Part shown: positions 1 through 64,000 of the stretch, piece by piece
How the letters are laid out: each line of letters starts with the position of its first letter
Numbering within the stretch: position 1 is the stretch's first letter
NCBI GenBank assembly: GCA_014237915.1
Contig: JABACC010000006.1
Coordinates: 9,510 to 73,509 of the forward strand
From: Candidatus Paceibacter sp.
Lineage (GTDB): Bacteria > Patescibacteriota > Minisyncoccia > Phycocordibacterales > GCA-2747955
Reading direction: 5' to 3'
Length of the DNA stretch: 64,000 nucleotides
Made by a program: the position numbers and the translations under genes
The notes under the pieces: model-generated
What the model was told of the DNA's origin: nothing
Seen by the model: only the letters and a program-made list of their open reading frames with translations
Database searches by the model: none

Positions 1-158
1 TTTACTTTTTATAAAAAAATAATACAACGTAAAAGAATTAATATGAAAAAGGGTCTTGTAAGTGTTGGTGCTTGCAATACCCCAATTTTTCTTTTTTTAG
101 CTTTTCTTTCAATCGGGACATAGAAATGATTATGAAGATTTATGATATTATTTAGCAT

Positions 159-962
159 ATGCAAGAAATAAGTTTCCTAACAAAGAGAGAGATTAGGTGT
201 TGGAATAAAGACGGGTATCTTCTACTAAAGGGCTTATTAGGTAAGGAAAAAATCGTTCAATTAAAAGATGCTGTCAGGACTCTCCAAAAGGTTGAACAAG
301 AGAACTCAAAATACAAGAAGTTCGATATAGGTTTAGATAAAAAATTTATTATCCAAGAAGACAAAGTATTTTTAGATATGATGGATTGTGACGAGACCTT
401 TCAGTATGTGTTGGGTTTGATGGGTCCATGTGTACAATTATGCATGTCACATGCCATTATAAGACCTTCAGACAATGATTTCCCTGGTTTCATACACACA
501 GATGGTGGACAAAGCATGAACTCTATAAGGCTGTCCAAAAAAAGTAGGCCACTTCAAATTAAAATTCAATATTTTTTAACTGATGTTCAAGAAGAAAATG
601 GTGGTAATTTTGTGTATGTCCCTAGGAGTCATACCAAAGATTTTCAGTTATATAAACCAGCAAAAAAAGAAATAGAGAAAAAGATGAAGCAAATCAAGGT
701 GAAGGCTGGAGACGTATTAATATTCCCAAGCACCTTATGGCATGGGTCCGCAACTAACAGATCGACTAAAGATCGAATAAGTGTTATTTATGGTTACAAT
801 CACTCTTTTATGCGTGCTTATGATTATTCTAATGTGTCTGAAAATTTATTAGAGCGGTGTACACTTCGACAGAGAAGGCTATTGGGGGATATGGGGTCAG
901 ACATGCCTCAGAGACATTACTACTTACCTAAAGATCAGGTAAATATCATAGAAGGAATTTAA
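159..962 (+). CDS. Phytanoyl-CoA dioxygenase (PhyH)-family Fe(II)/2-oxoglutarate oxygenase
   Basis: 267 aa. Motifs 'IHTDGG' and 'WHGSATNRS' match the PhyH fold's His-x-Asp...His and Arg pattern. No database search was run. Confidence 0.45.
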   Translation: MQEISFLTKREIRCWNKDGYLLLKGLLGKEKIVQLKDAVRTLQKVEQENSKYKKFDIGLDKKFIIQEDKVFLDMMDCDETFQYVLGLMGPCVQLCMSHAIIRPSDNDFPGFIHTDGGQSMNSIRLSKKSRPLQIKIQYFLTDVQEENGGNFVYVPRSHTKDFQLYKPAKKEIEKKMKQIKVKAGDVLIFPSTLWHGSATNRSTKDRISVIYGYNHSFMRAYDYSNVSENLLERCTLRQRRLLGDMGSDMPQRHYYLPKDQVNIIEGI

Positions 963-975
963 TTTATATTATTAC

Positions 976-2217
976 ATGTTTAACAAATCTAAAAAGAGAA
1001 AATTTTTAAGTTTTAAGAATCATTTTTTAGTGGTCGGGGAGTGGTCGGGTATAGGTTCATTGATAGATGAAATGGAAGTGCTTTTTAAGCAGAGATTAAA
1101 TATAAAAAAGAGTATTCTTTCTCTGAACAAAAAAAACGACGGAGGTATAAAAAATAAAGTTTTCCCTTTATTTCCACGCCCGCGTAAAGAAGTGATGAAA
1201 GAAGTCATTGATGCATTTGAGGGTATTATTCAATGGAGCAGTCCATTTGTTATGCATAATATAACTCCTCCGGTGCTTAAGGACACTATCGTGGTGAGAT
1301 CTCTTGTTAGTGCGTATAATCCTAATTGTTTGTGGAATTTTGTGAGTGGAAATATATTAGAATACGAAAGACAGATTGGGCGGCAAATTGCAAAGCTTTT
1401 TAAATGGAATGAAGAAAAAGCAGGGATCGTTTTTACATTCGGAGGCAAGGCAACCATTCTCTATGCCATCAAAGCAGGGATTAATAGATGTAATAGAGAG
1501 TCAGTCACCAAAGGGCTTTCTGGAAATACATTTGTTATAACCTCATCGAACACACATTACTCAATTGAATATGCTTGTGTATTACTCGGTATTGGAAAAA
1601 ATAATTGCATACGAATTCCTAATAATGATGAAGGGATAATCGATCTTGAGGAGCTAAAAAAAAAAGATAATACTTCTTCATAAAGAAAAAAAAAAATCGC
1701 AGCGATCATTCTTTCTGGAGGTAACTCATTAAACTTGAAGACTGATTCTTTGGAATCAGTGTCGATACTTATAGATGAGATAATGAATGAGGTGTCGCTT
1801 GAATACCGACCTTATATTCACTTTGATGCGGTGATAGGTTGGGCTTGGATTACTTTTACTGAGTATGATTTTACGAAAAATGCTCAAGAGAGAATAAGAG
1901 GTGCGACTGCGTTAGCAGAGTTCGTGTTGCATAAAATTGAGCAAGTCACAGGTGATTCTGCATTAAATCTGTACCATCGTTCTTGCCTGTCTATTCTGGA
2001 GAGGCAAATTAACAAGACGCCTTTCGCAAAACAATACCTGAAAAGCCTGGCTCAAGTAAATTTAGAAGGAAGAGAAAAGGATGAGATTATAAATATAATA
2101 AATTATTGTTTGGTCCCAAGTGGTTCAAAAAAAGAAGAATTGAGTCAAATATTGAGTGAACACAAAATCCCAAAAGAATTAAGGAAAAAGATTATTAATC
2201 ATTTTAAGATTAAATAA
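976..2217 (+). pseudogene. Group II PLP-dependent amino-acid decarboxylase (MfnA/GadB-like), interrupted by a single in-frame TAA at 1681-1683
   Basis: ORFs 976..1683 and 1735..2217 are in the same frame, separated only by TAA. The N-half carries the SxxNL-like segment 'TFGGKATILYAIKAG'. The C-half has 'IHFDAVIGW', resembling the HVDAA(F/Y)GG motif, and the PLP-Lys context 'VLHK'. The stop falls in the loop 'DLEELKKKDNTSS*RKKKIAAIIL'. The flanks are poly-A tracts. Confidence 0.55.
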
Positions 2218-2219
2218 TT

Positions 2220-2633
2220 ATGAATAAAGTTAATAGGGCTGGGTGGGAACAAACAGACCAAGAGAATAAAAAGTCTATAAATAAATTGAGTGATTACAAA
2301 CCTCTTTTGTTTGTAGAAAAGCATGAAGAGTACGTGACTTGGGATGTGATGTTAGAACGAGCAGAAAAACACGGCGTTACACTCGGAATAAATGAGGCAA
2401 CGAAGATCTTGGAAATACAAGAAGAAATACCTGATTCGTGGCAAGGATTTAATATTATTTTTCCCGGGACCAGGTTTAAGACAAATACCAACCAGTTACA
2501 ATGCCCTTTTATTTATTACAATAAAGGTGAATGGATTCTTGATTATCATTGGTATTTATATGACTTTCATCATTCAGATATTTTTGTTATAGTAAATATT
2601 CATTACAAAAATGGTAAAATAGATCATCACTAA
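2220..2633 (+). CDS. hypothetical protein, translationally coupled to the upstream ORF
   Basis: 137 aa, starting 3 nt after the previous stop. No recognisable motif. Confidence 0.35.
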   Translation: MNKVNRAGWEQTDQENKKSINKLSDYKPLLFVEKHEEYVTWDVMLERAEKHGVTLGINEATKILEIQEEIPDSWQGFNIIFPGTRFKTNTNQLQCPFIYYNKGEWILDYHWYLYDFHHSDIFVIVNIHYKNGKIDHH

Positions 2634-2642
2634 ACTAACAAA

Positions 2643-3905
2643 ATGAATAAAATAATAAATTTAGGAAAAGAAATCACTGAGCGTGGATTTGTTGCACAGA
2701 TCTCAACAGAATCAATAGATGGGATATTGGGGGATTCAAAAAAAAGAACAGCCTATATTGGAGTTGACCCAACAGCTGACTCCATTCATGTTGGTAATCT
2801 AGTCACGTATATTTTAGCTGAACATTTAATGAGGGCTGGTCACAAAACCATCTTGCTTGTTGGAGGAGCTACAGGATTAATAGGTGATCCTTCAGGTAAA
2901 GATACTGAACGTGTCTTTTCTGGTGCTGAAAAGGTTGCCCAAAGAACTGAATGCATTACAAGTCAATTAGCTGCAATCGCCGGTCTATCAAAGATGAAAA
3001 TTGTTAATAATTACGACTGGTTTAGTAAGATTGGTTCTATCGAGTTCCTTCGCGAGATTGGTAAATATTTCACAGTAAACACAATGATGAAAAGAGATTC
3101 GATCGCAAGAAGACTTGAAGGGGAGAACGGTATTTCATACACAGAATTTTCATATTCACTCATGCAAGGTTATGACTTCTATTATTTATTCAAAGAAAAA
3201 AAGTGTGATTTGCAGATTGGAGGATCAGATCAATGGGGAAATATTGTCTCTGGTATTGATTTTATTCGAAAAAAGACAGGAGAAAAAGTGTATGGGCTAA
3301 CAATCCCGCTAGTAATTGATAAAACAACCGGTAAAAAATTCGGTAAAAGTGAGGGGAATGCTATCTGGCTTGACCCAGCAAAAACGAGCTTTTATCAATT
3401 TTATCAATTTTGGATAAACGTAGACGATAGCAACGTTATTAATTATCTAAAATTATATACATTTATTTCACTGGCTGATATAGTAAATATAGAGACTGAG
3501 CATCAAGACGAGCCACACTTGCGGAAGGCACAAAAAGTACTTGCATATGAAGTCACAGAGTTTGTTCATGGAGAAGTAATAGCTAAAAAACTCGTAAGGG
3601 CAACAGAGTTGCTCTTTAAGAATGATCAACTTAATAAACTTTCAAATTCAGACGTCGATTTAATGGAAAAGTATGCTCCCATATCTAATGTTGGTAGCCA
3701 AGAAACATTATTAGATGTTATTGTCCAAAATGGACTTGCGACTAGTAAAAATGAAGGAAGAAAATTTATTATAAACGGTGCAATTAGAATTGATGGGAGA
3801 GTAGTGGATGAGAATGTTCATATTGCAAAAATCCAAACCAGTAAGCGCCTTCTTCTTCTTTCTCGCGGAAAGAAGAAGAAGATTATTATTAGGATCAAAA
3901 AATAA
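2643..3905 (+). CDS. tyrS: Tyrosyl-tRNA synthetase
   Basis: HIGH-type motif 'HVGNLV', KMSKS-type 'KFGKSEG', C-terminal S4-like domain. 420 aa. Confidence 0.9.
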   Translation: MNKIINLGKEITERGFVAQISTESIDGILGDSKKRTAYIGVDPTADSIHVGNLVTYILAEHLMRAGHKTILLVGGATGLIGDPSGKDTERVFSGAEKVAQRTECITSQLAAIAGLSKMKIVNNYDWFSKIGSIEFLREIGKYFTVNTMMKRDSIARRLEGENGISYTEFSYSLMQGYDFYYLFKEKKCDLQIGGSDQWGNIVSGIDFIRKKTGEKVYGLTIPLVIDKTTGKKFGKSEGNAIWLDPAKTSFYQFYQFWINVDDSNVINYLKLYTFISLADIVNIETEHQDEPHLRKAQKVLAYEVTEFVHGEVIAKKLVRATELLFKNDQLNKLSNSDVDLMEKYAPISNVGSQETLLDVIVQNGLATSKNEGRKFIINGAIRIDGRVVDENVHIAKIQTSKRLLLLSRGKKKKIIIRIKK

Positions 3906-4025
3906 GCAAAACATCGTGGGATTATTTAAGGTGATTGGCCTGACTTAAAGTTTTAATGAATTTGTGAATGTTATGAACAAAAACAAAAATATAAAAAGGG
4001 AAACAGAAAATATTGATATGACTAA

Positions 4026-4385
4026 TTTAATAGAACTTTTTGAGTTTATAGAAAAAACAGAAATTTCAAAAGAACAAAATATAGTATAGTCCTACAACTA
4101 AATGGAGCTATACAAAAATGTATATCAACAGTCGGCAGAAAAGAATACGATATCCTAAATATATGGGAAAGCCCCGGGTCTTATCCTAGAGATGAAAGAT
4201 TTGAGCATTTTAAAAGAACAGACGATTGCAAAAAGGAAAAATGTCAGTACTTACCTATATGCGGAGGAGGTTGTCCATGGGATTCTATGATAGCTAAAGG
4301 GTCTCTTGGTTTTGAAGTAAGATTTTGTCAAAAAGAACTTTTGGATGAAATAAACAGAGGGTTAATGAGAATTAACTATTCATAA
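4026..4385 (+). pseudogene. C-terminal remnant of a radical-SAM SPASM-domain protein, with no start codon and the N-terminal radical-SAM core absent
   Basis: Hand translation gives '...DDCKKEKCQYLPICGGGCPWDSMIAKGSLGF...'. A CxxC...CGGGC ending is typical of the SPASM/twitch C-terminus. The open frame begins right after a stop 120 nt past tyrS, and there is no ATG/GTG/TTG upstream. Confidence 0.4.
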
Positions 4386-4491
4386 TAAATCTAAAATAAC
4401 AGTCGTGCTACAATAAAGGCACGGATGTTTTTAACAATATGAATTTAAAACAAAAACTAAATAACTACACAGATAAATATAAAATAAAAAA

Positions 4492-5181
4492 ATGGGAATT
4501 TTTCCAAACTCCCAACTATATTTTTATTATAATAAGAATTCAGTTGCAGAAAAAGATATTTTAAAAATATCAGAAACTCAAGAAAAAGCTTATTTTAAAA
4601 TTACAGAAAAACTTGGATTAGAAAAACATAAAGAAAAGATAAATTATTTTTTGTATAACACAGAAGAAGAAAAAACTGAATTTATGGGCGACGATGGTTT
4701 TGCCCAAGCAATATGGCATGATTTTTCAATACATATTATTTATACAGAAAATATAAAACCCATAGGAGAACATGAGGACACTCATCTTTTAACTTTAAGT
4801 TGGGGTGTGGCTACTGGCTTTTTTCAAGAAGGTTTGGCTGAGTATATGAGTGGGTGTATTTGGAAAAATGAAAATGGAGAAAAAAAATCAGCAGAAGATT
4901 TTATAAAAAAAGCATATAAAGAAAAATTAAATAACTCCATAGAAAACTTTTTTTCTCATTTTTTTTGGAATGAAACAATTGAAGGTAAGTGGGGATACTA
5001 CTATCCTTTAGCTGGAGTTTTTACAAAATTTTTAATAGAAAAGTTTGGATTAGAAAAATACAGAGAATTTTACAAAAGCATAAATAGAAAAAATTCTTCA
5101 AAAGAAATTATTGAAAAATTCGAAACTTTTTTTGGAAATTTTAATGATAATAAAAATATTTTTGAAAATAATTTTAAATAA
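4492..5181 (+). CDS. hypothetical protein with an HExxH motif (putative zinc metallopeptidase-like)
   Basis: 229 aa. 'GEHEDTHLL' contains HEDTH, matching HExxH. No further support. Confidence 0.3.
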   Translation: MGIFPNSQLYFYYNKNSVAEKDILKISETQEKAYFKITEKLGLEKHKEKINYFLYNTEEEKTEFMGDDGFAQAIWHDFSIHIIYTENIKPIGEHEDTHLLTLSWGVATGFFQEGLAEYMSGCIWKNENGEKKSAEDFIKKAYKEKLNNSIENFFSHFFWNETIEGKWGYYYPLAGVFTKFLIEKFGLEKYREFYKSINRKNSSKEIIEKFETFFGNFNDNKNIFENNFK

Positions 5182-5207
5182 TAATTTTTTATTTTTAGAA
5201 TAAATAC

Positions 5208-5257
5208 ATCTTTCTTTTCTCTAAAATCGTTCCAAGTTCTCTTATAAAATTGCGCAT
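5208..5257. repeat. 50-bp direct repeat copy 1 (atctttcttttctctaaaatcgttccaagttctcttataaaattgcgca)
   Basis: About 90% identical to 6928..6977. Both lie immediately after a stop codon, and together they bound a 1.7-kb segment. Confidence 0.8.
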
Positions 5258-5280
5258 AATATAAAAATATAACTATATAG

Positions 5281-5496
5281 ATGGCGAAAATGGAGAATGG
5301 ACCTATAAATTTTAATGAACTTATGAACGTTCCAAATAAAAAAAGAAAAATAAAAAATAATTTAAAGAGTATTGATATGAGTAATTTAGTAGAAATTATT
5401 AAGTTTCTGGAAAATAAAAAACCAGAAGAAAAAAATAATAAGAACCTAAAGAAAAACCAAGTATTAACCTCAAAAGGAGATATTGTTAATTTATAA
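5281..5496 (+). CDS. hypothetical small basic protein
   Basis: 71 aa, Lys/Asn-rich, inside the repeat-bounded islet. Confidence 0.25.
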   Translation: MAKMENGPINFNELMNVPNKKRKIKNNLKSIDMSNLVEIIKFLENKKPEEKNNKNLKKNQVLTSKGDIVNL

Positions 5497-5506
5497 TTAA
5501 AAATAT

Positions 5507-5737
5507 TTAATATTTATTAAATTTATCTCTATACTCTAGTTCAATTTCGCTTTCAGAGATTCCTCTATTCAACAATATCTCCTTAACCTTCTTTTCTACA
5601 ATTTCTCTTTCATGAGATTCAATGAGAACCTCAGTTTCACTAAAAGTATTACCTTCTGGTGGTTTATCGTAAGTTGCAGAGAATATTATTTTATCATCAT
5701 AATCATACCCCTCTGATATTATAATTTTATGTTTCAT
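5507..5737 (-). CDS. hypothetical small acidic protein
   Basis: 76 aa. No motif recognised. Confidence 0.25.
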   Translation of the reverse strand: MKHKIIISEGYDYDDKIIFSATYDKPPEGNTFSETEVLIESHEREIVEKKVKEILLNRGISESEIELEYRDKFNKY

Positions 5738-5883
5738 AGATGTATTATAAAGGAATTATTTTTAAAAAACCATTTTAAGTTTTAGCTCATTTAATAAATT
5801 ATTTATTAAATTTAAATATGATAAAAAAAAATAGTAAAAAATAGCTTGAAATGTGTTCTTGTATTTAATATAATGTAACTAAT

Positions 5884-6444
5884 ATGAGTAAGAAAGATAA
5901 ATTAAAAAAGCTTATCTGGAAAACTATTAGTTCTTGTGGGGACAACGACGTGTATGAAACCAAATTATGGAAGTTATTGTTCTTTATTGAAGCAGATTTC
6001 TATGAAAAATATAATGAAACCATCACGGGAGTTAAATATTTAAAGAATATTCATGGTCCAACACCAGATTATAAAGTAGGGAAAAAGGCGCTTGATGAAT
6101 TAGTTGAGAGTGCATTTATTGTTGAAATTAAAGACCAATATGGGATAAAGTACCGTGTTAATAATGATTATGATATAGAACATCTATCCAGTCAACAGAT
6201 TGATTCTATCAATAACACTTGCGATAATTTTTCTGGGTTGTCTGTAAAACGATTATCTATACTATCCCATAATGACCCTGTGTACTTAATGGCTGAGAAG
6301 ATACACTCCCTACTTGATTTCGGTAACGTAAAATACAGATCAGAAGACGAGATGATTTCAAAAGATTTATCAGAAATTGACACTAGTCCAATTAAATTAG
6401 AAACTAGTGAAATTACAAAATTAAAAAAAATACTGGCTATATAA
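5884..6444 (+). CDS. Panacea-domain (DUF4065, SocA/PanA-like) putative antitoxin
   Basis: 'TKLWKLLFFIEADFYEKYNETITGVKYLKNIHGPTPDY' matches the Panacea pattern KLQKLLYFA...G.pL....f.AwkyGPVvp. An 18-nt gap to the downstream ORF suggests an operon. Confidence 0.5.
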   Translation: MSKKDKLKKLIWKTISSCGDNDVYETKLWKLLFFIEADFYEKYNETITGVKYLKNIHGPTPDYKVGKKALDELVESAFIVEIKDQYGIKYRVNNDYDIEHLSSQQIDSINNTCDNFSGLSVKRLSILSHNDPVYLMAEKIHSLLDFGNVKYRSEDEMISKDLSEIDTSPIKLETSEITKLKKILAI

Positions 6445-6461
6445 ATATAAGATAAGATTTT

Positions 6462-6911
6462 ATGGATAACATTATTTTTAATAACTTTGGTTTTTCTGTT
6501 ATAAAAACAGATAAGAAAAGATTGAGGATGCTCAAATCATTCGAAGATGATATAAATGCACACTTTAAAATTATTAGAGGTAAAATTTTCGAAATAAAAA
6601 GACCTGATAATTACGGCGGTTCTATTGGGGATTTTTTAACTAAAGTATCCCTAGAATCTAGTAATATTTTCTTTTACAAGAACAGGTTTAAAATCACTAA
6701 GCCCCCGAGTAAAGGAACTAGTGATGGTTATCGTATAGTTTTTGGCCTTATAAGGAAAGAAGATGGTTCATTTTTATATATACCCGTTTTGGTCTTTATA
6801 GCAAAAGAAGAAGAAAAAACCTTAAATGTTAATGGTAAAAAATTAAAACTAAGAAGTGCAAATTTAAAAACCATTATAAAAGAAAGGGTTTCTGATTTAC
6901 TTTCTATTTAA
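6462..6911 (+). CDS. putative toxin partner (RelE/ParE-like 'GYRIVF' core), co-operonic with the Panacea gene
   Basis: 149 aa. '...SDGYRIVFGLIRKEDGSFLYIPVLVF' resembles the GDYRIIY...LL.IgHRKdvY core of RelE/ParE-type toxins. A strong hairpin plus T-run terminator sits at 6988..7016. Confidence 0.3.
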   Translation: MDNIIFNNFGFSVIKTDKKRLRMLKSFEDDINAHFKIIRGKIFEIKRPDNYGGSIGDFLTKVSLESSNIFFYKNRFKITKPPSKGTSDGYRIVFGLIRKEDGSFLYIPVLVFIAKEEEKTLNVNGKKLKLRSANLKTIIKERVSDLLSI

Positions 6912-6927
6912 AATTATAAATAAAAGT

Positions 6928-6977
6928 ATCTTTTTCCTCTCTAAAAATCGTTCCAAGTTCTCTTACAAAATTGCGCA
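6928..6977. repeat. 50-bp direct repeat copy 2
   Basis: See 5208..5257. Confidence 0.8.
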
Positions 6978-7261
6978 AAAACGAAAAACCAAAGCGAATG
7001 CTTTGGTTTTTCTGATTTTTACAGCAGATCTAAGGGATTCGAAAAGAGGTGATTTACGACGAGCAATTGCAAGAAGTTGAGCCGGCGGGGCAGCGATTTT
7101 TTAATAAGCGTAGCGAATTTAGAACTAGCGCCGAGTCCCTTTGGCCGCGCAAAAAATAAAATATAAAAAAAATCGACTTTATTGGCCGATTTTTATTTTT
7201 TCAAATAAAAAACCCTCTCTTTAATTTTTTAAAAAAGAGAGGGTTTGTTTTGAAGAAATTA

Positions 7262-7627
7262 CTATTCCCCCAATTCCTCATCAGATGAAGATTTAGGAAA
7301 AAGCTTTTCCTCAATTCTATTGAAGAAGAGTTTAAAATACTCTAGCTTTAGATGATCAGAACTTTGCGCGTTCTTCTTAAGAAATTCTTCCCTGGCTCCA
7401 CAGAAGAGATAAAGAAAACTTTTTTCTTTTACAGGTTTGATTTTGTGAAAATTAAACTCTGCGGGTGTATTTCCAGATACGAAACAAATTAAAGAAAAAA
7501 TAAATTCTATATTTCTCTCTTCGAGAGCCTTTAGAAGATACTTATCTGTACCTGAGATATCAAACTCAAATTCTTTTTGCATTAAAATGAATTCTTCAAA
7601 AAGACCACCTTCTATCGCTAAGAGCAA
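7262..7627 (-). CDS. hypothetical protein
   Basis: 121 aa. Its 3' end is followed by the palindromic terminator 7214..7248 (aaaccctctcttt...aaagagagggttt). Confidence 0.35.
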   Translation of the reverse strand: MLLAIEGGLFEEFILMQKEFEFDISGTDKYLLKALEERNIEFIFSLICFVSGNTPAEFNFHKIKPVKEKSFLYLFCGAREEFLKKNAQSSDHLKLEYFKLFFNRIEEKLFPKSSSDEELGE

Positions 7628-7890
7628 TAAGCTAGAAATTCTTTTCTTATCTTCTAGACTATTATTTTTTTGTTATTTTTAATATTCTATTAAAAATAAC
7701 CTTAACCTCTTTTCTGAGCGTAACAACATCATGCAAATTATTTAAAGTATATTTTTTACACAACAATATTCTATGTAGGTTTTCTATGTCATCTAAAATT
7801 CTAAGACAATGCTCTAGAGAATTCAGAAATTCGAGATTAATGTTTACGGTTAACTCTTGAACGGTAAGTTGTGATATTTTTTCGCTCCTT

Positions 7891-7996
7891 TTGCTGTTAT
7901 TGAATCCAATAATAATTATATATTTTTTAAAATTAAAGTAAAGTTTTTGTATGAATAAAAAATATGAGTTTAAAAATTAAACCCCCTCGAGAGGGA
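7891..7996. repeat. about 100-bp intergenic direct repeat copy 1; contains the palindrome ccccctcgagaggg
   Basis: Near-identical to 8628..8733 (ttgaatccaataataattatatattttttaaaattaaagtaaagtttttgtatgaataaaaaatatgagtttaaaaattaaaccccctcgagaggg). Confidence 0.85.
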
Positions 7997-8014
7997 GCTA
8001 GAATTAGTCTAACA

Positions 8015-8605
8015 CTACTCTATCTTATCAGAACTTTCTTCTAATTTTCTCAGTAGTTCATCCACTAAAGGAAAAATAGAAGTTTCTTCTGGAATTTTTA
8101 TTTTTTTGTAAAACTCATCTAGGTTTTTTCTCAAATTTTCTATAAAAGCAAGACTTTTATTTTCAAAAGAAAAATCACCTAAGCCATTATCAGTAGGAAA
8201 AATAAAAATACCTTCTTTATTTTTTTTATAAAATAAATATAAAAAAATATGAACCATTTCAAAATTTTCACAATTGGCGGAATATACCGAATATCTTAGT
8301 ATTTCTTTTCCGTGAAAATCATCTTCATTTCCTAAAACCATTGGAAGTACGGATGTACATCCAAAAGAAATAATAGATTCCATTATTTCTCCTGTTTCGT
8401 CAGACCTAGGGCTAAATATTTTGTTTTGTAAACACACTTTAAATATTAAACTAAATGATTTGATATGTATGTTTAGTAATTTTTCCAAAGCTGATATTTC
8501 ATATATTTTATAGGCATCTATTTTTTTTAGCCGCGCTTCCAGATTGCATATTTGTTCAATTGTAGCATCAATTTGTATCCGAGTTGTTAAGTCTAATGTA
8601 CCCAT
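8015..8605 (-). CDS. hypothetical protein, flanked on both sides by the 100-bp repeat
   Basis: 196 aa. No motif recognised. Confidence 0.4.
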   Translation of the reverse strand: MGTLDLTTRIQIDATIEQICNLEARLKKIDAYKIYEISALEKLLNIHIKSFSLIFKVCLQNKIFSPRSDETGEIMESIISFGCTSVLPMVLGNEDDFHGKEILRYSVYSANCENFEMVHIFLYLFYKKNKEGIFIFPTDNGLGDFSFENKSLAFIENLRKNLDEFYKKIKIPEETSIFPLVDELLRKLEESSDKIE

Positions 8606-8627
8606 TTTTTATTCTCCTAAATAGTTG

Positions 8628-8733
8628 GTTGAATCCAATAATAATTATATATTTTTTAAAATTAAAGTAAAGTTTTTGTATGAATAAAAAATATGAGTTT
8701 AAAAATTAAACCCCCTCGAGAGGGGGTTTTTAT
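8628..8733. repeat. about 100-bp intergenic direct repeat copy 2; perfect hairpin aaaccccctcgagagggggttttt
   Basis: See 7891..7996. This copy likely also acts as a bidirectional terminator. Confidence 0.85.
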
Positions 8734-8745
8734 TTTTTTAAATTC

Positions 8746-9249
8746 TTAAGAACCTAAGACAATTCCATCAATTATAGTTTTGTAAACACTTAAGTTATTT
8801 AATCTTTCTGGTAACTTTCCTGAATTTTCAAGATCATCTAGTCTTTTCCAGAAATTTTCAATAGATAAACTTTTGGCATTTTCCCAATATCCGTTTTCCA
8901 AAAAATAAACAAAAAGATTGAAGCGTTGTTCGTCACTACCACTTTCAGCTTTATTTTTAAACAAAAAATTAACAATCTCGTAATTACCAGATTTCACTGC
9001 TAGATCTAGCGGAGTTAAATTTTTTATATTTAAAGCGTTAATATCAGCACCATTTTCTGAAAAAAATTTATCCGAATACAGGTTTCGATAAATTACAGCA
9101 AAACCTAAAAGGGTATTTGTTTCTATTGTTTTGTCAAGATTTATGCTTTTTAATTTTTTTTCTGAAAAACTTATTCTACCCGAACCACTAGTTATTAAGT
9201 AAATCACATATTCATAAAAAGAATTTTCATCTTCTATTTTTTTTATCAT
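8746..9249 (-). CDS. ankyrin-repeat protein
   Basis: 'GADINALNIKNLTPLDLAVKSGNYEIVNFLFKN' matches the ankyrin repeat consensus G-x-D-x-N-A-x-D-x-x-G-x-T-P-L-H-x-A-x-x-x-G-x-x-E-I-V-x-x-L-L. Confidence 0.55.
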   Translation of the reverse strand: MIKKIEDENSFYEYVIYLITSGSGRISFSEKKLKSINLDKTIETNTLLGFAVIYRNLYSDKFFSENGADINALNIKNLTPLDLAVKSGNYEIVNFLFKNKAESGSDEQRFNLFVYFLENGYWENAKSLSIENFWKRLDDLENSGKLPERLNNLSVYKTIIDGIVLGS

Positions 9250-9367
9250 TTTCTATACTCCTTAGAAAAAATTTTAAATAAACTTTGTTTATTATATTTT
9301 GTTTTTCTAGTTAATTCAATTTTTTGTGAGTAAGAATATTTTTGAAAAATGTTAAGATAAGTTTATT

Positions 9368-9943
9368 ATGAAAAAAATTTTATTTATACTTGTATTATCG
9401 GCACCTTTTTTATCTTTTGGGGAAATTTCAGAAGAAACTAAAAATTTTATGGAAGCAAACAATATTCCAGAAAATTGTAGTATTTGGTTTGACGGGTGTA
9501 ACACTTGCACAAAAACAGAAAATGGTTTTGAGTGCACTGAAATAGGGTGTTACCCAGCTTCAGAGCCTGCTGAATGTCTTACAACAGATGAAGAAAACGG
9601 AGAAAAAAAGATTGATAAAGACATAAATCCTTTAGCAACCACTTCAAACTTAGAAAAAAAAGCTCCAAAAAATTGTAGTGTTTGGTTTGATGGATGTAAT
9701 ACTTGTAAAAATATTGGAGGAAATTTTGCTTGCACAAAAAAAGCCTGTGCTGTAGAAAAAGATTCTTATTGTGAAGTTTTTCTTGATGATGAAAATTTTA
9801 AAGAGCCTTTGGACGGGCCGACAGATTTTGAAAATCCAAAAGAAAATCCACCTGAAAAAATAGGGGAAGCAGTGGAAGAAAAACCTGCAGATAAAAAAAA
9901 TATTTTTCAAAAAATCTGGAATTTCTTTGCTGGGATTTTTTAA
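9368..9943 (+). CDS. secreted protein with two tandem 6-Cys modules (NCS[IV]WFDGCNTC...F.CT...C)
   Basis: N-terminal signal peptide. Two repeats: 'ENCSIWFDGCNTCTKTENGFECTEIGCY..AEC' and 'KNCSVWFDGCNTCKNIGGNFACTKKACAVEKDSYCE'. Acidic C-terminal tail. Confidence 0.5.
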   Translation: MKKILFILVLSAPFLSFGEISEETKNFMEANNIPENCSIWFDGCNTCTKTENGFECTEIGCYPASEPAECLTTDEENGEKKIDKDINPLATTSNLEKKAPKNCSVWFDGCNTCKNIGGNFACTKKACAVEKDSYCEVFLDDENFKEPLDGPTDFENPKENPPEKIGEAVEEKPADKKNIFQKIWNFFAGIF

Positions 9944-9963
9944 TAATTTTTTATTTTAGAATG

Positions 9964-10006
9964 AAAAAGTGCCGAAAAATGGCGAAGCCATTTTTCGGCA
10001 CTTTTT
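9964..10006. terminator. hairpin terminator (aaaagtgccgaaaaatggcgaagccatttttcggcactttt)
   Basis: Perfect inverted repeat followed by a T-run. It lies inside the annotated N-terminal extension of the mnmA ORF, which argues for a later start. Confidence 0.6.
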
Positions 10007-10020
10007 GTTATAATTTTTAT

Positions 10021-11181
10021 ATGTTTAAAAATTTTTTATCTAATTTTAAATTCAATAAAAATCAAAATTATTTTCCTCCCTTAAAAAATGAAAAAGGAGA
10101 AAAAACAAAAATTTTTGTGGGGCTTTCTGGAGGAGTTGACTCTTCAGTTTCTGCGGCAATTTTGAAAAAAAAAAGTTTTGATGTGACAGGGGTTTTTATA
10201 AAAGTTTATCAGCCAGAATTTTTGGATTGCTCTTGGGCAGACGAGCGGGATGATGCAAAAAAAATATGTCTTAAATTAAATATTCCTTTTTTAGAACTTG
10301 ATTTAGAAAAAGAATATAAAAAATATATTTTTGACTATATGTTGGAAACTTACAAAAAAGGCCAAACTCCAAACCCCGATGTTTTTTGTAATAAATATAT
10401 AAAATTTGGCGCTTTTTTAGATTTTGCAGAAAAAAAAGGAGCAGATTTTGTGGCCACGGGGCATTATGCAACAAAAATTTACGATCAGAAAAAAGAAATA
10501 TTTTTTTTACAAAAATCAAAAGATACAAAAAAAGACCAAACTTATTTTTTATCTCAAATTTCTCAAAAACAACTTTCCAAAATTATTTTCCCAATTGGGA
10601 ATTTAGAAAAAAAAGATGTTCGCAAAAAAGCGAAAAAATTTAATCTTTTTACTGAAAATAAAAAAGATTCGCAAGGTCTTTGTTTTGTTGGAAAAATAAA
10701 AATGAGAGAATTTTTACAAGAATTTATAGAAAAAAAAGAAGGTGATGTCTTAGATTCTTCTGGAGAAAAAATTGGAGAACACGAAGGAGCAATTTTTTAC
10801 ACAATTGGCCAAAGGCACGGATTTTCAATTTCTGGAAAATTTAAAAAACCCGATCAGGAAAAACTTTTTGTTTTGGAAAAAAACAATGAAGAAAATATTT
10901 TAATTGTGGGGCCTTTTTCTGAGCTTAAAAAAATAGATAAAAATCTTGATAAAATTTATTTTAAAAACGAAATTTTTATTTCAGAAAATTTAAAAAAGGG
11001 TGACGAGATTTTGACCCAGATTCGTTATCGCGGAGAAAAAATTTATTCTGTTTTAGATTTTGATGAGTGCGGTTTTTTTGCCAAGGCAAAAAAACCGCAC
11101 TCATCAGTTTCATCTGGGCAAATAATTGCCTTTTATTCAAAAAATGGAAATTTTTGTCTTGGAAGTGCAATAATAATTTAA
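10021..11181 (+). CDS. mnmA: tRNA-specific 2-thiouridylase
   Basis: PP-loop 'GLSGGVDSSVSA'; C-terminal MnmA-like region. Start placed after the hairpin, at ATG 10021 rather than 9961. Confidence 0.85.
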   Translation: MFKNFLSNFKFNKNQNYFPPLKNEKGEKTKIFVGLSGGVDSSVSAAILKKKSFDVTGVFIKVYQPEFLDCSWADERDDAKKICLKLNIPFLELDLEKEYKKYIFDYMLETYKKGQTPNPDVFCNKYIKFGAFLDFAEKKGADFVATGHYATKIYDQKKEIFFLQKSKDTKKDQTYFLSQISQKQLSKIIFPIGNLEKKDVRKKAKKFNLFTENKKDSQGLCFVGKIKMREFLQEFIEKKEGDVLDSSGEKIGEHEGAIFYTIGQRHGFSISGKFKKPDQEKLFVLEKNNEENILIVGPFSELKKIDKNLDKIYFKNEIFISENLKKGDEILTQIRYRGEKIYSVLDFDECGFFAKAKKPHSSVSSGQIIAFYSKNGNFCLGSAIII

Positions 11182-11247
11182 TTTTTGTTAAGTTTTTAGA
11201 AAAGTAAATTTTTATGTTATAATTTTCTTACTTTTTTAAGTTTTTTT

Positions 11248-11300
11248 CAAAATTTAAATTTAAATTTAAAAACATCGCGGAAGTTGTGAAATGGTATCTC
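11248..11300 (+). repeat. 53-nt direct repeat: tRNA leader plus a degenerate 5' half of tRNA-fMet (non-functional copy)
   Basis: caaaatttaaatttaaatttaaaaacatcgcggaagttgtgaaatggtatctc versus 11351..11403. This copy lacks an anticodon arm and T arm. Confidence 0.7.
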
Positions 11301-11378
11301 CGACAGGAATCAGAGCGAATATTTATGAGCCGAAATCTCAAAAAACTTTTCAAAATTTAAATTTAAATTTAAAAACAT

Positions 11379-11449
11379 CGCGGAGTAGAGAAATGGTATC
11401 TCGGGAGGCTCATAACCTCCAGAATCTGGTTCGATTCCAGACTCCGCAA
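11379..11449 (+). tRNA. initiator-type tRNA-Met (anticodon CAU)
   Basis: Hand-folded. Acceptor cgcggag/ctccgca has a C1xA72 mismatch, the bacterial initiator hallmark. D stem gaga/tctc, anticodon stem ggagg/cctcc with loop ctCATaa, T arm tctgg-ttcgatt-ccaga. CCA is not encoded. Confidence 0.75.
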
Positions 11450-11450
11450 C

Positions 11451-12080
11451 ATGGTAATTTCAAAAACAGAAAAATATTCTTTCAAGGTTTCTTTTGGTGA
11501 TAAAACTATCGCCATAAACCCTGTTTCAAAAGAATCTAAAAATAAAGTTTCAAAATATGGATCAGATATTGCAATTTCAACTCTGCCCCATCCTGACTTT
11601 TCTGGATTTTCAGAAGTTTCTTATAAAGACAAAATTCCTTTTAAAATCTCGGGCCCCGGAGAATACGAAGTTTCAGAAATTTTTGTTAAAGGTTTTGGGA
11701 TTTCAGCAAAATATCAAGGAGAAGATTTTTTAGCTACGACTTACACAATAGCAATTGACGGAATAAATTTAACAATCCTTTCACCACTTTTAAACAAAGA
11801 AGATTTTTCCAACGAAGCTTACGAAGAATTTACGAATACTGATATTTTGATTTTGCCTTTAGGAGACGGAGATTTTTTAAATTCAAAAGAAGCAGTTTCC
11901 ATTGCCAAAAATTTCTCACCAAAAGCAATTATTCCTGCTGGATATTCTAAAAAAGAAGACTTGCAAGATTTTTTGAAAGAATTAGGAAAAGAAAATTTAA
12001 AAGAAGAAGAAAAACTGACTATCAAAAGAAGTGATTTAAAAGAAGACGAAGTAAAAGTTGTTCCATTGAAAATTGTTTAA
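11451..12080 (+). CDS. hypothetical protein, possibly a metallo-beta-lactamase-fold hydrolase-like protein
   Basis: 209 aa. The listed ATG is 1 nt after the tRNA, so the true start is uncertain. Weak resemblance only. Confidence 0.3.
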   Translation: MVISKTEKYSFKVSFGDKTIAINPVSKESKNKVSKYGSDIAISTLPHPDFSGFSEVSYKDKIPFKISGPGEYEVSEIFVKGFGISAKYQGEDFLATTYTIAIDGINLTILSPLLNKEDFSNEAYEEFTNTDILILPLGDGDFLNSKEAVSIAKNFSPKAIIPAGYSKKEDLQDFLKELGKENLKEEEKLTIKRSDLKEDEVKVVPLKIV

Positions 12081-12111
12081 AAAATAAACAATCTTAGATT
12101 TAATTTTAGAT

Positions 12112-12183
12112 TAAAATTTAATTTTTAATTGAAATTAAAAATAGTGTGGATTTTGCTTCGCAAAATCCACGGCAAAAAATAAA
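12112..12183. repeat. about 70-bp direct repeat copy 1, containing a stem-loop of the GTGGATTTTGC family
   Basis: aatttaatttttaattgaaattaaaaatagtgtggattttgcttcgcaaaatccacggcaaaaaataaaa. Near-identical to 14013..14086. Confidence 0.75.
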
Positions 12184-12197
12184 AAATTTTACAAAAA

Positions 12198-14006
12198 ATG
12201 TTTAAAATTTTTAATAAAAAAAAGAATAATAAATATAAATCAAAAGATTTAAAAGAGGGCTGGAAAATAGTCTGGAAATATTTTTTGTTTTATAGAAAAA
12301 AAATATATCCGATAATTTTCTTGTCATTGTTATCAGCTATTATTTTATCTCTTTCTCCAATTTTTTGGGGAAAATTTTTCCAGTCTTTCACAACCTTAGA
12401 GAAGTATATTTTTTTAGAAAAAGAAATTTACTATATTTTTATATTTTTTGCAATTATTATAATTTTAGAAATTTTAGAAGCATTAATAGCTTATATGAGA
12501 CATCTCAAGAGAGGTTTTTTATGGGGGAAAATTTACATAGATAGAAAAAATAAATCATTTTCTTTAATTCAAAGACTCCCTTTTTCTTTTCATAAAAATA
12601 AAAAATTTGGAAATTACAGCTCTGTTATAAATAGATCGAATTACAATCTTCCGGAAATTTTAGCAGATCATCTTTCTGATTTTTTACCTAACTTTTTATT
12701 TTTAATAATTAGTTTGGTCATAATTTCTTTTTTTTATTGGCCAATTTCTTTAGTTCTTTTAGTTTATATTTTTTTTCACTTTTACATTAGTTTTTCAAAA
12801 TCTTTCAAAATCACAGGTTTATATAAAAAGTCAAACGAACAAGAAAAAAAAGCCGACGAAGATTATTCTGAAAACCTTTTAAATATATTTGATCTTAAGA
12901 AAAATTCAGCAGAAAAGCAGGAGCAAGAAAAAATAAAAAAAGACTTCGATGGGCTTTTCGGAGAGATGGCAAAAATAAGATTTTTTTGGGCCACTGATTT
13001 ATTAACAAAGGGAGGTCTTTTTATTTTTGTAAATTTTATTGTTTTTTCTCTATCAATACTTTCTTTTTTTCAAGGGAAAATTGGAGTTGATTTTTTAATT
13101 ACTATAAATATATATCTAAGTCAGATGTTCCGGCCTCTTACAAGACTTGCAAATTTGGGTAGTTATTTTTTAGAATCGGCAATTAAAATAAAAGATTCTG
13201 AAAGCATCATGAACACAAAACCAGAAAATTATATTCCAGAAAAAAGCCAGAAGATAAAAAATTTTTCTGGAGATATTTCTTTTAAAAATGTTACTTTTTC
13301 TTACCCTGACGGAAAAGGTGAAAAAGTTTTAAAAAATGTTTCGTTGGAAATTAAAAAAGGAGAAAAGGTGGCTTTTGTGGGAAAATCTGGATCTGGAAAA
13401 ACCACAATGGTTGATTTAATTGGAGCTTTCTATTTTCCGCAAAAAGGAAAAATTTTAATCGATGGTGTAGAAACAAAAAAAATTCAACTCACAGATTTAC
13501 GATCAAAAATAGCTTATGTTTCTCAAGATATTTCTCTTTTTAACAGCAGTGTTTCTGACAATATTTCTTATGGAAATAAAAAAGCTACAAAAAAAGAAAT
13601 AGAAGAAGCTTCAAAGCTTGCCGGAGCCCATGAGTTTATAAAAAAGTTTCCGAAAGGCTATAAACAAATTGTTGGAAACAGGGGAATTAAACTTTCCGGA
13701 GGGCAAAAACAAAGAGTGGTTATTGCAAGAGCAATTTTGAGAAACCCCAAGATTTTAATTTTAGATGAGCCAACATCCGCTTTAGATATTGAATCTGAAG
13801 TTTTTATCTCAAATTCAATGAAAAAATTAATGGAAGGAAGAACCACAATAATTATTGCTCACAGGCTTTCAACGGTGAGAGAAGCTGATAAAATTTTTGT
13901 TTTTGAAAACGGAGAAATTATAGAAAAAGGAAAGCACAAAGAACTTTTGGAAAAAAAAGGTGTTTATAAAAAATTTAATGATTTAAGTTTAGGGGTTTTG
14001 CAATAA
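12198..14006 (+). CDS. ABC transporter, fused permease/ATPase (type I exporter, MsbA-like)
   Basis: Six-TM N-terminal half. Walker A 'GKSGSGKTT', signature 'LSGGQKQR', Walker B 'ILILDEPTSALD', H-loop 'AHRLST'. Confidence 0.85.
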   Translation: MFKIFNKKKNNKYKSKDLKEGWKIVWKYFLFYRKKIYPIIFLSLLSAIILSLSPIFWGKFFQSFTTLEKYIFLEKEIYYIFIFFAIIIILEILEALIAYMRHLKRGFLWGKIYIDRKNKSFSLIQRLPFSFHKNKKFGNYSSVINRSNYNLPEILADHLSDFLPNFLFLIISLVIISFFYWPISLVLLVYIFFHFYISFSKSFKITGLYKKSNEQEKKADEDYSENLLNIFDLKKNSAEKQEQEKIKKDFDGLFGEMAKIRFFWATDLLTKGGLFIFVNFIVFSLSILSFFQGKIGVDFLITINIYLSQMFRPLTRLANLGSYFLESAIKIKDSESIMNTKPENYIPEKSQKIKNFSGDISFKNVTFSYPDGKGEKVLKNVSLEIKKGEKVAFVGKSGSGKTTMVDLIGAFYFPQKGKILIDGVETKKIQLTDLRSKIAYVSQDISLFNSSVSDNISYGNKKATKKEIEEASKLAGAHEFIKKFPKGYKQIVGNRGIKLSGGQKQRVVIARAILRNPKILILDEPTSALDIESEVFISNSMKKLMEGRTTIIIAHRLSTVREADKIFVFENGEIIEKGKHKELLEKKGVYKKFNDLSLGVLQ

Positions 14007-14012
14007 TTTTTT

Positions 14013-14086
14013 AAATTTAATTTTAAATTGGAATTAAAAATAGTGTGGATTTTGCCTTCGGCAAAATCCACGGCAAAAAATAAAAT
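14013..14086. repeat. about 70-bp direct repeat copy 2 (terminator-like hairpin)
   Basis: See 12112..12183. Confidence 0.75.
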
Positions 14087-14161
14087 AAGATTTTTGGAAA
14101 ACAAATAAAATTTCTAAAAAATTTGTTATAATTTTAAAAATTTTATTTTAAATAAAAATTT

Positions 14162-14235
14162 GTCGGGGTAGCTCAGATGGTTAGAGCGCGGCACTCATAA
14201 CGCCGAGGTCGTGGGTTCAATTCCCACCTTCGACA
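14162..14235 (+). tRNA. tRNA with anticodon CAU (elongator Met or Ile2; cannot be distinguished)
   Basis: Hand-folded. D arm gctc/gagc, anticodon loop ctCATaa on stem cggca/cgccg (one AxC mismatch), T arm gtggg-ttcaatt-cccac, acceptor gtcgggg/cttcgac with two GU pairs. Confidence 0.65.
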
Positions 14236-14448
14236 CAAAAATTGGAAAATTTAAAAAATAGTTTTTTGTATTTAAAATCAAAAAATTTTCATAAAATTTA
14301 AAACTTAATAAATTTTGTTTTATTTATATTCTTTTTAAATTTAATGTCAAGTTTTTTAAGAGGGCAAAAAGCGAAGCTTTTTGCCCTCTTAAAAAAATAA
14401 AAATAAAAAAATAAAAATTTCTCAAAACATTTTTGTTATAATAAAAAA

Positions 14449-14898
14449 ATGACATTTTTATTAAAAAATAAAAAACTTTCACATAATTATCTTGAAATTA
14501 AAAATTATTTTGCTGGAATGGTTCTTTTTGGCTTTGAAGTAAAATCTTTAAAAAACAAAAAAGGTTCTTTTGAAGGATCTTACATTTCTGAAAAACAAGG
14601 GGAGCTTTTTTTAAAAAATTTTTATATTCCTCCGTATCAAGAAAAAAATACTCCCGACTCTTACGACTCTTATCGCGATCGAAAAATACTTTTAAAAAAA
14701 GATGAAATTGAAGAAATTTTAAAAGAATCTAATTCAAGTGGGATAGCAATAATTCCAAAAAAAATTTTTCTAAAAAATAATTTTTTAAAAATGGAAATTG
14801 TTTTAGCAAGAGGTGCTAAAAAATTTGATAAAAGAGAAAAAATTAAAAAAAGAGACGAGCAAAGGGAAATAGGAAGGAAATTAAAAAAAGGGATTTAG
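14449..14898 (+). CDS. smpB: SsrA-binding protein
   Basis: '...AGMVLFGFEVKSLKNKKGSFEGSYI...ELFLKNFYIPPY...RDRKILLKK.E..K' matches the SmpB consensus. Confidence 0.8.
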   Translation: MTFLLKNKKLSHNYLEIKNYFAGMVLFGFEVKSLKNKKGSFEGSYISEKQGELFLKNFYIPPYQEKNTPDSYDSYRDRKILLKKDEIEEILKESNSSGIAIIPKKIFLKNNFLKMEIVLARGAKKFDKREKIKKRDEQREIGRKLKKGI

Positions 14899-14982
14899 AA
14901 AAATTTTTAAATTTAAAGGTTTTAAAAAAGGCGGATTTTGCCGAAGGCAAAATCCACCCTTTTTATTTTTTCATTTTTTATA

Positions 14983-15582
14983 TTAATTTTTCTGATTAAA
15001 AATATTCATCGTTTCAACCCTTCCTTTTTCCACTAAAGAAAAAATAATTTTTTCTACCTGTGAAACAATTTTCTGCTCAAAAATCTTTTCGTGTTTTTTA
15101 GACATTTTTTTGTAAACCAAATAATTATTTAAATCAGTTTTGTTTGGCTTTTTCATTTTTCCAAAAAAATTAGTGGGGCAAACCCCAATTCTAATTCTTG
15201 TAAAATTTTTACTCGAAAGCGAGTTTTCTATACTTTTAATTCCGTTGTGGCCACCACTTCCTCTGGAGTAAGAAATTCGCACTTGCCCAAAAGGAAGATC
15301 AATATCATCATAAACAACAAATAATTTTTCTAAATCAATAGTTTCCATTTTTTGAAAAATTTCTCCAGAATTGTTCATAAAAGTTTGAGGTATTAAAAAA
15401 TTAATTTTTTCTCCAGATAAAAAAGCAGAAGAAGACAGAGATTTTAAAAATTTTTTATTTTCCCAAGTAGAAAAAATATTAGAATTTTTTTCAACAATTT
15501 TTTTTAAAACCTCACCCCCAATATTGTGTGGAGTCATATCAAATTCCCCTTTAGGGTTTGCAAGGCCAACAAAGATAAACAT
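14983..15582 (-). CDS. pth: Peptidyl-tRNA hydrolase
   Basis: 'FIFVGLANPKGEFDMTPHNIG' matches LIVGLGNPG..Y..TRHN(V/I)G. The start is probably at MFIFVGL rather than the longer listed ORF. Confidence 0.8.
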   Translation of the reverse strand: MFIFVGLANPKGEFDMTPHNIGGEVLKKIVEKNSNIFSTWENKKFLKSLSSSAFLSGEKINFLIPQTFMNNSGEIFQKMETIDLEKLFVVYDDIDLPFGQVRISYSRGSGGHNGIKSIENSLSSKNFTRIRIGVCPTNFFGKMKKPNKTDLNNYLVYKKMSKKHEKIFEQKIVSQVEKIIFSLVEKGRVETMNIFNQKN

Positions 15583-15630
15583 AAAATAATTATAGCTTAA
15601 AAACAAAAAATATGGTAAAATTTTCCGGCA

Positions 15631-16200
15631 ATGTTTCTTAAAAAAATAAAAAATTTTCTCACAAAAGAAAATTTAATTGAAATAACCAAAACAATCATTT
15701 TGGCAGCCATTATAATTTTACCAATCAGAATATTTATAATGGAACCATATATGGTAATTGGAAAATCAATGAGCCCTTCTTTTGAAACTGGAAATTATCT
15801 TTTAATAAACAAATTTTCACACAAAAATTCTGAAGTTGAAAGGGGAAGTATTATGGTTTTTCAGTCTCCAAATTCTGACAAAGATTATATAAAAAGAATC
15901 GTCGGACTTCCAAATGAAAGTATTTTAATAGAAGAAGGAAAAGTTTTTATTAAAAAAACAAACGATGGAATTTTTGAAGAATTGAAAGAGCCTTATGTTG
16001 AAAATTTTTCTTTTAAAGATCAGCCAGAAATTTTAGTAGAAGAAAACGAGTATTATGTTTTAGGAGACAATCGCTCAAATAGTTTGGACTCAAGGTATTT
16101 TGGGTCAGTTTCGAAAGAAAGTTTTAAAGGAGAGCCATTTTTTAGACTTTATCCTTTTTCTTTAAGCCCAAGTGAATACAAAAATTTTAATATAGACTAA
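15631..16200 (+). CDS. lepB: Signal peptidase I
   Basis: S26 motifs 'GKSMSPSF', 'YIKRIVGLPNE', 'VLGDNRSNSLDSRYFG'. Confidence 0.85.
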   Translation: MFLKKIKNFLTKENLIEITKTIILAAIIILPIRIFIMEPYMVIGKSMSPSFETGNYLLINKFSHKNSEVERGSIMVFQSPNSDKDYIKRIVGLPNESILIEEGKVFIKKTNDGIFEELKEPYVENFSFKDQPEILVEENEYYVLGDNRSNSLDSRYFGSVSKESFKGEPFFRLYPFSLSPSEYKNFNID

Positions 16201-16210
16201 AAAATAAAAA

Positions 16211-17341
16211 ATGAAAGTTAACAATAAAGAAGAAAAAAAGAATATCAAAAATATCTCAGATTATATCGCAAGTAGTTTTGGTTTTAATTTTTTAGACATA
16301 AAAACAACTGTTTTTTTTGGAAAAGAAGAAAATGTTTTATCGGAAGAAAAAATTAAGGTTATAAAAAATTATGCAAAAAAAGATGGTTCAAAAAAAATCA
16401 TGCCTTCAAGAATGCTTTTTTACAATAAGCCACTTTTAAAAAAATCTGGATCTTTAAAAAAAGATAAAATAGGTTTAGATATTATAAATTTTGAAGGCGC
16501 TCTAGCTGAGGCCGTTGTTATAAAAACTGCCATTTCTATTTTAGAAGAAGAGGGTTATAAAAATATTGAAGTAGCCTTAAATTCAATTGGTGATAAAGAA
16601 AGTGTTAAAATTTTTAAAAAGGAATTAGCTGCTTATTATCGAAAAAATAAATTAGCTTTGAAAAAAAATGAAATTGCAAAAATTACCAAAGACCCAATGG
16701 AGCTTTTACTTTCAAAACTGCCGCACCTTGTAGAGCTTAATCACGATGCCCCAAAACCAATAAATTTTCTTTTAGAAGAAGATATAAAATTTTTTCAGCA
16801 GGTTATTGAATTTTTAGAAAATTTAAATATAAATTATTCTATCAACGATTCACTTTTTGGAGACAAAGAAATCTTTTCTAAAACAATTTTTCAAATTACT
16901 GGAAATTTAGACAAAAAAGAAAAAGAAAATTTAGCTTTTGGTGGAAGATATGATGATTTAGCAAAAAGTACAGCAAGAAAAAGAAAAATTTCAGCCGTTG
17001 GACTTTCAATGGATTTTACAAAGAAAAACAAAAAAGCTTTAAAGCTTTCAGAAAAAAAAGTTAATATTCATCTTTTAAAAATAGGCTACACAGCTAATTT
17101 GAAATTTTTAGAAGTTTTAGATGTTTTTAAAAAAGTTGGGCAGCCTTTGAAATATGACATAGTTGAAGAAAAAATTTCTAATCAAATAGTAAATGCTCTT
17201 GAAGACAAAGCTGATTATTCAATTATTTTTGGCCAAAAAGAAGCAAATGAAAACAAAGTTGTTTTAAGAGAAATGAAAACCAAATCTCAAAATGAGATAG
17301 AAATTAAAAATTTACAAAAATATATTAAAAAATTAATTTAA
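16211..17341 (+). CDS. Histidyl-tRNA synthetase-like protein (HisRS/HisZ family) with degenerate class-II motifs
   Basis: Motif 3-like 'AFGGRYDDLA' and a HisRS-type anticodon-binding C-terminal domain. The motif-2 region 'IMPSRMLFYNKP...KKDKIGLDIINFEG' has Lys where catalytic Arg residues are expected. Confidence 0.5.
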   Translation: MKVNNKEEKKNIKNISDYIASSFGFNFLDIKTTVFFGKEENVLSEEKIKVIKNYAKKDGSKKIMPSRMLFYNKPLLKKSGSLKKDKIGLDIINFEGALAEAVVIKTAISILEEEGYKNIEVALNSIGDKESVKIFKKELAAYYRKNKLALKKNEIAKITKDPMELLLSKLPHLVELNHDAPKPINFLLEEDIKFFQQVIEFLENLNINYSINDSLFGDKEIFSKTIFQITGNLDKKEKENLAFGGRYDDLAKSTARKRKISAVGLSMDFTKKNKKALKLSEKKVNIHLLKIGYTANLKFLEVLDVFKKVGQPLKYDIVEEKISNQIVNALEDKADYSIIFGQKEANENKVVLREMKTKSQNEIEIKNLQKYIKKLI

Positions 17342-17386
17342 AAAATATTTTTTTATTTTTTAAATTATGTTAAAATTTTCCTCAAT

Positions 17387-17611
17387 ATGATAAATGTAAA
17401 AATCACTAAAAAAGACGGAGAAAATGCCATAATGGTTTTAAGAAATTTTTCTACTAGGTTTAAAAGATCTGGAATTTTACCGAAAGTTAAAGGGGAAAAA
17501 TTTGAAAGTAGAAAATTATCTTCTTTTTTTAGAAAAAAACAAGCTTTAAGAAAAATTGAAAAAACTGCAAAAAATAAAAGATTAGACAAATTGGGAAAAT
17601 TAAAAAGATAG
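17387..17611 (+). CDS. rpsU: 30S ribosomal protein S21
   Basis: 'VLRNFSTRFKRSGILPKVKGEKFESRKLSSFFRKKQA' matches S21 (RRFKRSCEKAGVL...RRREFYEKP...RKRAK). Confidence 0.7.
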   Translation: MINVKITKKDGENAIMVLRNFSTRFKRSGILPKVKGEKFESRKLSSFFRKKQALRKIEKTAKNKRLDKLGKLKR

Positions 17612-17631
17612 AATTTGTATTTTATTTTTAA

Positions 17632-17713
17632 GCCGGAGTGGTGGAATTGGTAGACACGCACGACTCAAAATCGTGTGCAGCAATGCGTGAGGGTTCAAGT
17701 CCCTCCTCCGGCA
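17632..17713 (+). tRNA. tRNA-Leu (anticodon CAA), type II with long variable arm
   Basis: Acceptor gccggag/ctccggc, anticodon stem cacga/tcgtg with loop ctCAAaa, long variable arm, T arm gaggg-ttcaagt-ccctc. Confidence 0.8.
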
Positions 17714-17748
17714 CAGATTTAGAGCTTAGCTTTTAATATTTTTTTGCC

Positions 17749-17776
17749 GTGGATTTTGCCGAAGGCAAAATCCACG
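17749..17776. terminator. stem-loop gtggattttgcc-gaag-gcaaaatccac (dispersed hairpin family)
   Basis: Perfect 12-bp stem with a tetraloop, flanked by T/A runs. The same stem recurs at seven sites in the window. Confidence 0.6.
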
Positions 17777-17801
17777 GCAAAAAATGTGATAAAATAAAAA
17801 A

Positions 17802-18059
17802 ATGTTTATTCGCATACTCTTAAATATTTCCATACTTTTATCCATTTTTTTCTTACCTTGGTATTTTATTTTTATTATTTTTACTTTTTCACTTTTTTAT
17901 TATGAATATTTTTTTGAAATATTTTTTTGGGCCTTTTTTTACGATTTTATTTTTGGCTTATCTTTTTTTGAATATGATTTTTTATCAAATTATTTTTTTA
18001 ATGTCTCTTCAGTAATACTTTTTTTTATAATATATAATTTTAAAAAATATATTTATTAA
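17802..18059 (+). CDS. small Phe-rich membrane protein (hypothetical)
   Basis: 85 aa, highly hydrophobic, immediately upstream of the PBP2 gene. Low complexity. Confidence 0.25.
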   Translation: MFIRILLNISILLSIFFLPWYFIFIIFTFSLFYYEYFFEIFFWAFFYDFIFGLSFFEYDFLSNYFFNVSSVILFFIIYNFKKYIY

Positions 18060-19748
18060 ATGAATTTTTTTAGAAAAAGAAAAAAAAAATATGATTTCGA
18101 TCTTTCTCCCGGAGAAGCTTTGTTTGATGCAAAAAATGTTTCAGGTCTTGAGCAGGAAAAAATGGAGGGAGTTTTTGAAAAACCTTTGGAAGAAAAAAAT
18201 TTGTACTATCCTTTTTATTTTTTTTTATTTTTAGTTTTAATTTTTTCATACAAAGCTTTTTCCTTACAAGTTTTGAAATATGATGATTTTTTAGAAAAAA
18301 GCCTAAATAATTTTATAAGAGAAGAAGTTTTGTTTTTACAAAGAGGTGTCGTTTACGACAGAAATGGAACCGAACTTATTTGGAATAACACAGATTTAGA
18401 AAAAGATTTTTCAGCCAGAGCCTATATTAAAAAAGAAGGCTTTTCTCATCTTTTAGGTTTTTTAGCATATCCGCAAAAAGATGAAAAGGGAATTTACTAC
18501 AGCAGGGAATACGAAGGAAAAGGCGGAATCGAAAAATCATTTAATAAGCAGTTAAACGGGGTTTTAGGAAAAAAAATTATTGAAATAGATGCTTTTGGAG
18601 AAACAATTTCACAAAATACAATTGTTCTTCCAGAAAAAGGAGAATCTTTAGTTCTCTCTATTGATGAGAAAATTCAAGAAAAACTTTTTCAGTTTCTAGA
18701 AGATTTTTCAAAGGAAAAAGATTTTCAAGCAGGAGCTGGAATGATAATGTCTCTTGAAAATGGAGAAATTTTAAGCGCTGTTTCTTATCCTGAATATTCT
18801 TCAGAAGTTTTAACTTCAGGAAAAAATAGGGAAAAAATCGAAGAATATATTACAGATCCCCGTGAACCATTTTTAAATAGGTTTTCTTTTGCTGAATTTA
18901 CTCCCGGATCAATTATGAAAATTTTTGTAGCAATGGGCGCACTAGAGGAAGGTTTAATAAATCCTAATGATAAAATTTTTACAAACGGAGAGCTTGTTAT
19001 TGAAAATCCATATAACCCAGAACTTCCTACAATTTTTCGTGATTGGAAAAATCATGGAAGTGTAAATATGTATGATGCTATCGCAAATTCTTCTAATGTT
19101 TATTTTTACATTTTAGGTGGAGGATTTTCAGATATTTCTGGTTTGGGAATTGAAAAATTAGATATTTTTTATAGAGATTTTGGGTTTGGAAAAATTACAA
19201 ACCTTGAAGGTTTTTCAGAAAAAGAAGGGGTTGTACCAAACCGAGTTTGGAAAAGAGAAGTTTTTAACGAAGGCTGGGGAATTGCCGACACATATTTTAC
19301 CTCAATCGGCCAGTTTGGAACTTTGGTTACACCAGTCCAGGCGCTTGTTGCCACAGGAGCAATTGCTACAGAAGGAAAAGTTTTTTCTCCAAAAATCTTA
19401 AAACAAAAAGAAGGAGAAGAAAATATTTCAGAAATTTTAGATTTTTCAAAAAATAATTTTCAAATTGTTAAAGAAGGAATGAGACAAACAGTTTTAAGGG
19501 GAACGACGCAGTCACTAAACTTTTCTTTTTTGAAAGTGGCTGCAAAATCAGGAACGGCTGAAGTTGGAAAAAATAGAGAAAAAGTAAATTCTTGGGCTGT
19601 TGGATTTTTCCCGTATGAAAATCCAAAATATGCTTTTGTCGTTATGGCAGAAGATGGCCCGCCTGAAAACAATTTAGCCGTTTCTGTTGTAATGTCCAAT
19701 CTTTTAAAATGGATGAATGAAAATGAGCTATCTTTTTATTGGAAATAA
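18060..19748 (+). CDS. Penicillin-binding protein 2-type transpeptidase
   Basis: N-terminal TM anchor. SxxK 'GSIMK', SxN 'SSN', KTG-like 'KSGTA'. Confidence 0.8.
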   Translation: MNFFRKRKKKYDFDLSPGEALFDAKNVSGLEQEKMEGVFEKPLEEKNLYYPFYFFLFLVLIFSYKAFSLQVLKYDDFLEKSLNNFIREEVLFLQRGVVYDRNGTELIWNNTDLEKDFSARAYIKKEGFSHLLGFLAYPQKDEKGIYYSREYEGKGGIEKSFNKQLNGVLGKKIIEIDAFGETISQNTIVLPEKGESLVLSIDEKIQEKLFQFLEDFSKEKDFQAGAGMIMSLENGEILSAVSYPEYSSEVLTSGKNREKIEEYITDPREPFLNRFSFAEFTPGSIMKIFVAMGALEEGLINPNDKIFTNGELVIENPYNPELPTIFRDWKNHGSVNMYDAIANSSNVYFYILGGGFSDISGLGIEKLDIFYRDFGFGKITNLEGFSEKEGVVPNRVWKREVFNEGWGIADTYFTSIGQFGTLVTPVQALVATGAIATEGKVFSPKILKQKEGEENISEILDFSKNNFQIVKEGMRQTVLRGTTQSLNFSFLKVAAKSGTAEVGKNREKVNSWAVGFFPYENPKYAFVVMAEDGPPENNLAVSVVMSNLLKWMNENELSFYWK

Positions 19749-20122
19749 AATTTAAATTAAAAAATTTTAATATGTTAAAAAAAATTGATTTTAAAAAATA
19801 TACTTTTTCAGAAAAAGTCTTAGAGGCCCTACTACTTGTTCCAAAAGGAAAAGTAACAACTTATGGAGATTTAGCAAAAGCTGTTTCTGGATCAAAAATG
19901 GGAGCGATGGCTGTTACATCTTGCCTTTTTTCTGAATACAAAAAGGCACAAAAAACAGGCAAAGAAATAGAAATTCCATTTCATCGAGTGGTTTATTCTG
20001 ATGGAAGAATTTGGACAAGTCCAAAAATAAAAAAACAAAGAGAAGAAATTTACAGAAAAGAAAAAATTGAAATTAAAAATGGAAAAATAAAAAATTTTGT
20101 AGAAATTAGATGGAAGTTTTAA
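19739..20122 (+). CDS. Alkyltransferase-like (ATL) protein: MGMT-type DNA-binding domain lacking the reactive Cys
   Basis: 'TYGDLAKAV...IPFHRVVYSDGRI' aligns to the MGMT 'PCHRVV' region, with Phe replacing Cys. The start may be the internal Met near 19772. Confidence 0.45.
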   Translation: MEIKFKLKNFNMLKKIDFKKYTFSEKVLEALLLVPKGKVTTYGDLAKAVSGSKMGAMAVTSCLFSEYKKAQKTGKEIEIPFHRVVYSDGRIWTSPKIKKQREEIYRKEKIEIKNGKIKNFVEIRWKF

Positions 20123-20133
20123 ATTTTGTTTTG

Positions 20134-20207
20134 TGCGAATGGTAGGACTCGAACCTACGACCTCATCATTATCAGTGATGCGCTCTAACCACCTGAGCTA
20201 CACTCGC
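20134..20207 (-). tRNA. tRNA-Ile (anticodon GAU)
   Basis: Reverse complement folds with acceptor gcgagtg/cattcgc, anticodon stem catca/tgatg with loop ctGATaa, T arm gtagg-ttcgagt-cctac. Confidence 0.8.
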
Positions 20208-20287
20208 ATTTTCAAAAAGCAAAATTGAGTATATCAAAAAAAAGCTTTTTTTCAATAATATTTTTCTGATATAATTTCTTTAAATTT

Positions 20288-21334
20288 ATGAATGAAAAAA
20301 TTTTAGTAAATAAAAAAAGCAAAAAGGAGCTTTTGGAAAATTTGGAAAAAGAAAATTTTTCAAGAAAAACTTTGTCTTTTTATAAATATGTCAAAATTGA
20401 AAATCCTAAAAAAATGCGTGATTTTTTGTATGAAAATTTTCAGAAAATTGGAATTTTAGGAAGAATTTACGTAGCAGAAGAAGGCATAAATGCTCAAATA
20501 AATATTCCAGAACATAATTTTGAAAAATTTGATAATTTTTTAAAAAGTATAAAAATTTTTAAAGATATTCCTTTTAAAATTGCTCTTGAAGAAAAAAATT
20601 TTTCTTCTTTTTTGAAATTAAAAATTATTGTTAAAGAAAAAATTGTAGCTGACGGGATTGAAGATAAAAATTTCGATCCTTCCAAAACTGGGGAATACGT
20701 TGAAAATCTTGATGAAATTCATAATTATTTAGATGATCAAAATTCTTTGGTGGTGGATATGAGAAATTCTTACGAGTCTGAAATTGGCCATTTTAAAAGC
20801 GCTCACATAATGAATGTTGATACTTTTCGTGATCAGATTTTTTCTATTGAAAAAGAACTTGGAGAAAAAAAAGATAAAAAAGTTTTACTTTATTGCACCG
20901 GCGGAATTCGTTGCGAAAAAGCTTCAGCATGGTTTAAATATAAAGGTTTTGAAAATGTAAAACATATTAAAGGTGGAATTATCGAATACGGAAAAAAAAT
21001 CCGCCAGTCTTCTCAAAAGTCTCGGTTTTTGGGAACCAATTTTGTTTTTGATGAAAGGCTTGGAGAATCAGTTACTGAAGATATTATTTCTTTTTGTCAT
21101 TTATGCAGAAAAAATAAATCAAATAAATATGTGCATTGTAAAAATCAGGCTTGTCATAATTTATATCTTTCTTGTGGGGCTTGTAATAAAAAAAAATATG
21201 GATATTGCTCTTTTTTCTGTATTTTTTTCGACAAAATTCCTGCAAAACTAAAAAAATTTTTAGTTAGAAATTTTTGGAAAAAAAATCCAAACAAAAAATT
21301 TAGAAAAAATAAATTTAAAAGAAAATATGTTTAA
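20288..21334 (+). CDS. Rhodanese-domain protein of the TrhO/YceA (UPF0176) family, with a Cys-rich C-terminal tail
   Basis: Rhodanese active-site loop 'YCTGGIRCEKA'. C-terminal 'CHLCRKNKSNKYVHCKNQACHNLYLSCGACNKKKYGYCSFFC'. Confidence 0.65.
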   Translation: MNEKILVNKKSKKELLENLEKENFSRKTLSFYKYVKIENPKKMRDFLYENFQKIGILGRIYVAEEGINAQINIPEHNFEKFDNFLKSIKIFKDIPFKIALEEKNFSSFLKLKIIVKEKIVADGIEDKNFDPSKTGEYVENLDEIHNYLDDQNSLVVDMRNSYESEIGHFKSAHIMNVDTFRDQIFSIEKELGEKKDKKVLLYCTGGIRCEKASAWFKYKGFENVKHIKGGIIEYGKKIRQSSQKSRFLGTNFVFDERLGESVTEDIISFCHLCRKNKSNKYVHCKNQACHNLYLSCGACNKKKYGYCSFFCIFFDKIPAKLKKFLVRNFWKKNPNKKFRKNKFKRKYV

Positions 21335-21369
21335 AAAATAGTATTTTTTAATATGTTATAATTTTTTTT

Positions 21370-22092
21370 ATGAATTTAAAAAACTTAATTTTTTTAGACA
21401 CAGAAACAACAGGGGTAGAAAAAGAAGACAGGCTTTGCCAAGTGGCATATATTTTTGATGGTAAAGAAAATAACAATTTTTTCAAACCACCACTTCCAAT
21501 AAAAGCTGAAGCATCAGCTATTTCCCATATTACAAACGATCAGGTTAAAGATTGTGAGGTTTTTGAAAATTCCAAAATGGCCGAAAATTTACAAAAAATT
21601 TTACCAGAAAATATTTTAGTGGCTCATAATGCAAGGTTTGATATTGATATGCTTAAAAAAGAAAATTTAGAAATTTCAAATTTTATAGATACTTTAAAAG
21701 TTGCACAGGTTTATGACAAAGAAGGGTATTTTAAAAAATATAGTATGCAATATTTGCGATATGAAATGAATTTGGATGTGAAAGGAGCGCAAGCTCACGA
21801 CGCTTTGGGAGATATTTTGGTTTTAGAAAAACTTTTTATGAGATTATTTGAGAAAAGAAAAAAAGAAGGTTTGGCCGAAGGAGAAATTTTAGAAGAGATG
21901 ATGGAAATTTCTAAAAATCCAATTTTAATTAAAAAAATTTCTTTTGGAAAATATACTGGAAAATCGGTGGAAGAAATTTTAAAAGAAGACAAAGGTTATT
22001 TAGAATGGCTTTTAGCTCAAAAAGAAAAACAAGCCGGAGAGGGAAATGTGGATGAAGATTGGCTTTTTACTTTAAAAAAATATTTAAAATAG
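21370..22092 (+). CDS. DEDDh 3'-5' exonuclease (DnaQ/epsilon-like) with a C-terminal extension
   Basis: Exo I 'FLDTETTG', Exo II 'AHNARFDIDML', Exo III 'HDALGD'. Confidence 0.75.
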   Translation: MNLKNLIFLDTETTGVEKEDRLCQVAYIFDGKENNNFFKPPLPIKAEASAISHITNDQVKDCEVFENSKMAENLQKILPENILVAHNARFDIDMLKKENLEISNFIDTLKVAQVYDKEGYFKKYSMQYLRYEMNLDVKGAQAHDALGDILVLEKLFMRLFEKRKKEGLAEGEILEEMMEISKNPILIKKISFGKYTGKSVEEILKEDKGYLEWLLAQKEKQAGEGNVDEDWLFTLKKYLK

Positions 22093-22100
22093 AAAATTTT

Positions 22101-22148
22101 GGGTGTGAAAAAATGGCCCCTTCGGGGCCATTTTTTCACACCCAAAAT
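22101..22148. terminator. long palindromic bidirectional terminator (gggtgtgaaaaaatggcccc-ttcg-gggccattttttcacaccc)
   Basis: Sits between the convergent genes ending at 22092 (+) and 22170 (-). Confidence 0.7.
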
Positions 22149-22169
22149 TTTCCCTAAAAATACTTTAAA

Positions 22170-23063
22170 TTATTTTTTATGAAATTTTTTATGAACTTCT
22201 TTTAAAAACCTGTCTGATAAATTTGTATAAATTTGCGTGGTGTTTATTGAAGCGTGGCCGAGCATCATTTGAACAGATCTTATGTCAGCTCCATTTTGCA
22301 AAAGCTCGGTTGCATAAAAATGTCTAATTGTATGGGGGGTTAATTTTTTAAAAATTCCCGCCTGAGCCCCTCTTTTTTTTAAAATTCTTTGAATTGTTCG
22401 TGGATCAATATTTTTTCCTGTGGAAGTTAAAAACAAAAATTCTGGAAATAAAAATTTTCCTTCTTCTTTTAATTTTTCTTGATAATTTTTAATAGTTTTT
22501 TTTGCATCATCTGAAAGAAAAACAATTCTTACTTTTTCACCTTTTCCTCTGATTGAAAATTCATCTTGGTCTAAATCTAAATCAGATTTTAAAGAACACA
22601 GCTCAGAAACACGAAGCCCAGTCGAATACAAAAGCTCTAAAATTGCTAAATCTCGAAAGTCTTCAATTTTTTTAAGCGGAAAAGAAAGAAGCCTTCGAAA
22701 TTCTGTTTTGTTTACAAGCTCTAGTTCTCTTTGAGGGGTTTTAGCTAGCTCAATTTTTTCAGGAGCTAAAGATTTTATATCATTTTTTGAAAGATATTTT
22801 AAAAAAGAACGCAAAGCTATCATATGATAATTTTGAGTATTTTTTTTTAAAGAATTTCCTTTTTCACCCCCTTGCCGAGCAATAAAAAGGCGAAACTGCC
22901 TTGTTGAATTTTTGTCTATTTCTACAGAGTTTTCGATTTTTTGAGATTTAAAAAATCTATCTAAATATCTTTCATAATTTTCAATAGTTTTTAAAGACCT
23001 TCCTTTTTCAATTTCTAAATATTGTAAAAATTCTTTTTTTAATTCTTGAATATTTTGCGACAT
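22170..23063 (-). CDS. Tyrosine site-specific recombinase XerC/XerD family
   Basis: C-terminal catalytic region 'HTIRHFYATELLQNGADIRSVQMMLGHASINTTQIYT', the R..H-x-x-R...Y pattern. Confidence 0.8.
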   Translation of the reverse strand: MSQNIQELKKEFLQYLEIEKGRSLKTIENYERYLDRFFKSQKIENSVEIDKNSTRQFRLFIARQGGEKGNSLKKNTQNYHMIALRSFLKYLSKNDIKSLAPEKIELAKTPQRELELVNKTEFRRLLSFPLKKIEDFRDLAILELLYSTGLRVSELCSLKSDLDLDQDEFSIRGKGEKVRIVFLSDDAKKTIKNYQEKLKEEGKFLFPEFLFLTSTGKNIDPRTIQRILKKRGAQAGIFKKLTPHTIRHFYATELLQNGADIRSVQMMLGHASINTTQIYTNLSDRFLKEVHKKFHKK

Positions 23064-23122
23064 ATAAATATTATAGCAGTTTTTGTTTTTATTTTTTTAG
23101 AAATCTAATGTGCTAAAATATT

Positions 23123-23842
23123 TTGATGAAAATAGATTTCCCAATTAGAATAAATAGATATTTATATTTAAAAAATATTTGCTCAAGAAGAGAAGCAGAT
23201 AGGTTTATAGAAAAAGGCTTTATTTTGGTAAATGGCAAAAAAGCAGTTTTGGGCCAAAAACTTCAAAAAACTGACGAAGTTGTTTTAAACGAAAAAGCCA
23301 AAAAAAAATTACAAGGAAAAATTTTAATTGCTTTTTATAAACCTGTTGGAGTTGTTTCTCATAATCCAGAAAATGATCAAAAAGAGCCAAATGATTTTCT
23401 GCCTTTTTCAGAAAAACTCTCACCAATTGGCAGATTAGACAGAGCGTCGGAAGGACTTTTGCTTTTGTCAAACGATGGAAAACTTTTTGACAAAATGCTA
23501 AATCCAAAATTTTCTCATCAAAAAGAATATGAAGTTGAAACAGATAAAAGAGTTGATAAAAATTTTATAAAAAAAATGGAAAGCGGGGTAAATATTGAAG
23601 GGTACAAAACGCGGCCTGCAAAAATTAAAAAAATTTTTCCAAGAGCTTTTAATGTTATTTTAACAGAAGGTAAAAAACATCAAATTAGGAGAATGTGTGC
23701 AGCTTTAGGTTTGCAAGTACAAAAATTGAAAAGAATTCGTTTTATGAATATTAAATTGGGAAATTTAAAAGAAGGAGCTTTTAGAAAAATAGAAGGAAAA
23801 GAATATTTGGAATTATTGGAAAAATTAAAAATAGAAAAATAA
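23123..23842 (+). CDS. Pseudouridine synthase, RsuA/RluB family
   Basis: N-terminal S4 domain. Catalytic 'GRLDRASEGLLLLSNDG'. Confidence 0.75.
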   Translation: MMKIDFPIRINRYLYLKNICSRREADRFIEKGFILVNGKKAVLGQKLQKTDEVVLNEKAKKKLQGKILIAFYKPVGVVSHNPENDQKEPNDFLPFSEKLSPIGRLDRASEGLLLLSNDGKLFDKMLNPKFSHQKEYEVETDKRVDKNFIKKMESGVNIEGYKTRPAKIKKIFPRAFNVILTEGKKHQIRRMCAALGLQVQKLKRIRFMNIKLGNLKEGAFRKIEGKEYLELLEKLKIEK

Positions 23843-24010
23843 AAATTTTAAAATCCAAAAAATTGGGGGCAAAAATTTAAAAACGAAGTTTTTAAATTTT
23901 TGCCCCCAATTTTTTTAATTTTTATTTTCTCAATTTCTTAAAATTTTTAAATTTTTGTGGGCGCCCTTTGGGCGCCCAGCACCACCCTCCAAATTTTTTC
24001 AAAAAAAAAC

Positions 24011-24038
24011 TTGCATAATTTTTCCACATCCTTATAAT
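24011..24038 (+). promoter_or_regulatory. near-consensus sigma70-type promoter (TTGCAT - 16 nt - TATAAT)
   Basis: Read directly from the sequence. Followed by a structured 5' leader of about 75 nt with tccttaa/ttaagga hairpins, then an AGGAGG SD. Confidence 0.5.
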
Positions 24039-24116
24039 ATTATTTAGAAATCCTTAAAGTTTTTTTTAAGGATAAGGTGTCCCCAAAGTTTCTTAAGGAC
24101 AAAGCAGGAGGAAAAA

Positions 24117-24332
<216 letters not shown>

Positions 24333-24511
24333 TAAGAAAGGAGGTGAAAATATCTTCCTGCTACTTAGCAGGTCGTATTTTTAAAAAGCGCACTGGGGGA
24401 TGCGCTTTTTTTACTATTTTTATTTTTTAGATTTTTAGAGAAAAATTTTAAAATGAGTGTGGGCGCCCGAAGGGCGCCCACAAAAATTTTAAAAATTTTC
24501 TAAAGTCTTTG

Positions 24512-24584
24512 TCCGTCTGGAAGGATTCGAACCTTCGACCGTCAGCTTAAAAGGCTGCTGCTCTACCAACTGAGCTACAGACGG
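24512..24584 (-). tRNA. tRNA-Lys (anticodon UUU)
   Basis: Reverse complement folds with acceptor ccgtctg/cagacgg, D arm gctc/gagc, anticodon loop cTTTtaa on stem cagc/gctg, T arm gaagg-ttcgaat-ccttc. Confidence 0.7.
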
Positions 24585-24639
24585 ATATTTATTTTTTAAA
24601 TTTCATTATTATTTTATGACGGTCTGACCGTCAGCTACA

Positions 24640-24694
24640 ATCGTCTTAATTAGGCTTTTGCTCTACCAACCAAAGCTACAGACGGATATTTATA
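24640..24694 (-). pseudogene. degenerate partial copy of the tRNA-Lys 5' half plus leader (tRNA remnant)
   Basis: tccgtctgtagctttggttggtagagcaaaagcc versus intact tccgtctgtagctcagttggtagagcagcagcc. No anticodon arm or T arm follows. It lies about 55 nt upstream of the intact gene. Confidence 0.6.
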
Positions 24695-24777
24695 ATTTTG
24701 AAATTTTATCAAAAAAATAATTTTTTTCAAGTTTGGATTTTGCGTAGCAAAATCCAAATTTTTAAAATTTTGCAAAA

Positions 24778-25479
24778 CTAAAGATTTAAAATAAATTTTT
24801 CTAAAACAATATTTAAATCTTTTTCTCCCAGTCTCACTTTATGATAATCATTTAAAAGCTCAAAATATTTTTCTTCCACTTCTTTTTTTTGCCAATTTTT
24901 TAAATTATTTTTAATTTTTGAAATAATAAAAGGTTTTAAGGTTGAACTATCTTCATTTAAAACAAGTAAAATATTTTTTAACTGCCACAAAAAAACTCCA
25001 TAAATATTTTCATCTTCGATGTTTTGTATTTTAGCCTTATGAAATTCAAGCCATAATTTTTTTTTATTTTTTGAAAGCATTAAATCAGTTAAAGAAAAAA
25101 CATTAAAATCTTTTTTAAAATTTTTTTCTTCAAACTCAAAAATCCTTTTTGTTATTTTTTTTATTTTATCTAAATTTCTTTTATCAATTTTTTCTTCATC
25201 TAAAATAAAAGCATTTTCTGATTTTTCCAACTGCTCTAAATTTTTAAAAACAAAATCAGAAAAAACTTTTTCTTCCAAAATTCCCGAAAGAGAAAAAATA
25301 CTTTTTTTTTCAAAAAGCCCAGTTTGAAAAATTTCTGATTTTAATATTTCAATATCTAAATTAAATTTATCGTAAGAGAAAAATTGAGCGTCTGGCTTTT
25401 TTTCTTTTAGATCAGAAATGACAACATCTTTTTTTTCAATTCTTTTTTTTTGATCTTTTCCTGTAATAAAAATTATCAT
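24778..25479 (-). CDS. hypothetical protein, possibly DNA polymerase III delta subunit-like
   Basis: 233 aa with only weak resemblance to HolA. Upstream of the tRNA-Lys on the same strand. Confidence 0.25.
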   Translation of the reverse strand: MIIFITGKDQKKRIEKKDVVISDLKEKKPDAQFFSYDKFNLDIEILKSEIFQTGLFEKKSIFSLSGILEEKVFSDFVFKNLEQLEKSENAFILDEEKIDKRNLDKIKKITKRIFEFEEKNFKKDFNVFSLTDLMLSKNKKKLWLEFHKAKIQNIEDENIYGVFLWQLKNILLVLNEDSSTLKPFIISKIKNNLKNWQKKEVEEKYFELLNDYHKVRLGEKDLNIVLEKFILNL

Positions 25480-25550
25480 AAAAAAATTATAGCAAAAAAA
25501 TTTTAGAAATTGTGTTAATATAAAATTATTATTAATATAATTATATTTTT

Positions 25551-25916
25551 ATGAATACAAATTTAAAAAGAAATCTTATAAATTCAGTAGTTTATGGAGT
25601 TTTATTTTATGTTGTTGTAAATCTTGTTTTCTACTTCAACTTCGGAAACATAGACTTTAGATGGATTGACCTTATTTTTATTATTGTTCCTTTTATTAAT
25701 TTTTTCTTTGCAGGGTTTTTATCACAAAAATCAGACACTAAATTTAAAAAATATTTTGTTTGGGTTTTCTTTGTTTTATCAGTTCCTGTTTCTTATTATG
25801 GATTAATAATGGGAGGACTTCTAGGAATTTTAGGTATTATTTTATATGGAATAGTTCCAGTTTTTTTATTAACCGCTATTGGTTTTTGGATTGCAAAACT
25901 TTTGAATTTTAAATAA
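25551..25916 (+). CDS. hypothetical membrane protein (4 predicted TM segments)
   Basis: Hydrophobic segments only. Confidence 0.35.
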   Translation: MNTNLKRNLINSVVYGVLFYVVVNLVFYFNFGNIDFRWIDLIFIIVPFINFFFAGFLSQKSDTKFKKYFVWVFFVLSVPVSYYGLIMGGLLGILGIILYGIVPVFLLTAIGFWIAKLLNFK

Positions 25917-26038
25917 AATCAGAGACTAAATTTTGGAGAAAAAAAATGATGCTTTGCATCATTTTTTTTCTCCAAAATTTAGTCTCTGATTTATTTTTTT
26001 GTTATAATTTAAAAATGTTAAAAAATGAAGATAAGAAA

Positions 26039-27397
26039 ATGGAAGAAATTATTTCTTTTTGTAAGGAAAAAGGTTTTGTTTACAGAAGCTCAGAAATTTA
26101 TGATGGAATTTCAGGCTGCTACGATTACGGCCCAAACGGAGTGGAGCTTTTAAAAAATATTAAAGATTTTTGGTGGAGAGAAAATGTTTACAAAAAAAAT
26201 AATTTTTATGGAATCGATTCAGCCATTTTTAAAAATCCAAAAGTTTGGGAAGCCTCAGGGCACACAGAAGGTTTTTCAGATCCAATGGCAGAATGCAAAA
26301 ATTGTAATACAAGAATCAGAGTAGACAAAGAGCTGGAAAAAATCGGAGAAGAGGCAGACGAAAAAATGCCTGAGTCTGAAATAAATTCTCTTTTTGAAAA
26401 AAACAAAGAAAAAATAAAATGCCCAAAATGCGGAGAAAAAAATTTTTCAAAGGCAAAAGCTTTTAATCTTCTGGTAAAATCAAATTTAGGAGATTTTACA
26501 GAAAAGTCTTCTTCGCCAGTTTATCTTCCAGGGGAAGCTTCTCAAGGAATTTATTTAAATTATAAAAACATAGTTCAATCTTTTTCTCCAAAAATTCCTT
26601 TTGGAATTTCACAAATCGGAAAAGCTTTTAGAAATGAAATTTCCCCAAGAAATTTTCTTTTTAGAACAAGAGAGTTCGAGCAGGCCGACACTCAGTTTTT
26701 TATTGCTCCAAACGAAAATGTTGAAAACTTCAAAAAAACAAAAGAAGAAAGATTTTCTTGGTACAAAAAACTTGGCTTGAGTGAAAAAAATCTAAAATTT
26801 AAAGATCATCAAAATTTAGTTTTCTACGCTGCAGAAGCTACAGATATTGAATACAATTTTCCAGATTTTGGTTTTGAAGAAATTGAAGGAATTCATGACA
26901 GAACAGATTATGATTTATCAGTTCATCAAAAAAATTCTGGCAAAGATTTAAATTACAACAACGACGGAGAAAAATTTTTACCTTGGATAATTGAAACCTC
27001 AATGGGGCTCGGAAGAGTTTTTCTAGCTGTTATTTGCGAATTTTACAGAGAAGAAATTTTGGAAGACGGAGAAAAAAGAAGAGTTCTTTCTTTACCAGTT
27101 TTTTTAGCGCCCACAAAAATTGCAGTTTTACCATTAATGAAAAAAGATGGCCTAAAAGAAGAAGCTTTTAAAATTTTTCAAAAACTTTCAGAAAATTTTG
27201 TTTGCAGTTTTGACGAAACTGGATCAATCGGAAAAAGGTACAGAAGGGCAGATGAAGTGGGAACTCCATATTGTTTAACTTACGATTACGATTCAAAAGA
27301 AAATCAAGATGTCACAGTTCGAGATCGAGATTCAATGAAACAAGAAAGAATAAAAATTTCAGAGTTAGAAAATTATTTAACAGAGAAGTTAAAATAA
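26039..27397 (+). CDS. glyQS: Glycyl-tRNA synthetase, alpha2-dimer type
   Basis: 'MEEIISFCKEKGFVYRSSEIYDGISGCYDYGPNGVELLKNIKDFWWRENV' is the typical GlyRS N-terminus. The anticodon-binding C-terminus is present. The listed ORF start 25946 lies in a long palindrome (25925..25990), so a later ATG is used. Confidence 0.85.
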   Translation: MEEIISFCKEKGFVYRSSEIYDGISGCYDYGPNGVELLKNIKDFWWRENVYKKNNFYGIDSAIFKNPKVWEASGHTEGFSDPMAECKNCNTRIRVDKELEKIGEEADEKMPESEINSLFEKNKEKIKCPKCGEKNFSKAKAFNLLVKSNLGDFTEKSSSPVYLPGEASQGIYLNYKNIVQSFSPKIPFGISQIGKAFRNEISPRNFLFRTREFEQADTQFFIAPNENVENFKKTKEERFSWYKKLGLSEKNLKFKDHQNLVFYAAEATDIEYNFPDFGFEEIEGIHDRTDYDLSVHQKNSGKDLNYNNDGEKFLPWIIETSMGLGRVFLAVICEFYREEILEDGEKRRVLSLPVFLAPTKIAVLPLMKKDGLKEEAFKIFQKLSENFVCSFDETGSIGKRYRRADEVGTPYCLTYDYDSKENQDVTVRDRDSMKQERIKISELENYLTEKLK

Positions 27398-27581
27398 ATT
27401 TTTAAAAGTTTGGAAATTTTTAAATTTTTTTAAAAAATAATAAATAAACATTGGAAAATAAAATGGCGGAAAAAGCTTCGCTTTTTCCGCCCTCAAATTT
27501 TAAAATTTTTTTTTTCAATTTTAAAATTTTTTGGTGGATTTTGCCTCCGGCAAAATCCACTAAAACCCCCCAGATATTTTA

Positions 27582-27610
27582 TTGACTTTTAAATAAATTT
27601 ATGTTAATAT
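27582..27610 (+). promoter_or_regulatory. near-consensus sigma70-type promoter (TTGACT - 17 nt - TAATAT)
   Basis: Read directly. Followed by a 5' stem-loop taccttgagaa-atag-ttctcaaggta, an AGGAG SD and ATG 27672. Confidence 0.5.
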
Positions 27611-27671
27611 CAGTTACCTTGAGAAATAGTTCTCAAGGTAAAATAAAATTTTCTTTGAAAGGAGAAAAAAA

Positions 27672-28112
27672 ATGGAAAACGTTAGACAAGAAAAAAGGCT
27701 GACAGAACAACCAGTATTTAAAATTTTTGCAATACAAGTGTTAGCTGGAGGAATAACTTTTTTGGCTACAGGAAGCCTAGAATCTAGCTTAAACTACATC
27801 TTCTACTCCGGCCTCGTCTTCGGCACCTTCCTCGGCACCCACTTCTCCAACTCCACCAGCTCCACCAAATACACCGTCTTATCCGCCCTCGCCGCCGCCT
27901 TCGCCGCCTCCGTCGCCGCCTACGTCGCCCTCGCCAAATCCACCATCTTCGCCGTCATCTTCGCCGTCTTATCCGCCCTCGCCGCCGCCTTCGCCGCCAA
28001 GGAAAAAGATGGTAAATTAACTTTCTGGGGTTTTTTTGAGCAACTTCCTTTGGGAATATTTTTCATCCCTCATGCAATTGAGAGTTGTCTTGCCAAGAGA
28101 AAAAAAAAATAA
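27672..28112 (+). CDS. small Ala-rich multi-TM membrane protein containing an about 210-bp block of NNC-only codons
   Basis: 146 aa. Codons 27801..28004 are almost all NNC: Ala GCC, Leu CTC, Val GTC, Gly GGC, Thr ACC, Ser TCC/AGC, Phe TTC, Ile ATC, Tyr TAC. An exact 33-nt internal repeat ttatccgccctcgccgccgccttcgccgcc appears twice. The ORF edges are normal AT-rich sequence. Confidence 0.45.
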   Translation: MENVRQEKRLTEQPVFKIFAIQVLAGGITFLATGSLESSLNYIFYSGLVFGTFLGTHFSNSTSSTKYTVLSALAAAFAASVAAYVALAKSTIFAVIFAVLSALAAAFAAKEKDGKLTFWGFFEQLPLGIFFIPHAIESCLAKRKKK

Positions 28113-28635
28113 TAAAAAAAATATAATGTTCTTTTAGCGGGCCCCGCAAGGGCCCGCCAAAACACTCACACCTGTGAGTGTTTTTTATTAATTTTTTATT
28201 TTATAAAATTTTTTTTGGCGGATTTACCGAAGGCAAATCCGCCAAAAAATTTTAATAACAAGTTATCAAATTTTTTTATAAAAAAATATTGACTTTGTCT
28301 TCTAAATAAATATAATGGCTTCCACTTGTTTTTTTTATTTTTTTTATTTTGTAGTTTAAAAAATAAAAAGCAGGTTTGAACTTTGAAAATTAAATAGTCT
28401 TTTCAATCTCTAGAAAAATTTTTTAAATTTTTTTAGGGAAACAAAAGCAGGTAAAATTAAATTTTTACTGAACGAATACAAACTCAAACAAACAAACAAA
28501 CTCGTGTTTTTAAGATTTTTTTTAGAAAAAAATCTAGGTTTTTAAAACTCATAAAAACCGACCCAGAAAATTACTTTTTAAATTTTTTTAAAATTTAAAA
28601 AGTAAAAATTATATCTTTGAAATTTTCTAATGAAA

Positions 28636-31945
<3,310 letters not shown>

Positions 31946-32054
31946 TTTTCATTAGGAAATTTTAAGGATATAATTTTGTATTTTATTTTACAGAAAGTTA
32001 ATTCCTGTTTTTGAAAAGACTATTTAATTTTTAAGGTTATTAAAAATATTTTAT

Positions 32055-32160
32055 TCTGGTGCTTTGTCGGAGGGGTAACACCTGTTTCCATTCCGAACAC
32101 AGAAGTTAAGACCTCTAGAGCCGATGGTACTGCCTTGCGGGAGAGTAGGCAGGCGCCGGA
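32055..32160 (+). rRNA. rrf: 5S ribosomal RNA
   Basis: ccattccgaacacagaagttaag...gccgatggtactg...gagagtaggcaggcgcc. The ends pair with each other. Confidence 0.85.
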
Positions 32161-32273
32161 ATAAAGTATTTTTTTTTGTTTAAAATTTTTTTTTAAAAAA
32201 TTTTAAAACAAATTTTTAAAAAAATTTGTTTTTCTTTTTTAAAAATATATAATATAAAAATATTTAAAATTTT

Positions 32274-32948
32274 ATGAAAATATTTTTCTTAACATTATTT
32301 ATTTTATTTCTAGGTTTTCTAGGTTTTTCAAGTTTATCTTTTTCTAATAATTCAGGTTGGGATGTTTCTTGGATTTCTTCGGGGTCATCTTTTTCTTCAA
32401 GTAAATTAATTTCTAATTTAAACCATTTAAATAATACAAAAGTAAAAACACCTCCAAAATGTGAGGGAGCCTTAACTTGGAACGGAAGTAATTGGGGATG
32501 CATAAATTCTACACTAGTTGCAAGAGCTCCAATTCCAGCAGATGATTCTAATTCTCCAAATCCAGATTCTGGATCAGAAACGACACATAAAGAAACACAC
32601 AGAAAGACTACTTACAAAACTTCTTCTTCTGGAAAAAGAAAAAACTCAGACACCGTAGGAGAGAAGTCCGACCTTGCTAGCTGTAGCTCAGGAACTTTAA
32701 TTTCTTGTGATAGTGTTTCGGTATCGAATGCAAAAGAAAAAAATAATCCAGAGTTTTCAATTTATAAATCAGGAAATAGCTGTTATGGAAAAATAGTTTC
32801 AGCTTCAGAATCTGACGATGCGTGTACACCAGGACATATTTGTTATATGAGCCTTTCTATGACTTGTTCAGGAGAGCCTGAAAATAATTTTGATAAAAAT
32901 ATAGACCTTTTAGAATCGAATATTAATTCTAACGGGCAATTACGTTAA
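32274..32948 (+). CDS. secreted protein, family member 1 (signal peptide + 'SSKLISNLNHL...C.GALTWNGSNWGC' module + Cys/Ser-rich region)
   Basis: Signal peptide. Shares the motif S(S/A)KLxxNLNxL...K...P..C...L.W.GS.W.C with 33121..34236 and 41828..42073. Confidence 0.55.
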   Translation: MKIFFLTLFILFLGFLGFSSLSFSNNSGWDVSWISSGSSFSSSKLISNLNHLNNTKVKTPPKCEGALTWNGSNWGCINSTLVARAPIPADDSNSPNPDSGSETTHKETHRKTTYKTSSSGKRKNSDTVGEKSDLASCSSGTLISCDSVSVSNAKEKNNPEFSIYKSGNSCYGKIVSASESDDACTPGHICYMSLSMTCSGEPENNFDKNIDLLESNINSNGQLR

Positions 32949-33120
32949 TTTTAAAAATTAATTTTAAAAACTATGTTTTTCTTAAACATAGTTTTTTATT
33001 TTTAAATAAAAATAATTTAAAAAAAATTTAATTATTTTAATAAATAAAAAAATATTTAATTTTAAAATTTTGTTTTTTTATTTTTATTGTATATAATTTA
33101 AATATTAATTATATTTACAA

Positions 33121-34236
33121 ATGAAAAAATTTATCATATTTTTTATAATAATTTTTAGTTTTTCAGGAAGTGCTTTTTCTGCTTTAAATACTTCTTCATT
33201 TAGTAAAGGTAAAACAATAGAATCTTCAAGCTTAAAATCAGCCTTAAATAGTATAGATTCTGACAAAGTTAATAAACCAGGAAATTGTAATGGAGCTTTA
33301 GGATGGAGCGGTTCAAACTGGCTTTGTAATTGTGTAATTGGAGATATTAGTGACGGGAAAATTGTAAAAGATGGAGAATCTTTTGATTTTTATGAAAGGG
33401 CTTCTAGTAACACATGCGGCACAGAAAAAAGAACTTGTAATAATGGTGTTCTTTCTGGAAGAGCTACTCATGAAACTTGTCAGCTAACAAATTCTGTTGA
33501 TCCTGTTTGTGGAACTTCTTTAAATTCTTGTGAGGTAGGTAAATTTAAAAATGAAACTAACTATAAGTATGCACAGTCATGGTCGTGTGTAGAAGAAGAT
33601 CAGGAAATACAATGTGATGGTTATTTTGATGCTGGAGTTATGCGTTCAGATTTATATTGGGGATGTTCAGGATCAAAAGTTACTTGTAAAAATTCAGACG
33701 GAGATGAAATGGGTGATTGGAGTTGCAACAACGCAGATCATTTAGGTAAAAAACCAGCAACTTGTCCAACAGGAAATACCAACATCAACACCAACACCAA
33801 CAATAACAATGTCTCAGATCCAGCTCCAGTTGAACCTACAGCTACACCAGTGAATGGAAAATGTGGAAGTTCTGTAAACTCTTGTTCATTTGGAGATTTT
33901 AAAAATGTAACCGATTGGAATTATACGGAAGTCTGGAAATGTGCTGGAGAAAATGGAGGATCATCAGCTACGTGTAACGGGTGGGATCACGCAAAAAACA
34001 TGCGATCAGATTTGTATTGGAGTATTGGAAATTGGGGAACTTGCTCAAGTTCTAAACAAACAAGAAATGTTATTTGTAAAAATTCAAGCGGAAATACTTT
34101 AGGAGATTGGAGTTGTAGTAAAGCAAGCCATTTAGGAAGTAAGCCGGCAGAAGAAAAAGCTTGTGTTATTAATAATAATTCAGGAGGCGGAGGAGGAAAT
34201 AAAGATATTAATAATCAAAATTTTAATCTTCATTAA
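33121..34236 (+). CDS. secreted protein, family member 2, with two internal ~100-aa Cys-rich repeats and an N/T-rich linker
   Basis: 'SSSLKSALNSIDSDKVNKPGNCNGALGWSGSNWLC'. Internal repeats '...CGTSLNSCEVGKFKNETNYKY...MRSDLYWGCSGSKVTCKNSDGDEMGDWSCNNADHLGKKPATC' and '...CGSSVNSCSFGDFKNVTDWNY...MRSDLYWSIGNWGTC...ICKNSSGNTLGDWSCSKASHLGSKPAEEKAC'. Confidence 0.55.
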   Translation: MKKFIIFFIIIFSFSGSAFSALNTSSFSKGKTIESSSLKSALNSIDSDKVNKPGNCNGALGWSGSNWLCNCVIGDISDGKIVKDGESFDFYERASSNTCGTEKRTCNNGVLSGRATHETCQLTNSVDPVCGTSLNSCEVGKFKNETNYKYAQSWSCVEEDQEIQCDGYFDAGVMRSDLYWGCSGSKVTCKNSDGDEMGDWSCNNADHLGKKPATCPTGNTNINTNTNNNNVSDPAPVEPTATPVNGKCGSSVNSCSFGDFKNVTDWNYTEVWKCAGENGGSSATCNGWDHAKNMRSDLYWSIGNWGTCSSSKQTRNVICKNSSGNTLGDWSCSKASHLGSKPAEEKACVINNNSGGGGGNKDINNQNFNLH

Positions 34237-34305
34237 AAAATTTAATAAAATACCATAATTCACATTTTCTTTTTTGTATAAAGCCAATTTTGGTATAATA
34301 GAAAA

Positions 34306-36054
34306 ATGTTAGATTCTAATGTAGAAAATGTAAAATCTAGACTTTCCATTGATGACGTAATTTCTGGATATTTGAAATTAGAAAAAGCAGGATCTTCACT
34401 TAGAGCAAAATGCCCTTTTCATGCAGACAAATCTCCATCTTTTTATGTTTCACCGCAAAGAGGAATTTATAAATGTTTTGGTTGCGGAAAATCTGGAGAT
34501 ATTTTTAATTTTGTTGGAGAATATGAAGGATTAAGTTTTCCAGAAACTTTGGAAAAACTTGCTCAAAAAGCTGGAGTTGTTTTAGAAAAGAAAAATTTTT
34601 CAGAAAGTGGAAAAAAAAATAATAAAATTTTGGATTGTTTGGAAGATTTGACAATTTTTTGGCAAAAAAATTTATTAAAAAATTCTGAAGTAAAAAATTA
34701 CTTGAAAAAAAGAGGGCTTGATGAAAAGCTTGTTAAACAATTTAAAGTAGGTTATGCAAAAGATTCTTGGAATGAAACTTTTTTATATTTAAAAAATAAA
34801 AGTTACTCAGAAGAAATTTTAGAAAAAGCAGGAATTATAAAAAAAGTAGAAGGAGGAAAAATTTACGATCGCTTTAGAAATAGAATTATTTTTCCAATTT
34901 TTGATGTTAACGGAAAAGTTGTGGCTTTTTCCGGAAGAGATTTTTCTGGAAAAAAAGATATTGCAAAATATTTAAATTCTCCAGAAACTATTTTTTTTAA
35001 TAAATCAGAAATTTTATTTGGTTTCAATTTTGCAAAATTTAAAATTAGAGAATTTGGTTTTACAATTGTTGTCGAAGGTCAGATGGATCTTTTAATGTCT
35101 CATAAAATTGGTTATTCAAACTCTGTTGCAAGCTCAGGGACATCGCTAACCGAAGGGCATTTAAAAAAAATTTTACCAATTTCAGATAAAATAGTTTTTT
35201 GTTATGACGGAGATGATGCGGGGGAGGAAGCATCTTATCGCGGAGCAGTTAAAGCGCTTTCTTTGGGGTTTAATGTTAAGGTGGCTGATTTTCCAGAAAA
35301 AAAAGATCCAGCAGACGTTATTTTAAAAGATCCAGAAGATTATAAAAAAATTATTAAAGATTCTTTGGATATTATTAATTTTTACACAAATAGAATAATC
35401 AAAAAAAATATTTCCCTACACGAGAAAATAAAATTACTGGAAGAAAAAATAATTCCCCTTATTTTTAATGTTAAAAATCCAATGGAAAGAGAAGTTTATA
35501 TAAATTCTATAGCTAAAAATTTTGAGATTGGCAATGAATCTATTTTAAAAAGTTTAAATATTTATAAAGAAAATTTTGAAGAAGAAAAAAAGAAAACAAA
35601 TTTTAGGAAAAAATTTCAAGAGAAAAATGAGAACCAAAACATTGAAAAAAAAACAGAGAAAGGTATAATAGAGCCCGTAAAAGAAAAAATTTTAAAACAG
35701 CTTATTGGTATTTATTTTTGGCAAAAAAATATTGCCAGAAAAGATGATTTTAAAATAAATGAAAATGATCTTGAAAAAATAATTGAAAATATTGAAGTGA
35801 AAAATTTTTCTGACAAGTTAGAAAAAAAAGATTTAGATAAAATTTCTTTCGACATGGAGATATTATATTTAGATACAGATAAAAAAGTTTTAGAAAAAGA
35901 AGTTAATGAACTTTTTTTAAGACTTTCAGAGTTTTTAAAAAAAGAAGAATTTGAAAATCTTCAGAGAAAATTAAAACAAGCGGAACTTTCCAAAGATTTA
36001 AATCTTCTAGAGAAGATTAAAAAAAAGATAAACGATTTATATAAAAATATTTAA
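34306..36054 (+). CDS. dnaG: DNA primase
   Basis: Zn ribbon 'CPFHADKSPSFYVSPQRGIYKCFGCGKSGD'. TOPRIM 'VVEGQMDLLM...DGDDAG'. Confidence 0.85.
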   Translation: MLDSNVENVKSRLSIDDVISGYLKLEKAGSSLRAKCPFHADKSPSFYVSPQRGIYKCFGCGKSGDIFNFVGEYEGLSFPETLEKLAQKAGVVLEKKNFSESGKKNNKILDCLEDLTIFWQKNLLKNSEVKNYLKKRGLDEKLVKQFKVGYAKDSWNETFLYLKNKSYSEEILEKAGIIKKVEGGKIYDRFRNRIIFPIFDVNGKVVAFSGRDFSGKKDIAKYLNSPETIFFNKSEILFGFNFAKFKIREFGFTIVVEGQMDLLMSHKIGYSNSVASSGTSLTEGHLKKILPISDKIVFCYDGDDAGEEASYRGAVKALSLGFNVKVADFPEKKDPADVILKDPEDYKKIIKDSLDIINFYTNRIIKKNISLHEKIKLLEEKIIPLIFNVKNPMEREVYINSIAKNFEIGNESILKSLNIYKENFEEEKKKTNFRKKFQEKNENQNIEKKTEKGIIEPVKEKILKQLIGIYFWQKNIARKDDFKINENDLEKIIENIEVKNFSDKLEKKDLDKISFDMEILYLDTDKKVLEKEVNELFLRLSEFLKKEEFENLQRKLKQAELSKDLNLLEKIKKKINDLYKNI

Positions 36055-36060
36055 AAAAAT

Positions 36061-37275
36061 ATGGCAATTAAAAAAGACGAAAAAAAAGTTTCTTCTAAAA
36101 AGGTTTTGAAAAAAATGGAAAAAACGAAAAAAGTTAAAAAAACTGTTAATAAAAAAACAGTTATTAAACCTGCCAAGAAAATAAAAAAACTAGCTTTAAA
36201 GAAAAACACTAAGATTAAAAAAAAAACGGAGAAAAAACTAAAAAAAAAATTAGTTAAAAAAACAAAAAAAGTTCTAAATAAAAAAGAAAAAATTTCAGAG
36301 AAAAAAACGGAAAAAAAAATGTCTGAAAAACAAATGAATGATTTTTTAAATGATGGTTTTTTAGGAGATGAAATTTTTGATACAGAAGAAAATGATCTTT
36401 TATCGTCTATTTCAAAAAAAGATAAAAAACATGATTCGATACAAATTTATCTAAAAGAAATTGGGAAACATAGCTTAATTAATAACGAGGTTGAAGTAAA
36501 ATTGGCAAAAAGAATTTTAAAAGGAGACGAGCTTGCCAAACAAGCTTTAGCTCAGGCAAATTTAAGACTTGTTGTTTCTATCGCAAAAAAATATGTAAAT
36601 AGGTCTGATTTGCAGCTTTTAGATTTAATCCAAGAAGGAAATATAGGGCTTTATAAAGCTATTGAAAAATTTGATTTTACCAAAGGTTATAAATTTTCAA
36701 CCTACGCAACTTGGTGGATAAGGCAAGCAGTAACAAGAGCTTTGGCTGACCAGTCAAAAACTATTCGTGTTCCTGTGCACATGGTGGAAACTATCACAAA
36801 ATATAAACAAGTTTTAAGAAGACTAACTCAAGATTTAGGCCGACATCCAATGCCTGAAGAAATTTCTATAGAAATGGAGCTTGATTTAAACAAAGTTCAC
36901 AATATTATGCAGATAGATCAAAGTATAGTTTCTTTAGAAACTCCAATCGGAGGAGATGGAGAAGACGGAAAAACAGTTTTATCTGATTTTATCTCTGATG
37001 AAATGTCAAACGGAGATATGGTTTCAAGCCCAGAGTCAGACGCTACAAACAGACTATTACGAGAAGAAATTTTAAAAGTTTTAGAATCACTTTCAGAAAA
37101 AGAAAAAAGAATCTTAGAAATGAGACACGGGCTCATTGACGGAGTTTTTCATACTTTAGAAGAAGTTGGATCTGAATTTGGGGTAACTCGGGAAAGAATT
37201 AGGCAAATTGAGGCAAAAGCTCACGAAAAAATTAGAAAATCAAAAGAATCAGATAGGTTAAAAGATTTTTTCTAA
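36061..37275 (+). CDS. rpoD: RNA polymerase sigma factor RpoD (sigma-70)
   Basis: Region 2.x '[27 protein letters not shown]'. Region 4 HTH '[22 protein letters not shown]'. Lys-rich N-terminal extension. Confidence 0.85.
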
Positions 37276-37294
37276 AAATTATTTTTGAAATTTT

Positions 37295-38017
37295 ATGAAA
37301 GATTTACATATTAGTTTAAAACCAGATATTATTTTTGATTTTTTTGGTTTGCCAATTACAAACTCTTTTTTGTTGGCTCTTTTATCAAGTATTGTTTTAG
37401 TTTTTTTGCTTTGGTTTTTTTCTCGTAATTTTAAAATTATACCTTCTAAAACTCAGCTTGTTTTTGAAATTTTTTCTGAAGGAATAAAAAATTATGTTGA
37501 TGGAGTTTTAGATAATGAAAAAATGACAAAAGTTATAGCTCCTTTTATCCTCTCTGTTTTTTTATTTATTTTCTTTTTAAATATTTTTAAATTTTTTCCT
37601 GGAATTGAAAGTCTGAAATTTGAAGGACATCATTTTTTCAGAGCCACACATTCTGATTTAAATATGACAATGGCCCTTTCTTTTGTGGCTTTTATTTTAA
37701 TTCAGTATTTCGGTTTTTTTGTACTAGGTTTTAATGGATATTCTAAAAAATTTTTAAATTTTAAAAAACCACTTTCAATTCCGCTGGGGCTTGTGGAGCT
37801 TATTTCTGAGTTTGCAAAATTGATTTCTTTAGGATTTAGGCTTTTTGGAAATATTTTAGTTGGAGGAATTTTACTTTTACTTTTAGGGCAAATTTTTCAT
37901 TTTTTACTTCCTCTCCCAATAATTTTCTTTGAAATTTTCGTGGCCCTTTTGCAAGCATCAATTTTTTCAATTTTGACTTTATTTTATATTAAATTAGCGA
38001 TCTCTCCCGCACATTAG
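37295..38017 (+). CDS. atpB: F0F1 ATP synthase subunit a
   Basis: Conserved Arg context 'LGFRLFGNILVGGILL'. 5 to 6 TM segments. Confidence 0.8.
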   Translation: MKDLHISLKPDIIFDFFGLPITNSFLLALLSSIVLVFLLWFFSRNFKIIPSKTQLVFEIFSEGIKNYVDGVLDNEKMTKVIAPFILSVFLFIFFLNIFKFFPGIESLKFEGHHFFRATHSDLNMTMALSFVAFILIQYFGFFVLGFNGYSKKFLNFKKPLSIPLGLVELISEFAKLISLGFRLFGNILVGGILLLLLGQIFHFLLPLPIIFFEIFVALLQASIFSILTLFYIKLAISPAH

Positions 38018-38093
38018 TTTTTAAATTTTATTTTTTTAAAATTAATTTTGTGTTAAAATATTTTTTAATTATTATTTTTAAAAAATTTAAATT

Positions 38094-38300
38094 ATGGAAA
38101 TAGCAATAGCAAAAGCAATTATCGTTGGTCTTGGAGTTTTAGGGCCTGCAATAGGAATTGGAATGGTTTTTTCAAAAGCACTTGAGGGAATTTCTAGAAA
38201 CCCTGAAGCTTCAAATAAGATTGTTCCTTTTATGTTTGTGGGAGCTGGAATGATTGAACTTTTCGGTCTGGCTGCAATCGGATTATTTTTTGTCATATAA
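38094..38300 (+). CDS. atpE: F0F1 ATP synthase subunit c
   Basis: 68 aa hairpin proteolipid. Conserved Glu in 'GAGMIELFGLAAIGL'. Confidence 0.85.
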   Translation: MEIAIAKAIIVGLGVLGPAIGIGMVFSKALEGISRNPEASNKIVPFMFVGAGMIELFGLAAIGLFFVI

Positions 38301-38325
38301 AAAAGACAAATTTTAAAATAAAAAA

Positions 38326-38769
38326 ATGGAACAATTAATAAATTCTTTTGGTTTAGACTTTAAAATTTTTGCCTCTGAGGTAGTTAATTTTTTAATTGTT
38401 ATTGTTTTAATTTATTGGATTTTTTATAAAAAAATATTTTCAATTTTAGAAGAAAGAAAAGAAGTTATAAAAAAAGGAGTTGAAAAAAGTGAAAAAGCGG
38501 AAAATATTTTAAAGGAAACAGAACAAGACAGAAGTAACATTTTAAAAAAAAGCAGAGAGGAGGCATCTGAAATTATTTCACTTTCAAAACAAAATGCGGA
38601 AGAAAACGCAGAGCAGATTAAAGAAAATGCTAAAAAGGAAGCGTTTGATATTTTAGAAAAATTTAAAAAATCTGGGGAAGAAGAAAAAAAAAAAATAATT
38701 TCTTCCTCAAAAGATGAAATTGCAAAAAACATAGCTTTGGGAATGGAGAAAGTTATTCAGGAAAAATAG
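38326..38769 (+). CDS. atpF: F0F1 ATP synthase subunit b
   Basis: N-terminal TM then long charged helix; typical b-subunit architecture. Followed by the terminator 38793..38817 (gcgtgcccc-ttcg-gggcacgc). Confidence 0.7.
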   Translation: MEQLINSFGLDFKIFASEVVNFLIVIVLIYWIFYKKIFSILEERKEVIKKGVEKSEKAENILKETEQDRSNILKKSREEASEIISLSKQNAEENAEQIKENAKKEAFDILEKFKKSGEEEKKKIISSSKDEIAKNIALGMEKVIQEK

Positions 38770-38844
38770 TTTGGAAAAAATTTTACAGAAAAAGCGTGCC
38801 CCTTCGGGGCACGCTTTTTCTGTAAATTTTTTTTATGATAAAAT

Positions 38845-40026
38845 ATGAGAATGAAAAAAATTTATCTCGATTATGCAGCCTCAACTCCAATAAATATTTT
38901 ATCTTTTTTAGGAATGTTAAAAAATTCTTTCTTTTTTTATGCCAATCCTTCGGCTAAAAATGCTTTTGGAAAATTATCAAAAAAAAGATTAGAAGAGAGA
39001 AGATTTTGGTTAAAAAATTTAATAAAAGCTTCAGATCCTGAAGAAATTATTTTTACTTCAGGGGGAACAGAATCAAACTCGCTTGCCATTTATTCTTTTT
39101 TTAAAAATTTACAAAAAGAAGGAAAAAGTCTAAAAGATTTTTCAGCTCTAACTTCTACCATTGAACATTCTTCGGTTTTAGATACTTTTAAATCTTTAGA
39201 AGAAGATGGCCTTGAAGTTCATTATATAAAAATTAAAGAAAATGGAGTTTTAGATCTTAAAGATTTGGAGGAAAAAATAAAAAACAATACAATTTTTTGT
39301 TCTTTTATGGCAGTCAACAACGAAACCGGCGCAATTTTTCCATTAAAAAAAATTTCAGAGATTTTAAAAAAAGCAGAAGAAAAATTTTCAATTGAAAAAA
39401 TTTTCTTTCACACAGATTCTTGCCAAATGCCACTTTATTTTAAAATAGATGTAAATTCTTTAGGAATTGATATGATGAGTTTTTGTGCTCAAAAAATTTA
39501 TGGCCCAAAAGGAATTGGTTTTTTGTATAAAAGAAAAAGTGTAAAACTTAAAGGAATTTTTGGAGGTTCTCAAGAATTTGGACTTCGAGGTGGAACCCAG
39601 CCAACTTTTTTAATTTCAGCCATGGTAAACGCTTTTCGTGAAGGAAAAGAGAATATGGAAAATTTTAATAAAAAAATGCTTTCTTTGAAAGAATTTTTTT
39701 TGGAAGAGTTAGACAAAGAAAATGTTTTTTATAAAATAAATGGAGACAAAAATTTTTGTGTTTCTGCTATTTTAAATTTAACTTTTCCAAAAATAAATTT
39801 AGGAAGTGATGAAATAGTTTTTTTACTTTCAGAAGAGAATATTTTTGTGAGTTCAAAATCAGCCTGTATTGCAGGAGATAAAAAAGAATCTTACGTTGTG
39901 GCACAAATGCTTGGAGAAGAAGCAAAAAATTCTTTAAGATTTTCAATGGGAAGAAAAACAAAAAAAAGTGATTTAAAAAAAGTGGTAAAAGTTTTGAAAA
40001 AAATTCAAGAAAAACAAAAAATTTAG
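38845..40026 (+). CDS. Cysteine desulfurase (class V aminotransferase, NifS/IscS-like)
   Basis: 'LDYAASTP'. PLP-Lys context 'SFCAQKIYGPKGIGFLY'. Confidence 0.75.
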   Translation: MRMKKIYLDYAASTPINILSFLGMLKNSFFFYANPSAKNAFGKLSKKRLEERRFWLKNLIKASDPEEIIFTSGGTESNSLAIYSFFKNLQKEGKSLKDFSALTSTIEHSSVLDTFKSLEEDGLEVHYIKIKENGVLDLKDLEEKIKNNTIFCSFMAVNNETGAIFPLKKISEILKKAEEKFSIEKIFFHTDSCQMPLYFKIDVNSLGIDMMSFCAQKIYGPKGIGFLYKRKSVKLKGIFGGSQEFGLRGGTQPTFLISAMVNAFREGKENMENFNKKMLSLKEFFLEELDKENVFYKINGDKNFCVSAILNLTFPKINLGSDEIVFLLSEENIFVSSKSACIAGDKKESYVVAQMLGEEAKNSLRFSMGRKTKKSDLKKVVKVLKKIQEKQKI

Positions 40027-40071
40027 TTTTTTATTTATCTTAATTTTTTAAAATTTGTTATAATTTTTTTA

Positions 40072-41385
40072 ATGTTTAAAGAAAGAATAAAAAAATCAAT
40101 CCCACTTTTTTTTATAATTATTATTTTCCTAATTTTAATTCCCGTTACTGCTTTTTTAAGTTTCGAGGCTGGCTACAAAGAAGGTTTTAATTATTATAGT
40201 TTAGAAAAATTTTCTTTTTTAAGTGGAAAAGAAAATCAAATTGAAAAAACAGAAAATTTAGATTTTGATTATTTTTGGCAAGCCTGGGCACTTTTAGATG
40301 AGAATTTTGTGGATACAAAATCTGACGGAGAAAAAAAAGATCTTAGCTCTGAGGATAAACTTTGGGGAGCTATAAAAGGTTTAGCTTCATCTTATGGTGA
40401 TCCTTATACAAACTTTCTACCCCCAGAAGAAAACGAAACTTTTGAAGAAGATATTAACGGATCCTTTGGAGGAATTGGTGTAGAAATTTCAAACAGAAAC
40501 GGATATTTAACAGTCATCTCACCGCTTGTGGGAACCCCAGCTTTTAAAGCTGGAATGAGACCAAGAGATATTATTTCTACTATCGATGGAAAAAAATCTG
40601 CGGAATTTTCTTCTACTCAAGCTGCAAAACTGATAAGAGGTGAAGAAGGAACAGAAGTTGTTTTAGGAATTTTAAGAAGCGGAGAATCAAAAGAGATTGA
40701 GATAAAAATCATTAGAGATATTATAAAAATTCCAACAATAGAAACTGAAATTATTGATGATGTTTTTATCATAAAACTTTTCACATTTAACATAGATTCG
40801 AACGAGTTATTTACAGAAGCAATGTTTGAATTTAAAGATTCTGGTAAGAAAAATTTATTAATAGACCTTCGTGGAAACCCAGGTGGCCTTCTATCTTCAG
40901 CGGTTTATATCGCTAGTTTTTTCATCGAAAAAGGTGAGGTTGTTGTTTTAGAAGATTATGATGGAAAAAGAGAAGACAGAGAAAGCGTCTCGTACGGCCT
41001 CGCAACGTTAAGTGAAAATATAAAAATAGCTATTTTACAAGACGAAGGCTCAGCTTCAGCTTCAGAAATTTTAGCAGGCTCACTTTCGGCACACAATAGA
41101 GCTTTAATTTTAGGAAGAAATTCTTTTGGTAAAGGATCAGTTCAGAGACTCGTGGATCTTTCAAAAGATACTTCTTTGAAAATTACAGTTGCAAGATGGC
41201 TTTTGCCAAACGGAGAATCAATTCCAGAAGATGGAATTTCTCCAGATATTGAAATTGGAGATATTGAGTTATATGAAGATTTAGAAAATGATAATGATTT
41301 TGAAAAAATTAAAGATGGTGAACTGAAAGACGCTCTTGAAATTTTTTCCAGAGAAGACTTTAAAGAATTATTAGAAAAAAAATAA
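40072..41385 (+). CDS. C-terminal processing peptidase (S41, Ctp/Prc family)
   Basis: PDZ 'GGIGVEI'. 'LIDLRGNPGGLL'. Catalytic Ser region 'GSASASEILAG' and Lys. Confidence 0.8.
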   Translation: MFKERIKKSIPLFFIIIIFLILIPVTAFLSFEAGYKEGFNYYSLEKFSFLSGKENQIEKTENLDFDYFWQAWALLDENFVDTKSDGEKKDLSSEDKLWGAIKGLASSYGDPYTNFLPPEENETFEEDINGSFGGIGVEISNRNGYLTVISPLVGTPAFKAGMRPRDIISTIDGKKSAEFSSTQAAKLIRGEEGTEVVLGILRSGESKEIEIKIIRDIIKIPTIETEIIDDVFIIKLFTFNIDSNELFTEAMFEFKDSGKKNLLIDLRGNPGGLLSSAVYIASFFIEKGEVVVLEDYDGKREDRESVSYGLATLSENIKIAILQDEGSASASEILAGSLSAHNRALILGRNSFGKGSVQRLVDLSKDTSLKITVARWLLPNGESIPEDGISPDIEIGDIELYEDLENDNDFEKIKDGELKDALEIFSREDFKELLEKK

Positions 41386-41391
41386 AAAATT

Positions 41392-41817
41392 ATGAAAGTT
41401 GTATTACAAAAAGATATTAAAAAAATTGGTGTAAAAGGGCAAATATTGGAAGTTTCTGTTGGGTATGCAAATAATTTTCTTTTAAAAAATGGTTTGGCAA
41501 AAATTGCTCAAAAAAGTGATATTTTAAATGCGGAAAAAAATTTAGTTAAAAAAGAAAAAAAAGAAACTGATAATTTAGAAAATAATAAAAAAAGATTTTC
41601 TGTTTTAAATAAAAAAGAAATAACTCTAAAACAAAAAGCAAACGAAAAAGGGCACTTTTTTGAAAATATAACAGCAAAAAAAATTTCAGAAAATTCAGAT
41701 CTTGAAGAGAGTGAAATTTTCTTAGATAGTCCAATAAAAGAAGTTGGAGATTTTGAGATAAAAATAAAAATTGGAAAAAATAATGGAAAATTTTTTTTAA
41801 AAGCAGAAAATATTTAA
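41392..41817 (+). CDS. rplI: 50S ribosomal protein L9
   Basis: 'MKVVLQKDIKKIGVKGQILEVSVGYANNFLLKNGLAKIA' matches the L9 N-terminal domain. Confidence 0.8.
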   Translation: MKVVLQKDIKKIGVKGQILEVSVGYANNFLLKNGLAKIAQKSDILNAEKNLVKKEKKETDNLENNKKRFSVLNKKEITLKQKANEKGHFFENITAKKISENSDLEESEIFLDSPIKEVGDFEIKIKIGKNNGKFFLKAENI

Positions 41818-41827
41818 AAAATATTGT

Positions 41828-42073
41828 TTGCTTTTAAAAAATTTAATATATAATATATTTATGAAAAAATTTTTAATAATATTGTTTTTTGTTTTTGGTT
41901 TTGCTGGAATTTCTTTTGCAGCCTTAGATCTTTCTTGGATTGCAAACGGAAAAACAATTTCTTCTGCAAAATTAAAACAAAATTTAAACTACCTCTACGA
42001 CACAAAAGCTGATATTCCGCCGAGCTGTTCTAAAAAATTAGGATGGAGCGGAAGCAGCTGGACTTGTAAATAA
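41828..42073 (+). CDS. secreted protein, family member 3 (N-terminal module only, 81 aa)
   Basis: 'GKTISSAKLKQNLNYLYDTKADIPPSCSKKLGWSGSSWTCK*'. Same motif as 32274 and 33121. Ends right after the module. Confidence 0.5.
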   Translation: MLLKNLIYNIFMKKFLIILFFVFGFAGISFAALDLSWIANGKTISSAKLKQNLNYLYDTKADIPPSCSKKLGWSGSSWTCK

Positions 42074-42243
42074 AAATTATCCATATAATTAATTTTTAAA
42101 ATAATGGATAAGTTTGTAAAAGCACTAACCTACATAATATTTTTTTTATTATTAGTAATGTTTTTTAGTGGAAAAGATTTATTTTAATTATTTATTTAAT
42201 TGGTATAATTATTTGTATTATTAATTTAATATAATTTAATTTT

Positions 42244-42942
42244 ATGTATAAAAATAATATTGATTTAGTTAATGAGCCTTTATCACAAATTTCAGATTCT
42301 TTTATGATTTTGTGGGAAAGTATTGCAAACTATATTCCTACAATTTTTGTAGCAGTTATTGTTTTCATTATTGGGCTTATTGTAGCTGACGTTTTGTCAA
42401 AATTTATAGAAGAAATTTTAAGAAAAATAAAACTTGATGTTTTTCTAGAAAAAATTAATTTAAAAAGTTTTTTAGAAAAAACAGGGTACAGACTTAATTC
42501 TCCAGTTTTTTTCGGAAGGCTTGTAAAATGGTTTACGATTATTGTGTTTCTATTAGCGGTTTTAGACGTTTTAAATTTAGCAGAAATTAAAGTTTTTGTG
42601 TATGGAATAGGTTTTTATCTATTAAAAATTATAGTTGCTTTAATTATCTTAGTTATCGCAGCTTACATTGCAAGATTTGTAAAAAATATTTTATCAGCTC
42701 TTGCAAAAGCTTCAGATGTGAAAAATCACAAACTTATCGGGGATGCAGGAAAATGGATTGTTTATTTTTTAACTCTTGTTACAGTATTAAATCTGTTTGC
42801 TATCTTCGATATAATTCTAGGTTATCTTTCTATAATCATTACTGGAATTGTATTTGCTCTAGCCTTAGCTTTCGGATTATCTTTTGGTATGGGAGGTAAA
42901 GATTACGCAAGAAAAAAGATTGAAGAAAAGCTAGATAAATAA
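42244..42942 (+). CDS. membrane protein with repeated TM-helix units (MscS-like N-terminal 'conserved TM helix' repeats?)
   Basis: 232 aa, 5 to 6 TM. Weak resemblance only. Confidence 0.3.
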   Translation: MYKNNIDLVNEPLSQISDSFMILWESIANYIPTIFVAVIVFIIGLIVADVLSKFIEEILRKIKLDVFLEKINLKSFLEKTGYRLNSPVFFGRLVKWFTIIVFLLAVLDVLNLAEIKVFVYGIGFYLLKIIVALIILVIAAYIARFVKNILSALAKASDVKNHKLIGDAGKWIVYFLTLVTVLNLFAIFDIILGYLSIIITGIVFALALAFGLSFGMGGKDYARKKIEEKLDK

Positions 42943-43052
42943 AATAAAACTAAAAATTTTATTTTTTAAAAAACACCAAATTTTTAATGGTGTTTTTTAA
43001 TTAAATAAAAAATGTATAATAAATTGTATTATTAAAATTAAAAATTTAAAAA

Positions 43053-44159
43053 ATGGAAAATAAAAAAACATTAGTTACTGGTATCGTTATAATTTTAATT
43101 ATTGTTGTATATTTTTTTATGGGTGAAAATATCAACAATAAAGAAAATTTGGAAACAAGAGAAGATAATATTATAAAAATAGGAGTAGTTTCTCCACTAA
43201 CTGGAGATGTTGCTTTTTTTGGAGAAGGTCAAAAAAGAACCTTAGAGCTTGCAGTCAAAGATTTTATTGGTGAAAAATATCAATATGAAATAATTTTTGA
43301 AGATGATGCTTTAGATCCAAAAAAAGCTATCAACGCCGCACAAAAACTTATTCAAGTTGATAATGTAGATTTTCTAATTTCTTTATCTTCGGGAATTGGA
43401 AATGTTATTTCCCCTATAGCTGACACAAATAAAGTAATTCACTTTGCCATGGCCTCTGATAAAAATATTGCAAATGGAGATTTAAATTTTATCCACTGGA
43501 CTCCGCCAGAAGAAGAAGCTAGGGTTATGGTGGAAGAGTTAGAAAATGGAGGTTATGAAAAATTAGCTATTTTGGGCTTAAATCATCAAGGTTGGCTAGC
43601 AATTAACAACGAGCTTAAAGCAGGCTTAAATGAAGAAAAAATTGAAATTGTTTTTGAAGAAAAATTTAATCCGGGGACAAATGATTTTAAAACTCTTATC
43701 ACTAAAGCAAAAGAGACAAACCCAGATATTTATTTATTAGGAGCTTTTTCTCCAGAACTTGAAATTTTAGTTAACCAAATGAACGAGTTAGAGGTAAATA
43801 CAGAAATAACATCGATAGAGAGTTTTGCTGTTTCTGAAGAACTTTCACTCTTTGAGGGAAGCTGGTATGTAGACGCCGCAGTTCCAAATGAAGAATATTT
43901 AGAAAAATACAATAATACTTTTTCAGATAATTATGCATATGGGGGCCCAAATACTTATGATATTTACGGGTTAATTGTAAAAATTTCTGAAAAGATGGAA
44001 AAATTTAATAGAGAAAAATGGGCTAAAAATTTAGAAAAAGAGATTGTTTCTTATGATTCTGTTTTTGGTAATTTAACGATGAATGAAAAAGGAATTATTT
44101 CTTCAAAAGCTGCTGTAATGAAAATAGAAAACGGAAATCCTGTGGTGATAAAAAAATAA
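43053..44159 (+). CDS. ABC transporter periplasmic substrate-binding protein (Liv/amino-acid type, type I PBP fold)
   Basis: N-terminal anchor; 'IKIGVVSPLTGDVAFFGEGQKRTLELAVKD'. Confidence 0.65.
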   Translation: MENKKTLVTGIVIILIIVVYFFMGENINNKENLETREDNIIKIGVVSPLTGDVAFFGEGQKRTLELAVKDFIGEKYQYEIIFEDDALDPKKAINAAQKLIQVDNVDFLISLSSGIGNVISPIADTNKVIHFAMASDKNIANGDLNFIHWTPPEEEARVMVEELENGGYEKLAILGLNHQGWLAINNELKAGLNEEKIEIVFEEKFNPGTNDFKTLITKAKETNPDIYLLGAFSPELEILVNQMNELEVNTEITSIESFAVSEELSLFEGSWYVDAAVPNEEYLEKYNNTFSDNYAYGGPNTYDIYGLIVKISEKMEKFNREKWAKNLEKEIVSYDSVFGNLTMNEKGIISSKAAVMKIENGNPVVIKK

Positions 44160-44287
44160 ATTAAAAATATTTTCCACTCTATTTTTTTAAAAATTTGATA
44201 ACTTGTTAATTGACTTTGAGTTTTATTTTGCTAAAATGTTGCAATTAACTTTTTGAGTTTTACAAAAAAAGTAGAAATAAAATTATT

Positions 44288-44617
44288 ATGACAAGATCAA
44301 TTAAAAAAGGGCCATATGTTTACGAGAGACTTCTAAAAAAAATAGAAGGCAAAAAGCCTGAAGACATTAAACCTATAAAAACTTGGGCAAGAGCCAGTCA
44401 AATTCACCCCGATATGGTAGGTTTTACTTTTTTAGTACATAACGGAAAAGATTTTATTTCTGTTTTTGTAACAGAAGATATGGTAGGTCATAGGTTGGGA
44501 GAATTTTCTCATACAAAAACTTTCTATAGACACGGAGGTAAAATCCAAAAAGAATTAGATCAAAAAAAGAAAGAAACTGAAATAGCTGCAGCAAAGGCAG
44601 CAAAAGCAAATGCTTAA
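44288..44617 (+). CDS. rpsS: 30S ribosomal protein S19
   Basis: '[11 protein letters not shown]...[42 protein letters not shown]'. Confidence 0.9.
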
Positions 44618-44631
44618 AATAAATTAAAATT

Positions 44632-45063
44632 ATGGAGGTAAAAGCACAAGTAAAAAATTTAAGATCAACGCCTAGAAAAACAAGGCTTGTTATTGATCTT
44701 GTTCGTGGAAAAAACTTAAAAAAAGCAATTTCTGAGTTAAAATTTGTTAATAAAAAAGCATCTTCTTTAGTTTCCTCTCTTTTAAATTCTGCAAAAGCAA
44801 ACGCTGAAAATAATTTTTCTCTTGATTCTGAAAAATTGTATATTAAAACAATTCAAGCAAACGAAGGAAAAAAAATGAAAAGATACAGAGCTGGATCAAA
44901 AGGTTCCGCAAGACCGATAAAAAGAAGACTTTCAGATATTTCTGTAGTTTTAGCTACAGAAGAAGAAATTAAATCAGAAGAAAAAAAAGTTAAGAAAGTT
45001 TCTAAAAAAGAAGTAGAAAAAACTTCTATTAAAAAAACAGAAACTAAAGAAGATAAAAAATAA
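44632..45063 (+). CDS. rplV: 50S ribosomal protein L22
   Basis: 'MEVKAQVKNLRSTPRKTRLVIDLVRGKNLKKAISELKF'. Basic C-terminal extension. Confidence 0.85.
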   Translation: MEVKAQVKNLRSTPRKTRLVIDLVRGKNLKKAISELKFVNKKASSLVSSLLNSAKANAENNFSLDSEKLYIKTIQANEGKKMKRYRAGSKGSARPIKRRLSDISVVLATEEEIKSEEKKVKKVSKKEVEKTSIKKTETKEDKK

Positions 45064-45065
45064 TT

Positions 45066-45737
45066 ATGACACACACAATAAACCCATATTCACATAGATT
45101 AGGAGTAATTAGAGATTGGAAATCTAAGTGGACTTTTTCTCCAAAAAATTATGCAAAGTATTTAAAAACAGATACTTTTGTTAGAGAATATTTAAATAAA
45201 GAGTTAAGAGGAAAGTATATTTCTTCAATAGATATTGCAAGAAATGGCGATGATAATTATAATATAAACATAAAAACAACAAGAACAGGAATGATTATCG
45301 GAAAAACAGGTGATGGAGTAGAAAAATTAATTTCGGGAATTAAAAAAACTTTAAAAAAAGCAAAAATTCATATTCCTAAAGAAATCAAAATAAATATTGA
45401 AGATGTACATTCAGCAGAATCTGATGCGGCGATTGTCGCTTACTCTGTTGTTGAAGGCCTTGAGAGAAAAATGCCGTTTAGAAGAGTTTTGAAAACTGCT
45501 ATTGAAAAATCAATGGCAAATAAAAATGTTAAAGGTATTAAAATTTTAGTTTCTGGAAGATTGGGCGGCTCAGATATGGCTAGAAAAGAAAGTATAAAAA
45601 AAGGAAGAATTCCACTACAAACTTTCAGAGCAGATATTGATTACAAAGCAGAAAGAGCAAATCTTCCTTATGGAGTAATCGGAGTTAAAGTTTGGATTTA
45701 CAGAGGAGAAATTTTTAACAATAAAAATAAAAAATAA
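45066..45737 (+). CDS. rpsC: 30S ribosomal protein S3
   Basis: KH domain; '[37 protein letters not shown]'. Confidence 0.9.
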
Positions 45738-45745
45738 AAATTATT

Positions 45746-46165
45746 ATGTTGTTTCCTAAAAAAGTAAAATACAGAAAATGGCAAACTGCTCGAAAAAATC
45801 CTGAAAAAAGAGGTGTGGCTACTCGTGGAACAAAAATTTCCATGGGTGAATACGGACTTAAGGCAACAACTCAAGCCAGAGTTACTTCAGCTCAAATTGA
45901 AGCAGCCAGAAAAGCAATTAAAAGATATGCAGGAAAAACAAGTAAGGTTTGGATCAGAGTTTTTCCAGACAGACCAGTAACGAGAAAAGCTGCTGAAGTT
46001 GGAATGGGTAAAGGTAAAGGAGATCCAGATTTTTTTTGTTTTGATGTTGAGCCGGGAAGAATTTTATTTGAAGTCTCAGGAGTTTCAGAAGAGATTGCAA
46101 AAGAAGCTTTAAGAAAAGGAGGAACAAAAATGCCACTTAAAACAAGATTTTCTGTAAAAATTTAG
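45746..46165 (+). CDS. rplP: 50S ribosomal protein L16
   Basis: '[16 protein letters not shown]...[27 protein letters not shown]'. Confidence 0.9.
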
Positions 46166-46225
46166 AAAATATTTTTTAAAAATATTTGTAATAAGACTTA
46201 AAAAATAGTATCATATTAAATCAAA

Positions 46226-46435
46226 ATGAAAAAAGAAGACTTTTCAAAAAATAAAAAAGAAGACTTGGTAAAACAAGCGTCAGATCTTAAAAAAAATTTA
46301 AGAGAAAATAATTTTGATTTATCTGGATCAAAAGAAACTGATAAAAATTTTGCATCAAAAACAAGAAAAAAAATCGCTAGAATTTTAACAGAGCTTAACA
46401 TGAGAGCAAAAAAAGAAAAAGAAACTAAAAAATAA
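46226..46435 (+). CDS. rpmC: 50S ribosomal protein L29
   Basis: Position in operon; '...LKKNLRENNFDLSGSKETDKNFASKTRKKIARILTELNMR'. Confidence 0.7.
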   Translation: MKKEDFSKNKKEDLVKQASDLKKNLRENNFDLSGSKETDKNFASKTRKKIARILTELNMRAKKEKETKK

Positions 46436-46437
46436 AA

Positions 46438-46689
46438 ATGGAAAAAAAGGAAAAACAAAAAAATATAAAAAAATTAAAAGGTATTGTTGTTTCAGACAAA
46501 ATGAAAGATACTGCTGTTGTTTTAGTTTCCAGATATGTTAAAAATTCTAAATATCAAAAATTTCAAAAAACTTCAAAAAAGTTTAAAGCTCACGATAAAG
46601 GAAATACAGCAAAAGTAGGAGATGAAGTTTTTTTAACAGAAACTAAACCAATTTCTAAAACTAAAAAATTTAAATTAATTACTGCTTAA
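46438..46689 (+). CDS. rpsQ: 30S ribosomal protein S17
   Basis: 'KGIVVSDKMKDTAVVLVSRYVKNSKYQKFQKTSKKFKAHD...GDEV'. Confidence 0.85.
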   Translation: MEKKEKQKNIKKLKGIVVSDKMKDTAVVLVSRYVKNSKYQKFQKTSKKFKAHDKGNTAKVGDEVFLTETKPISKTKKFKLITA

Positions 46690-46711
46690 AATTTTCCATT
46701 AAAAAAATATT

Positions 46712-47083
46712 ATGATTCAGCCACAAACAATAGTTAAAGTAACAGATAATTCAGGAGCTATAACAGCTAGAGTTTTTAAAGTTCTTGGAGGTTCAAAGAG
46801 AAGATATGCAAGAATTGGTGATCTTGTTGTTATGGCGGTTCAAACAGCACAACCAAGAAAACAAGTTAAGAAAAAAGACGTTGTGCGAGGAATAGTTGTT
46901 AGACAAAAAAAACCATTCAGAAGAGCAGACGGATCTTATATTTATTTTGATGAAAACTCTGTAGTAGTAGTTGAAAAAGAAAAAAAAGAACCTGTAGCTG
47001 GTAGAATTTTTGGGCCAATCCCAAGAGAGGTTGGAGAAGCTGGTTATCAAAAAATCGCCTCATTAGCACCAGAAGTTGTTTAA
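46712..47083 (+). CDS. rplN: 50S ribosomal protein L14
   Basis: 'MIQPQTIVKVTDNSGAITARVFKVLGGSKRRYARIGDLVVMAV'. Confidence 0.9.
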   Translation: MIQPQTIVKVTDNSGAITARVFKVLGGSKRRYARIGDLVVMAVQTAQPRKQVKKKDVVRGIVVRQKKPFRRADGSYIYFDENSVVVVEKEKKEPVAGRIFGPIPREVGEAGYQKIASLAPEVV

Positions 47084-47089
47084 AATATT

Positions 47090-47395
47090 ATGAAATTAAA
47101 AAAAGGAGACAATATAATAGTTCTTGCAGGAAAAGACAAAGGAAAAAAAGGACAAATAATTAAAATTTTACCAAAAGAAAATAAGGCTGTTGTTGATGGT
47201 GTAAATATTTCAAAAAAACACAAAAAAGGTTTTGGTGAAAACAAAGGAGAAGTTTTAGAAATAGCAATGCCGATAGATATTTCGAATCTTTCTTTTTTTG
47301 ATGAAGATAAAAAAAGTCCAAGTAGAATCGGATATAAAACAGAAGGAGAAAAAAAAGTTAGAATTTCTAAAAAATCTGCAAAAGTTTTAAAATAA
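47090..47395 (+). CDS. rplX: 50S ribosomal protein L24
   Basis: KOW motif 'MKLKKGDNIIVLAGKDKGKKGQIIKI'. Confidence 0.85.
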   Translation: MKLKKGDNIIVLAGKDKGKKGQIIKILPKENKAVVDGVNISKKHKKGFGENKGEVLEIAMPIDISNLSFFDEDKKSPSRIGYKTEGEKKVRISKKSAKVLK

Positions 47396-47402
47396 AAATA
47401 TT

Positions 47403-47951
47403 ATGGAAAGAGTTAGAGAAAAAGAAAAAAAAGCATTTGAAAAATTAAAAGAAGTTTTTTCTTACAAAAACAAAATGCAATCTCCAAAAATAGAAAAAAT
47501 TGTTGTTTCTGTGGGGGTGGGAAAAATAAGAGCTGAAAAAGAAAAAATGCAAATAATCGAAGATAGGCTTGCAAAAATCACAGGTCAAAAACCAGCTGTT
47601 GTTCCTGCTAAAAAATCAGTTGCTACTTTTAAAGTAAGAGAAGGCGACACCTCAGGATATAAAGTTACTTTAAGAGGCCCAAATATGTATGCTTTTTTAG
47701 ATAAATTTTTAGTAGCTTCTCTCCCAAGAACAAAAGATTTTAGAGGAATAAATACAAGCGCTGTTGACGAAATGGGAAATTTAACAATCGGAATTCCAGA
47801 ACACATAATTTTTCCAGAAACCACAGACGAAGAGCTTAGAAATGTTTTCGGACTTTCCGTTTGCATAGTTTCATCTGCAAAAAATAAAAAAGAGGCACAT
47901 GAATTTTTTAAATTTATTGGAATTCCATTTAAAAAAGAAAAAAAAGATTAA
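47403..47951 (+). CDS. rplE: 50S ribosomal protein L5
   Basis: '[12 protein letters not shown]...[24 protein letters not shown]...[18 protein letters not shown]'. Confidence 0.9.
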
Positions 47952-47971
47952 AATTTTATTTAATAAAAAAT

Positions 47972-48184
47972 ATGAAAAAAGAAATTCACCCAAAATTTAA
48001 TAAAAACACAAAAACAATTTGCTCTTGCGGAGAAGTTTATGAAGTTGGATCCACTTTAGAAAACGAAGTTAAAATAGAAGTTTGCCCTGCTTGCCACCCT
48101 TTTTATACTGGAAATAATAAAGTTTTAGATACAGCTGGAAGAGTAGATAAATTTAAAAAAAGAGTTCAAGCTTCAAAAAAATAA
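47972..48184 (+). CDS. rpmE: 50S ribosomal protein L31, sitting where S14 normally follows L5
   Basis: 'MKKEIHPKF...[48 protein letters not shown]' matches L31 (MKKDIHPKY...CSCGN...CSKCHPFFTGKQ...GGRVDRFNKRF). Followed by the terminator 48214..48240. Confidence 0.8.
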
Positions 48185-48253
48185 TTTTTATAATAAAAAT
48201 TTAAAAATAATAAAACCGATATTTAAAATATCGGTTTTTGTTTTTTGTTTGGT

Positions 48254-48466
48254 TTAAGTTGATAGTTCATAAGCCGCAGCTAGGATAATCGCAGCAACCA
48301 TAATTTCCCAGAAACATAAATTAATTTCACCAAAGCGTGTTTTTTTAAATAACAGTTTTTGTATTAAACACAATAAAGCGTAACCAATTATAAACAAAGT
48401 TAAATACTCGGTGAATGATAATGAGCTCAAAATAGTCTTTTTTTTTCCTTTTTTAATTTTTTCCAA
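48254..48466 (-). CDS. small membrane protein (hypothetical)
   Basis: 70 aa, two hydrophobic segments. Confidence 0.35.
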   Translation of the reverse strand: MEKIKKGKKKTILSSLSFTEYLTLFIIGYALLCLIQKLLFKKTRFGEINLCFWEIMVAAIILAAAYELST

Positions 48467-48523
48467 TCTAAATAAATTATATATTAAAAATTTTTTTTAT
48501 CAAGAGTTATTTTTAAATAAAAA

Positions 48524-48557
48524 AGCGATGATTTGTGGATTAACCAAAATCATCGCT
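48524..48557. terminator. hairpin agcgatgatttgtggattaaccaaaatcatcgct (family copy 1 of 3)
   Basis: Near-identical copies at 49017..49050 and 55679..55712. Each lies just 3' of a minus-strand small membrane-protein gene. Confidence 0.7.
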
Positions 48558-48576
48558 TTTGAGAAATACTTTTTCT

Positions 48577-48918
48577 TCAAAGTAAAACTAAACACAGAGA
48601 ATAAATGTTTGCAATTAGCCACATTGAAGAATTTATCCAGCAAAACCTTAAGTCTAGAAAACTAGGTTTCTTCTCGCCATCGCTGAAGTATGCTGAGTTC
48701 ATGAGAAGAGTTGATATGGCAAAAAGTAACAAAAATAAAAACAGGAAAATTGCCATAGCTGGACCTGAGCCTAACATGCTTAATAAAAACAACATTAGGC
48801 AAATTGATAACACAAATAACCCAACCCTCCTAAAGTGGGGTGGAAAAACTTTAGAAATAAAGCCATCTATTTTTTCAAGGCAAGTATCAGCACCTTTATA
48901 TATTGTATAATCGTTCAT
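48577..48918 (-). CDS. small membrane protein (hypothetical), preceded by the conserved leader 'atgaacattccccaaccaaaa'
   Basis: 113 aa, 2 to 3 TM. Its upstream region (48919..48975) shares the motif with 55911..55965. Confidence 0.4.
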   Translation of the reverse strand: MNDYTIYKGADTCLEKIDGFISKVFPPHFRRVGLFVLSICLMLFLLSMLGSGPAMAIFLFLFLLLFAISTLLMNSAYFSDGEKKPSFLDLRFCWINSSMWLIANIYSLCLVLL

Positions 48919-49016
48919 TTTAATTCTCCTTTTTTATGAACATTCCCCAACCAAAATACATTGTATAGAAAAAAAAAAAATGTCAAGTTTTGTTTAAAAA
49001 AAACTTAAATAAAAAA

Positions 49017-49050
49017 GCGATGATTTGTGGATTAACCAAAATCATCGCTT
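49017..49050. terminator. hairpin family copy 2
   Basis: See 48524..48557. Confidence 0.7.
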
Positions 49051-49069
49051 TTGAAAAATATTTTTTTCC

Positions 49070-49384
49070 TTAAGTGAAATTAAGGAAAACAGCAGAAAAA
49101 AACAATGTTGTATAAAATAACGTTGTAATCAGTAAAATCCGGTAAAGAATTAAATCCTTTTTAACCTGCATTTTTTTTACGCTTAATCTCTTAGAAAAAT
49201 AGATGTGACCAAGAGAAGAAGGAACCCACAAGGATATGACTATGGCTAGACATAGGACTAACGGCAGATTCTCTATATTTGAAGTGTAAATGCCTAGTAA
49301 TAGGCTATATGCTACCCACCCCATGAAACATAATATGGAACATAAGAAGGACCATACAATAAGCTTAAGAGGTAAATTGAACAA
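49070..49384 (-). CDS. small membrane protein (hypothetical)
   Basis: 104 aa, 3 TM. Confidence 0.4.
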   Translation of the reverse strand: MFNLPLKLIVWSFLCSILCFMGWVAYSLLLGIYTSNIENLPLVLCLAIVISLWVPSSLGHIYFSKRLSVKKMQVKKDLILYRILLITTLFYTTLFFSAVFLNFT

Positions 49385-49552
49385 TATGGTAAGTAAATGC
49401 CATGCTTGTACATAAAAATTAAATTCTTTTCCTGTGTTTATTTTAGCACTCCTGTTTTTTGTTGTTAATGAACGTTTAGTAACTAAAATACATTATATAG
49501 AAAAAAAAAAATGTCATGTTTTTATTATTTATTTTCCTGATATAATAAAAAA

Positions 49553-50179
49553 ATGAAAAAATTAAAAAATTGGATTTGTTTTGAAGGAATTGACGGATCG
49601 GGAAAAACCTCACAGGTAGAAAAATTAAAAAAATATTTAGAAGAAAATGGTAAAAAAGTGGAAGTTTACCGAAGCCCAGGAACAACAAAATTTGGAGAAA
49701 AAGTAAGAGAAATTTTTAAAAATCCAGATTTAGAAATTTCTCCAGAGGCAAGATTTTATTTAATTTGCTCAGACAGAAATCAGCTTTTGGAAGAAAAGAT
49801 TTTAAAACATTTAAATTCAGGAGGAATTGTTATTTCCGACAGATGGCTTTATTCAACAATCGCATACCAAGGTTTTGGACAAAATTTTTCAGTAGAGAAA
49901 ATTTTAAAAACTCACGAAGAAGGAATTCTTTCAAACATTCCAGAAAAAACTTTTTATTTAGAAGTGCCTTTAGAAATTTCTAAAAAAAGAAGTTTCGAAA
50001 GAAACGAAGGGAAAAAAGATTTTTTTGATTTTAAAGAAGATGATTTTTTTAAAAATTTAATTAAAGGATATGATTTTTGTTTTGAGAAATTTCCAGAAGA
50101 ATTTATAAAAATAGATGGAACAAAAAATATTGATGAGGTTTTTGAAGAAATAAAAAAGAATTTAAGTTTTGTTAAATAG
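49553..50179 (+). CDS. tmk: Thymidylate kinase
   Basis: P-loop 'FEGIDGSGKTSQ'. 'DRWLYSTIAYQG'. LID region. Confidence 0.85.
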   Translation: MKKLKNWICFEGIDGSGKTSQVEKLKKYLEENGKKVEVYRSPGTTKFGEKVREIFKNPDLEISPEARFYLICSDRNQLLEEKILKHLNSGGIVISDRWLYSTIAYQGFGQNFSVEKILKTHEEGILSNIPEKTFYLEVPLEISKKRSFERNEGKKDFFDFKEDDFFKNLIKGYDFCFEKFPEEFIKIDGTKNIDEVFEEIKKNLSFVK

Positions 50180-50525
50180 ATTAATTGATTGTTGTAAATG
50201 TTATTTAAGATATAAAAAATTTTCAATAAAAAATATTTTTTTTAACTTATCTTTATCTTTATTTTTTTATACTCTTTTAAAATATTCTTTATAGAAGGGT
50301 CAAGTTTTATTTTTTTGATACTTAAATTGTCAAACCATTTTAACTCGGGCAACCAATTTTCTTTTTTATTATTTAAATTAAAGCTACTTTTTTGATAAAA
50401 AACATAAATCATTCTAGAGACGACATTTTGTTCACTACTGTAATAAATTTTTATATGTGAAATACCAATATGTCTTAGCTTGGTTGCAATATGTGTTTTT
50501 TCAAAAAGTTCTCTTTTTGCGGATT

Positions 50526-50885
50526 CTAAGATTTTTTCATTTTCATGTAATTTTCCAGTAGGAAAACTCCATGTTCCGATAAAGGGTTGCCTCCTTTTTT
50601 AAATAGAAGTAATTCGTTGTCTAAATTTTCTAGAACAATAAGGGTCGTTATAAGGGGCTGTTCTCTATAAAAAATACCTTTAAAACTAATTTTTTGAGAA
50701 AGATTCTTACCTTTAGATGTTAGAGTATATCTTTTATTTTTTTTAGTAATTATTTTCTCATCTAATAGTTTTATTAGATGATACGAAAATAAATTACTTT
50801 CTATGTTTTTTGGTTTAAGTTGAGAATAATTTTGAAAATCATTTAATATTAATTTTTTTAAGATTAGCTCTTTAATTTTATGCAT
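50526..50885 (-). CDS. hypothetical protein with a putative N-terminal winged-helix domain
   Basis: 119 aa. Weak HTH-like N-terminus only. The region downstream on the minus strand (50242..50525) is open in another frame but gave no convincing domain. Confidence 0.25.
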   Translation of the reverse strand: MHKIKELILKKLILNDFQNYSQLKPKNIESNLFSYHLIKLLDEKIITKKNKRYTLTSKGKNLSQKISFKGIFYREQPLITTLIVLENLDNELLLFKKGGNPLSEHGVFLLENYMKMKKS

Positions 50886-51006
50886 TGTTTAATAATATCA
50901 AAATATTATTTTTTTAATAGATTTTAATCAATTTTTTTTGACTATATTTTTATTTTGAAAAAAATTAATATTAGAATGTTCTAATTTTTAATTTGGAGTT
51001 AATATC

Positions 51007-51507
51007 ATGGCTATAGAAATAGAAAGAAAATGGGTTGTAAAAAAACCTGAAATCGAGACTTTAAATTTTAAGGACATTTGGAGAATTGTGCAGACTTATT
51101 TACCAAACCAAGATGGATTTACCCAAAGAGTAAGATCACAAGAAAATCTTTTTGGTGAAATTTCGTTCTTTCATAATCTAAAAAAGTTTTTAGATCTGGG
51201 ACGTAACGAGGAAATTGAAAAAAAAATATCGAAAGAAGAATACCATTCGTTCTTAGAAAAATCTGTTAAGAAAAAAGCAATAATAAAGAAAAACAGGATT
51301 TTTTTTGAGCATGAAGGAAATATTTTTGAATTGGATATTTTTCTCAATATTCAAGTCTTGAAGGGTTTTGCAATCTTAGAATTGGAACTCCCTAGTCTTG
51401 ATACAGAGTTTGAACTACCAAGAAGTCTTGAAATAATCAAAGAAGTTACTGAAGATAAGAAATTTTCAAATTCTTCAATATCGAGAGGTGAACTTACATT
51501 AATTTAG
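51007..51507 (+). CDS. CYTH-domain protein (triphosphate tunnel metalloenzyme / CyaB-like)
   Basis: N-terminal 'IEIERKWVV', the EIERKFLV signature of CYTH domains. 166 aa. Confidence 0.55.
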   Translation: MAIEIERKWVVKKPEIETLNFKDIWRIVQTYLPNQDGFTQRVRSQENLFGEISFFHNLKKFLDLGRNEEIEKKISKEEYHSFLEKSVKKKAIIKKNRIFFEHEGNIFELDIFLNIQVLKGFAILELELPSLDTEFELPRSLEIIKEVTEDKKFSNSSISRGELTLI

Positions 51508-51525
51508 AACAACTTCTTAAGGGCA

Positions 51526-52320
51526 TTATTTTTTAGATAGTGCCTTTTTTCTTAAAATTAAAATTCTATATTTCCCAAATTGATCTTTTTTGAAAGAGAA
51601 AGATTTTGTTTTTAGGAGCGTCAAAAAATTGAAAATTTTTTGACGCTCCGGCTCATCAAATTCTAAATAAATTTTTCCATTTTTTTCAACAAAAGATGGA
51701 GCTTCTTTTAAAAATTTTTTAATAAAAAAAAGTCCATCAGCGCCTCCAAAAACTGCTTTTTTTGGCTCGTACATTAAAACAGATTTTTGAACATTTTTTC
51801 CATTTTTTTCTGAAACATAAGGCGGGTTTGCTAAAATAAAATTATATTTTTCTTTTGGAATATTTTCAAAAATATCGGAAGAAAATATTTTGTATCTTTT
51901 TTTTTCTATATTATTTAAATCTAAATTAAATTTTATTTGCCCACAAAGCTTTTTATCAATTTCTGAAAAATGAACAATTGTGTTTTTTGTATTTTTTAAA
52001 ACCGAAATTCCTATACATCCAGAGCCTGAAAAAATATCTAAAATTTTTAAGGGCGCAGCCTTCGGCTGCGCCCCATTTTCTAAAAAATTCTCATCTAAAA
52101 AATTTTTTACCCAAAATTCAGTTTCTTCTCTAGGAATTAAAGGTCTGTATTTTAAATTAATTTTTGCTCCAATAAATTCTCTAAAACCAATTATGTAATC
52201 TGTTGGCACACCAAAATAAAGTTTTAAAATATCAAAAAAATAAAAAATTTTCTTTTTTCCGTTATATTTTTCATTTAAAATCCATTTTTTTTCTTTTTCA
52301 AATTTTCTATTTATTTTCAT
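51526..52320 (-). CDS. prmC: Release-factor glutamine N5-methyltransferase
   Basis: SAM motif 'ILDIFSGSGCIG'. 'NPPY' in 'ILANPPYVS'. Confidence 0.8.
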   Translation of the reverse strand: MKINRKFEKEKKWILNEKYNGKKKIFYFFDILKLYFGVPTDYIIGFREFIGAKINLKYRPLIPREETEFWVKNFLDENFLENGAQPKAAPLKILDIFSGSGCIGISVLKNTKNTIVHFSEIDKKLCGQIKFNLDLNNIEKKRYKIFSSDIFENIPKEKYNFILANPPYVSEKNGKNVQKSVLMYEPKKAVFGGADGLFFIKKFLKEAPSFVEKNGKIYLEFDEPERQKIFNFLTLLKTKSFSFKKDQFGKYRILILRKKALSKK

Positions 52321-52391
52321 TAAAATAATTTTAACACAATAAAGGCTGGCAGTTTTTGTAAATATCCTTGTGCTATAATTAAAAATTAAAA

Positions 52392-53342
52392 ATGGAAGAA
52401 AAATTTAACATAGAAGAATATTTAGAAAATCAAAAAACCAAATTTTTGGCAATTGAATATCAAAAAATAAAAAAAGAAAAAGAAGAAATTTTGACTTTTT
52501 TGGAAGACCCTCAAATGAAAGAACTTGCTTTGGAAGATTTAGAAAAAAATGAAAAAATTTTAAAAGATTTAGAAAACCAAATTGTTGAAATTGAAAAAAA
52601 AGAAAAGCAAGAGGAAGAATTTCCAAACGAAATGGTTTTGGAAATAAGAGCAGGAGCGGGGGGAGACGAAGCAAGTTTGTTTGCATCAGAGGTGGCTTTA
52701 ATGTATCAAAAATATTGTGAAAATAAATCTTGGTCTTTTACTATTTTGGGAACTTCCACCACAGAAGCCGGCGGATACAAAGAAGCAAGTTTTGAAATAA
52801 AAGGTTTGGGCTGTTACAAAAAACTAAGATACGAAACAGGAGTCCACAGAGTGCAAAGAATTCCTGCTACAGAAAAACAAGGAAGAATTCATACTTCAAC
52901 AATTACCGTCGCTATAATGCCGATTAGAAAAAAAATAACTATAAAAATTAATCCAGAAGATATTGAGAGAGAAACTTCAAGAGCTGGTGGTGCCGGAGGG
53001 CAGTCGGTTAATAAAAATGAAACAGCGGTGAGGTTAGTGCATAAACCAACAGGAATTGATGTAAGGTGCACCGAAGAGAGAACACAATTAAAAAATCATG
53101 AAAAAGCAATGACGCTTTTACTTTCCAAACTTCAACAGCTTCACGACGAAGAGCAGGAAAAAAAACACAGAGACCAAAGAAGAGAGCAGGTGGGAACAGG
53201 AGACAGATCGGAAAAAATAAGAACTTATAATTTTCCTCAAGACAGATTAACAGATCACAGAATTGGAAAAAATTGGTCAAATTTGGAAAAAATAATGACT
53301 GGAAATATTGAAAATATTTTAGAGGAATTTGAAAAATTTTAA
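52392..53342 (+). CDS. prfA: Peptide chain release factor 1
   Basis: 'PAT' tripeptide in '[17 protein letters not shown]'. GGQ motif '[12 protein letters not shown]'. Confidence 0.85.
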
Positions 53343-53396
53343 AAAAGAAAAAACCCAGCAAACAAAGTCTGCTGGGGATTTTTTTGTTAGTATTTT

Positions 53397-53705
53397 TTAC
53401 CTTTTTCGGTAAGCAGTTACCAAGATAATCGCTGCCGTTAACAGGGCAGAGATCCCCATCGAGGCAAAAAGTACCGTATCCAGTGTCTTGATCGCCCCAA
53501 GAGCAATCATGATCTGAATTGTTAAAAAAATAAAGAACATAGGAATTGAAACCCCACCCAATTCTTCTTTTTTTGCCTTAAACGCTTTTAGCAGTTGTGG
53601 CAACATAGCCAGAGGATTTAAGAAAATCACAAAGCCATACATAAAACTAAAAACCCCCAAGTTAAGGAAGCCTGAGTTCGCCTTTAGAAAAAGCAAAAAT
53701 TCCAT
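53397..53705 (-). CDS. small membrane protein (hypothetical), behind the conserved TTGACA-containing upstream element
   Basis: 102 aa, 3 TM. Upstream element at 53738..53790. Confidence 0.4.
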   Translation of the reverse strand: MEFLLFLKANSGFLNLGVFSFMYGFVIFLNPLAMLPQLLKAFKAKKEELGGVSIPMFFIFLTIQIMIALGAIKTLDTVLFASMGISALLTAAIILVTAYRKR

Positions 53706-53737
53706 AAGGGTATCCTTTCAGTTAAAATTTTAATGAA

Positions 53738-53790
53738 ATCTACTATCTATTATATATATACCTTTGTCAAGTTTTTTTAAATAAAATTTT
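53738..53790 (-). promoter_or_regulatory. conserved about 50-bp upstream element containing TTGACA (copy 1)
   Basis: On the minus strand: aaaaattttatttaaaaaaacttgacaaaggtatatatataatag. Near-identical to 54289..54345. Spacing to the candidate -10 is non-canonical. Confidence 0.45.
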
Positions 53791-53840
53791 TTAAAGAATA
53801 AAAGCTCAATCCAAAGATTGAGCTTTTGAACTTTGAGGGC

Positions 53841-54320
53841 TTACCAAGGAAATATCGTCCTTATTACAATTCCGAGGCAAAATGCCCCCAATGTGATAAC
53901 CCAAGCAAGCATGAGTAGCTGACTAGGTCGAGCTTTTTTACCACCTTCAAGGAAAACAAATAAACATATAATATCTAATGTTAGCAATGAAAGCCACCCA
54001 GACATGTCTGACGCATACACACTTACTTGTTCGTAGCTTTCAAACATTACTGTACCCAACTGAGGGAAAAAAGAAATGGGCCCCAGAAAGATCAAAATAT
54101 TCATTAATTTCCAAGCTCTTGTAAATTTTTTTGAAAAATTTTCAACAAAATTGTAGGGAACCTCTAGTACTAACTCTAGTTTTATACGAGTTTTTTCTAG
54201 TATCTTTTTTACAACTTCCAGTGGCGCTTCTAGTTTTATACGAGTCTTTTCCAACATCACGCAGTCTCCTTTATTTAAATGCAAGCTATTATCAATTATA
54301 TATATATATACTTTTGTCAA
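53841..54320 (-). CDS. membrane protein (hypothetical) with an internal direct repeat near the N-terminus
   Basis: 159 aa. DNA repeat tctagttttatacgagt(t)ttt at 54160..54200 and 54228..54265 gives the peptide repeat 'LEKTRIKLE'. Confidence 0.4.
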   Translation of the reverse strand: MTKVYIYIIDNSLHLNKGDCVMLEKTRIKLEAPLEVVKKILEKTRIKLELVLEVPYNFVENFSKKFTRAWKLMNILIFLGPISFFPQLGTVMFESYEQVSVYASDMSGWLSLLTLDIICLFVFLEGGKKARPSQLLMLAWVITLGAFCLGIVIRTIFPW

Positions 54321-54345
54321 GTTTTTTTAAATAAAATTTTTGTTA
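54289..54345 (-). promoter_or_regulatory. conserved upstream element copy 2
   Basis: See 53738..53790. Confidence 0.45.
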
Positions 54346-54355
54346 AGATTTAGAA

Positions 54356-55642
54356 ATGTTTGAATTTGAGATTTTGAAAAAATTGGGTGGGGGGAGCGCC
54401 CCGCAGGGGCGCTCAGAAAAAAATAAAAAATCTTCGCCAAGAGCAGGAATTTTTAATACACCTCACGGAAAAATTCCAACCCCGGCTTTTGCAACTGTGG
54501 GAACAAAAGCCAACGTGAAAGGGCTTACACCAGAAATGGTAAACGAGCTTGGATCTGAAATTTTTTTAGCAAATACCTACCATCTCTATTTTTATCCCGG
54601 AGATAAAATTATTAAAAAAGCTGGCGGTCTTCACCGCTTTACAAATTGGAAAAAACCTATAATGACAGACTCAGGAGGTTTTCAAGTTTTTTCTTTAGGA
54701 GCTGCTTATGGAAAAGAAGGAGTTTCGAAAATTGCAAAAGAAGAATCGGGGTTTTTACAAGAAAAAATAAATCAAAACAAAAAATCAAAAGTAAAAATTT
54801 CTGAAGAAGGAGCTTTGTTTTTTTCTCCAAAAGATGGCTCAAAACATTTTTTTACTCCAGAGTTTTCAATGGAAGTTCAGCAAAATTTAGGTGCTGATAT
54901 AATTTTTGCTTTTGATGAGTGTGTGGGTTCACAAGCATCTTATAATTATCAAAAAGAAGCAATGGAAAGAACTCACCGTTGGGCCTTAAGATGTGTAGAA
55001 AAACACAAAGAAATTGAAAATAAAAAAGGTGGGATTATAAAAAAAATGGGAGAGAAAATTTTAAAACAAAAAAAAGATTTTCCCCAAGCTCTTTTTGGTG
55101 TTGTGCAAGGAGGAAATTTTTTAGATTTAAGAGAAGAATCTGCAGATTTTTTAGGCAAACAAGAATATTTTTCTGGCTTTGGAATAGGAGGAGCATTTTT
55201 AAAAGAAGATATAGAAAAAATTGTTTCAAAAGTTAACGAGGTTTTGCCAGAAGAAAAACCAAGACATCTTTTAGGAATTGGGGAAGTGGAAGATTTGTTT
55301 GCTGGAGTTGAAGCAGGAGTTGATTTTTTTGATTGTGTGGCTCCATCAAGAATGGCTAGACACGGAAGTTTGCATACAGAAAACGGAAAAATAAATATAA
55401 AAAAAAGTTTGTATAAAGAAGATTTTACTCCGATTGAAAAAAATTGTGAATGTTATGTTTGTAAAAATTTTACAAAAGCTTATGTTCATCACCTTATTCG
55501 CGAAAGAGAAATGTTAGGCTCAACACTGGCCACAATTCATAATTTATATTTTGTTGTTAATTTGGTAAAAAAAATCCGTCAATCTATTTTAGAAGAAAAT
55601 TTTTTTTCATTTAAAAAAGAATTTTTAAAAAAATATTTATAG
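54356..55642 (+). CDS. tgt: Queuine tRNA-ribosyltransferase
   Basis: 'TPAFATVGT', 'FAFDEC', zinc site 'CECYVCKNFTKAYVHHL'. About 50-aa internal insertion relative to typical Tgt. Confidence 0.85.
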   Translation: MFEFEILKKLGGGSAPQGRSEKNKKSSPRAGIFNTPHGKIPTPAFATVGTKANVKGLTPEMVNELGSEIFLANTYHLYFYPGDKIIKKAGGLHRFTNWKKPIMTDSGGFQVFSLGAAYGKEGVSKIAKEESGFLQEKINQNKKSKVKISEEGALFFSPKDGSKHFFTPEFSMEVQQNLGADIIFAFDECVGSQASYNYQKEAMERTHRWALRCVEKHKEIENKKGGIIKKMGEKILKQKKDFPQALFGVVQGGNFLDLREESADFLGKQEYFSGFGIGGAFLKEDIEKIVSKVNEVLPEEKPRHLLGIGEVEDLFAGVEAGVDFFDCVAPSRMARHGSLHTENGKINIKKSLYKEDFTPIEKNCECYVCKNFTKAYVHHLIREREMLGSTLATIHNLYFVVNLVKKIRQSILEENFFSFKKEFLKKYL

Positions 55643-55678
55643 GAATTTCATTTTTTAATTTTTATTTTTAAATAAAAA

Positions 55679-55712
55679 AGCGATGATTGTGATTAAACAC
55701 AAATCATCGCTA
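55679..55712. terminator. hairpin family copy 3 (agcgatgattgtgattaaacacaaatcatcgct)
   Basis: See 48524..48557. Confidence 0.65.
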
Positions 55713-55739
55713 ATGCCGCCGATTAATTTAAGCTTTCTG

Positions 55740-55910
55740 TTAGAACACACTTGTAACGGCATATAGTAATACTCCGCCCATAGCAAAAATAAGCAGTGCG
55801 GCAAACCATCCGACTTGCCTATCTGACTCGAGTTGTCTTTCTAACTCCGACATGGCTTGTGTTTGTCCATGAGACTCTATTTGTTGTTGTTTCTCTGATT
55901 CATCTGACAT
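55740..55910 (-). CDS. small C-terminally anchored membrane protein (hypothetical)
   Basis: SD aggag precedes 'MSDESEKQQQ...GWFAALLIFAMGGVLLYAVTSVF'. Upstream leader 'taatgaatattccccaaccaaaaaacc' resembles 48919..48975. Confidence 0.4.
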   Translation of the reverse strand: MSDESEKQQQIESHGQTQAMSELERQLESDRQVGWFAALLIFAMGGVLLYAVTSVF

Positions 55911-56000
55911 TTTTTTTCTCCTTCTTAATGAATATTCCCCAACCAAAAAACCAAAATATCTTTTTGGAAATTTTTCAGCAATTGGTATAATAAAAAATAT

Positions 56001-56681
56001 ATGATTTATTTAGATAATATTTCAAAAGTCTATACTTCTGGAGAAGAATCTTTGAGCGAAGTTAATATAAATATTGATAAAGGAGAATTTGTCTGTATTG
56101 TGGGCTATTCTGGTGCTGGAAAAACAACTTTAATGAAAATAATTTTAGGAGAAGTTAAACCAACTTCAGGAAATATTTACTTTGACTCTGAAGATGTTTC
56201 TCTTTTAAGTAAAAAAAACATAAATAAACACAGAAGGAGAATTGGTACAATTTTTCAAGACTTCAGGCTTTTACCAAAAAAATCAGTTTATGAAAATATA
56301 GCTTTTGCCATGGAAGCTGCTGGAAAAAAAGAAGAAGATATTAAAAAAGATGTTCCGCACGTTTTAAAATTAGTTGGCCTTTCAGACAAAGAAGAAAGAT
56401 TTCCAAACGAACTTTCAGGTGGAGAAAAACAAAGAGTGGCCATTGCCAGAGCAATTGTAAATAATCCAGATTTAATTATTGCAGATGAGCCAACAGGAAA
56501 CTTAGATCCTATAAATTCTTCCGACATTATCGAAATTTTAAAAAAAATAAATGAAATTGGAACAACGGTAATTTTAACCACCCACGAAAAAAATATTGTA
56601 AACGATCTAGGAAAAAGAGTTATCACTCTCGACAGGGGAAAAGTAACAAGAGACGACAAAAAAGGAACTTTCGTTTTATAA
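56001..56681 (+). CDS. ftsE: Cell division ATP-binding protein FtsE
   Basis: Walker A 'GYSGAGKTT', 'LSGGEKQRVAIARA', 'IIADEPTGNLDP'. Confidence 0.85.
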   Translation: MIYLDNISKVYTSGEESLSEVNINIDKGEFVCIVGYSGAGKTTLMKIILGEVKPTSGNIYFDSEDVSLLSKKNINKHRRRIGTIFQDFRLLPKKSVYENIAFAMEAAGKKEEDIKKDVPHVLKLVGLSDKEERFPNELSGGEKQRVAIARAIVNNPDLIIADEPTGNLDPINSSDIIEILKKINEIGTTVILTTHEKNIVNDLGKRVITLDRGKVTRDDKKGTFVL

Positions 56682-56702
56682 AAAATAAATTATAATAAAA
56701 TT

Positions 56703-57614
56703 ATGACAACCTTAAAAAGAATAATCAGCTCTGGAGTAAAAGCTTTCTACAGAAACGGGCTTTTATCAACTTCTGCTATTTTAGTTATTACGATTGCTCT
56801 TTTGGTTTCTCTTGCATCTTTTTTATCAATTGAAACTTTAAAAGCATCAACTACTCAGCTTGAAAAAAAAATAGACATAAATATTTATTTTAAACAAGAA
56901 GCCCTTGAGGAAAATATTCTATCTTACAAAGAAGATTTAGAAAAAATAGATGAGGTTTTGTTTGCTGAATATATTTCTAAAGAGCAAGCTTTAGAAAATT
57001 TTAAAAAAAGACACGCTGACAACGAAAACCTTTTAAAAGCACTTGAAATTACAGGAGAAAATCCGCTAACAGCTGTTTTAAATATTAAAGCAAAAGAGCT
57101 TTCAAAATATTCTTATATTTCTGATTTTATTGAGTCAAAAGAAACTCAAGAAAAATATCCAATAATTGAAAATGCTAATTACAATCAAAATAGAAATGCT
57201 ATTGAGAAATTAAATGTCTTAATTTATTATGTGGAAATTATAGGAATATTTATTTCTCTTATTTTGCTCGGACTTTCCTTGGTGGTAACTTACAATACCA
57301 TAAGATTAACAATTTATATTTACAAAGAAGATATTTCTATAATGAAACTTGTCGGAGCTTCTAATTTTTTTACCAGAGGACCATTCTTGGTGGAAGGAAT
57401 TATTTATGGATTTGTCGCATCATTTTTTGCTTTAGCAATTTCTTGGGTAGGAATTTTTTATGCTGCCCCACATCTTTCAGAAATTTTTATTTTAGACATA
57501 AATGTTTATTTTTCTCGAGAAGTTTTTGAAATTTACGCAGGGCTTTTAATTGCAGGAATTTTAATCGGAGTAATTTCTTCTTACTTAGCTGTTCGAAAAT
57601 ATTTAGAAATTTAA
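56703..57614 (+). CDS. ftsX: Cell division permease FtsX
   Basis: TM1, large periplasmic loop, three C-terminal TMs. Adjacent to ftsE. Confidence 0.8.
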   Translation: MTTLKRIISSGVKAFYRNGLLSTSAILVITIALLVSLASFLSIETLKASTTQLEKKIDINIYFKQEALEENILSYKEDLEKIDEVLFAEYISKEQALENFKKRHADNENLLKALEITGENPLTAVLNIKAKELSKYSYISDFIESKETQEKYPIIENANYNQNRNAIEKLNVLIYYVEIIGIFISLILLGLSLVVTYNTIRLTIYIYKEDISIMKLVGASNFFTRGPFLVEGIIYGFVASFFALAISWVGIFYAAPHLSEIFILDINVYFSREVFEIYAGLLIAGILIGVISSYLAVRKYLEI

Positions 57615-57654
57615 TTTTTAAAGATAAAAATTTTAAATATGTTAAAATTTTTTA

Positions 57655-59379
57655 ATGCATCAAGAAACTTCTTTAGATATTTTAAAAACAGGAAATAATG
57701 TTTTTCTAACAGGCTCAGCAGGAACGGGAAAAACCTATGTTTTAAACCAGTATAAATTTTTTTTAAAAAAAAATAATTTATCTTATGCAATTGTGGCCCC
57801 AACAGGAATTGCAGCCTCTCATTTAGGTGGATCGACAATCCATTCTTTTTTTTCTTTAGGAATAAAGGAAAAAATTTCTGATTTTGAAATTGATGCTCTT
57901 TTGCAAAAAAAATATTTATGGTCTCGATATGAAAAATTAAATACTTTAATTATTGATGAAGTTTCAATGGTTTCTCCAGACATTTTTGAAGCCGTTGATA
58001 AAATTTTACGAGCTTTCAAGTTTTCAAACAAATCTTTCGGCGGAGTTCAAATTATTTTGTCTGGTGATTTTTTTCAACTTCCGCCAATAACTTCTAATAA
58101 AAAATCAGAAAAAAAATATATTTGGCAAACAAATCTTTTCGAAGAGAGTAATTTAAAAATTTGTTATTTAGAAAAAAATTTTAGACAAAAAGAAGGAGAG
58201 CTCGTTTCTGTTTTAGAAGAAATAAGAAGCGGAAATGTTTCAGAAGAATCAATGAACCTTCTTCGAAAATCTTATAAAAGAAAAATTGATAATTTCAGGC
58301 CAACAAAACTTTATACGCACAATATTGATGTTGATAGAATTAATCAAGAAGAACTAAAAAAAATAGACGAAAAATCCAATTTTTTTGAAGCCGAAACAAA
58401 AGGAGCTAAAAAGAATTACCAGAAAATTTTTTCTTCTTCACTGCTTTTAGAAAAAATTGAGCTTAAAAAAGGAGCTGTTGTTATTTTTATTAAAAATTCT
58501 ACGGAAAAAGGTTTTGTAAATGGAACTTTAGGAAAAATTATTTCTTTTGACGAAAAAACAAAAAATCCAATTGTGGAAATTTTTTCTGGAAGAAAAATTA
58601 TTGTCGAAAAAATGCTTTTTGAAATAGAAAATGAAGATGGAAAAGTTACAGCTTCTGTTTCTCAAATTCCTTTAAGGCTTGCTTGGGCCATAACAATTCA
58701 TAAATCTCAAGGAATGTCTTTAGATGCTGCTGAAATTGATCTTTCTAAAACTTTTGAGTTTGGCCAAGGTTATGTGGCTTTTTCAAGATTGAAAAAAATA
58801 GAAGGCTTAAGATTGATGGGGCTTAATAAAATTGCTCTTGAGGTGGATAAAAAAATTTTAGAAATAGATGAAAAAATGAGAGAAAATTCTTTGGATAATA
58901 AAAATGAATTTGAAAAAAAAAGTAAAAAAGAAATTTTAGAAATGGCTAAAATTTTTGTAGAAAAAAATAATTTAAAATGGAAAGGAGACTTAGATTCAAA
59001 TGAATTTGAAAAAGAGAAAAAAAAGGAAGAAAAGAAAATAAAAGAAAAAGTTTTTTCTGAAAATTCTACTTATGAAAAAACTTTGGAATTATTGAAAAAA
59101 GAAAAAACTTTAAAAGAAATTTCTAAAAAAAGAAATTTATCTGAAGATACAATCTTGAAACATATTTTAAAAATAAAAAAAGAAAATAAGAATCTTAATT
59201 TGGATTTTTTAAAACCAGAAAAAAATATTTTAGAAAAAGTTAAAAAAGCTAAAAAAATTTTAGAGAAAAAAAAAGAAAATTTAGATTTAGATGGAAATTT
59301 AAAATTAAAACCAGTTTTTCAGTTTTTAGACGAAAAAATTTCTTATGATGAAATTAAAATATCTTTTATTTTTTTATAA
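57655..59379 (+). CDS. Pif1/RecD-family ATP-dependent DNA helicase with a Lys-rich C-terminal extension
   Basis: Walker A 'GSAGTGKT', Walker B 'LIIDEVSMV', 'ILSGDFFQLPPI', C-terminal 'ITIHKSQGMS'. Confidence 0.75.
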   Translation: MHQETSLDILKTGNNVFLTGSAGTGKTYVLNQYKFFLKKNNLSYAIVAPTGIAASHLGGSTIHSFFSLGIKEKISDFEIDALLQKKYLWSRYEKLNTLIIDEVSMVSPDIFEAVDKILRAFKFSNKSFGGVQIILSGDFFQLPPITSNKKSEKKYIWQTNLFEESNLKICYLEKNFRQKEGELVSVLEEIRSGNVSEESMNLLRKSYKRKIDNFRPTKLYTHNIDVDRINQEELKKIDEKSNFFEAETKGAKKNYQKIFSSSLLLEKIELKKGAVVIFIKNSTEKGFVNGTLGKIISFDEKTKNPIVEIFSGRKIIVEKMLFEIENEDGKVTASVSQIPLRLAWAITIHKSQGMSLDAAEIDLSKTFEFGQGYVAFSRLKKIEGLRLMGLNKIALEVDKKILEIDEKMRENSLDNKNEFEKKSKKEILEMAKIFVEKNNLKWKGDLDSNEFEKEKKKEEKKIKEKVFSENSTYEKTLELLKKEKTLKEISKKRNLSEDTILKHILKIKKENKNLNLDFLKPEKNILEKVKKAKKILEKKKENLDLDGNLKLKPVFQFLDEKISYDEIKISFIFL

Positions 59380-59454
59380 AAAATATAAATTTATAATAAA
59401 TAACTTTTTGGATATTAAAAAAATTGGTATATAATAATATTATAATATTTAAAT

Positions 59455-60036
59455 ATGCCTGAAGTTATAAATTCATCTTTTATACCAAAAAAAGACCTTG
59501 GGGGAGGATCCCAAAAAAAAAGAAAAGGAGGAGGAATTGACATCTTTCTTCTAATTGCTTTGATTATTTTTTTATCATCAATTGTTCTTTCGTTAGGAGT
59601 TTTTTTGTGGTCACAATCTGTTCAAAATAAAAATGAGGAGCTTTTTATTCAAATAGAAAGCTATAGAGATAATTTTGCCATTTCTTCTATCATAGAGTTA
59701 ATAAGTGTTAGTAACAAAGTGGAGGCAGCAAAAGAAATTTTAGATAATCACTACTCTGTTTTACCAGCTTTTTCCTATCTTGAAGAAAATACGTTGTCTG
59801 ATATTTATTTAAACGATATGGTTGTATCAGAAAAAGGAAATAAAATTGAAGTTAGTGCCACAGGAATTGCTCCAGATTTTGATTACGTTGCTTACGCTTC
59901 AAAAGTTTATGCAAGAGACGACAGAATAGATGATTTAATTTTGGAAAATTTTTCTAGAAATAATTTAAATGAAGTAGTTTTTAATTTATCTTTTTCTATG
60001 GACAAAAGTTTTCTGTATAATCTAAGTAATAATTAA
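59455..60036 (+). CDS. type IV pilus assembly membrane protein, PilN-like (bitopic)
   Basis: Short cytoplasmic N-terminus, one TM, periplasmic domain. Placed in the pilus cluster. Confidence 0.4.
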   Translation: MPEVINSSFIPKKDLGGGSQKKRKGGGIDIFLLIALIIFLSSIVLSLGVFLWSQSVQNKNEELFIQIESYRDNFAISSIIELISVSNKVEAAKEILDNHYSVLPAFSYLEENTLSDIYLNDMVVSEKGNKIEVSATGIAPDFDYVAYASKVYARDDRIDDLILENFSRNNLNEVVFNLSFSMDKSFLYNLSNN

Positions 60037-60038
60037 TT

Positions 60039-60602
60039 ATGAATTTTATCTTTCCAATAATTTTAATAATAATTTCTGGAGGGCTTTTTTACATACAAAT
60101 TGATCCCACTTATAAACAAATAAAAGAAGACTCTCAACAGGCAGAAGAATACAATTCTATAATTTCAAAAACTACAGAAATTAGAAAAATAAGAGAGGAA
60201 CAAAGATCAAAATTAAATAGTATAACTTCTTCAGACAGGACAAAACTAGAAAAAATTCTTCCAGACCATATAGATAATATTCAGCTTATTTTAGACATTC
60301 AACAAATTGCTTACAAATATTCGATGCCCAGCATAAGCGATGTTTCAATTGTAGAAAACAATAATTCTGAAAACGGAAAGGGAATTGTTGCTGAAGGCGA
60401 TGAGCTTTATGACTCTGTCGGATTTTCTTTTTCTGTCATCTCAAACTACTCTGCTTTTAAAAATTTTATAAAAGATTTAGATAAATCCCTTCGAATAATG
60501 GATATACAATCAATTTCTTTTTCAAAATTAAATTTAGGTCAAGGAGAGAGTTTGGATGTTTACAAGTTTAACGTTGAAGTAAGAACTTATTGGTCTAAGT
60601 AA
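60039..60602 (+). CDS. type IV pilus assembly membrane protein, PilO-like
   Basis: N-terminal TM, coiled-coil region. Synteny with pilB/pilT. Confidence 0.4.
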   Translation: MNFIFPIILIIISGGLFYIQIDPTYKQIKEDSQQAEEYNSIISKTTEIRKIREEQRSKLNSITSSDRTKLEKILPDHIDNIQLILDIQQIAYKYSMPSISDVSIVENNNSENGKGIVAEGDELYDSVGFSFSVISNYSAFKNFIKDLDKSLRIMDIQSISFSKLNLGQGESLDVYKFNVEVRTYWSK

Positions 60603-60612
60603 TTTATTAAAT

Positions 60613-61044
60613 ATGAAAGATTTATTAAAAAATAAAAAAATAAAAAATTTTGCAGCAATTGCCGTTGTTATTTTAATCATAGCTTTTGTGGTAAATTTTT
60701 TTACAGACTCAGACGAAGAAGAGCTACTTAAAGCTGAAAATAAAATTGATGATTCTCTTGAATCTGGAATCGAAATTTTAGAAACTTTAAATCAGCTTAA
60801 AGTTGTAGACATAGACTCAAATTTTTTTTCAAGATCAGATTTTTCTGATTTAGATGATTTTTCTTACTCAATTGAAGAAAAAAATGTTGGAAAAAATAAT
60901 CCATTTTTAGAGTCTTCAAAAAATTTTATTCCTGAAGATGAAGATATAAAAAATATTGAGGATGAAGATGCATTATCTGAAAATCAAGAAATAAATTCAA
61001 ATCAACAGACAAATCCTGGTTTTGGAATTTTTAATCTTGAATAA
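60613..61044 (+). CDS. acidic bitopic membrane protein in the pilus cluster (PilP-like?)
   Basis: One TM, then a highly acidic region. Confidence 0.3.
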   Translation: MKDLLKNKKIKNFAAIAVVILIIAFVVNFFTDSDEEELLKAENKIDDSLESGIEILETLNQLKVVDIDSNFFSRSDFSDLDDFSYSIEEKNVGKNNPFLESSKNFIPEDEDIKNIEDEDALSENQEINSNQQTNPGFGIFNLE

Positions 61045-61049
61045 TTTTT

Positions 61050-62753
61050 ATGGCAATTTTAGATGAGTTTATAAAAAGTAATTTAATAGATAGATCAATA
61101 GTTTTTGATATTGAAAAAGAAATTTCCGAAGGAAAAATTTTAGACAGTGTCTTGGAGGAAGATTATAATATTGAAAAAGAAAAAATATTTGAGGTAAAAA
61201 AAAGTTACTATAAATTTCCAATAAAAGAATACAAAAATACAGATTTAATTGAAAATGAAATTTTAGATTATATCCCAAAAACTTCAGTTGAGCATTATAA
61301 AATTGCCCCTCTAGGAATTTCAGCAGACGGATATTTAGAAGTGGGAATGTTGGATCCCGATAATCCAACCACTCGTTCAGTTTTACAATTTATTTCTTCA
61401 AATGCTGGAATGCCCTATAGAATTTTTCTAATTTCTTTAGATCATTATAACTTTGTGTTAAGTCATTATTCAGGTTTGAAAGGAGAAGTTTCAGAAGCTT
61501 TAGGGGAATACGGAGATGAAGTTGAAACAATAAAAGAAGAAGAAGGAAAAGGTTTTGACCAAAACGACATAATAAGAGAAGATGCTCCAATTGCAAAAAT
61601 TGTAAAAAATATTTTAAAATATGCTACCGATTCAGGAGCTTCAGATGTTCATATAGAGCCAAAAGATAGAGATGTTGGGATAAGGTACAGAGTTGACGGT
61701 ATCTTAGAAGAAGGAATTGTTTTACCAAAAAATGTTCAGCTTTCAGTTATTGCTCGTATAAAAATTCTTTCAAACATGAAATTAGATGAGAGAAGAAGGC
61801 CACAAGATGGAAGATTTTCTGTAAATGTTTCGGGAAAAAAAATTGATTTTCGTGTTTCAACCTTTCCAACTTATTATGGAGAAAAAGTTGTGATGCGTCT
61901 CTTAAAGCAAGACATAGAGGCTATTCAAATAGAAGATTTAGGTTTTTCTGACGATAATTTGTCAAAAATAAAAAGAATTATAAAAAAACATTATGGAATA
62001 ATAGTTGTTTGTGGACCAACAGGTTCTGGAAAAACAAGTACGTTGTATTCACTTTTAAATGAAATTGATAAAGAAAAAAGAAATGTTGTTTCTTTGGAAA
62101 ATCCAATAGAGCTTAATGTTAAAGGTGTTTCTCAATCTCAAATAAGAGAAGACATCGGCTATACTTTCTCTTCCGGTCTAAGAACAATTTTAAGACAAGA
62201 TCCAGATATTATAATGGTTGGAGAGGTGCGTGATTCTGAAACTGCAAAACTTGCCATTCAGGCAGCACTAACAGGTCACCTTGTTTTGTCTACCATTCAC
62301 ACCAATACAGCAGCAGATGTTCCACAAAGATTAATCGATATGGGAGTCGAGCCATACTTAATTGGACCAACTCTACTAGCTTCAATCGGGCAAAGACTTG
62401 TGAGAAAAATTTGTGCTGGATCTGAAAATGAAATTCCTATGCCAAAAAATGTAAGAGAAAAAATAGACAAAACCCTAGAAGGTTTACCGGAAGAGTTTAA
62501 AAAAGATTTTATTCAAAAAACCATAACAGAGGCTTTGCCAACAGATACTTGTCCAACAGGGATGCGAGGAAGAACAGCTGTTTTTGAAATTTTAGAAACA
62601 ACAAAAGAAATTAGAAGAAAAATTTTAAAAGATCCTTCGTCGCTATCTATTTTTACAGAAGCCAGAAACCAAGGGTTTATAACTTTCAAGGAGGATGCTA
62701 TAAAAAAAGCTCTTGAGGGAAAAATAACAATAGAAGAAGCAATGTCTTTATAA
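61050..62753 (+). CDS. pilB: Type IV pilus assembly ATPase PilB (GspE family)
   Basis: Walker A 'GPTGSGKTST', 'IIMVGEVRD', His box, tetracysteine 'C..G....CPTG'. Confidence 0.85.
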   Translation: MAILDEFIKSNLIDRSIVFDIEKEISEGKILDSVLEEDYNIEKEKIFEVKKSYYKFPIKEYKNTDLIENEILDYIPKTSVEHYKIAPLGISADGYLEVGMLDPDNPTTRSVLQFISSNAGMPYRIFLISLDHYNFVLSHYSGLKGEVSEALGEYGDEVETIKEEEGKGFDQNDIIREDAPIAKIVKNILKYATDSGASDVHIEPKDRDVGIRYRVDGILEEGIVLPKNVQLSVIARIKILSNMKLDERRRPQDGRFSVNVSGKKIDFRVSTFPTYYGEKVVMRLLKQDIEAIQIEDLGFSDDNLSKIKRIIKKHYGIIVVCGPTGSGKTSTLYSLLNEIDKEKRNVVSLENPIELNVKGVSQSQIREDIGYTFSSGLRTILRQDPDIIMVGEVRDSETAKLAIQAALTGHLVLSTIHTNTAADVPQRLIDMGVEPYLIGPTLLASIGQRLVRKICAGSENEIPMPKNVREKIDKTLEGLPEEFKKDFIQKTITEALPTDTCPTGMRGRTAVFEILETTKEIRRKILKDPSSLSIFTEARNQGFITFKEDAIKKALEGKITIEEAMSL

Positions 62754-62786
62754 AATTTTCTAAAAAATGTTAAAATGTAAATAATT

Positions 62787-63860
62787 ATGGAAGATTCTAA
62801 AAAAAATATTAAAAAAATATTAAGTGATATTATAGAAATTGCTAGAAAAGAAAATGCCTCTGATGTTCACTTATCAGAAGGAAGAAATCCGATGCTTAGA
62901 ATAAACGGGGTTTTGGTGCCCATCACTTCTTTTCCAGAAATTAACAAAAAAGACATGGAAGAGTTTATTTTTCAACTACTTTCTCCAGATTCAAGATCTG
63001 AATTTATGAGTAAAAAGGAAATTGATTTTTCAAAAGAAATTTCTGGAGTTAGGCTTCGAGGAAACTGCTTTTTTCAACAAGGTTTTGTTAGTGTGGTTTT
63101 GAGACTTGTGCAAGAAAAAATAAAAAATCTTGAGGAGCTTAAATTACCAGAAATTTTAGAGGTTTTTGCAAGAAAAAAACAAGGTTTTTTTCTTGTTGTT
63201 GGTCCAACAGGACACGGAAAATCAACAACACTAGCTTCTATTTTAAATATTATAAATGAAAACAGAAACGCTCATATTTTAACAATCGAAGATCCAATAG
63301 AATTTGTTCATAAACAAAAAAAATCCATTATAGATCAAAGAGAAATAAAAATTGATACTAAAGATTTTCCAACAGCATTAAGGTCTATGTTTAGGCAAGA
63401 CATCGATGTTGTAATGCTTGGAGAAATGAGAGGACTTGAAACTATAAAAACAGCAGTAACAGCAGCAGAAACTGGACATCTTGTTTTATCAACCCTCCAC
63501 ACAAACTCAGCTTCGCAAACAATAGATAGAATTATCGACTCATTTCCAGCTGAACAACAAAAACAAATTAGAAATCAATTATCTGGATCTTTGATAGGAA
63601 TTTTTTCTCAAAGACTTATTAAATCAGTTTCAGGTGGAAGAATTCCTGCTTACGAACTTTTGATAAATAATTCTGCTGTTTCAAATTTAATAAGAGAGGG
63701 AAGAATTGCCGAAATTGATTCTTTTATTGAAACTTCTTATGAACAAGGAATGATAAGTTTTAATAGATCGTTAGCGGAACTTGTTAGAAAAGGGGAAATT
63801 ACCGTTGAAGATGCTTATGTTTATTCTCCAAAAACAAAATCATTAGAAAGAATGCTTTAA
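62787..63860 (+). CDS. pilT: Twitching-motility retraction ATPase PilT
   Basis: Walker A 'GPTGHGKSTT', 'VVMLGEMRG', 'HLVLSTLHT'. Confidence 0.85.
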   Translation: MEDSKKNIKKILSDIIEIARKENASDVHLSEGRNPMLRINGVLVPITSFPEINKKDMEEFIFQLLSPDSRSEFMSKKEIDFSKEISGVRLRGNCFFQQGFVSVVLRLVQEKIKNLEELKLPEILEVFARKKQGFFLVVGPTGHGKSTTLASILNIINENRNAHILTIEDPIEFVHKQKKSIIDQREIKIDTKDFPTALRSMFRQDIDVVMLGEMRGLETIKTAVTAAETGHLVLSTLHTNSASQTIDRIIDSFPAEQQKQIRNQLSGSLIGIFSQRLIKSVSGGRIPAYELLINNSAVSNLIREGRIAEIDSFIETSYEQGMISFNRSLAELVRKGEITVEDAYVYSPKTKSLERML

Positions 63861-63902
63861 ATTTCTTTTTTTAAAGTACAGGTGATATAATCGTTTTTAA
63901 TT

Positions 63903-64000
63903 ATGAAAAAAATTTTAATAGTAATTTTAATATTAATAGTTATTTTATTTTTATATAAAATTTTCACAAAAGAAACCGAGGTTTTAGAAAATAAAGTTCT
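63903..64000 (+). CDS. 5' fragment of a gene encoding a protein with an N-terminal TM/signal segment (runs off the window)
   Basis: 'MKKILIVILILIVILFLYKIF...'. Partial. Confidence 0.3.
   Translation, partial: MKKILIVILILIVILFLYKIFTKETEVLENKV

Follow-up and report, generated by a model that had tools for sequence, protein, structure and literature searches.

Is the group of enzyme genes at the start of this DNA a single tailoring locus damaged by one stop codon, or has more been lost? The window, by which we mean the whole 64-kb stretch analyzed, comes from a small, AT-rich (~28% GC), Patescibacteria-like metagenomic genome. The original prediction placed three enzymes in one decaying locus. 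We found two unrelated accessory clusters, here termed A and B, split by tyrS, with the SPASM fragment belonging to the second. Recent decay of an accessory region, as first proposed, was understated: we count four lesions, not two (the TAA at 1681, a ~1.5-kb deletion, a >1.1-kb deletion, and a 1-nt frameshift in a gene encoding an HExxH protein). We put the probability at about 85% that two separate clusters flanking tyrS were wrecked by deletions and point lesions, in what amounts to ordinary recent gene loss.

Table 1. Features of the two clusters and tyrS, in window coordinates
Feature	Position	Strand	Basis
PhyH-family 2OG/Fe(II) oxygenase, 267 aa, apparently intact	159..962	+	PF05721, homologs, residues
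Group II PLP-decarboxylase pseudogene, 5' part, 235 codons	976..1683	+	Sequence, translation, 47% identity to P0002
Decarboxylase frame continued past TAA (P0002 residues 244-312), with IHFDAVIGW motif	1684..1887	+	hhalign
Deletion junction, good to a few codons, same frame throughout	1885..1890	+	hhalign, tblastn
3' remnant of DUF4037/aminoglycoside-NT-like nucleotidyltransferase (L003 g346 residues ~234-346)	1888..2217	+	hhalign, tblastn
Conserved 137-aa protein, intact, cluster partner	2220..2633	+	Homologs in L003, L014
tyrS, tyrosyl-tRNA synthetase, intact, separating the two decayed clusters	2643..3905	+	PF00579, 259.8 bits
Truncated copy of part of the 71-aa ORF at 5281-5496	3948..4081	+	Repeat family D1, DNA alignment, tblastn
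SPASM-domain remnant, end of a ~430-aa radical SAM/SPASM peptide maturase	4044..4385	+	TIGR04085, homologs, ORF list
Terminator-like hairpin then T run, downstream of SPASM remnant	4403..4424	+	Consensus scan only
HExxH-motif protein gene, maturase partner in relatives, frameshifted	4439..5181	+	tblastn with L004 and L005 homologs, alignments

The first gene of cluster A is the PhyH-like oxygenase that had been predicted. It scored 70.5 bits against PF05721 (cutoff 22) and shares 51% identity with its syntenic counterparts in two related loci, L003 and L014; in an alignment with three homologs, the HxD...H iron triad and the 2OG-binding Arg (H113, D115, H195, and R206) are invariant. The frame that follows is open from 976 to 2217 except for the in-frame TAA at 1681 to 1683, which does lie within a group II PLP-decarboxylase homolog, between an A10 run (1656 to 1665) and an A11 run (1686 to 1696). 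Public assemblies annotate the part before it as a 235-aa protein (P0001). Against Pfam Pyridoxal_deC (PF00282), the window ORF stays below the gathering cutoff of 27 (21.0 bits for the N-terminal part, 22.8 bits merged), and the assignment therefore rests on identity to a full-length 566-aa homolog, P0002 (47% over 287 residues, E 1e-83), which itself scores 61.4 bits. Thus, the Pfam search by which the assignment was to be checked fell short, but family homology is clear from P0002 and from hhalign, in which post-TAA residues 1 to 69 match columns 238 to 306 of the decarboxylase family (probability 99.6%, E 6e-24). The interrupted stretch aligns as one piece, as claimed, with the TAA crossed gap-free in the alignment to 17 homologs. 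Taking one A out of the first run and putting one into the second would give an open frame (…KKKIILLHKEKKK…) that fits the 17 homologs somewhat less badly (mean BLOSUM62 of −4.5 versus −8.8 over 8 columns), a small difference, about half of it due to how the stop codon itself is penalized.

The further claim, that the decarboxylase is undamaged to either side of the TAA, did not survive. Homology to decarboxylases ends at about residue 312 of P0002, and after ~1885 the sequence is that of the C terminus of a DUF4037 gene. The window retains ~302 decarboxylase codons, split by the TAA, and the C-terminal ~250 to 255 residues are missing; even the merged ORF, at 413 aa, compares with 531 to 566 aa in nonfused homologs. 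The PLP-lysine motif DFHK (D340, F341, H342, and K343 of P0002), invariant in 16 homologs and located beyond the point where homology ends, has no counterpart in the window. An apparent candidate for it, YHR, was rejected as nucleotidyltransferase-derived sequence.

The hhalign ranges of decarboxylase and nucleotidyltransferase abut at post-TAA residues 68 and 69. Searches by tblastn with the L003 and L014 proteins agree on this position (window 1165 to 1992 on decarboxylase aa 69 to 347; window 1876 to 2115 on aa 231 to 313 of L003 g346). Post-TAA residues 68 to 158 match a nine-member nucleotidyltransferase family (hhalign probability 91.8%, E 7e-7), and the tail matches L003 g346 by tblastn (E 4e-9); g346 in turn matches PF13228 (DUF4037) and, weakly, Polbeta in its N-terminal region. 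A phmmer search of the whole library with the tail returned itself and one weak match only. The nucleotidyltransferase match is thus only moderately strong. The tail matches family columns 229 to 315 only. The window keeps the last ~110 residues, which lie downstream of the DUF4037 match itself. It ends at its natural stop codon (TAA, 2215 to 2217), 2 nt from the next gene, which resembles the tight spacing in L003. The invariant N-terminal columns G30 to D50, a Pol-beta region of the G-x-x-x-D-x-D type, have no counterpart in the window. Because the decarboxylase switches to the tail of a DUF4037 gene that lies directly downstream of it in relatives, ~1.5 kb has been lost in frame. This deletion took the 3' ~255 codons of the decarboxylase and the 5' ~233 codons of the nucleotidyltransferase, joining two stumps in one frame, with the nonsense TAA also breaking the decarboxylase stump. 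An in-frame fusion is a 1-in-3 chance and may point to selection favoring a fused product.

The next gene encodes a 137-aa protein that is 40% identical to L003 g131 and 36% identical to L014 g141, with 36 invariant columns and no Pfam or NCBIfam match. Both it and PhyH are still intact. In L003, the order is PhyH, a 566-aa decarboxylase, g346, g131, and tyrS; in L014, it is PhyH, a 543-aa decarboxylase, a 343-aa nucleotidyltransferase, tyrS, and g141. Synteny of tyrS with cluster A extends to a third locus, L011, and all three, like the window, have tyrS and a group II decarboxylase gene in physical linkage. Among 66 metagenome tyrS loci, not one carried a cluster gene, from which we take the cluster genes to be accessory. 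A search for a close relative gave a best tyrS match of only 42% identity. As a result, the ancestral arrangement is drawn from distant genomes (40 to 50% protein identity), and the same distance keeps the junctions short of nucleotide resolution. From the gene order in these genomes we infer that their arrangement is ancestral here too: cluster A would have comprised PhyH, a ~550-aa decarboxylase, a DUF4037/aminoglycoside-NT-like nucleotidyltransferase, and a ~135-aa protein, beside tyrS.

Cluster B begins with the SPASM fragment, whose assignment is confirmed by a TIGR04085 score of 45.4 bits (cutoff 27; residues 14 to 89 of 113); Pfam gave no match. Of the range first given, 4026 to 4385, the end is correct, but the open frame starts at 4044, after a TGA at 4041 to 4043. 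SPASM homology occupies 4077 to 4382, the last ~102 codons of a maturase, with 66%, 57%, and 59% identity to L004, L005, and L007, respectively. Six of seven cysteines are kept; the missing one is the first, that of PWC in L007 and L008, whose position falls upstream of the 4077 junction. The fragment was correctly described as lacking both a radical SAM half, none being detected in the 64-kb window by tblastn with that half of L005 (E≤1), and a start codon for the domain, as the first in-frame ATG, GTG, or TTG is an ATG at 4287 that leaves 32 aa. The tyrS stop codon and the start of SPASM homology are 171 nt apart, and in this interval lies a 134-nt repeat copy with 71% nucleotide and 50% amino acid (tblastn) identity to the 71-aa ORF. 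The copy stops where SPASM homology starts, and its end marks the second deletion or recombination junction (~4077). Downstream of the remnant is the terminator-like hairpin; such sites are not more numerous in the region than expected from shuffled sequence.

An intact radical SAM/SPASM gene was to be sought after tyrS in relatives; instead, it sits upstream of the HExxH gene, as in L007 and L008, where maturases of 429 and 474 aa are intact and the HExxH gene follows. In relatives, cluster B consists of a small ORF (~40 aa) whose product ends in KDSCCG(S/R)R, the ~430-aa maturase, and the HExxH protein. The KDSCCG ORF is conserved upstream in L005, L007, and L008 and is absent from the window. 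In the window, the HExxH gene carries a 1-nt frameshift at a T5 run (4521 to 4525) that leaves codons 1 to ~29 in frame 2 and the rest in frame 1, a split that tblastn recovered with the homologs from L004 and L005; the annotated 229-aa ORF starts at an internal ATG (4492). The HExxH protein has no match in Pfam, NCBIfam, or PDB, and the putative precursor, ending in …F(A/S)K…KDSCCG(S/R)R, none in the libraries searched (Pfam and NCBIfam). A deletion of >1.1 kb removed the radical SAM half and, to judge from the relatives, the small upstream ORF. The last ~102 maturase codons alone remain, next to the truncated copy of the 71-aa ORF, itself unrelated, and the HExxH gene is frameshifted near its 5' end. 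Among the five loci that include the maturase region, this RiPP-like system is disrupted in three.

Identities of the remnants to their homologs (47% for the decarboxylase and 66% for SPASM) are like those of the intact neighbors (51% for PhyH, 45% for tyrS, and 63% for HExxH), and the remnants remain open for 235 plus 177 codons and for 113 codons, against ~11 codons for random sequence of the same composition. One stop codon is expected at ~1.6% neutral divergence. Since remnant identities equal those of the neighbors and the remnants carry one stop codon, the decay is probably recent, corresponding to neutral divergence of at most a few percent. No active enzyme is expected from any remnant. 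Poly-A and poly-T runs lie at or beside the point lesions.

Could the lesions instead be artifacts of metagenome assembly, either false joins at ~1885 and ~4077 or a consensus hiding an intact allele? The sequence is a metagenome scaffold, and the second junction falls at the end of the 134-nt repeat, a place where assemblers can jump. We nevertheless consider this unlikely. An ENA scaffold and an independent Logan assembly match the window identically over the shared 7.9 kb and 11.7 kb, and the two are base-identical over all four lesions; the repeat copies, at 71% identity, are too divergent to mislead an assembler; the first junction (~1885) has no repeat; and tblastn found the missing halves nowhere else in the 64-kb window. 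Strain heterogeneity or consensus errors may exist at the A10, A11, and T5 homopolymers, but the lesions are best read as real mutations rather than read errors.

Still less probable is a new function, for instance as a regulatory protein, a scaffold, or a small Fe-S protein, for the fused decarboxylase::nucleotidyltransferase ORF or the SPASM tail. In its favor, the two parts of the fusion share one frame with no stop codon besides the TAA, and the SPASM piece has most of its cysteines. However, that TAA is a normal stop codon in this genome (42 of 53 long open frames end in it), the fusion has neither catalytic core, and its architecture occurs nowhere else among 1.8 to 5.8 billion proteins; the SPASM frame has no start before 4287 and has lost its first motif cysteine. 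Least of all do we credit the suggestion that the decarboxylase is functional and that the TAA between the two poly-A runs arose in sequencing or assembly or is bypassed by readthrough or slippage: two different assemblies are identical base for base there, TAA is the main stop codon of the genome, and whatever codon stands at 1681 the ORF is without the PLP-lysine motif and ~255 C-terminal residues, so neither error nor readthrough has any bearing on function, and the missing 3' part rules out a restored gene.

Gene loss by deletion and point mutation is ordinary pseudogenization, and the interest lies in the intact, uncharacterized clusters of the relatives. The five-gene unit (PhyH, decarboxylase, DUF4037 nucleotidyltransferase, ~135-aa protein, and tyrS) is kept across lineages of Patescibacteria in which protein identity is only 40 to 50%. 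Farther nucleotidyltransferase relatives lie beside pheS or two cysS-like genes, ATP-grasp ligases, asparagine synthetase-like enzymes, and racemases. We tentatively suggest that the two intact systems represent an undescribed pathway, coupled in function to an aminoacyl-tRNA synthetase, and a Patescibacteria-specific RiPP-like system. If so, the five-gene unit could make a hydroxylated, decarboxylated, nucleotidylated amino acid derivative, and the RiPP-like system would combine a KDSCCG(S/R)R precursor, a new radical SAM/SPASM subfamily, and the HExxH protein. In that case, the window would document one lineage's loss of both, in which PhyH and the small protein have survived.

Pseudogenes with homopolymer-associated lesions are found in reduced AT-rich genomes, and the window resembles these in the deletions, nonsense codon, and homopolymer frameshift of its accessory genes, with nothing distinctive. 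The decarboxylase family matches PF00282 structures (L-2,4-diaminobutyrate decarboxylase [PDB 2qma], GAD65/67, and DesA) at profile E values of 1e-42 to 1e-36 and shares with group II decarboxylases both the pyridine-binding Asp motif (H-x-D) and the PLP-lysine motif (D-F-H-K). In the window copy, the N-terminal part and IHFDAVIGW remain, but the PLP lysine and C-terminal part are gone and a stop codon is present. Its intact relatives form a rare subfamily (17 found) that falls far short of all NCBIfam equivalog cutoffs (56 bits versus 606). In Enterococcus and Lactobacillus, tyrS occurs with tyrosine decarboxylase in tdc operons. These operons and cluster A both link a group II decarboxylase to tyrS, a linkage that may be plain synteny; cluster A differs in decarboxylase subfamily and in partners (PhyH and nucleotidyltransferase) and has no transporter gene. 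What the window keeps of the nucleotidyltransferase aligns with the C terminus of a family of kanamycin/aminoglycoside nucleotidyltransferase-like proteins, the whole N-terminal nucleotidyltransferase region being lost, and no evidence points to an antibiotic resistance role. Such proteins have a Pol-beta NTase core plus an Aminoglycoside_NT_C/DUF4037 helical domain, which has been grouped with HEPN-like domains (PMC3710099). Of a RiPP maturase, the window holds the SPASM tail only. The intact L007 and L008 maturases follow a short Cys-containing ORF, the layout of peptide-maturase systems, and align end to end with CefB (NF038107), TIGR04463, and the geopeptide maturase TIGR04280; because the L007 scores of 177, 169, and 150 bits are far below the respective equivalog cutoffs of 600, 525, and 400, we regard these maturases as a separate subfamily, related to those families but not members of them.

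The gene decay that the original prediction had offered as its main reading was borne out. It goes further than that prediction had it: there are four lesions, including two kilobase deletions. The genes do not form the single tailoring locus that had been proposed; they belong to two unrelated clusters separated by tyrS, and the SPASM piece lies in the cluster other than that of the decarboxylase. In relatives, cluster A consists of a PhyH-family oxygenase, a group II PLP decarboxylase, a DUF4037 nucleotidyltransferase, and a protein of ∼135 aa. There, cluster B consists of a small open reading frame (ORF) containing KDSCCG, a radical SAM/SPASM maturase of ∼430 aa, and a gene with an HExxH motif. 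An 87-kb ENA metagenome scaffold (ERZ23487945, BUSC20-1_SAMN14422900 scaffold_112) and an independently assembled Logan contig (SRR11455651) each match the window without a single mismatch over shared stretches of 11.7 kb and 7.9 kb, and these stretches span all lesions reported here. Stop codon reassignment was ruled out: TAA closes 42 of the 53 long open frames (TAG closes 10 and TGA 1), and the genes of the window are unbroken under the standard code (table 11). Since they are unfragmented in this way, the scarcity of TGA is probably a composition bias rather than recoding. GC content is 25 to 34% over most of the window. The closest relatives of several window genes come from Patescibacteria metagenome-assembled genomes (Moranbacteria, Saccharibacteria, "Patescibacteria group").

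Positions of features in the window and of the KDSCCG ORF in related loci
Feature	Coordinates	Strand	Remark
PhyH-family oxygenase gene	159-962		cluster A
Merged ORF (chimera)	976-2217		413 aa
Imperfect 31-nt tandem repeat	1635-1696		
In-frame TAA	1681-1683		
Putative deletion junction	about 1885-1890		
tyrS	2643-3905	+	
Truncated copy of part of the 71-aa ORF	3948-4081		
41-aa ORF	3964-4089		
HExxH gene	4439-5181	+	cluster B
T5 run	4521-4525		
Direct repeat, about 70 nt	5199-5267, 6919-6988		
71-aa ORF	5281-5496		
SocA/Panacea-domain antitoxin gene	5884-6444		
Ankyrin-repeat protein gene	8746-9249	-	167 aa; low-GC stretch downstream of decayed clusters
23S rRNA gene	28632-31952		
5S rRNA gene	32055-32161		after 23S rRNA gene
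KDSCCG small ORF, locus L005	∼238-360		
KDSCCG small ORF, locus L007	6352-6483		
KDSCCG small ORF, locus L008	∼1440-1580		

The first gene of cluster A matched the PhyH profile with 70.5 bits, in agreement with its earlier assignment, and retains the iron triad and the 2-oxoglutarate-binding arginine (H113, D115, H195, and R206). The decarboxylase frame that follows is interrupted by TAA and then stays open, as had been noted, and an ungapped alignment to 17 decarboxylase homologs spans the TAA. The gene is not "otherwise intact," though: the homologs span 531 to 566 aa (except one of 664 aa with extra domains), and the merged ORF of the window lacks ∼255 decarboxylase codons. The nearest intact homolog, of 566 aa, is encoded at locus L003, where the genes run PhyH, decarboxylase, 346-aa gene, 131-aa gene, and tyrS; at locus L014 the order is PhyH, decarboxylase (543 aa), 343-aa gene, tyrS, and a 141-aa homolog of the small protein. 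When the L003 proteins were searched against the window by tblastn, 1165-1992 matched decarboxylase residues 69 to 347, and 1876-2115 matched residues 231 to 313 of the 346-aa protein. Profile comparison aligned residues 1 to 69 after the TAA with columns 238 to 306 of the decarboxylase family (99.6% probability; E value, 6e-24) and residues 68 to 158 with columns 229 to 315 of the 346-aa family (91.8% probability; E value, 7e-7). The latter family matches DUF4037 and, weakly, Pol-beta nucleotidyltransferases; DUF4037 has been placed with the aminoglycoside nucleotidyltransferase C-terminal domain (PMC3710099). Together, these ranges point to a deletion junction at which ∼255 decarboxylase and ∼233 nucleotidyltransferase codons, about 1.5 kb altogether, were lost and the two stumps were fused in frame. 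The deleted part includes the PLP-lysine motif (D340, F341, H342, and K343), which is invariant across 16 aligned homologs. The nucleotidyltransferase gene keeps its natural stop codon, 2 nt ahead of the next gene, the same tight spacing as in L003. BLAST had first hinted that GDSALNLYHRS was a mutated ADSAGVDFHKNG (PLP motif ADSxGVDFHK); the tblastn and profile data assign it to the nucleotidyltransferase tail and reduce the likeness to chance. The fused architecture was not found in any other protein by homolog and whole-library searches, and the chimera tail, run by phmmer against the whole library, matched only itself and one weak hit.

Two poly-A runs, A10 and A11, flank the TAA. Because homologs carry L, K, I, Q, or S at this column, a single substitution from AAA, TTA, CAA, or a similar codon would explain it. 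Alternatively, two compensating ±1 slippages in the A10 and A11 runs could have produced it; the frame corrected for such slippage is open, but it fits the homologs better only marginally. Sequencing error and readthrough, which had been raised as explanations, are irrelevant to function since the 3′ part of the gene and the PLP lysine are deleted, and an active decarboxylase is impossible however the TAA is decoded and even if it is a sequencing error. Both poly-A runs lie within an imperfect 31-nt tandem repeat (71% identity; repeat family D8), which is probably a composition effect, given the ungapped homolog alignment there.

In cluster B, assignment of the C-terminal fragment to SPASM was upheld by TIGR04085 (45.4 bits versus a cutoff of 27); a Pfam search of the remnant gave no match. 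The frame described as running from 4026 to 4385 without a start does have its first in-frame start only at ATG 4287, but it opens at 4044, after a TGA at 4041. Homology begins at 4077, leaving just the final ∼102 maturase codons with 6 of 7 SPASM cysteines, and the missing N-terminal radical SAM half was found nowhere in the 64 kb. Within the 171 nt from tyrS to the remnant lies a truncated copy of part of the 71-aa ORF, 71% identical to its counterpart there; the copy ends at the start of SPASM homology. The remnant has only two close homologs (P0019 and P0020), which led to loci in which a gene for a radical SAM/SPASM enzyme precedes a homolog of window ORF 4492-5181. Among the relatives, L007 and L008 have an intact maturase gene (429 and 474 aa), its position being upstream of the HExxH gene homolog. 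Two further maturases are broken, by a TAG at a conserved Tyr codon in L004 (404-406) and by a 1-nt loss in an A run in L005 (∼1170-1185). The gene is disrupted in three of the five loci covering this region; the breaks in relatives could be recurrent decay or contig errors.

The HExxH partner gene bears an HEDTH…E motif. Its protein had no Pfam, NCBIfam, or PDB sequence match, and a single-sequence AlphaFold model (mean pLDDT, 49) was too poor to use. The initial ∼29 codons lie in another frame; the shift maps to the T5 run, where the reading frame of homologs implies T6, and a slightly shortened product may be made from the internal ATG 4492. Immediately 5′ of the radical SAM/SPASM gene, all three related loci covering the region carry a small ORF ending …F(A/S)K(T/L)(H/G)KDSCCG(S/R)R, which looks like a candidate RiPP precursor; nothing resembling it is present in the window. 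The family is apparently undescribed in Patescibacteria, and a literature search on Patescibacteria SPASM RiPPs returned nothing relevant. The 41-aa and 71-aa ORFs of the window were ruled out as precursors: what relatives carry is the different, KDSCCG-terminated ORF, and no related locus has a homolog of the 71-aa ORF.

Identity to homologs was equal for remnants (decarboxylase, 47%; SPASM, 66%) and intact neighbors (PhyH, 51%; tyrS, 45%; HExxH gene, 63%). Random sequence of the same composition would carry a stop every ∼11 codons, and the other two frames of the remnant stretches contain 37 to 45 and 9 to 10 stop codons. As 5.2% of all possible substitutions would create a stop, the one stop seen in the chimera is equivalent to a neutral divergence of about 1.6%. 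These comparisons suggest that the decay is recent. When tyrS was used to look for closer relatives in metagenome contigs, 66 loci were recovered, all at ≤42% identity and none with any gene of cluster A or B. Because of this absence, and because no more than 17 members of the decarboxylase subfamily could be detected, we conclude that both clusters are sporadic accessory elements. A promoter and terminator scan gave counts at or below shuffled expectation. The decay is ordinary pseudogenization, a clean example of accessory biosynthetic clusters lost from a small Patescibacteria-like genome through kilobase deletions and homopolymer-associated point lesions. For specialists in genome reduction nothing here is surprising, and the chief value lies in annotation: the public "hypothetical proteins" of 235 aa and 144 or 160 aa are two parts of one chimeric pseudogene, the SPASM stretch is a remnant, and the 229-aa ORF is a gene frameshifted at its 5′ end.

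Elsewhere in the window, the ∼70-nt direct repeat occurs in two copies only (34-nt core, one base different). Between them lie 1.72 kb with the 71-aa ORF, a minus-strand ORF of 76 aa, the antitoxin gene, and a 149-aa ORF; the pair may mark the edge of a cassette or represent a duplicated regulatory region. The 23S rRNA gene exceeds the bacterial model by 396 nt, with no intron-family match and no ORF of ≥90 aa. There is no 16S rRNA gene anywhere in the 64 kb, and the rRNA operon is therefore unlinked.

The relatives retain two conserved, uncharacterized clusters that are worth noting and open to testing: a tyrS-linked PhyH/decarboxylase/nucleotidyltransferase unit and a KDSCCG peptide/maturase/HExxH unit. 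Cluster A combines a hydroxylase, an amino acid decarboxylase, and a small-molecule-type nucleotidyltransferase. Other decarboxylase homologs occur at L009, next to a kinase-like gene and a DUF4037 nucleotidyltransferase, and at L011, where tyrS is once more a neighbor, along with an epimerase, an APH-type kinase, and a glycosyltransferase. Distant nucleotidyltransferase homologs at L015 (1-7000) and L016 (1082-9846) adjoin aminoacyl-tRNA synthetase genes (pheS and two cysS-like genes), echoing the tyrS linkage of the window; further neighbors encode ATP-grasp, asparagine synthetase-like, PhyH, 2OG-Fe_Oxy_2, and Asp/Glu racemase proteins, and L015 additionally carries a radical SAM/SPASM gene. 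In light of this enzyme set and these neighbors, cluster A fits a role in modifying an amino acid or an amino acid-derived small molecule. Cluster B is probably laid out like a RiPP system, with precursor, radical SAM/SPASM maturase, and possible metallopeptidase. Its intact maturases in L007 and L008 are relatives of the CefB, TIGR04463, and geopeptide maturases, with scores far short of the cutoffs of these models.

Follow-up and report, generated by a model that had tools for sequence, protein, structure and literature searches.

The panA-panT gene pair described here is probably a chromosomal type II toxin-antitoxin-like PanAT operon in an AT-rich member of the Patescibacteria (CPR), in which PanT would act as a ribosome-dependent mRNase neutralized by PanA. 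It lies in a 64,000-nucleotide stretch of a Candidatus Paceibacter sp. contig, a stretch that we call the window. Our reading draws on the Panacea domain of PanA, the PanT fold, the conservation of the pair across genomic contexts and the operon signals. Within the window, the pair sits in a 1.7-kb islet between two copies of a 50-bp direct repeat:

5208..5257, no strand assigned: left direct-repeat copy (45/51 identity to the right copy; core 33/34)
5281-5496, plus strand: 71-aa ORF of no assigned function, no family match
5507-5737, minus strand: 76-aa ORF of no assigned function, convergent with the 71-aa ORF
5846..5874, plus strand: sigma-70-like promoter, TTGAAA-17-TATAAT, by consensus match (11/12)
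5884..6444, plus strand: panA, predicted 186-aa Panacea-domain (SocA-like) antitoxin, from PF13274, phrog_1281 and a homologue alignment
6462..6911, plus strand: panT, 149-aa putative RelE/HigB-fold toxin of a previously unannotated family
6928..6977, no strand assigned: right direct-repeat copy, in the 3' UTR ahead of the terminator
6983..7012, plus strand: intrinsic terminator hairpin, a 13-pair stem then a T-run, bidirectional in form

The panA-panT pair and its operon signals

The initial annotation had proposed a Panacea-domain protein at 5884..6444 from the peptide KLWKLLFFIEA...GVKYLKNIHGPTP, and this identification is borne out. The peptide is present, and PanA matches PF13274 (DUF4065) above the gathering score (46.8 bits against a cutoff of 25.7; E 6.5e-12). 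The domain occupies residues 28-131 and covers model positions 1-109 of 113, and all of the PanA homologues found carry it (7/7). The domain is followed by a conserved C-terminal tail (LSHNDPVYLMAEK...LDF.NVKYRS), with an acidic linker and a short terminal helix. Similarly, the two genes do form the tight operon that had been suggested, with a gap of 17 nt, a promoter upstream and a terminator downstream. As the -10 element of the promoter ends only 9 nt ahead of the panA ATG, the panAT mRNA would be leaderless or nearly so, and the hairpin at 6983-7012 is the predicted terminator of the transcript.

Of the 8 loci examined, 7 have a PanT-family gene immediately after a Panacea gene, at a distance of 5-17 nt or overlapping it (the window, L001, L004-7, L008-10, the P0007 contig, L151 and L153-4). 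A solo family member of 241 aa (P0033) has no Panacea neighbour. The neighbourhood of the pair differs each time, and the neighbours are unrelated: ATP synthase, an rve integrase with an Eco57I-type restriction-modification system, SmpB, ribosomal proteins and a type I HsdR. Pairing of this kind amid differing neighbourhoods makes panA-panT a conserved, mobile two-gene module, and a conserved pair with changing flanking genes is also what Kurata et al. look for in a toxin-antitoxin-like locus. The initial annotation had remarked on a partner that is downstream and larger than a canonical RelE. Both observations hold, but the downstream position is no anomaly, as PanAT operons commonly have the antitoxin gene first and the toxin gene second (PMC8832971).

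Fold and probable activity of PanT

An exhaustive HMMER scan yielded a PanT family of 28 clusters, 140-153 aa in size, with motifs that are conserved family-wide. The conserved residues are D17, S26, K73, R75, P81, G89, R91, P108 and E116, and conservation of K73, R75 and R91 across the family reaches 90-100%. The members with an assignable origin are from CPR/Patescibacteria metagenomes; one, a Candidatus Gribaldobacteria protein, goes by 'hypothetical protein' in NCBI, and most of the family is nameless. The 149-aa protein of the window received no annotation from Pfam, NCBIfam, PHROGs, PADLOC or a phmmer search of the PDB.

PanT had been described initially as a RelE/ParE-like partner with a GYRIVF core. 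The GYRIVF motif is present and the fold agrees, but the corresponding HMM searches did not: no RelE, ParE or HigB model (ParE_toxin, HigB-like, YafQ, YoeB and others, from Pfam, NCBIfam and PADLOC) matched PanT at E<=1, nor did the Pfam RelE/ParE-type models match any of 31 family members at that threshold. When the PDB was searched with a profile of the PanT family, E. coli RelE was the sole match, in two collinear segments (E~0.35). An hhalign comparison placed FYKxR on CYKIKL and GYRIVF on GYRLVY, with a probability of only 31%, and in this alignment K73, R75 and R91 of PanT fall on K52, K54 and R61 of RelE. No PanT counterpart was identified for RelE R81 and Y87. The equivalent segment is acidic (A-x-E-E-G), and thus the chemistry of PanT may differ or be absent.

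The AF2 model of PanT was built from a 29-sequence alignment (a 2-sequence alignment gave a pLDDT of 44 and was unusable). It has N-terminal helices packed on an antiparallel beta-sheet, as in the RelE/ParE-type fold, with an insertion between the strands bearing K73/R75 and R91 and, in addition, a C-terminal beta-hairpin and helix. Foldseek searches against the PDB and BFVD returned no significant match. By this model, PanT belongs to the RelE/ParE structural superfamily as an enlarged and divergent member, and the HigB/RelE endoribonucleases come closest to it.

The mechanism that we infer for panAT comprises toxicity, RNase activity, a mode of neutralization and a trigger. The strong promoter at 5846-5874 would give a nearly leaderless transcript encoding PanA and then, 17 nt later, PanT, and ending at 6983-7012. 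PanT would most likely cleave mRNA in a ribosome-dependent manner via the basic residues K73, R75 and R91, which are invariant or nearly so. PanA would bind PanT directly and hold the toxin inactive, through its Panacea core and/or the conserved C-terminal tail; if PanA were lost or inactivated, PanT would be freed and translation would be arrested. PanA antitoxins neutralize many unrelated toxins through direct complex formation (PMC8832971), and whereas a standalone Panacea domain neutralizes directly, C-terminal add-ons can do so instead (PMC10440598).

With respect to biological role, panAT could be mainly an abortive-infection or phage-defence module, with PanA as a sensor that frees PanT upon infection; we consider this unlikely, and it is compatible with the toxin-antitoxin biochemistry proposed above. 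Two relatives' loci adjoin restriction-modification genes (an Eco57I/MmeI-type enzyme at L004-7 and a type I HsdR-like protein at L153), and a sensor role for Panacea, together with a link from toxin-antitoxin networks to defence systems, has been proposed by Ernits et al. (PMC10440598). However, PADLOC gave no match, the window's own panAT locus has no adjoining defence genes, and tblastn found no match to the toxin among the phages and plasmids of the collections searched. A RelE-like fold by itself does not tell an mRNase from a gyrase poison of the ParE type. PanT as a ParE-type toxin that poisons DNA gyrase, and not an mRNA endonuclease, is an improbable reading.

Direct repeats and the origin of the islet

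Four small ORFs lie between the repeat copies, in agreement with the initial annotation, and all four were also called by the source's gene caller. For the 76-aa ORF, there was no match in Pfam, NCBIfam, PHROGs, PADLOC or the PDB; a HicB-like identity, suspected from its sequence pattern, found no library or PDB support and was rejected. Both repeat copies, with the same gene order, are also present in an independent Logan assembly of the same sample (L003/L156), so the repeat is not an assembly artefact. The repeat is thus real, but to call it 'near-identical' was slightly generous: the copies match at 45 of 51 alignment columns with one 1-nt indel (88% overall), and only the core (5223-5256 against 6944-6977) is nearly invariant, at 33/34. 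Weaker similarity reaches out to 5199-5267 and 6919-6988 (58/70). These two copies are the only ones in the 64 kb when up to 3 mismatches are allowed, with 0 expected from 100 shuffles. The left copy starts 27 nt past the stop of a 229-aa peptidase-like gene and ends 24 nt ahead of the 71-aa ORF, and the right copy starts 17 nt past the panT stop. Neither strand of the repeat folds (MFE 0 to -9.7 kcal/mol, z -0.1 to +1.2). Identification of the repeat as a tRNA or tmRNA fragment, an Rfam family, a terminator or attC was rejected, as was a promoter, with no consensus match over the core.

The initial annotation took the flanking repeats to point to acquisition as a cassette. This does not follow, as the islet has no recombinase, tRNA target or GC contrast and the repeat has no hairpin. 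Local duplication is equally likely, given that the window has another, staggered repeat pair and, elsewhere, several intergenic pairs of a similar kind. Recombinational insertion and local duplication are both candidate origins of the 50-bp repeat.

In the local-duplication reading, which we hold only tentatively, the repeats would be relics of a local tandem duplication of a unit running from a small ORF 'A' to the repeat 'R'. The DNA of the 71-aa ORF (A2, 5307-5440) is 73% identical to a segment outside the islet (A1, 3948-4081), and the order is A1...R1 (5199-5267) followed by A2...R2 (6919-6988), which is the staggered order that tandem duplication yields. Furthermore, the divergences of the two pairs are not significantly different (98/134 against 58/70 identical; Fisher p=0.16), and the window is rich in other short-range pairs of intergenic repeats (7900/8629, 48513/49005, 48930/49462 and 12111/14010). 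The region downstream of tyrS in which panAT sits is variable, low in GC and decayed, and decay is plain to see in the first unit: of a radical-SAM/SPASM gene, only the C-terminal ~65 codons are left at ~4190-4385, whereas relatives have an intact 429-aa gene ahead of the peptidase-like gene. The interiors would later have been replaced or have decayed, with panAT arriving separately inside the second unit. However, the two interiors have no detectable similarity, so that several extra replacement events are needed, and a 33/34 core inside a block of ~70-75% identity needs a separate cause, such as constraint or gene conversion.

It is slightly more doubtful that the repeats are attL/attR-like junctions and that the 1.7-kb segment (71-aa ORF, 76-aa ORF, panA and panT) came in by recombination of a circular cassette, the target being a pre-existing repeat copy between the peptidase-like gene and its terminator. 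The four ORFs are bracketed exactly by the repeats, and conservation is much higher in the core than in its flanks, as it would be for a site of crossover. The sole intrinsic terminator downstream of the 229-aa gene follows the right copy, which fits insertion between repeat and terminator. The panAT pairs of the PanT family are mobile, occurring as they do in unrelated contexts, and one relative adjoins an rve integrase. Against this, no recombinase, integrase or transposase is among the called genes of the islet and of about 6 kb around it; the islet lacks a tRNA or tmRNA target; the repeat is unstructured and not attC-like; and the composition of the islet is that of its surroundings (GC 0.26 against 0.25-0.27 in adjoining genes). 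The first islet ORF, as noted, has a paralogue outside the islet. Other loci of the PanT family have no flanking repeats, and the repeat core gave 0 matches in the JGI metagenome and viral collections; by BLAST in 156 fetched loci, it matched only those of the window's own sample, all other matches being chance 14-15-mers.

Relatives in the searched data are too distant for an empty-site comparison. With TyrRS as the anchor, the best identity was 54% in GTDB genomes and 42% in JGI metagenomes. Homologues of the 229-aa peptidase-like protein are 56-61% identical and none is syntenic, and an exact look-up of this flanking protein returned the window's own sample only. One locus with a PanT family member 1.7 kb from tyrS (L152) was considered as a syntenic comparator and was rejected, as its TyrRS is only 42% identical.

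A last, far-reaching combination seems to us a long shot: the PanT family would be an unrecognized branch of the RelE/HigB fold, perhaps CPR-enriched, with its own active site and an extra C-terminal hairpin-helix that would give it a target or chemistry different from those of known RelE/HigB toxins, and a mini-cassette with no recombinase of its own, mobilized in trans, would recombine at the 50-bp repeat. The active site may then consist of the K-x-R strand, the G-x-R of the next strand and the conserved acidic E-E that replaces R81/Y87.

Comparison with known systems

Integron cassettes and att-flanked toxin-antitoxin islets resemble the islet in being a short gene set, bearing a toxin-antitoxin pair, between direct repeats. 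Unlike these, the islet lacks an integrase, an imperfect palindrome of the attC type and a tRNA target, and its repeat marks no additional array members; the attC hairpin with IntI/attI nearby that marks integron cassettes was not found there.

SocAB of Caulobacter crescentus is the founding member of the Panacea/SocA group and shares the antitoxin domain family with the window's pair (Pfam model SocA_Panacea). The DNA polymerase sliding clamp is the target of SocB, an inhibitor that ClpXP degrades with SocA as the adaptor. In contrast, the toxin here has a RelE-like fold, and nothing suggests an adaptor mechanism.

Among toxins of similar fold, HigB2 of Vibrio cholerae (PDB 5mje), HigB1 of M. 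tuberculosis (7nbu) and HigB of S. pneumoniae (6af3) are ribosome-dependent mRNA endonucleases. Their sequence identity to PanT is 9-14%. HigB has a HigA (HTH) partner, with the toxin usually upstream, whereas PanT has a Panacea partner, with the antitoxin upstream. E. coli RelE is collinear with PanT in its N-terminal helix motif (FLDFDERALKEWRKL vs VIKTDKKRLRMLKSF), in YK-x-K/R and in G-Y-R-L/I-V-Y/F, but the similarity is weak (E 0.35; hhalign probability 31%), RelE has 95 aa against the 149 of PanT, and its partner is RelB rather than a Panacea protein.

The closest comparison is with the PanAT systems themselves. Kurata et al. (2022) list predicted PanT clusters with HHpred matches to HigB-2, RelE, YoeB and ParE in antitoxin-then-toxin order (PMC8832971), such as pT15/T14, pT31/T28 and pT70/T59 (Dataset S1, PMC8832971). 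The window's pair is like PanAT systems in its PF13274 antitoxin, its two-gene antitoxin-then-toxin order, the RelE/ParE-superfamily fold of its toxin and its changing neighbours. It differs from the listed HigB/RelE-like clusters in that its PanT family is missed by RelE, ParE and HigB HMMs and, in a comparison with the published clusters by description only, in the larger size of PanT (140-153 aa), its inserted segment between the K73/R75 and R91 strands, its C-terminal beta-hairpin and helix, and the CPR/Patescibacteria origin of the members that have one assigned. This panAT operon is not a new kind of system and does not change the understanding of PanAT or RelE-type systems; rather, it adds to an already catalogued pairing of Panacea with HigB/RelE/ParE-like proteins. 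It does define a small RelE/HigB-fold family that goes wholly undetected in HMM-based annotation, with several members from the Patescibacteria, whose genomes are reduced and whose toxin-antitoxin and defence repertoire is poorly characterized. To the catalogue of toxins predicted to be neutralized by Panacea proteins, it adds a concrete and structurally supported example.

The PanA-PanT operon and its conservation

The islet, the 1.7-kb segment between two copies of a direct repeat, and its predicted transcription signals are laid out as follows.

5208-5257, left repeat copy
5281-5496 (+), ORF of 71 aa, between the copies
5507-5737 (-), ORF of 76 aa, between the copies
5846-5874, near-consensus promoter TTGAAA-17-TATAAT, ending 9 nt before the ATG
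5884-6444 (+), ORF of 186 aa (PanA, Panacea-domain antitoxin), between the copies
6462-6911 (+), ORF of 149 aa (PanT, putative toxin), between the copies
6928-6977, right repeat copy
6983-7012, intrinsic terminator with a 13-bp stem, just past the right copy

The initial annotation had proposed a Panacea-domain gene at 5884-6444, and the profile search bears this out: PanA scores 46.8 bits with Pfam PF13274 (SocA_Panacea), whose gathering threshold is 25.7, residues 28-131 span nearly the full model, and no domain other than PF13274 was detected. PanA and its close homologues share a conserved C-terminal tail, in which LSHNDPVYLMAEK...LDF.NVKYRS precedes an acidic linker and a short terminal helix. 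The tight two-gene operon also stands, with an intergenic gap of 17 nt, a predicted promoter upstream and a terminator downstream. The distance from promoter to ATG implies that the panAT mRNA would be leaderless or nearly so.

Downstream of every homologue of this PanA (37-60% identity) lies a PanT homologue of 144-153 aa, with a gap of 5-17 nt or a 14-nt overlap, and distant PanT members (32-36% identity) also have a Panacea gene upstream. The neighbourhoods differ at every locus: ATP synthase (L001), an rve integrase and an Eco57I/MmeI-type restriction-modification gene (L004-L007), SmpB and a trypsin-like protease (L008), ribosomal protein genes (L151) and a type I HsdR-like gene (L153). 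Such constancy among varying neighbours is characteristic of mobile toxin-antitoxin pairs; plasmid and phage collections yielded no copy. A Panacea protein and a protein of predicted RelE/HigB fold are thus shown, at the level of gene order, to be co-inherited and, by their predicted signals, co-transcribed.

One PanA homologue comes from Candidatus Gribaldobacteria. In the Gribaldobacteria-like contigs L004-L007, which carry the PanA homologue P0009, the restriction-modification gene (1060 aa) lies immediately 3' of panAT, with an rve-family integrase upstream in some and a UDG gene in another, which suggests a mobile defence islet.

The PanT family and its predicted fold

Searches of Pfam, NCBIfam, PADLOC and PDB sequences gave no match to PanT, and PHROG gave marginal ones at best. 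A word-indexed search of 5.8 billion clusters returned, besides PanT, a single protein at 65% identity; when 1.84 billion representatives were scanned exhaustively with HMMER, 28 clusters emerged, almost all with lengths of 130-150 aa. The family alignment shows no variation at G89 and R91, and D17, S26, K73, R75, P81, P108 and E116 are conserved at 90% or more. The Gribaldobacteria member PIZ01077.1 is annotated 'hypothetical protein'. A subgroup (P0033, at 2501-3226 of L152; P0031; P0037) has an N-terminal extension of 70-95 aa and may represent a fusion or a form under different regulation; in its one locus examined (P0033, 241 aa, L152) it lacks a Panacea neighbour.

The structure prediction proposed in the initial annotation gave a confident, RelE/HigB-like AlphaFold2 model (pLDDT 90.5, pTM 0.86; 29-sequence alignment). 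The modelled chain starts with two helices, continues with four antiparallel strands (57-64, 67-76, 90-98, 104-113) that make up one sheet, and then adds a further beta-hairpin (120-129) before the C-terminal helix (132-147). Fold comparison scored highest with HigB2 (5mje; 7.9, 98 residues aligned), followed by HigB1 (7nbu; 7.6), HigB (6af3; 7.4), archaeal RelE (1wmi; 7.0) and various entries for PfiT, PrpT, RelE, ParE, YafQ and YoeB (5.4-6.7). In the PDB the family profile matched a single protein, RelE of E. coli, over two segments that are collinear (E~0.35). Pairwise hhalign with RelE (E 5e-4, probability 31%) aligned three motifs, namely the first helix, FYK73-N-R75 against CYK52-I-K54, and G-Y-R91-I-V-F against G-Y-R61-L-V-Y. 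No PanT counterparts of RelE R81 and Y87 were found; the family reads A-x-E-E-G at that segment. The RelE/ParE-like character first ascribed to PanT is supported by the predicted fold and the aligned motifs but not by the Pfam toxin models, which no family member matches. We consider the RelE/HigB assignment of the modelled fold very likely. As had been remarked, PanT is larger than canonical RelE (149 against 95 aa in E. coli), the excess lying in longer N-terminal helices, an insertion between strands 2 and 3 (77-89) and the added hairpin and helix at the C-terminus.

The repeats and their surroundings

The window comes from a metagenomic scaffold, BUSC20-1_SAMN14422900 scaffold_112 (ENA ERZ23487945); overall GC content is 0.29. 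The organism very probably belongs to the Patescibacteria (CPR): besides the Gribaldobacteria source of a PanA homologue, the names attached to homologues of the 229-aa protein encoded just upstream of the left repeat are Patescibacteria, Parcubacteria or Candidatus Ryanbacteria, and the closest TyrRS in the GTDB species representatives, from a Saccharibacteria MAG, shares only 54% identity.

The direct repeats of about 50 bp around four small genes are real. The copies match in 45 of 51 columns with one 1-nt indel; their core (5223-5256 and 6944-6977; 33/34 identical) occurs at only two places in 64 kb at up to 3 mismatches, where shuffles expect 0, and fainter similarity reaches 5199-5267 and 6919-6988 (58/70). 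Both copies and the gene order reappear in the Logan assembly, made independently from this sample, so the repeat is not an assembly artefact.

Local duplication is a tentative explanation of the repeats. A second, staggered pair (3948-4081 and 5307-5440; 134 nt, 73% identical, offset keeping the reading frame) places a copy of the first ORF of the islet outside it, and the order of the two pairs (A1...R1|A2...R2) is as a tandem duplication would leave it. The two pairs do not differ statistically in how far their copies have diverged, and the window has other intergenic repeat pairs of 45-113 nt at short range. Insertion of the segment at an att-like repeat, the cassette acquisition originally read from the repeats, is slightly more doubtful. 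The copies bracket the islet exactly, the core is conserved well beyond its flanks, and the sole terminator downstream of the 229-aa gene lies past the right copy, as expected had a segment entered between repeat and terminator. However, the called genes within ~6 kb include no integrase or transposase, there is no tRNA or tmRNA, and the repeat is unstructured on both strands and thus not attC-like. Furthermore, islet GC (0.26) equals that of its neighbours (0.25-0.27), other PanT-family loci lack flanking repeats, and the core was absent from metagenome and viral collections, occurring among fetched loci only in those from the window's own sample. No searched collection held a relative close enough for empty-site comparison. 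The remaining probability falls to some other origin.

Upstream the region is decaying, and at ~4190-4385 only the C-terminal part of a radical-SAM/SPASM gene is left (…CQYLPICGGGCPWDSMIAKGSLGFEVRFCQKELLDEINRGLMRINYS; frameshift-broken, region 4150-4385, also 3906-4190). Relatives (L147/L148, L146) have an intact 429-aa gene directly 5' of the 229-aa gene homologue, a loss of ~330 codons in the window. The 229-aa protein (4439-5181) has an HExxH motif (HEDTH), and some homologues match PF13485 (Peptidase_MA_2). Its family, widespread in Patescibacteria, measures 244-250 aa; the window copy is ~20 aa shorter N-terminally, and an overlapping other-frame ORF (4439-4564) suggests a frameshift in an A-run near 4484-4494. 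The small ORFs of the 134-nt repeat (41 and 71 aa) share FNE..NV.NK...IDM(T/S)NL(I/V)E; since one adjoins the radical-SAM remnant, we speculate that they are peptide-precursor genes of a decayed RiPP-like cluster.

Downstream, the panAT terminator and another hairpin (7168-7194) enclose a non-coding stretch (7013-7165) that is conspicuously GC-rich for this genome. It has no Rfam match, folds no more stably than shuffled sequence (z -0.5 and -0.35) and is possibly a fragment of a foreign gene. A 113-nt direct repeat (7900-8012 and 8629-8741; 93% identical) surrounds a 196-aa gene (8015-8605, -); each copy holds a terminator-like G+C-rich palindrome (CCCCCTCGAGAGGG(GG)), and the same-sample Logan contig breaks at the first. 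Further intergenic pairs in 48489-49511 and 55644-55951 (48513/49005, 48930/49462, 48489/55644, 48916/55908; 44-79 nt, 82-89% identity) occur, and such duplications appear to be a general habit of the genome. A conserved hairpin, GTGGATTTTGCC-loop-GGCAAAATCCAC, is found at 12144-12190, 14045-14091, 17749-17795 and 27534-27580, with an A-run after three of the four copies and tRNA genes near two (tRNA-Met at 14162, tRNA-Leu at 17632-17714); the hairpin probably serves repeatedly as a terminator or processing element. The 23S rRNA match (28632-31952) spans 3321 nt against a 2925-nt model, hence insertion(s) of ~400 nt, and is followed by a 5S gene (32055-32161). The 64 kb gave no 16S rRNA match, and the 16S gene is thus not directly upstream. 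Finally, a CCA/CCG-rich tandem repeat (27844-27998; 9/12-nt period) is strongly GC-rich against the AT-rich background, and its translation would be rich in Pro, Ser and Ala.

Proposed role and relation to known PanAT systems

We think it probable that PanA and PanT form a genuine toxin-antitoxin pair. PanT would act as a translation-dependent mRNA endonuclease through K73, R75 and R91, and PanA would bind and inactivate it. We favour mRNase activity specifically by a small measure, the main biochemical rival being a ParE-like gyrase poison. A phage-defence role for panAT is possible, as restriction-modification genes adjoin it in two relatives. A standalone Panacea domain can neutralize directly, and in other PanAs C-terminal add-on helices can do so (Ernits et al., PMC10440598); the conserved PanA tail is thus a candidate neutralizing element.

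That PanA pairs with many unrelated toxins was the main finding of Kurata et al. (2022; PMC8832971), and the partner domains that they named include ParE. Their Dataset S1 lists predicted antitoxin-then-toxin pairs whose toxins have HHpred hits to HigB-2, RelE, YoeB and ParE; the module described here therefore belongs to a known kind of PanAT system. What is new is the divergent, enlarged PanT family, with a predicted RelE/HigB fold and invisible to HMM annotation.

Follow-up and report, generated by a model that had tools for sequence, protein, structure and literature searches.

A probable tRNA-derived leader element in front of the initiator tRNA gene of a Parcubacteria-type bacterium

Introduction

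The capacity for translation initiation is set by the level of initiator tRNA. In the DNA considered here, the gene for this tRNA is preceded by an incomplete copy of its own 5' end, which raises the question of what this copy is and whether it could take part in the expression of the tRNA behind it. The stretch that was analysed, hereafter called the window, comprises 64,000 nucleotides of contig JABACC010000006.1 and belongs to an 87-kb metagenome scaffold in ENA. Its host is a Parcubacteria-type CPR bacterium, the closest sampled proteins being about 54% identical and labelled Nomurabacteria, Paceibacteria and similar. A preliminary description of the window had noticed the partial copy and a comparable arrangement at the gene for tRNA-Lys, and had offered two explanations, i.e., a footprint of element integration or excision in the 5' region of tRNA genes, or a duplicated promoter module.

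Results

A duplicated 5' end in front of a single initiator tRNA

The gene for the initiator tRNA-Met lies at 11379–11449 on the forward strand (58.9 bits), with its end placed at 11449 or 11450 depending on whether ARAGORN or Rfam is followed. The CAT anticodon is found at 11411–11413 and the discriminator A at 11449, and the C at 11379 and the A at 11448, both read from the sequence, make up the C1 x A72 initiator mismatch that the preliminary description had reported. The predicted cloverleaf is stable (−27 kcal/mol, z −3.1). ARAGORN and Rfam call one single tRNA-Met(CAT) at this locus rather than two full tRNAs, which agrees with the earlier statement that only the second copy is complete. 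For positions 11276–11346 no tRNA is reported by ARAGORN or by Rfam RF00005, even at E ≤ 5, and this upstream copy is without a 3' acceptor strand and a T-arm.

The repeat itself consists of two blocks. The first is an exact match (38 of 38 nt) between 11244–11281 and 11347–11384 at a spacing of 103, obtained in a repeat search of the Met locus, and the second is a 19-nt block with 89% identity between 11282–11300 and 11384–11402 at a spacing of 102, so that the change in spacing reveals one 1-nt indel. In total the repeat covers about 57 nt with this one indel and has its first base at 11244; the repeat and the spacing of 103 given in the preliminary description are thus real, whereas its length of 53 nt and its start at 11248 needed correction. 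The exact block is made up of a 32-nt leader and the first 6 nt of the tRNA. The first copy of this leader, at 11244–11275 on the forward strand (TTTTCAAAATTTAAATTTAAATTTAAAAACAT), contains an 18-nt (TTTAAA)3 palindrome and is identical to the second copy at 11347–11378 on the same strand, which forms the spacer ahead of the real tRNA-Met. The 19-nt block holds the D-loop and the 3' strand of the D-stem (GAAATGGTATCTC). According to shuffled sequences, the chance expectation for a pattern of the shared block is 0.00 occurrences.

The independent Logan assembly of SRR11455651 contains one contig that begins exactly at 11355. In a graph with k=31, which we take to be the value used by Logan, an exact repeat of 38 nt with its end at 11384 would interrupt the assembly at this very point; the repeat is therefore present in the reads, which argues against an assembly artefact. 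Repeats of this type split short-read assemblies at tRNA loci, and the contig beginning at 11355 is an example of this.

The neighbouring genes of the Met locus are housekeeping genes, encoding MnmA, an MBL-fold hydrolase, an ABC transporter and SmpB, and no integrase is found among them. Synteny with relatives is not preserved around the locus, and searches through MnmA (at most 53% identity) or the downstream MBL-fold protein (at most 54%) found no tRNA-fMet at the orthologous place in relatives.

A family of pseudo-tRNA units in metagenomes

The D-arm-plus-anticodon pattern of the window tRNA-fMet was used to scan a metagenome collection, which yielded 120 stretches, and the counts presented here are based on 108 tRNA-fMet loci with at least 130 nt of upstream sequence. 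Pseudo-tRNA units on the same strand were detected upstream in 47 of these 108 loci (one unit in 39, two in 5 and three in 3), mostly at 83–114 nt from the tRNA-fMet and 3' of the promoter. None of the metagenomic units was ever called as a tRNA by ARAGORN or Rfam, and Rfam at permissive thresholds gave no match to tRNA, T-box or group I intron for them.

These units, which we name psi-fMet, keep the acceptor 5' strand and the D-arm of the tRNA (GAGA-AAUGGUA-UCUC), the remainder being replaced by a conserved hairpin. Following the D-arm they carry C/G-(A)AAGGA-(C/A)UAAUAGC, a sequence absent from the tRNA, and the hairpin has the form (G/U)C-GA-AUAACC / loop / GGUUAU-GA-GC. The CAU anticodon mimic is gone from the type A units, which have CGAAUAA instead, and a second type retains CUCAUAACC paired with GGUCGUGAG. 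The blocks AATAG, AATAACC and GGTTATGAG are invariant in both alignments, A1 and A2.

Wherever the hairpin signature was found together with the D-arm, a tRNA-fMet followed on the same strand (26 of 26 cases). The non-tRNA part of the units has a median pairwise identity of 0.77, compared to 0.56 when shuffled, and the spacer, trailer and upstream flank have identities of 0.57–0.62 against a baseline of 0.55–0.60. Because the non-tRNA part is beyond conversion from the tRNA and yet 0.77 identical, it appears to be under constraint. In addition, the derived features are common to loci with different tRNA variants and unrelated flanks. We consider it very probable that psi-fMet is a real, conserved and cis-linked leader family under constraint. 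Searches of Rfam 15 and of the full-text literature returned no description of such elements within those collections; in this sense psi-fMet is a previously undescribed family of Parcubacteria-type bacteria, and it is a candidate structured RNA family.

Although 88% of the hairpin is paired, covariation is all but absent, the double changes at two pairs being no better than those of shuffles. RNAalifold recovered only the D-stem from alignment A1, and a comparison of native with swapped 5'/3' partners gave no significant co-evolution of the outer stem (p about 0.16). As the hairpin is nearly invariant, covariation provides no proof of RNA structure, and the constraint could sit on the sequence or the DNA instead. 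Within the part taken from the tRNA, psi agrees with the tRNA at acceptor position 1 in 30 of 30 loci and at acceptor position 7 in 28 of 30. Position 1 is unpaired in initiators, and its concordance therefore points to gene conversion, not selection for pairing, as the process that keeps the 5' part identical. The departures observed in the psi acceptor strand (loci L088, L127 and L134) break the pairing with the tRNA 3' strand.

The element is missing in 56% of the sampled loci. It is not found in the four sampled loci with the tRNA variants closest to that of the window and is present in many loci with more distant ones, so that the upstream copy is not absent from all relatives; its absence from more than half of the loci, the four closest variants included, indicates that it is dispensable. 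Locus L101 has three units and L143 two, with flanks that are 100% identical, and this difference reflects either real array dynamics or the collapse of repeats in assembly. The two leaders of most single-unit loci are no more alike than leaders of different loci, and leader similarity stands out only in the window, in L110, in L175 and in the multi-unit arrays. We therefore rejected leader similarity within a locus as a sign of recent duplication, since most single-unit loci are at the baseline. In most loci a short AYAT motif is located ahead of the element and again ahead of the tRNA.

The window copy as a member of the family

A covariance model of the family, which was defined from 24–30 metagenomic loci and modelled without the window sequence, matches the window at 11276–11337 on the forward strand (24.2 bits, E 5e-6). 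The real tRNA-Met reaches 29.7 bits with the same model because its 5' half is shared with psi. The window copy keeps 6 of 7 nt of the acceptor 5' strand, with the first 6 nt identical and a 1-nt insertion. Its D-loop and the 3' strand of its D-stem are intact, including the 13-nt block identical to the tRNA, and the D-stem is broken by this insertion and by UGUG where the family has GAGA. The family-type middle part (AGGAAU..AGCGAAUA) and the antisense strand (G)GUUAUGAGC(C) are both present, and the copy ends in a remnant of the family hairpin without the apical helix AUAACC/GGUUAU, of which 13 alignment columns (AACC...GG) are deleted.

The 40 nt following the window D-arm align to locus L110 with 28 of 30 identities and a score of 30, a value reached by 1 of 1000 shuffles (15.8 ± 2.6) and by 0 of 660 genomic 40-mers. 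With a sequence-only nhmmer/HMM search of the non-tRNA part, the window copy was not significant, and the top match fell on the real anticodon arm, on its reverse strand. Taken alone, the window copy has no stable predicted fold (z +1.18), and its 3' half has no residual similarity to the tRNA, as 891 of 1000 shuffles scored equally well. Its placement fits that of the family, with a spacing of 103 nt, a promoter upstream and none between the element and the tRNA. The identity of the two 32-nt leaders points to a recent conversion or re-duplication. Judged from its sequence, the window copy is best described as a worn and diverged member of psi-fMet.

Promoters and terminators

The best sigma-70-like promoter of the Met locus is located at 11195–11223 on the forward strand, 5' of both copies, and consists of TTTAGA-17-TATAAT with a TG extension (10 of 12 matches). 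Between 11244 and 11378 there is no promoter-like or terminator-like site on the forward strand. The Lys locus has a similar layout on the reverse strand, with a promoter-like site at 24703–24730 (TTGAAA-16-TAAAAT with TG, 10 of 12 matches) 5' of the Lys pseudo-copy and a terminator-like hairpin at 24458–24482 (11 pairs, 9 of them G-C) after the tRNA. No terminator occurs between the partial copy and the tRNA at either of these window loci.

Across the metagenomic loci, TTGCAA-16/17-TATAAT ends 11–15 or 30–34 nt ahead of the first unit, and loci without psi have the same promoter geometry measured to the tRNA itself. The promoter score across loci is 7.1 in the spacer vs 8.5–8.8 upstream, and neither the window nor the metagenomic loci contain a convincing promoter inside the spacer between unit and tRNA. 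Given a promoter 5' of the unit and no usable one in the spacer, we infer that the unit forms the 5' end of the tRNA precursor and is transcribed with the tRNA as one unit. The psi hairpin was also considered as an intrinsic terminator or attenuator, and this was rejected as it has no U-tract.

Complementarity to the anticodon arm and predicted competing folds

The 3' strand of the psi hairpin (GGUUAUGAGCC) is antisense to the anticodon loop and stem of tRNA-fMet. In the window this antisense strand lies at 11323–11331 on the forward strand (TTATGAGCC) and is the exact reverse complement of GGCTCATAA at 11407–11415, which represents the anticodon loop plus two stem nucleotides of tRNA-Met. The whole 7-nt anticodon loop is complementary to UUAUGAG, which includes AUG. 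The antisense is a perfect complement of the tRNA, whereas its partner in the hairpin has a conserved imperfection, and in most loci it is placed inside a stem and not in a loop.

The predicted duplex with the tRNA anticodon arm is on average −20.5 kcal/mol in the family, compared to −9.9 kcal/mol with the element's own 5' strand, and is the stronger of the two in 22 of 23 distinct loci (Wilcoxon p 5e-7). The corresponding values for the window are −14.1 kcal/mol with the anticodon arm and −3.5 kcal/mol with the own upstream strand. When leader and tRNA are folded together, two foreign pairings appear in the minimum free energy fold of 22 out of 36 distinct precursors: the 3' acceptor strand of the tRNA is bound by the psi 5' strand, and 9 nt or more of the anticodon arm are bound by the leader. 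The T-arm stays intact in these folds, and a normal fold is predicted for 12 of the 36. The energy difference between folding the two parts together and folding them separately (ddG) has a mean of −3.6 kcal/mol and goes down to −12.3 kcal/mol in the 36 precursors, in nearest-neighbour energies that leave out the tertiary structure and the modifications of the tRNA. The precursors of L106 and L103 have ddG values of −12 and −9.5. In the controls, ddG was −0.33 for loci without psi, with such a fold in 0 of 45, and −0.9 for shuffled leaders.

The Met precursor of the window has a ddG of −1.8 when a short leader is used. If the leader is extended to the likely start site, a normal cloverleaf is predicted and ddG is 0, because the two palindromic (UUUAAA)3 leaders then form a duplex from which the element is looped out.

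Similar units at tRNA-Lys and other tRNAs

The statement of the preliminary description that the arrangement recurs at tRNA-Lys, and hence represents a pattern, was supported, and the pattern proved to be far wider, with 47 of 108 metagenomic tRNA-fMet loci and 13 of 75 tRNA-Asp loci. At the Lys locus, on the reverse strand, 24698–24674 matches 24597–24573 (25 nt, 92%, spacing 101) and 24670–24652 matches 24570–24552 (19 nt, 89%, spacing 100). The only tRNA called there by ARAGORN and Rfam is the tRNA-Lys (TTT) at 24511–24584 on the reverse strand (73.5 bits); at 24611–24685 neither ARAGORN nor Rfam RF00005, even at E ≤ 5, reports a tRNA, and a 3' acceptor strand is lacking. The pseudo-tRNA-Lys leader element at 24617–24685 on the reverse strand has the acceptor 5' strand, the D-arm and an altered anticodon region, without a T-arm. 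The 3' strand of its hairpin, UGACGGUC-AGA-CCGUCA, is antisense to positions about 41–48 of tRNA-Lys. Its predicted fold is −20 kcal/mol (z −2.1), the residual similarity of its 3' part to the tRNA was reached by 43 of 1000 shuffles, and the ddG of the Lys precursor in the window is −4.3. The neighbouring genes code for an RluB-like pseudouridine synthase, a HolA-like protein and an XerC/D-type recombinase. The Lys copy shares its plan with psi-fMet, of which it is an independent analogue, and the other three tRNAs of the window have no upstream copy.

The 13 units at tRNA-Asp genes, counted in the same loci, are located 90–101 nt upstream. They keep the acceptor strand and the D-stem, the D-loop is changed to CAAUUAGAAUAUAGC, and a short hairpin UCGCC/GGCGA takes the place of the anticodon loop. 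Single cases were detected at tRNA-Thr (L179) and tRNA-Arg (L184). The plan shared across these tRNAs is a tRNA 5' part followed by a stable hairpin. Met and Lys have a clear antisense to the tRNA body, Asp has a short one and Arg has none.

Discussion

We propose that psi-fMet is a transcribed 5'-leader element that competes with the folding of the cloverleaf and in this way modulates the maturation of the tRNA, and we assign a probability of about 0.45 to this reading. In the competition mechanism taken alone, which depends on predicted folds, our confidence is moderate to low. The element would have originated from an old tandem duplication of a short leader plus tRNA, and the primary transcript would carry psi, the AU-rich spacer and the tRNA in this order, with the promoter ahead of the element. 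The leader would then supply a spare acceptor 5' strand together with a segment that is antisense to the anticodon arm. If the alternative fold forms in vivo, a precursor drawn into it would be a poor or wrong substrate for RNase P, while the weaker internal hairpin of the element might mask the antisense as long as transcription proceeds. A possible regulatory outcome is that the yield and timing of initiator-tRNA maturation are gated or tuned. An effect of leader pairing or structure on RNase P processing has been reported (PMC9433436, PMC7897497).

The strongest of the other explanations is that psi-fMet is a non-functional relic, a decaying tandem duplicate of leader and tRNA whose 5' part is kept alike by gene conversion or unequal recombination. 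It fits the window's own copy most strongly, as this has a broken D-stem, a 13-nt deletion at the apex, no stable fold and a 3' half that has lost its likeness to the tRNA. The marks of concerted evolution (the concordance of position 1 and the 38 of 38 identical nucleotides in the window), the three versus two units in the near-identical strains of L101 and L143, the many loci without the element and the scant covariation in the hairpin would also be expected of a relic. Against decay, the stretch that lies beyond the reach of conversion from the tRNA (AATAGCGCGAATAACC...GGTTATGAGC) has an identity of 0.77 with the adjacent spacers at the random baseline, and the same derived features are found in loci with differing tRNA variants and unrelated flanks. 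The antisense remains a perfect complement of the tRNA and the hairpin partner is imperfect in a conserved way, and a direct repeat of 50 nt, although easily lost through recombination, persists in many lineages. For these reasons we regard the relic as an unlikely explanation.

Another possibility is that the leader acts in trans. Once released by RNase P, it might be a stable small RNA that serves as a sponge of mature tRNA-fMet through 7–14 nt of antisense, or that draws off, as a decoy, some protein or toxin specific for the acceptor/D-arm or the anticodon region of this tRNA. A freed leader would gain stability from its intact D-arm and its hairpin, UUAUGAG can occupy a 7-nt loop closed by AAGG/CCUU in some loci, and arrays of one to three units would provide a stoichiometry of 1:1 to 3:1 with the tRNA. 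Regulators derived from tRNA-operon spacers are known, such as 3'ETS-leuZ. The element is, however, strictly linked in cis to tRNA-fMet and never occurs alone (26 of 26), and the antisense is held within a stem in most loci. Type A units, moreover, have lost the CAU mimic to CGAAUAA and would therefore make poor decoys for anticodon-directed enzymes. Altogether, a role in trans seems rather improbable.

The duplicated promoter module of the preliminary description, in which each unit would bring its own promoter and an array would boost the transcription of the initiator tRNA, did not stand up. The exact duplication of the leader in the window, the AYAT motif before element and tRNA in most loci and TATAAT-like hexamers in a few spacers might suggest it. 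Good −35/−10 pairs are, on the other hand, present solely 5' of the first unit; the matches in the spacers are weaker, and their −10 ends 3–6 nt from the tRNA +1, which is too close for a usable start, and 11244–11378 has no promoter-like site on the forward strand. Across loci, the promoter-proximal leader is variable and the tRNA-like part conserved, which is the opposite of what a promoter module predicts, and we consider this explanation very improbable.

A footprint left when a mobile element entered or quit the tRNA gene in its 5' part is scarcely tenable. It is true that tRNA genes are common integration sites that are often marked by partial tRNA copies (PMC9897764), and that tRNA-Lys has a tyrosine recombinase gene at a distance of 1.4 kb. 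What integrases duplicate, however, is the 3' part of a tRNA with kilobases of element DNA in between, and here it is the 5' part at about 100 nt. The recombinase has the XerC/D domain pair and is situated on the 3' side of tRNA-Lys, away from the duplicate, and no integrase is found near tRNA-fMet among its housekeeping neighbours. In none of the 47 loci are the copies separated by a mobile element, and dozens of unrelated contigs have the derived non-tRNA sequence in common as a conserved family. Partial tRNA copies 5' of tRNA genes in these bacteria should thus not be taken as integration scars by default.

A wider proposition could be formulated, i.e., that Parcubacteria-type bacteria carry a tRNA-derived pro-sequence, equipped with a spare acceptor strand and an antisense to the tRNA body, before single-copy tRNA genes (initiator Met and Asp; sporadically Lys, Thr and Arg) and that a switch between a self-masked hairpin and a leader:tRNA duplex gates RNase P processing or holds new tRNA inactive. 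We put this forward only tentatively and with more doubt than belief. If true, the supply of tRNA would be under a self-targeting feedback made of RNA only, which would be an undescribed class of tRNA autoregulation, and there is a fair chance that the element reflects such a new mode of tRNA autoregulation. In the ultra-small genomes of CPR bacteria, which have single-copy tRNA genes and few protein regulators, a device made of precursor RNA alone would be a new form of control.

Comparison with known systems

Pseudo-tRNAs left by tandem duplication, for instance by tandem duplication and random loss in organelles, resemble psi-fMet in the unit spacing of about 100 nt, the partial copy beside an intact gene and the concerted evolution. 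Relics of that kind, however, undergo decay and are private to lineages, whereas the psi hairpin is conserved across many lineages with saturated flanks and, unlike in such relics, psi is always situated between promoter and tRNA. The tRNA fragments of genomic islands and prophages (PMC9897764) are also partial copies in direct orientation near an intact tRNA that are not called as standard tRNAs, but they consist of the 3' part and come with an integrase and kilobases in between, while here a 5' part is duplicated at about 100 nt, 101–103 nt in the window, without mobile genes. An att-site fragment was therefore rejected, as the 5' end is duplicated, no integrase lies between or beside the copies and the genes around them have housekeeping functions.

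A group I intron remnant was likewise rejected, with no RF00028 match near any unit at E ≤ 5; the units are followed by 30–40 nt of AU-rich spacer, and the downstream tRNA is complete. Type B units show a U.G-closed pairing, which is not diagnostic of a group I intron. The TIGR arrays of CPR bacteria and phages are built of long box C/D dual-spacer units beside a gene for the Nop-domain protein Tas (PMC12045711). They were rejected since psi occurs as one to three units ending in tRNA-fMet, without variable spacers, and the window neighbourhood has no such gene.

The T-box leaders are more similar in logic, with a 5' leader complementary to the anticodon loop (AUG within UUAUGAG in psi) and mutually exclusive pairings. 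They precede, however, aminoacyl-tRNA synthetase or amino-acid genes, are built of Stem I and an antiterminator that bears the T-box bulge, and sense charging in trans, whereas psi precedes its own tRNA gene, is derived from that tRNA and shows neither Stem I nor a terminator or antiterminator. A T-box riboswitch (RF00230) was rejected based on the lack of an Rfam match at E ≤ 5 and of a terminator-like hairpin, and on the downstream gene being a tRNA.

The E. coli 3'ETS-leuZ is said to be a spacer RNA of a tRNA precursor that is freed by tRNA processing, sponges unrelated small RNAs and is not tRNA-like. Psi differs from it in being a tRNA-derived 5' spacer, the sole evident target of which is its own tRNA.

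A natural pairing of leader and 3'RCCA (PMC9433436) and a designed RNase P riboswitch (PMC7897497) have in common with psi that the structure of the leader alters the handling by RNase P. In these two cases, this involves a few leader nucleotides at the cleavage site or a synthetic aptamer. Psi, by contrast, is a natural element of about 70 nt, located 30–40 nt upstream, that combines a duplicate of the acceptor strand with an antisense and for which the effect on RNase P is a proposal. With respect to its class, psi-fMet is a tRNA-derived transcribed-spacer or leader element, and the predicted folds suggest that its closest counterpart in action would be a leader-encoded antisense or sequestor, here directed at a tRNA precursor.

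Regions flanking tRNA-fMet

In the window, a single nucleotide separates the discriminator base of the initiator tRNA-Met (tRNA-fMet; position 11449) from the ATG of the MBL-fold hydrolase gene (position 11451; site 11449-11453), and the hydrolase mRNA would be essentially leaderless after 3' processing of the tRNA. On the other side of the tRNA gene, we detected a perfect palindrome of 22+22 nt (TGATGAGTGCGGTTTTTTTGCC / GGCAAAAAAACCGCACTCATCA; 11061-11106) within the mnmA reading frame, at its 3' end. By its score, this palindrome is a terminator-like hairpin located in coding sequence.

In related metagenomic loci, we found a conserved motif, UUCGG-CAAGUGACAUGCC-AAAA-AUGUC-...-CCGAA, located directly 3' of tRNA-fMet (e.g., L106, L110, L095, L097, and L128) and shared by 45 of the 98 distinct trailers. 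The stem of this motif covaries (GGCA/UGCC, GGUA/UACC, and GGCU/AGCC), and its loop GACAU is able to pair with AUGUC further downstream, a pairing that looks like a pseudoknot. Besides, tRNA-Asp is encoded downstream, and its anticodon loop is complementary to the GUGACA loop of the motif. No match to the motif was found in Rfam, and the motif is missing from the window.

Repeats and rRNA genes in the window

Members of a palindromic hairpin family, GGATTTTGCC-GAAG-GGCAAAATCC and its variants, occur in intergenic positions near tRNA genes (14047-14075, 17751-17782, and 24723-24767), and these recurrent hairpins look like shared terminator-type repeats. The spacer downstream of tRNA-Lys, which is otherwise AT-rich, contains a GC-rich triplet repeat (24117-24332) encoding 13 consecutive alanines in a short ORF, and leucines on the opposite strand. 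Further along, the 23S rRNA gene is followed by the 5S rRNA gene (28632-32161), while no 16S rRNA gene was found within the 64,000 nt. Insertions in the 23S rRNA are indicated because its span of 3321 nt exceeds the 2925-position model.

Pseudo-tRNA units upstream of tRNA genes

The number of psi units, i.e., the partial pseudo-tRNA copies upstream of tRNA-fMet, varies among near-identical strains, with three units in L101 vs two in L143 (flanks 100% identical) and two in L092 vs one in L200 (flanks 92% identical). These differences could reflect either real expansion and contraction of the array or the collapse of repeats during assembly.

A second conserved family of pseudo-tRNA leaders, psi-Asp, was detected 90-101 nt upstream of tRNA-Asp in 13 of 75 tRNA-Asp loci (e.g., L128, 5769-5862; L112; L142; and L113). 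Compared with tRNA-Asp, psi-Asp has kept the acceptor strand and the D-stem, while the D-loop is replaced by CAAUUAGAAUAUAGC and the anticodon loop by a short hairpin.

Follow-up and report, generated by a model that had tools for sequence, protein, structure and literature searches.

The question raised by this locus is why one small open reading frame (ORF) of an AT-rich Patescibacterium contains about 200 nt in which almost every codon ends in C, and whether that C is preferred by the host, kept as a signal, produced by the assembly, or inherited together with the segment. The window (the whole stretch of DNA analyzed; 64 kb) is part of an 87-kb contig (ENA ERZ23487945, BUSC20-1_SAMN14422900_METAG-scaffold_112), of which an NCBI copy exists. 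The contig belongs to a metagenome-assembled genome of Parcubacteria/Paceibacteria-like affiliation, and records of this organism come from a single sample. The ORF and the C-phased segment within it (referred to as the block) were delimited as follows:

27672-28112, + strand: orphan ORF (146 aa; five helices predicted); the flanks of the block are codons 1-40 and 110-146
27792-27998, + strand: C-phased block of 69 codons (codons 41-109 of the ORF); GC 66%, 50% C, 15% G
27792-27875, + strand: part 1 of the block, non-repetitive, with AT-rich codon positions 1 and 2: NYIFYSGLVFGTFLGTHFSNSTSSTKYT
27876-27998, + strand: part 2 of the block, GCC-rich, with ~12-nt periodicity and A-h-A-A units
27874-27908, + strand: copy 1 of a 35-nt repeat, an exact match to copy 2
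27964-27998, + strand: copy 2 of the 35-nt repeat, 90 nt downstream of copy 1

The pattern was confirmed to be real and far beyond chance. The block consisted of 65 NNC codons, two AAA (K66 and K89), and two TTA (L70 and L100), in agreement with the original prediction that only two Lys and two Leu codons were excepted. Neither G nor T was found at any third position, and C was used in 46 of 46 codons of four-fold families, as expected from the earlier statement that this usage differs from that of ordinary high-GC genomes. The base counts were A27, C103, G31, and T46, with a GC skew of -0.53, and the GC content (66%) was, as noticed before, far above that of the window (29%). Across 34 long ORFs of the window, the background frequency of C at the third position (C3) was 8.4%; with this value, finding C at the end of 65 or more of the 67 codons that allow it has a probability of 1e-62. 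The next-highest C3 count in any other 69-codon window was 15. A six-phase scan of the remaining window sequence, the remainder of the 87-kb contig, and 80 related Patescibacteria loci (915 kb) detected nothing comparable. On the other hand, the limits proposed originally (27801-28004) required correction: they contained 62, not 64, NNC codons among 68, and G-ending codons were absent only up to 27998, since AAG at 27999 (and GAA) lay inside them. The strict NNC pattern itself stood, with best limits of 27792-27998. Similarly, a repeat described as 33 nt long, and quoted as a string of 30 nt, proved to be exact and present twice, but with a length of 35 nt (27874-27908 = 27964-27998, spacing 90).

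This duplication was the sole internal repeat that exceeded chance in comparison with codon-shuffled controls. TRF reported arrays with periods of 9, 12, and 21; once the second 35-nt copy was removed, repeated codon words were no more frequent than in shuffles (k=3, p = 0.33) and were missing from part 1. DGR template/variable repeats were rejected as an origin: the repeat pair was exact, mismatches at the 90-nt offset were not A-specific, and no RT domain was found in the gene lists of the contig. The amino acid composition was also peculiar. Glu, Gln, Met, and Trp were missing among the 69 residues, as were the codons for Pro, Arg, Cys, and Asp (CCC, CGC, TGC, and GAC; 6.5 expected, permutation p = 0.0002), and the two Lys codons flanked hydrophobic stretches of 20-21 residues. 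The 5' edge was gradual, with AT-rich codon positions 1 and 2 alongside C3. A change from C to T at the periodic sites is silent throughout in frame 0, and T was found at 0 of the 65 sites. In an AT-biased genome, this means that the segment is very young in its frame, or that C is actively kept.

We compared the block with the codon usage of strongly expressed genes. C3 was 7.6% in the ribosomal-protein operon (44288-48184), and the NNC/(NNC+NNT) ratio in ribosomal-protein genes was 0.04-0.31 for 11 of 12 codon pairs (0.48 for His). NNC is therefore the dialect neither of the genome in general nor of its highly expressed genes, and strong expression does not explain the bias. Codons ending in G were about as rare as those ending in C (G3 = 9.9%), yet the block contained none; a simple requirement for high GC or for codon rarity thus does not predict the use of C only. 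These values bear directly on translational tuning, in the form of either extreme codon optimization or a cluster of rare codons slowing ribosomes during membrane insertion. This explanation agrees with the strong-looking expression signals of the ORF, with the rarity in this genome of all 65 NNC codons of the block, and with the predicted membrane helices that the block encodes. However, ribosomal-protein genes do not prefer NNC, which is not the optimal set, and G-ending codons of similar rarity were never used; codon optimization in particular was ruled out by the C3 of 7.6%. Translational tuning is already largely refuted by ribosomal-protein codon usage, and we regard it as very improbable. 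A donor dialect among relatives was also ruled out: no codon dialect near that of the block was found among the sampled Patescibacteria, in which the best mean P(C3 given amino acid) was 0.42.

The ends of the ORF, in contrast to the block, used the normal A/T-rich codons of this genome, as originally described (third positions of the flanks: A35, T24, G11, and C7). In frame 0, the N-terminal flank (40 codons) and C-terminal flank (37 codons) had coding scores of 12.1 and 7.2 bits, respectively, versus 16.7 +/- 7.0 bits per 40 codons for real genes, and 0 of 1084 off-frame windows reached 7.2. Both flanks were thus native coding sequence in frame 0, which was the sole frame with a complete ORF across the block. 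With native flanks in one frame and its own promoter, Shine-Dalgarno sequence (SD), and terminators (see below), the ORF appears to be genuine.

The ORF product is predicted to be a small membrane protein. A single-sequence AF2 model (pLDDT 57) placed helices at residues 14-33, 36-58, 63-88, 91-112, and 118-144; this model carries no information on which reading frame is used. In frame 0, the block adds about 69 Ala/Phe/Val/Ser-rich residues, corresponding to two to three extra predicted helices. An example of a tryptic peptide of the frame-0 reading is STIFAVIFAVLSALAAAFAAK. The C-terminal tail reads LPLG...KRKKK; a sortase or other C-terminal sorting signal in this tail was considered and dropped, having no NCBIfam support, and membership in Pfam DUF420 (PF04238) was rejected (16.6 bits, E = 0.01, versus a gathering score of 30.5). 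An NCBIfam profile search of the protein gave no relevant match. Among 5.8e9 clustered proteins, the protein matched itself only, and among 1.84e9 representatives it matched itself and two low-complexity sequences only. A back-translated pattern scan of metagenome contigs with the protein gave no match. Judged by its sequence, the ORF product is a complete orphan within the collections searched.

The surroundings of the ORF contained the following signals:

27582-27610, + strand: sigma-70-type promoter of the ORF (TTGACT, 17-nt spacer, TAATAT, with upstream TG; 9/12 match)
27614-27641, + strand: hairpin in the 5' UTR, perfect over 12 bp
27649-27668, + strand: small hairpin, UUUUCUUU, paired with the SD region
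27660-27664, + strand: SD (AGGAG), 7 nt before ATG
28137-28184, + strand: two tandem hairpins 3' of the stop codon, z = -6.9
28211-28249, both strands: bidirectional terminator-like hairpin of the GGATTT...AAATCC family
28289-28316: 23S promoter, 11/12 consensus
28632-31952: 23S gene

The near-consensus promoter, 5' hairpin, and strong SD noted originally were all recovered, and the leader (27606-27675) folded with -20.2 kcal/mol (z = -5.2). The description of the ORF as strongly expressed is an interpretation of these signals, which suggest rather than measure expression. The promoters of the ORF and the 23S gene had in common TTGACT and the spacer motif TAAATAAAT (family D15). In the tandem pair, the first hairpin (28137-28157) was GC-rich, and the second (28159-28184) was followed by a T-run; of the three hairpins 3' of the stop codon, two scored as intrinsic-terminator-like. 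The GGATTT...AAATCC terminator-like family had 8 copies in the window versus 0.2 expected, and a sister copy upstream of the ORF (27530-27565) meant that two family members bracketed it. The ORF does lie just upstream of the 23S gene, which begins at 28632. However, the suggestion that a constraint on the block is tied to the rRNA promoter was unsupported, with three hairpins lying between the ORF and the 23S promoter. Since the 23S gene has its own promoter and hairpins follow the ORF, the latter is a separate transcription unit, and its adjacency to the 23S gene carries no demonstrated meaning.

A property overlooked in the original prediction was that the block is open in all three sense frames, since C at every third base leaves no stop codon in any of them. 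The +2 frame was open at 27788-28012. The +1 frame, together with the two A-runs at the edges of the block, was as follows:

27793-28017, + strand: +1 frame, open for 75 codons without a start codon, between TAA at 27790-27792 and TAA at 28018-28020
27791-27793, + strand: A3 run at the 5' edge; removal of one A would join the native N-terminal flank to the Pro/Ser/Thr (P/S/T) reading (hypothetical)
28003-28007, + strand: A5 run at the 3' edge; addition of one A would let the P/S/T reading rejoin the native C-terminal flank (hypothetical)

In the +1 frame, the block reads TTSSTPASSSAPSSAPTSPTPPAPPNTPSYPPSPPPSPPPSPPTSPSPNPPSSPSSSPSYPPSPPPSPP, which is pure P/S/T/A except for two N and two Y (94% P/S/T/A); 65 of the 69 codons at 27793-27999 were NCN, i.e. 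the composition of a P/S/T spacer with C at codon position 2. Part 1 reads TTSSTPASSSAPSSAPTSPTPPAPPNTP in this frame, with mostly native A/T wobble bases, and its coding scores were -16 bits in frame 0, +12 in the +1 frame (28 codons), and +23 in antisense, relative to an in-frame mean of 16.7 per 40 codons. Part 2 was (SPPP)-like in the +1 frame, with an SPPPSPPPSPP motif, and contained 14 CCG and 12 TCG codons; in the genome, CCG accounts for 10% of Pro codons and TCG for 6% of the four TCN Ser codons. The antisense frame encoded a Gly/Glu/Asp repeat (GGEGGGEGG...) with two TAA stops, and was (GGGE)-like in part 2. Mutual information between codon positions was significant for both phase assignments and was, hence, non-discriminating. 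A P/S/T spacer as a presently translated ORF was rejected: the +1 frame lacks a start codon and lies between two TAA stops, and the flanks are coding in frame 0. Both A-run edits together yield a continuous ORF of 146 aa with the order native TM, P/S/T spacer, native TM-KRKKK. Similar A-runs were frequent here (0.36 and 0.23 of windows), so that this reconstruction is weak evidence and serves as a test of possibility only. An exact look-up of six hypothetical variant products in a 15-billion-protein collection found none of them.

We searched for a source of the block. Neither a source nor a complementary partner was found elsewhere in the window. Exact-pattern scans of viral and metagenome contigs gave no donor, and neither did a blastn search of the block against plasmids and phages. 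The similarity found in these searches was 70-77%, at many positions, and is therefore compositional and not a sign of homology. A 24-mer of the block was present in 28 GC-rich metagenome contigs, and part 2 shared 24-27-mers with contigs of (SPPP)n type. The best glycyl-tRNA synthetase (GlyRS) relatives were 71% identical; in 80 GlyRS loci of GTDB Patescibacteria, a downstream 23S gene, an ORF homologue, and a C-phased block were all absent.

A close analogue was the gp110 family of Omegavirus (cluster J) mycobacteriophages (LittleE gp110, Dallas gp107, and Superphikiman), in which 48-68 in-frame C-ending codons lie between ordinary flanks. LittleE gp110 contains 68 consecutive NNC codons and the Dallas protein 48, and their flanks are ~99% identical. 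As in the present block, one codon is used per amino acid, GCC dominates with a variable residue at every third or fourth position, the +1 frame resembles a Pro/Thr spacer, and the codon bias is far beyond that of the host (in the phages, the probability of all C3 given local codon usage was 1e-20.6). In Cheoctovirus gp110 homologues, an (A-A-x-S)n 12-nt repeat occupies the same place as the NNC block, which shows that the frame truly used in the phages is the Ala-rich one. Phase-3 NNC blocks therefore exist in finished phage genomes and turn over quickly. Strict NNC blocks in real genes thus have a precedent, and the AT-rich host is the unusual part here: C-ending codons are major in the GC-rich phage genomes, whereas C3 is 8% in the present host. 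Furthermore, the phage block is overtly tandem-repetitive, of variable length between near-identical phages, and of soluble type (Asn/Tyr/Asp), whereas part 1 is non-repetitive and the present block is hydrophobic.

Repeats resembling (SPPP)n hydroxyproline-rich glycoproteins or extensins (contigs L083, L087, L097, and others) also carry C strictly at every third base for hundreds of bases, with 24-27-nt identities to part 2, 12-nt periodicity, and G-rich wobble positions (about 40%) as in the +1 frame. The C-phased contigs among the above 28 had blocks of 200-650 codons, and their long ORF (up to 3628 codons) has C at position 2 and encodes (SPPP)n, whereas the intact ORF here has C at position 3. 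They also differed in their GC content (56-75%) and eukaryotic-looking appearance, with kinase-like and Cys-rich domains; their similarity to the block is compositional. In an annotated Hymenobacter plasmid gene, C-phased DNA is read from the opposite strand as (GGGE)n, at codon position 1. Natural C-phased DNA is, therefore, found in all three phases, a point that had also been overlooked.

Based on these results, we tentatively prefer the explanation that the block is a recently arisen or acquired, phase-locked, triplet-periodic low-complexity segment, in which C was inherited, not chosen. The segment would have arisen, been shifted, or been acquired so recently that AT-biased mutation pressure has yet to erode C; we infer this recency only from the absence of erosion. 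C at every third base would then reflect an inherited phase, with no detectable connection to the 23S gene, and not the codon preference of the organism. T at 0 of 65 sites and the exact 35-nt duplication fit a young segment, and an orphan ORF, a unique block, and its absence in relatives are as expected of a recent lineage-specific event. The earlier proposal of a recent foreign insertion into an existing ORF is compatible with the data and forms part of this explanation, although no donor was found.

Two routes to such a segment fit about equally well. In one (route a), the segment would originally have been a spacer rich in Pro, Ser, and Thr, with C as the second base of its codons, and would now be read with a shift of one base; altering each edge A-run by a single base would reconnect the P/S/T reading to the native flanks. 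The +1 reading requires no exotic selection because C would be at a constrained second codon position, and the scores of part 1 (+12 bits in the +1 frame versus -16 in frame 0) favor a young inherited phase. Segments shifted by compensatory frameshift pairs are usually short; that considered here would be 207 nt, with the shift deduced from sequence and no orthologues found, and this length is possible only because C-phased sequence is stop-free in any frame. In such pairs, two mutually cancelling indels enclose a stretch that is translated in another frame (PMC8935012; PMC8127213); in a similar manner, -1 at the A3 run and +1 at the A5 run would place the block in the P/S/T frame and leave the flanks intact. 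In the other (route b), an Ala-rich low-complexity insert would have been made from, or imported as, C-ending triplets, as in mycobacteriophage gp110.

Several observations weigh against this preferred explanation. No donor or orthologue was found, and no sampled Patescibacterium had a block-like dialect (the best value being the 0.42 given above). Apart from the one duplication, the block was no more repetitive than codon-shuffled controls; the copying of a few seed triplets thus does not explain part 1. Part 2, when read in the +1 frame, relies on CCG and TCG, two codons seldom used in this genome, and the edge A-runs are common. The missing Pro, Arg, Cys, and Asp codons and the Lys-bounded stretches resemble the outcome of selection acting in frame 0; such selection takes time, which argues against route (a). 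The pattern is statistically extreme, and is explained in part only.

The main rival is active constraint: about 200 nt of the sense strand or transcript would be kept C-rich, G-poor, and unstructured, bending both codon choice (NNC) and amino acid choice (Ala, Ser, Thr, Phe, Val, and Leu) while the protein stays membrane-compatible. We consider this less probable than the preferred explanation, though a serious alternative. A demand for GC or rare codons would have mixed in G, and C was found in 46 of 46 four-fold codons; AAA is a predicted exception, Lys having no NNC codon. The absence of Glu, Gln, Met, and Trp and of the Pro, Arg, Asp, and Cys codons (p = 0.0002), the sharp edges of the block, the Lys-bounded hydrophobic stretches, and the non-repetitive part 1 with its native-type amino acid make-up are also in line with constraint, which would account for these observations at once. 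TTA, on the other hand, breaks the rule twice with CTC available, and the pattern occurs once and is known from this one locus. The RNA of the block folded no more than shuffles (z = +1.0), with a C/G ratio of 3.3 and 68 YC dinucleotides, and a structured RNA, an Rfam family, and an antisense G-quadruplex were all ruled out: no Rfam covariance model reached its threshold at 27380-28660 (the best relevant one being freshwater-2 on the 5' UTR, 25.3 bits versus 49.9), and the other strand of the block contained no G3+ quadruplex motif. The Rho termination factor is the best-known reader of C-rich, G-poor, unstructured RNA. The block had the properties of a rut-type site (C>G, unstructured, at least about 80 nt, and spaced YC dinucleotides), and Rho may be the reader, with the platform exposed when ribosomes lag on the 65 rare codons; another C-binding protein or a role at the DNA level is equally possible. 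As a candidate rut site, the block would give a transcript stretch of >80 nt that is rich in C, poor in G, and unstructured, with numerous YC dinucleotides, whereas known rut sites are neither codon-phased nor this extreme; we know of no precedent for strict phasing in an intragenic rut site. A reader was not found: no Rho domain was present among the genes annotated on the 87-kb contig, a small fraction of the genome, and a literature search on Rho in the Candidate Phyla Radiation (CPR) gave no result. Moreover, with three hairpins already located 3' of the ORF, protection of the 23S gene needs no Rho. We regard it as rather unlikely that the block is a codon-phased, C-rich, G-poor element read in this Patescibacterium by Rho or another C-specific RNA or DNA binder.

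An assembly or consensus artefact would require two 1-nt errors in the A-runs around a genuine P/S/T spacer, or a chimeric join with GC-rich DNA of (SPPP)n type, and appears improbable. The genome comes from a single sample, an independent Logan assembly of SRR11455651 was fragmented here (its contig ends at window position 25945), no Logan gene product carried the flanks, and a 100-N gap lies 3 kb upstream in the ENA scaffold copy; the restoration of a continuous TM, P/S/T spacer, TM protein by the A-run edits and the 24-27-mers of part 2 in common with eukaryote-like (SPPP)n contigs point in the same direction. However, a short-read consensus is unlikely to carry two homopolymer errors of opposite sign, one at A3 and one at A5, in a single gene, none of the six hypothetical alternative products was in the protein collection, and other Logan contigs were 100% identical to the window. 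The assembly chimera suggested originally is unlikely: it requires two joins inside a 441-nt gene, returning to the adjacent base with the flanks kept in one frame, and part 1 was not GC-rich and foreign-like, the 5' edge was gradual, and the similarity to (SPPP)n contigs was just 70-77% and compositional.

If the block is a young phase-locked segment, it would be a clean natural example of stop-free, triplet-periodic DNA captured in any frame. Depending on the frame, C-phased DNA can act as a Pro-rich spacer, as an Ala-rich helix, or as a linker of Gly and acidic residues, and a very small genome that evolves quickly could gain new sequence for membrane proteins through such capture. Gene callers should also take the block as a warning. 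Active maintenance of C, if true, would make the block an exceptionally clear case of a nucleotide-level signal overriding codon and amino acid usage, and a hitherto undescribed type of codon-phased regulatory platform. As a separate observation, a PGAP call in Leisingera appears to have picked the wrong frame on C-phased DNA.

The 71-aa orphan gene located in the same window as the target ORF carried a triplet repeat:

24118-24333 (+), a further small orphan ORF of 71 aa
24130-24162, a perfect (GCA)11 microsatellite encoding poly-Ala within this ORF

The Ala codon of the repeat was native to the genome, and the microsatellite thus shows that triplet slippage is active in this genome. The architecture of the 71-aa ORF was the same as that of the target ORF: a promoter (TTGCAT-17-TATAAT), a 5' hairpin, and an SD (AGGAGG).

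A hypervariable central block was present in mycobacteriophage gp110-family proteins, an analogue of the C-phased block of the target ORF, and the regions were as follows:

L117, 463-1236, gp110-family region
L118, L119, and L120, 520-1233, gp110-family regions
L124, 701-1423, gp110-family region
L121-L123, gp110-family regions

The Omegavirus block consisted of 29-68 consecutive C-ending codons, was rich in Ala, Asn, and Tyr, and varied in length between phages despite flanks that were ~99% identical. The Cheoctovirus block was a 12-nt tandem repeat encoding (A-A-x-S)n, in which x was hypervariable (W, G, R, E, and K).

C-ending codons were also frequent (159/181) in one gene call on a plasmid of Leisingera thetidis (NZ_CP109790):

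L116, 1308-1853, WP_264214512, annotated as a hypothetical protein ('AAIAAAVTAAI...')

A (GGGD)n frame on the strand opposite this gene call was open for 353 codons and extended into the adjoining annotated gene; the annotation of WP_264214512 is probably in the wrong frame or on the wrong strand.

Near-identical terminator-like hairpins (GGATTTTGCC-loop-GGCAAAATCC) occurred in 8 copies in the window, versus 0.2 expected by chance, and two of them flanked the target ORF, one on each side:

12148, 14047, 14933, 17751, 19602, 24735, 27536, and 28220, hairpin copies at gene ends

Against Rfam, the target ORF's 5' UTR (27597-27674, +) scored 25.3 bits (E = 0.23) for the freshwater-2 motif, a weak match that falls short of the gathering score of 49.9.

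Two further loci concerned structural RNAs:

24511-24584, tRNA-Lys
28632-32161, 23S gene followed by the 5S gene

Inside the former, a 26-nt overlapping join (24553-24578) corresponded to a 100-N gap in the ENA scaffold copy, and the sequence around it may be a scaffolding product. Since the 23S gene spanned 3321 nt versus 2925 nt in the model, it probably contains insertions. No 16S gene was found in the 64-kb window, and the rRNA genes are therefore unlinked. An ankyrin-repeat protein gene was located at 8746-9249 (-) of the window, in this Patescibacteria contig.
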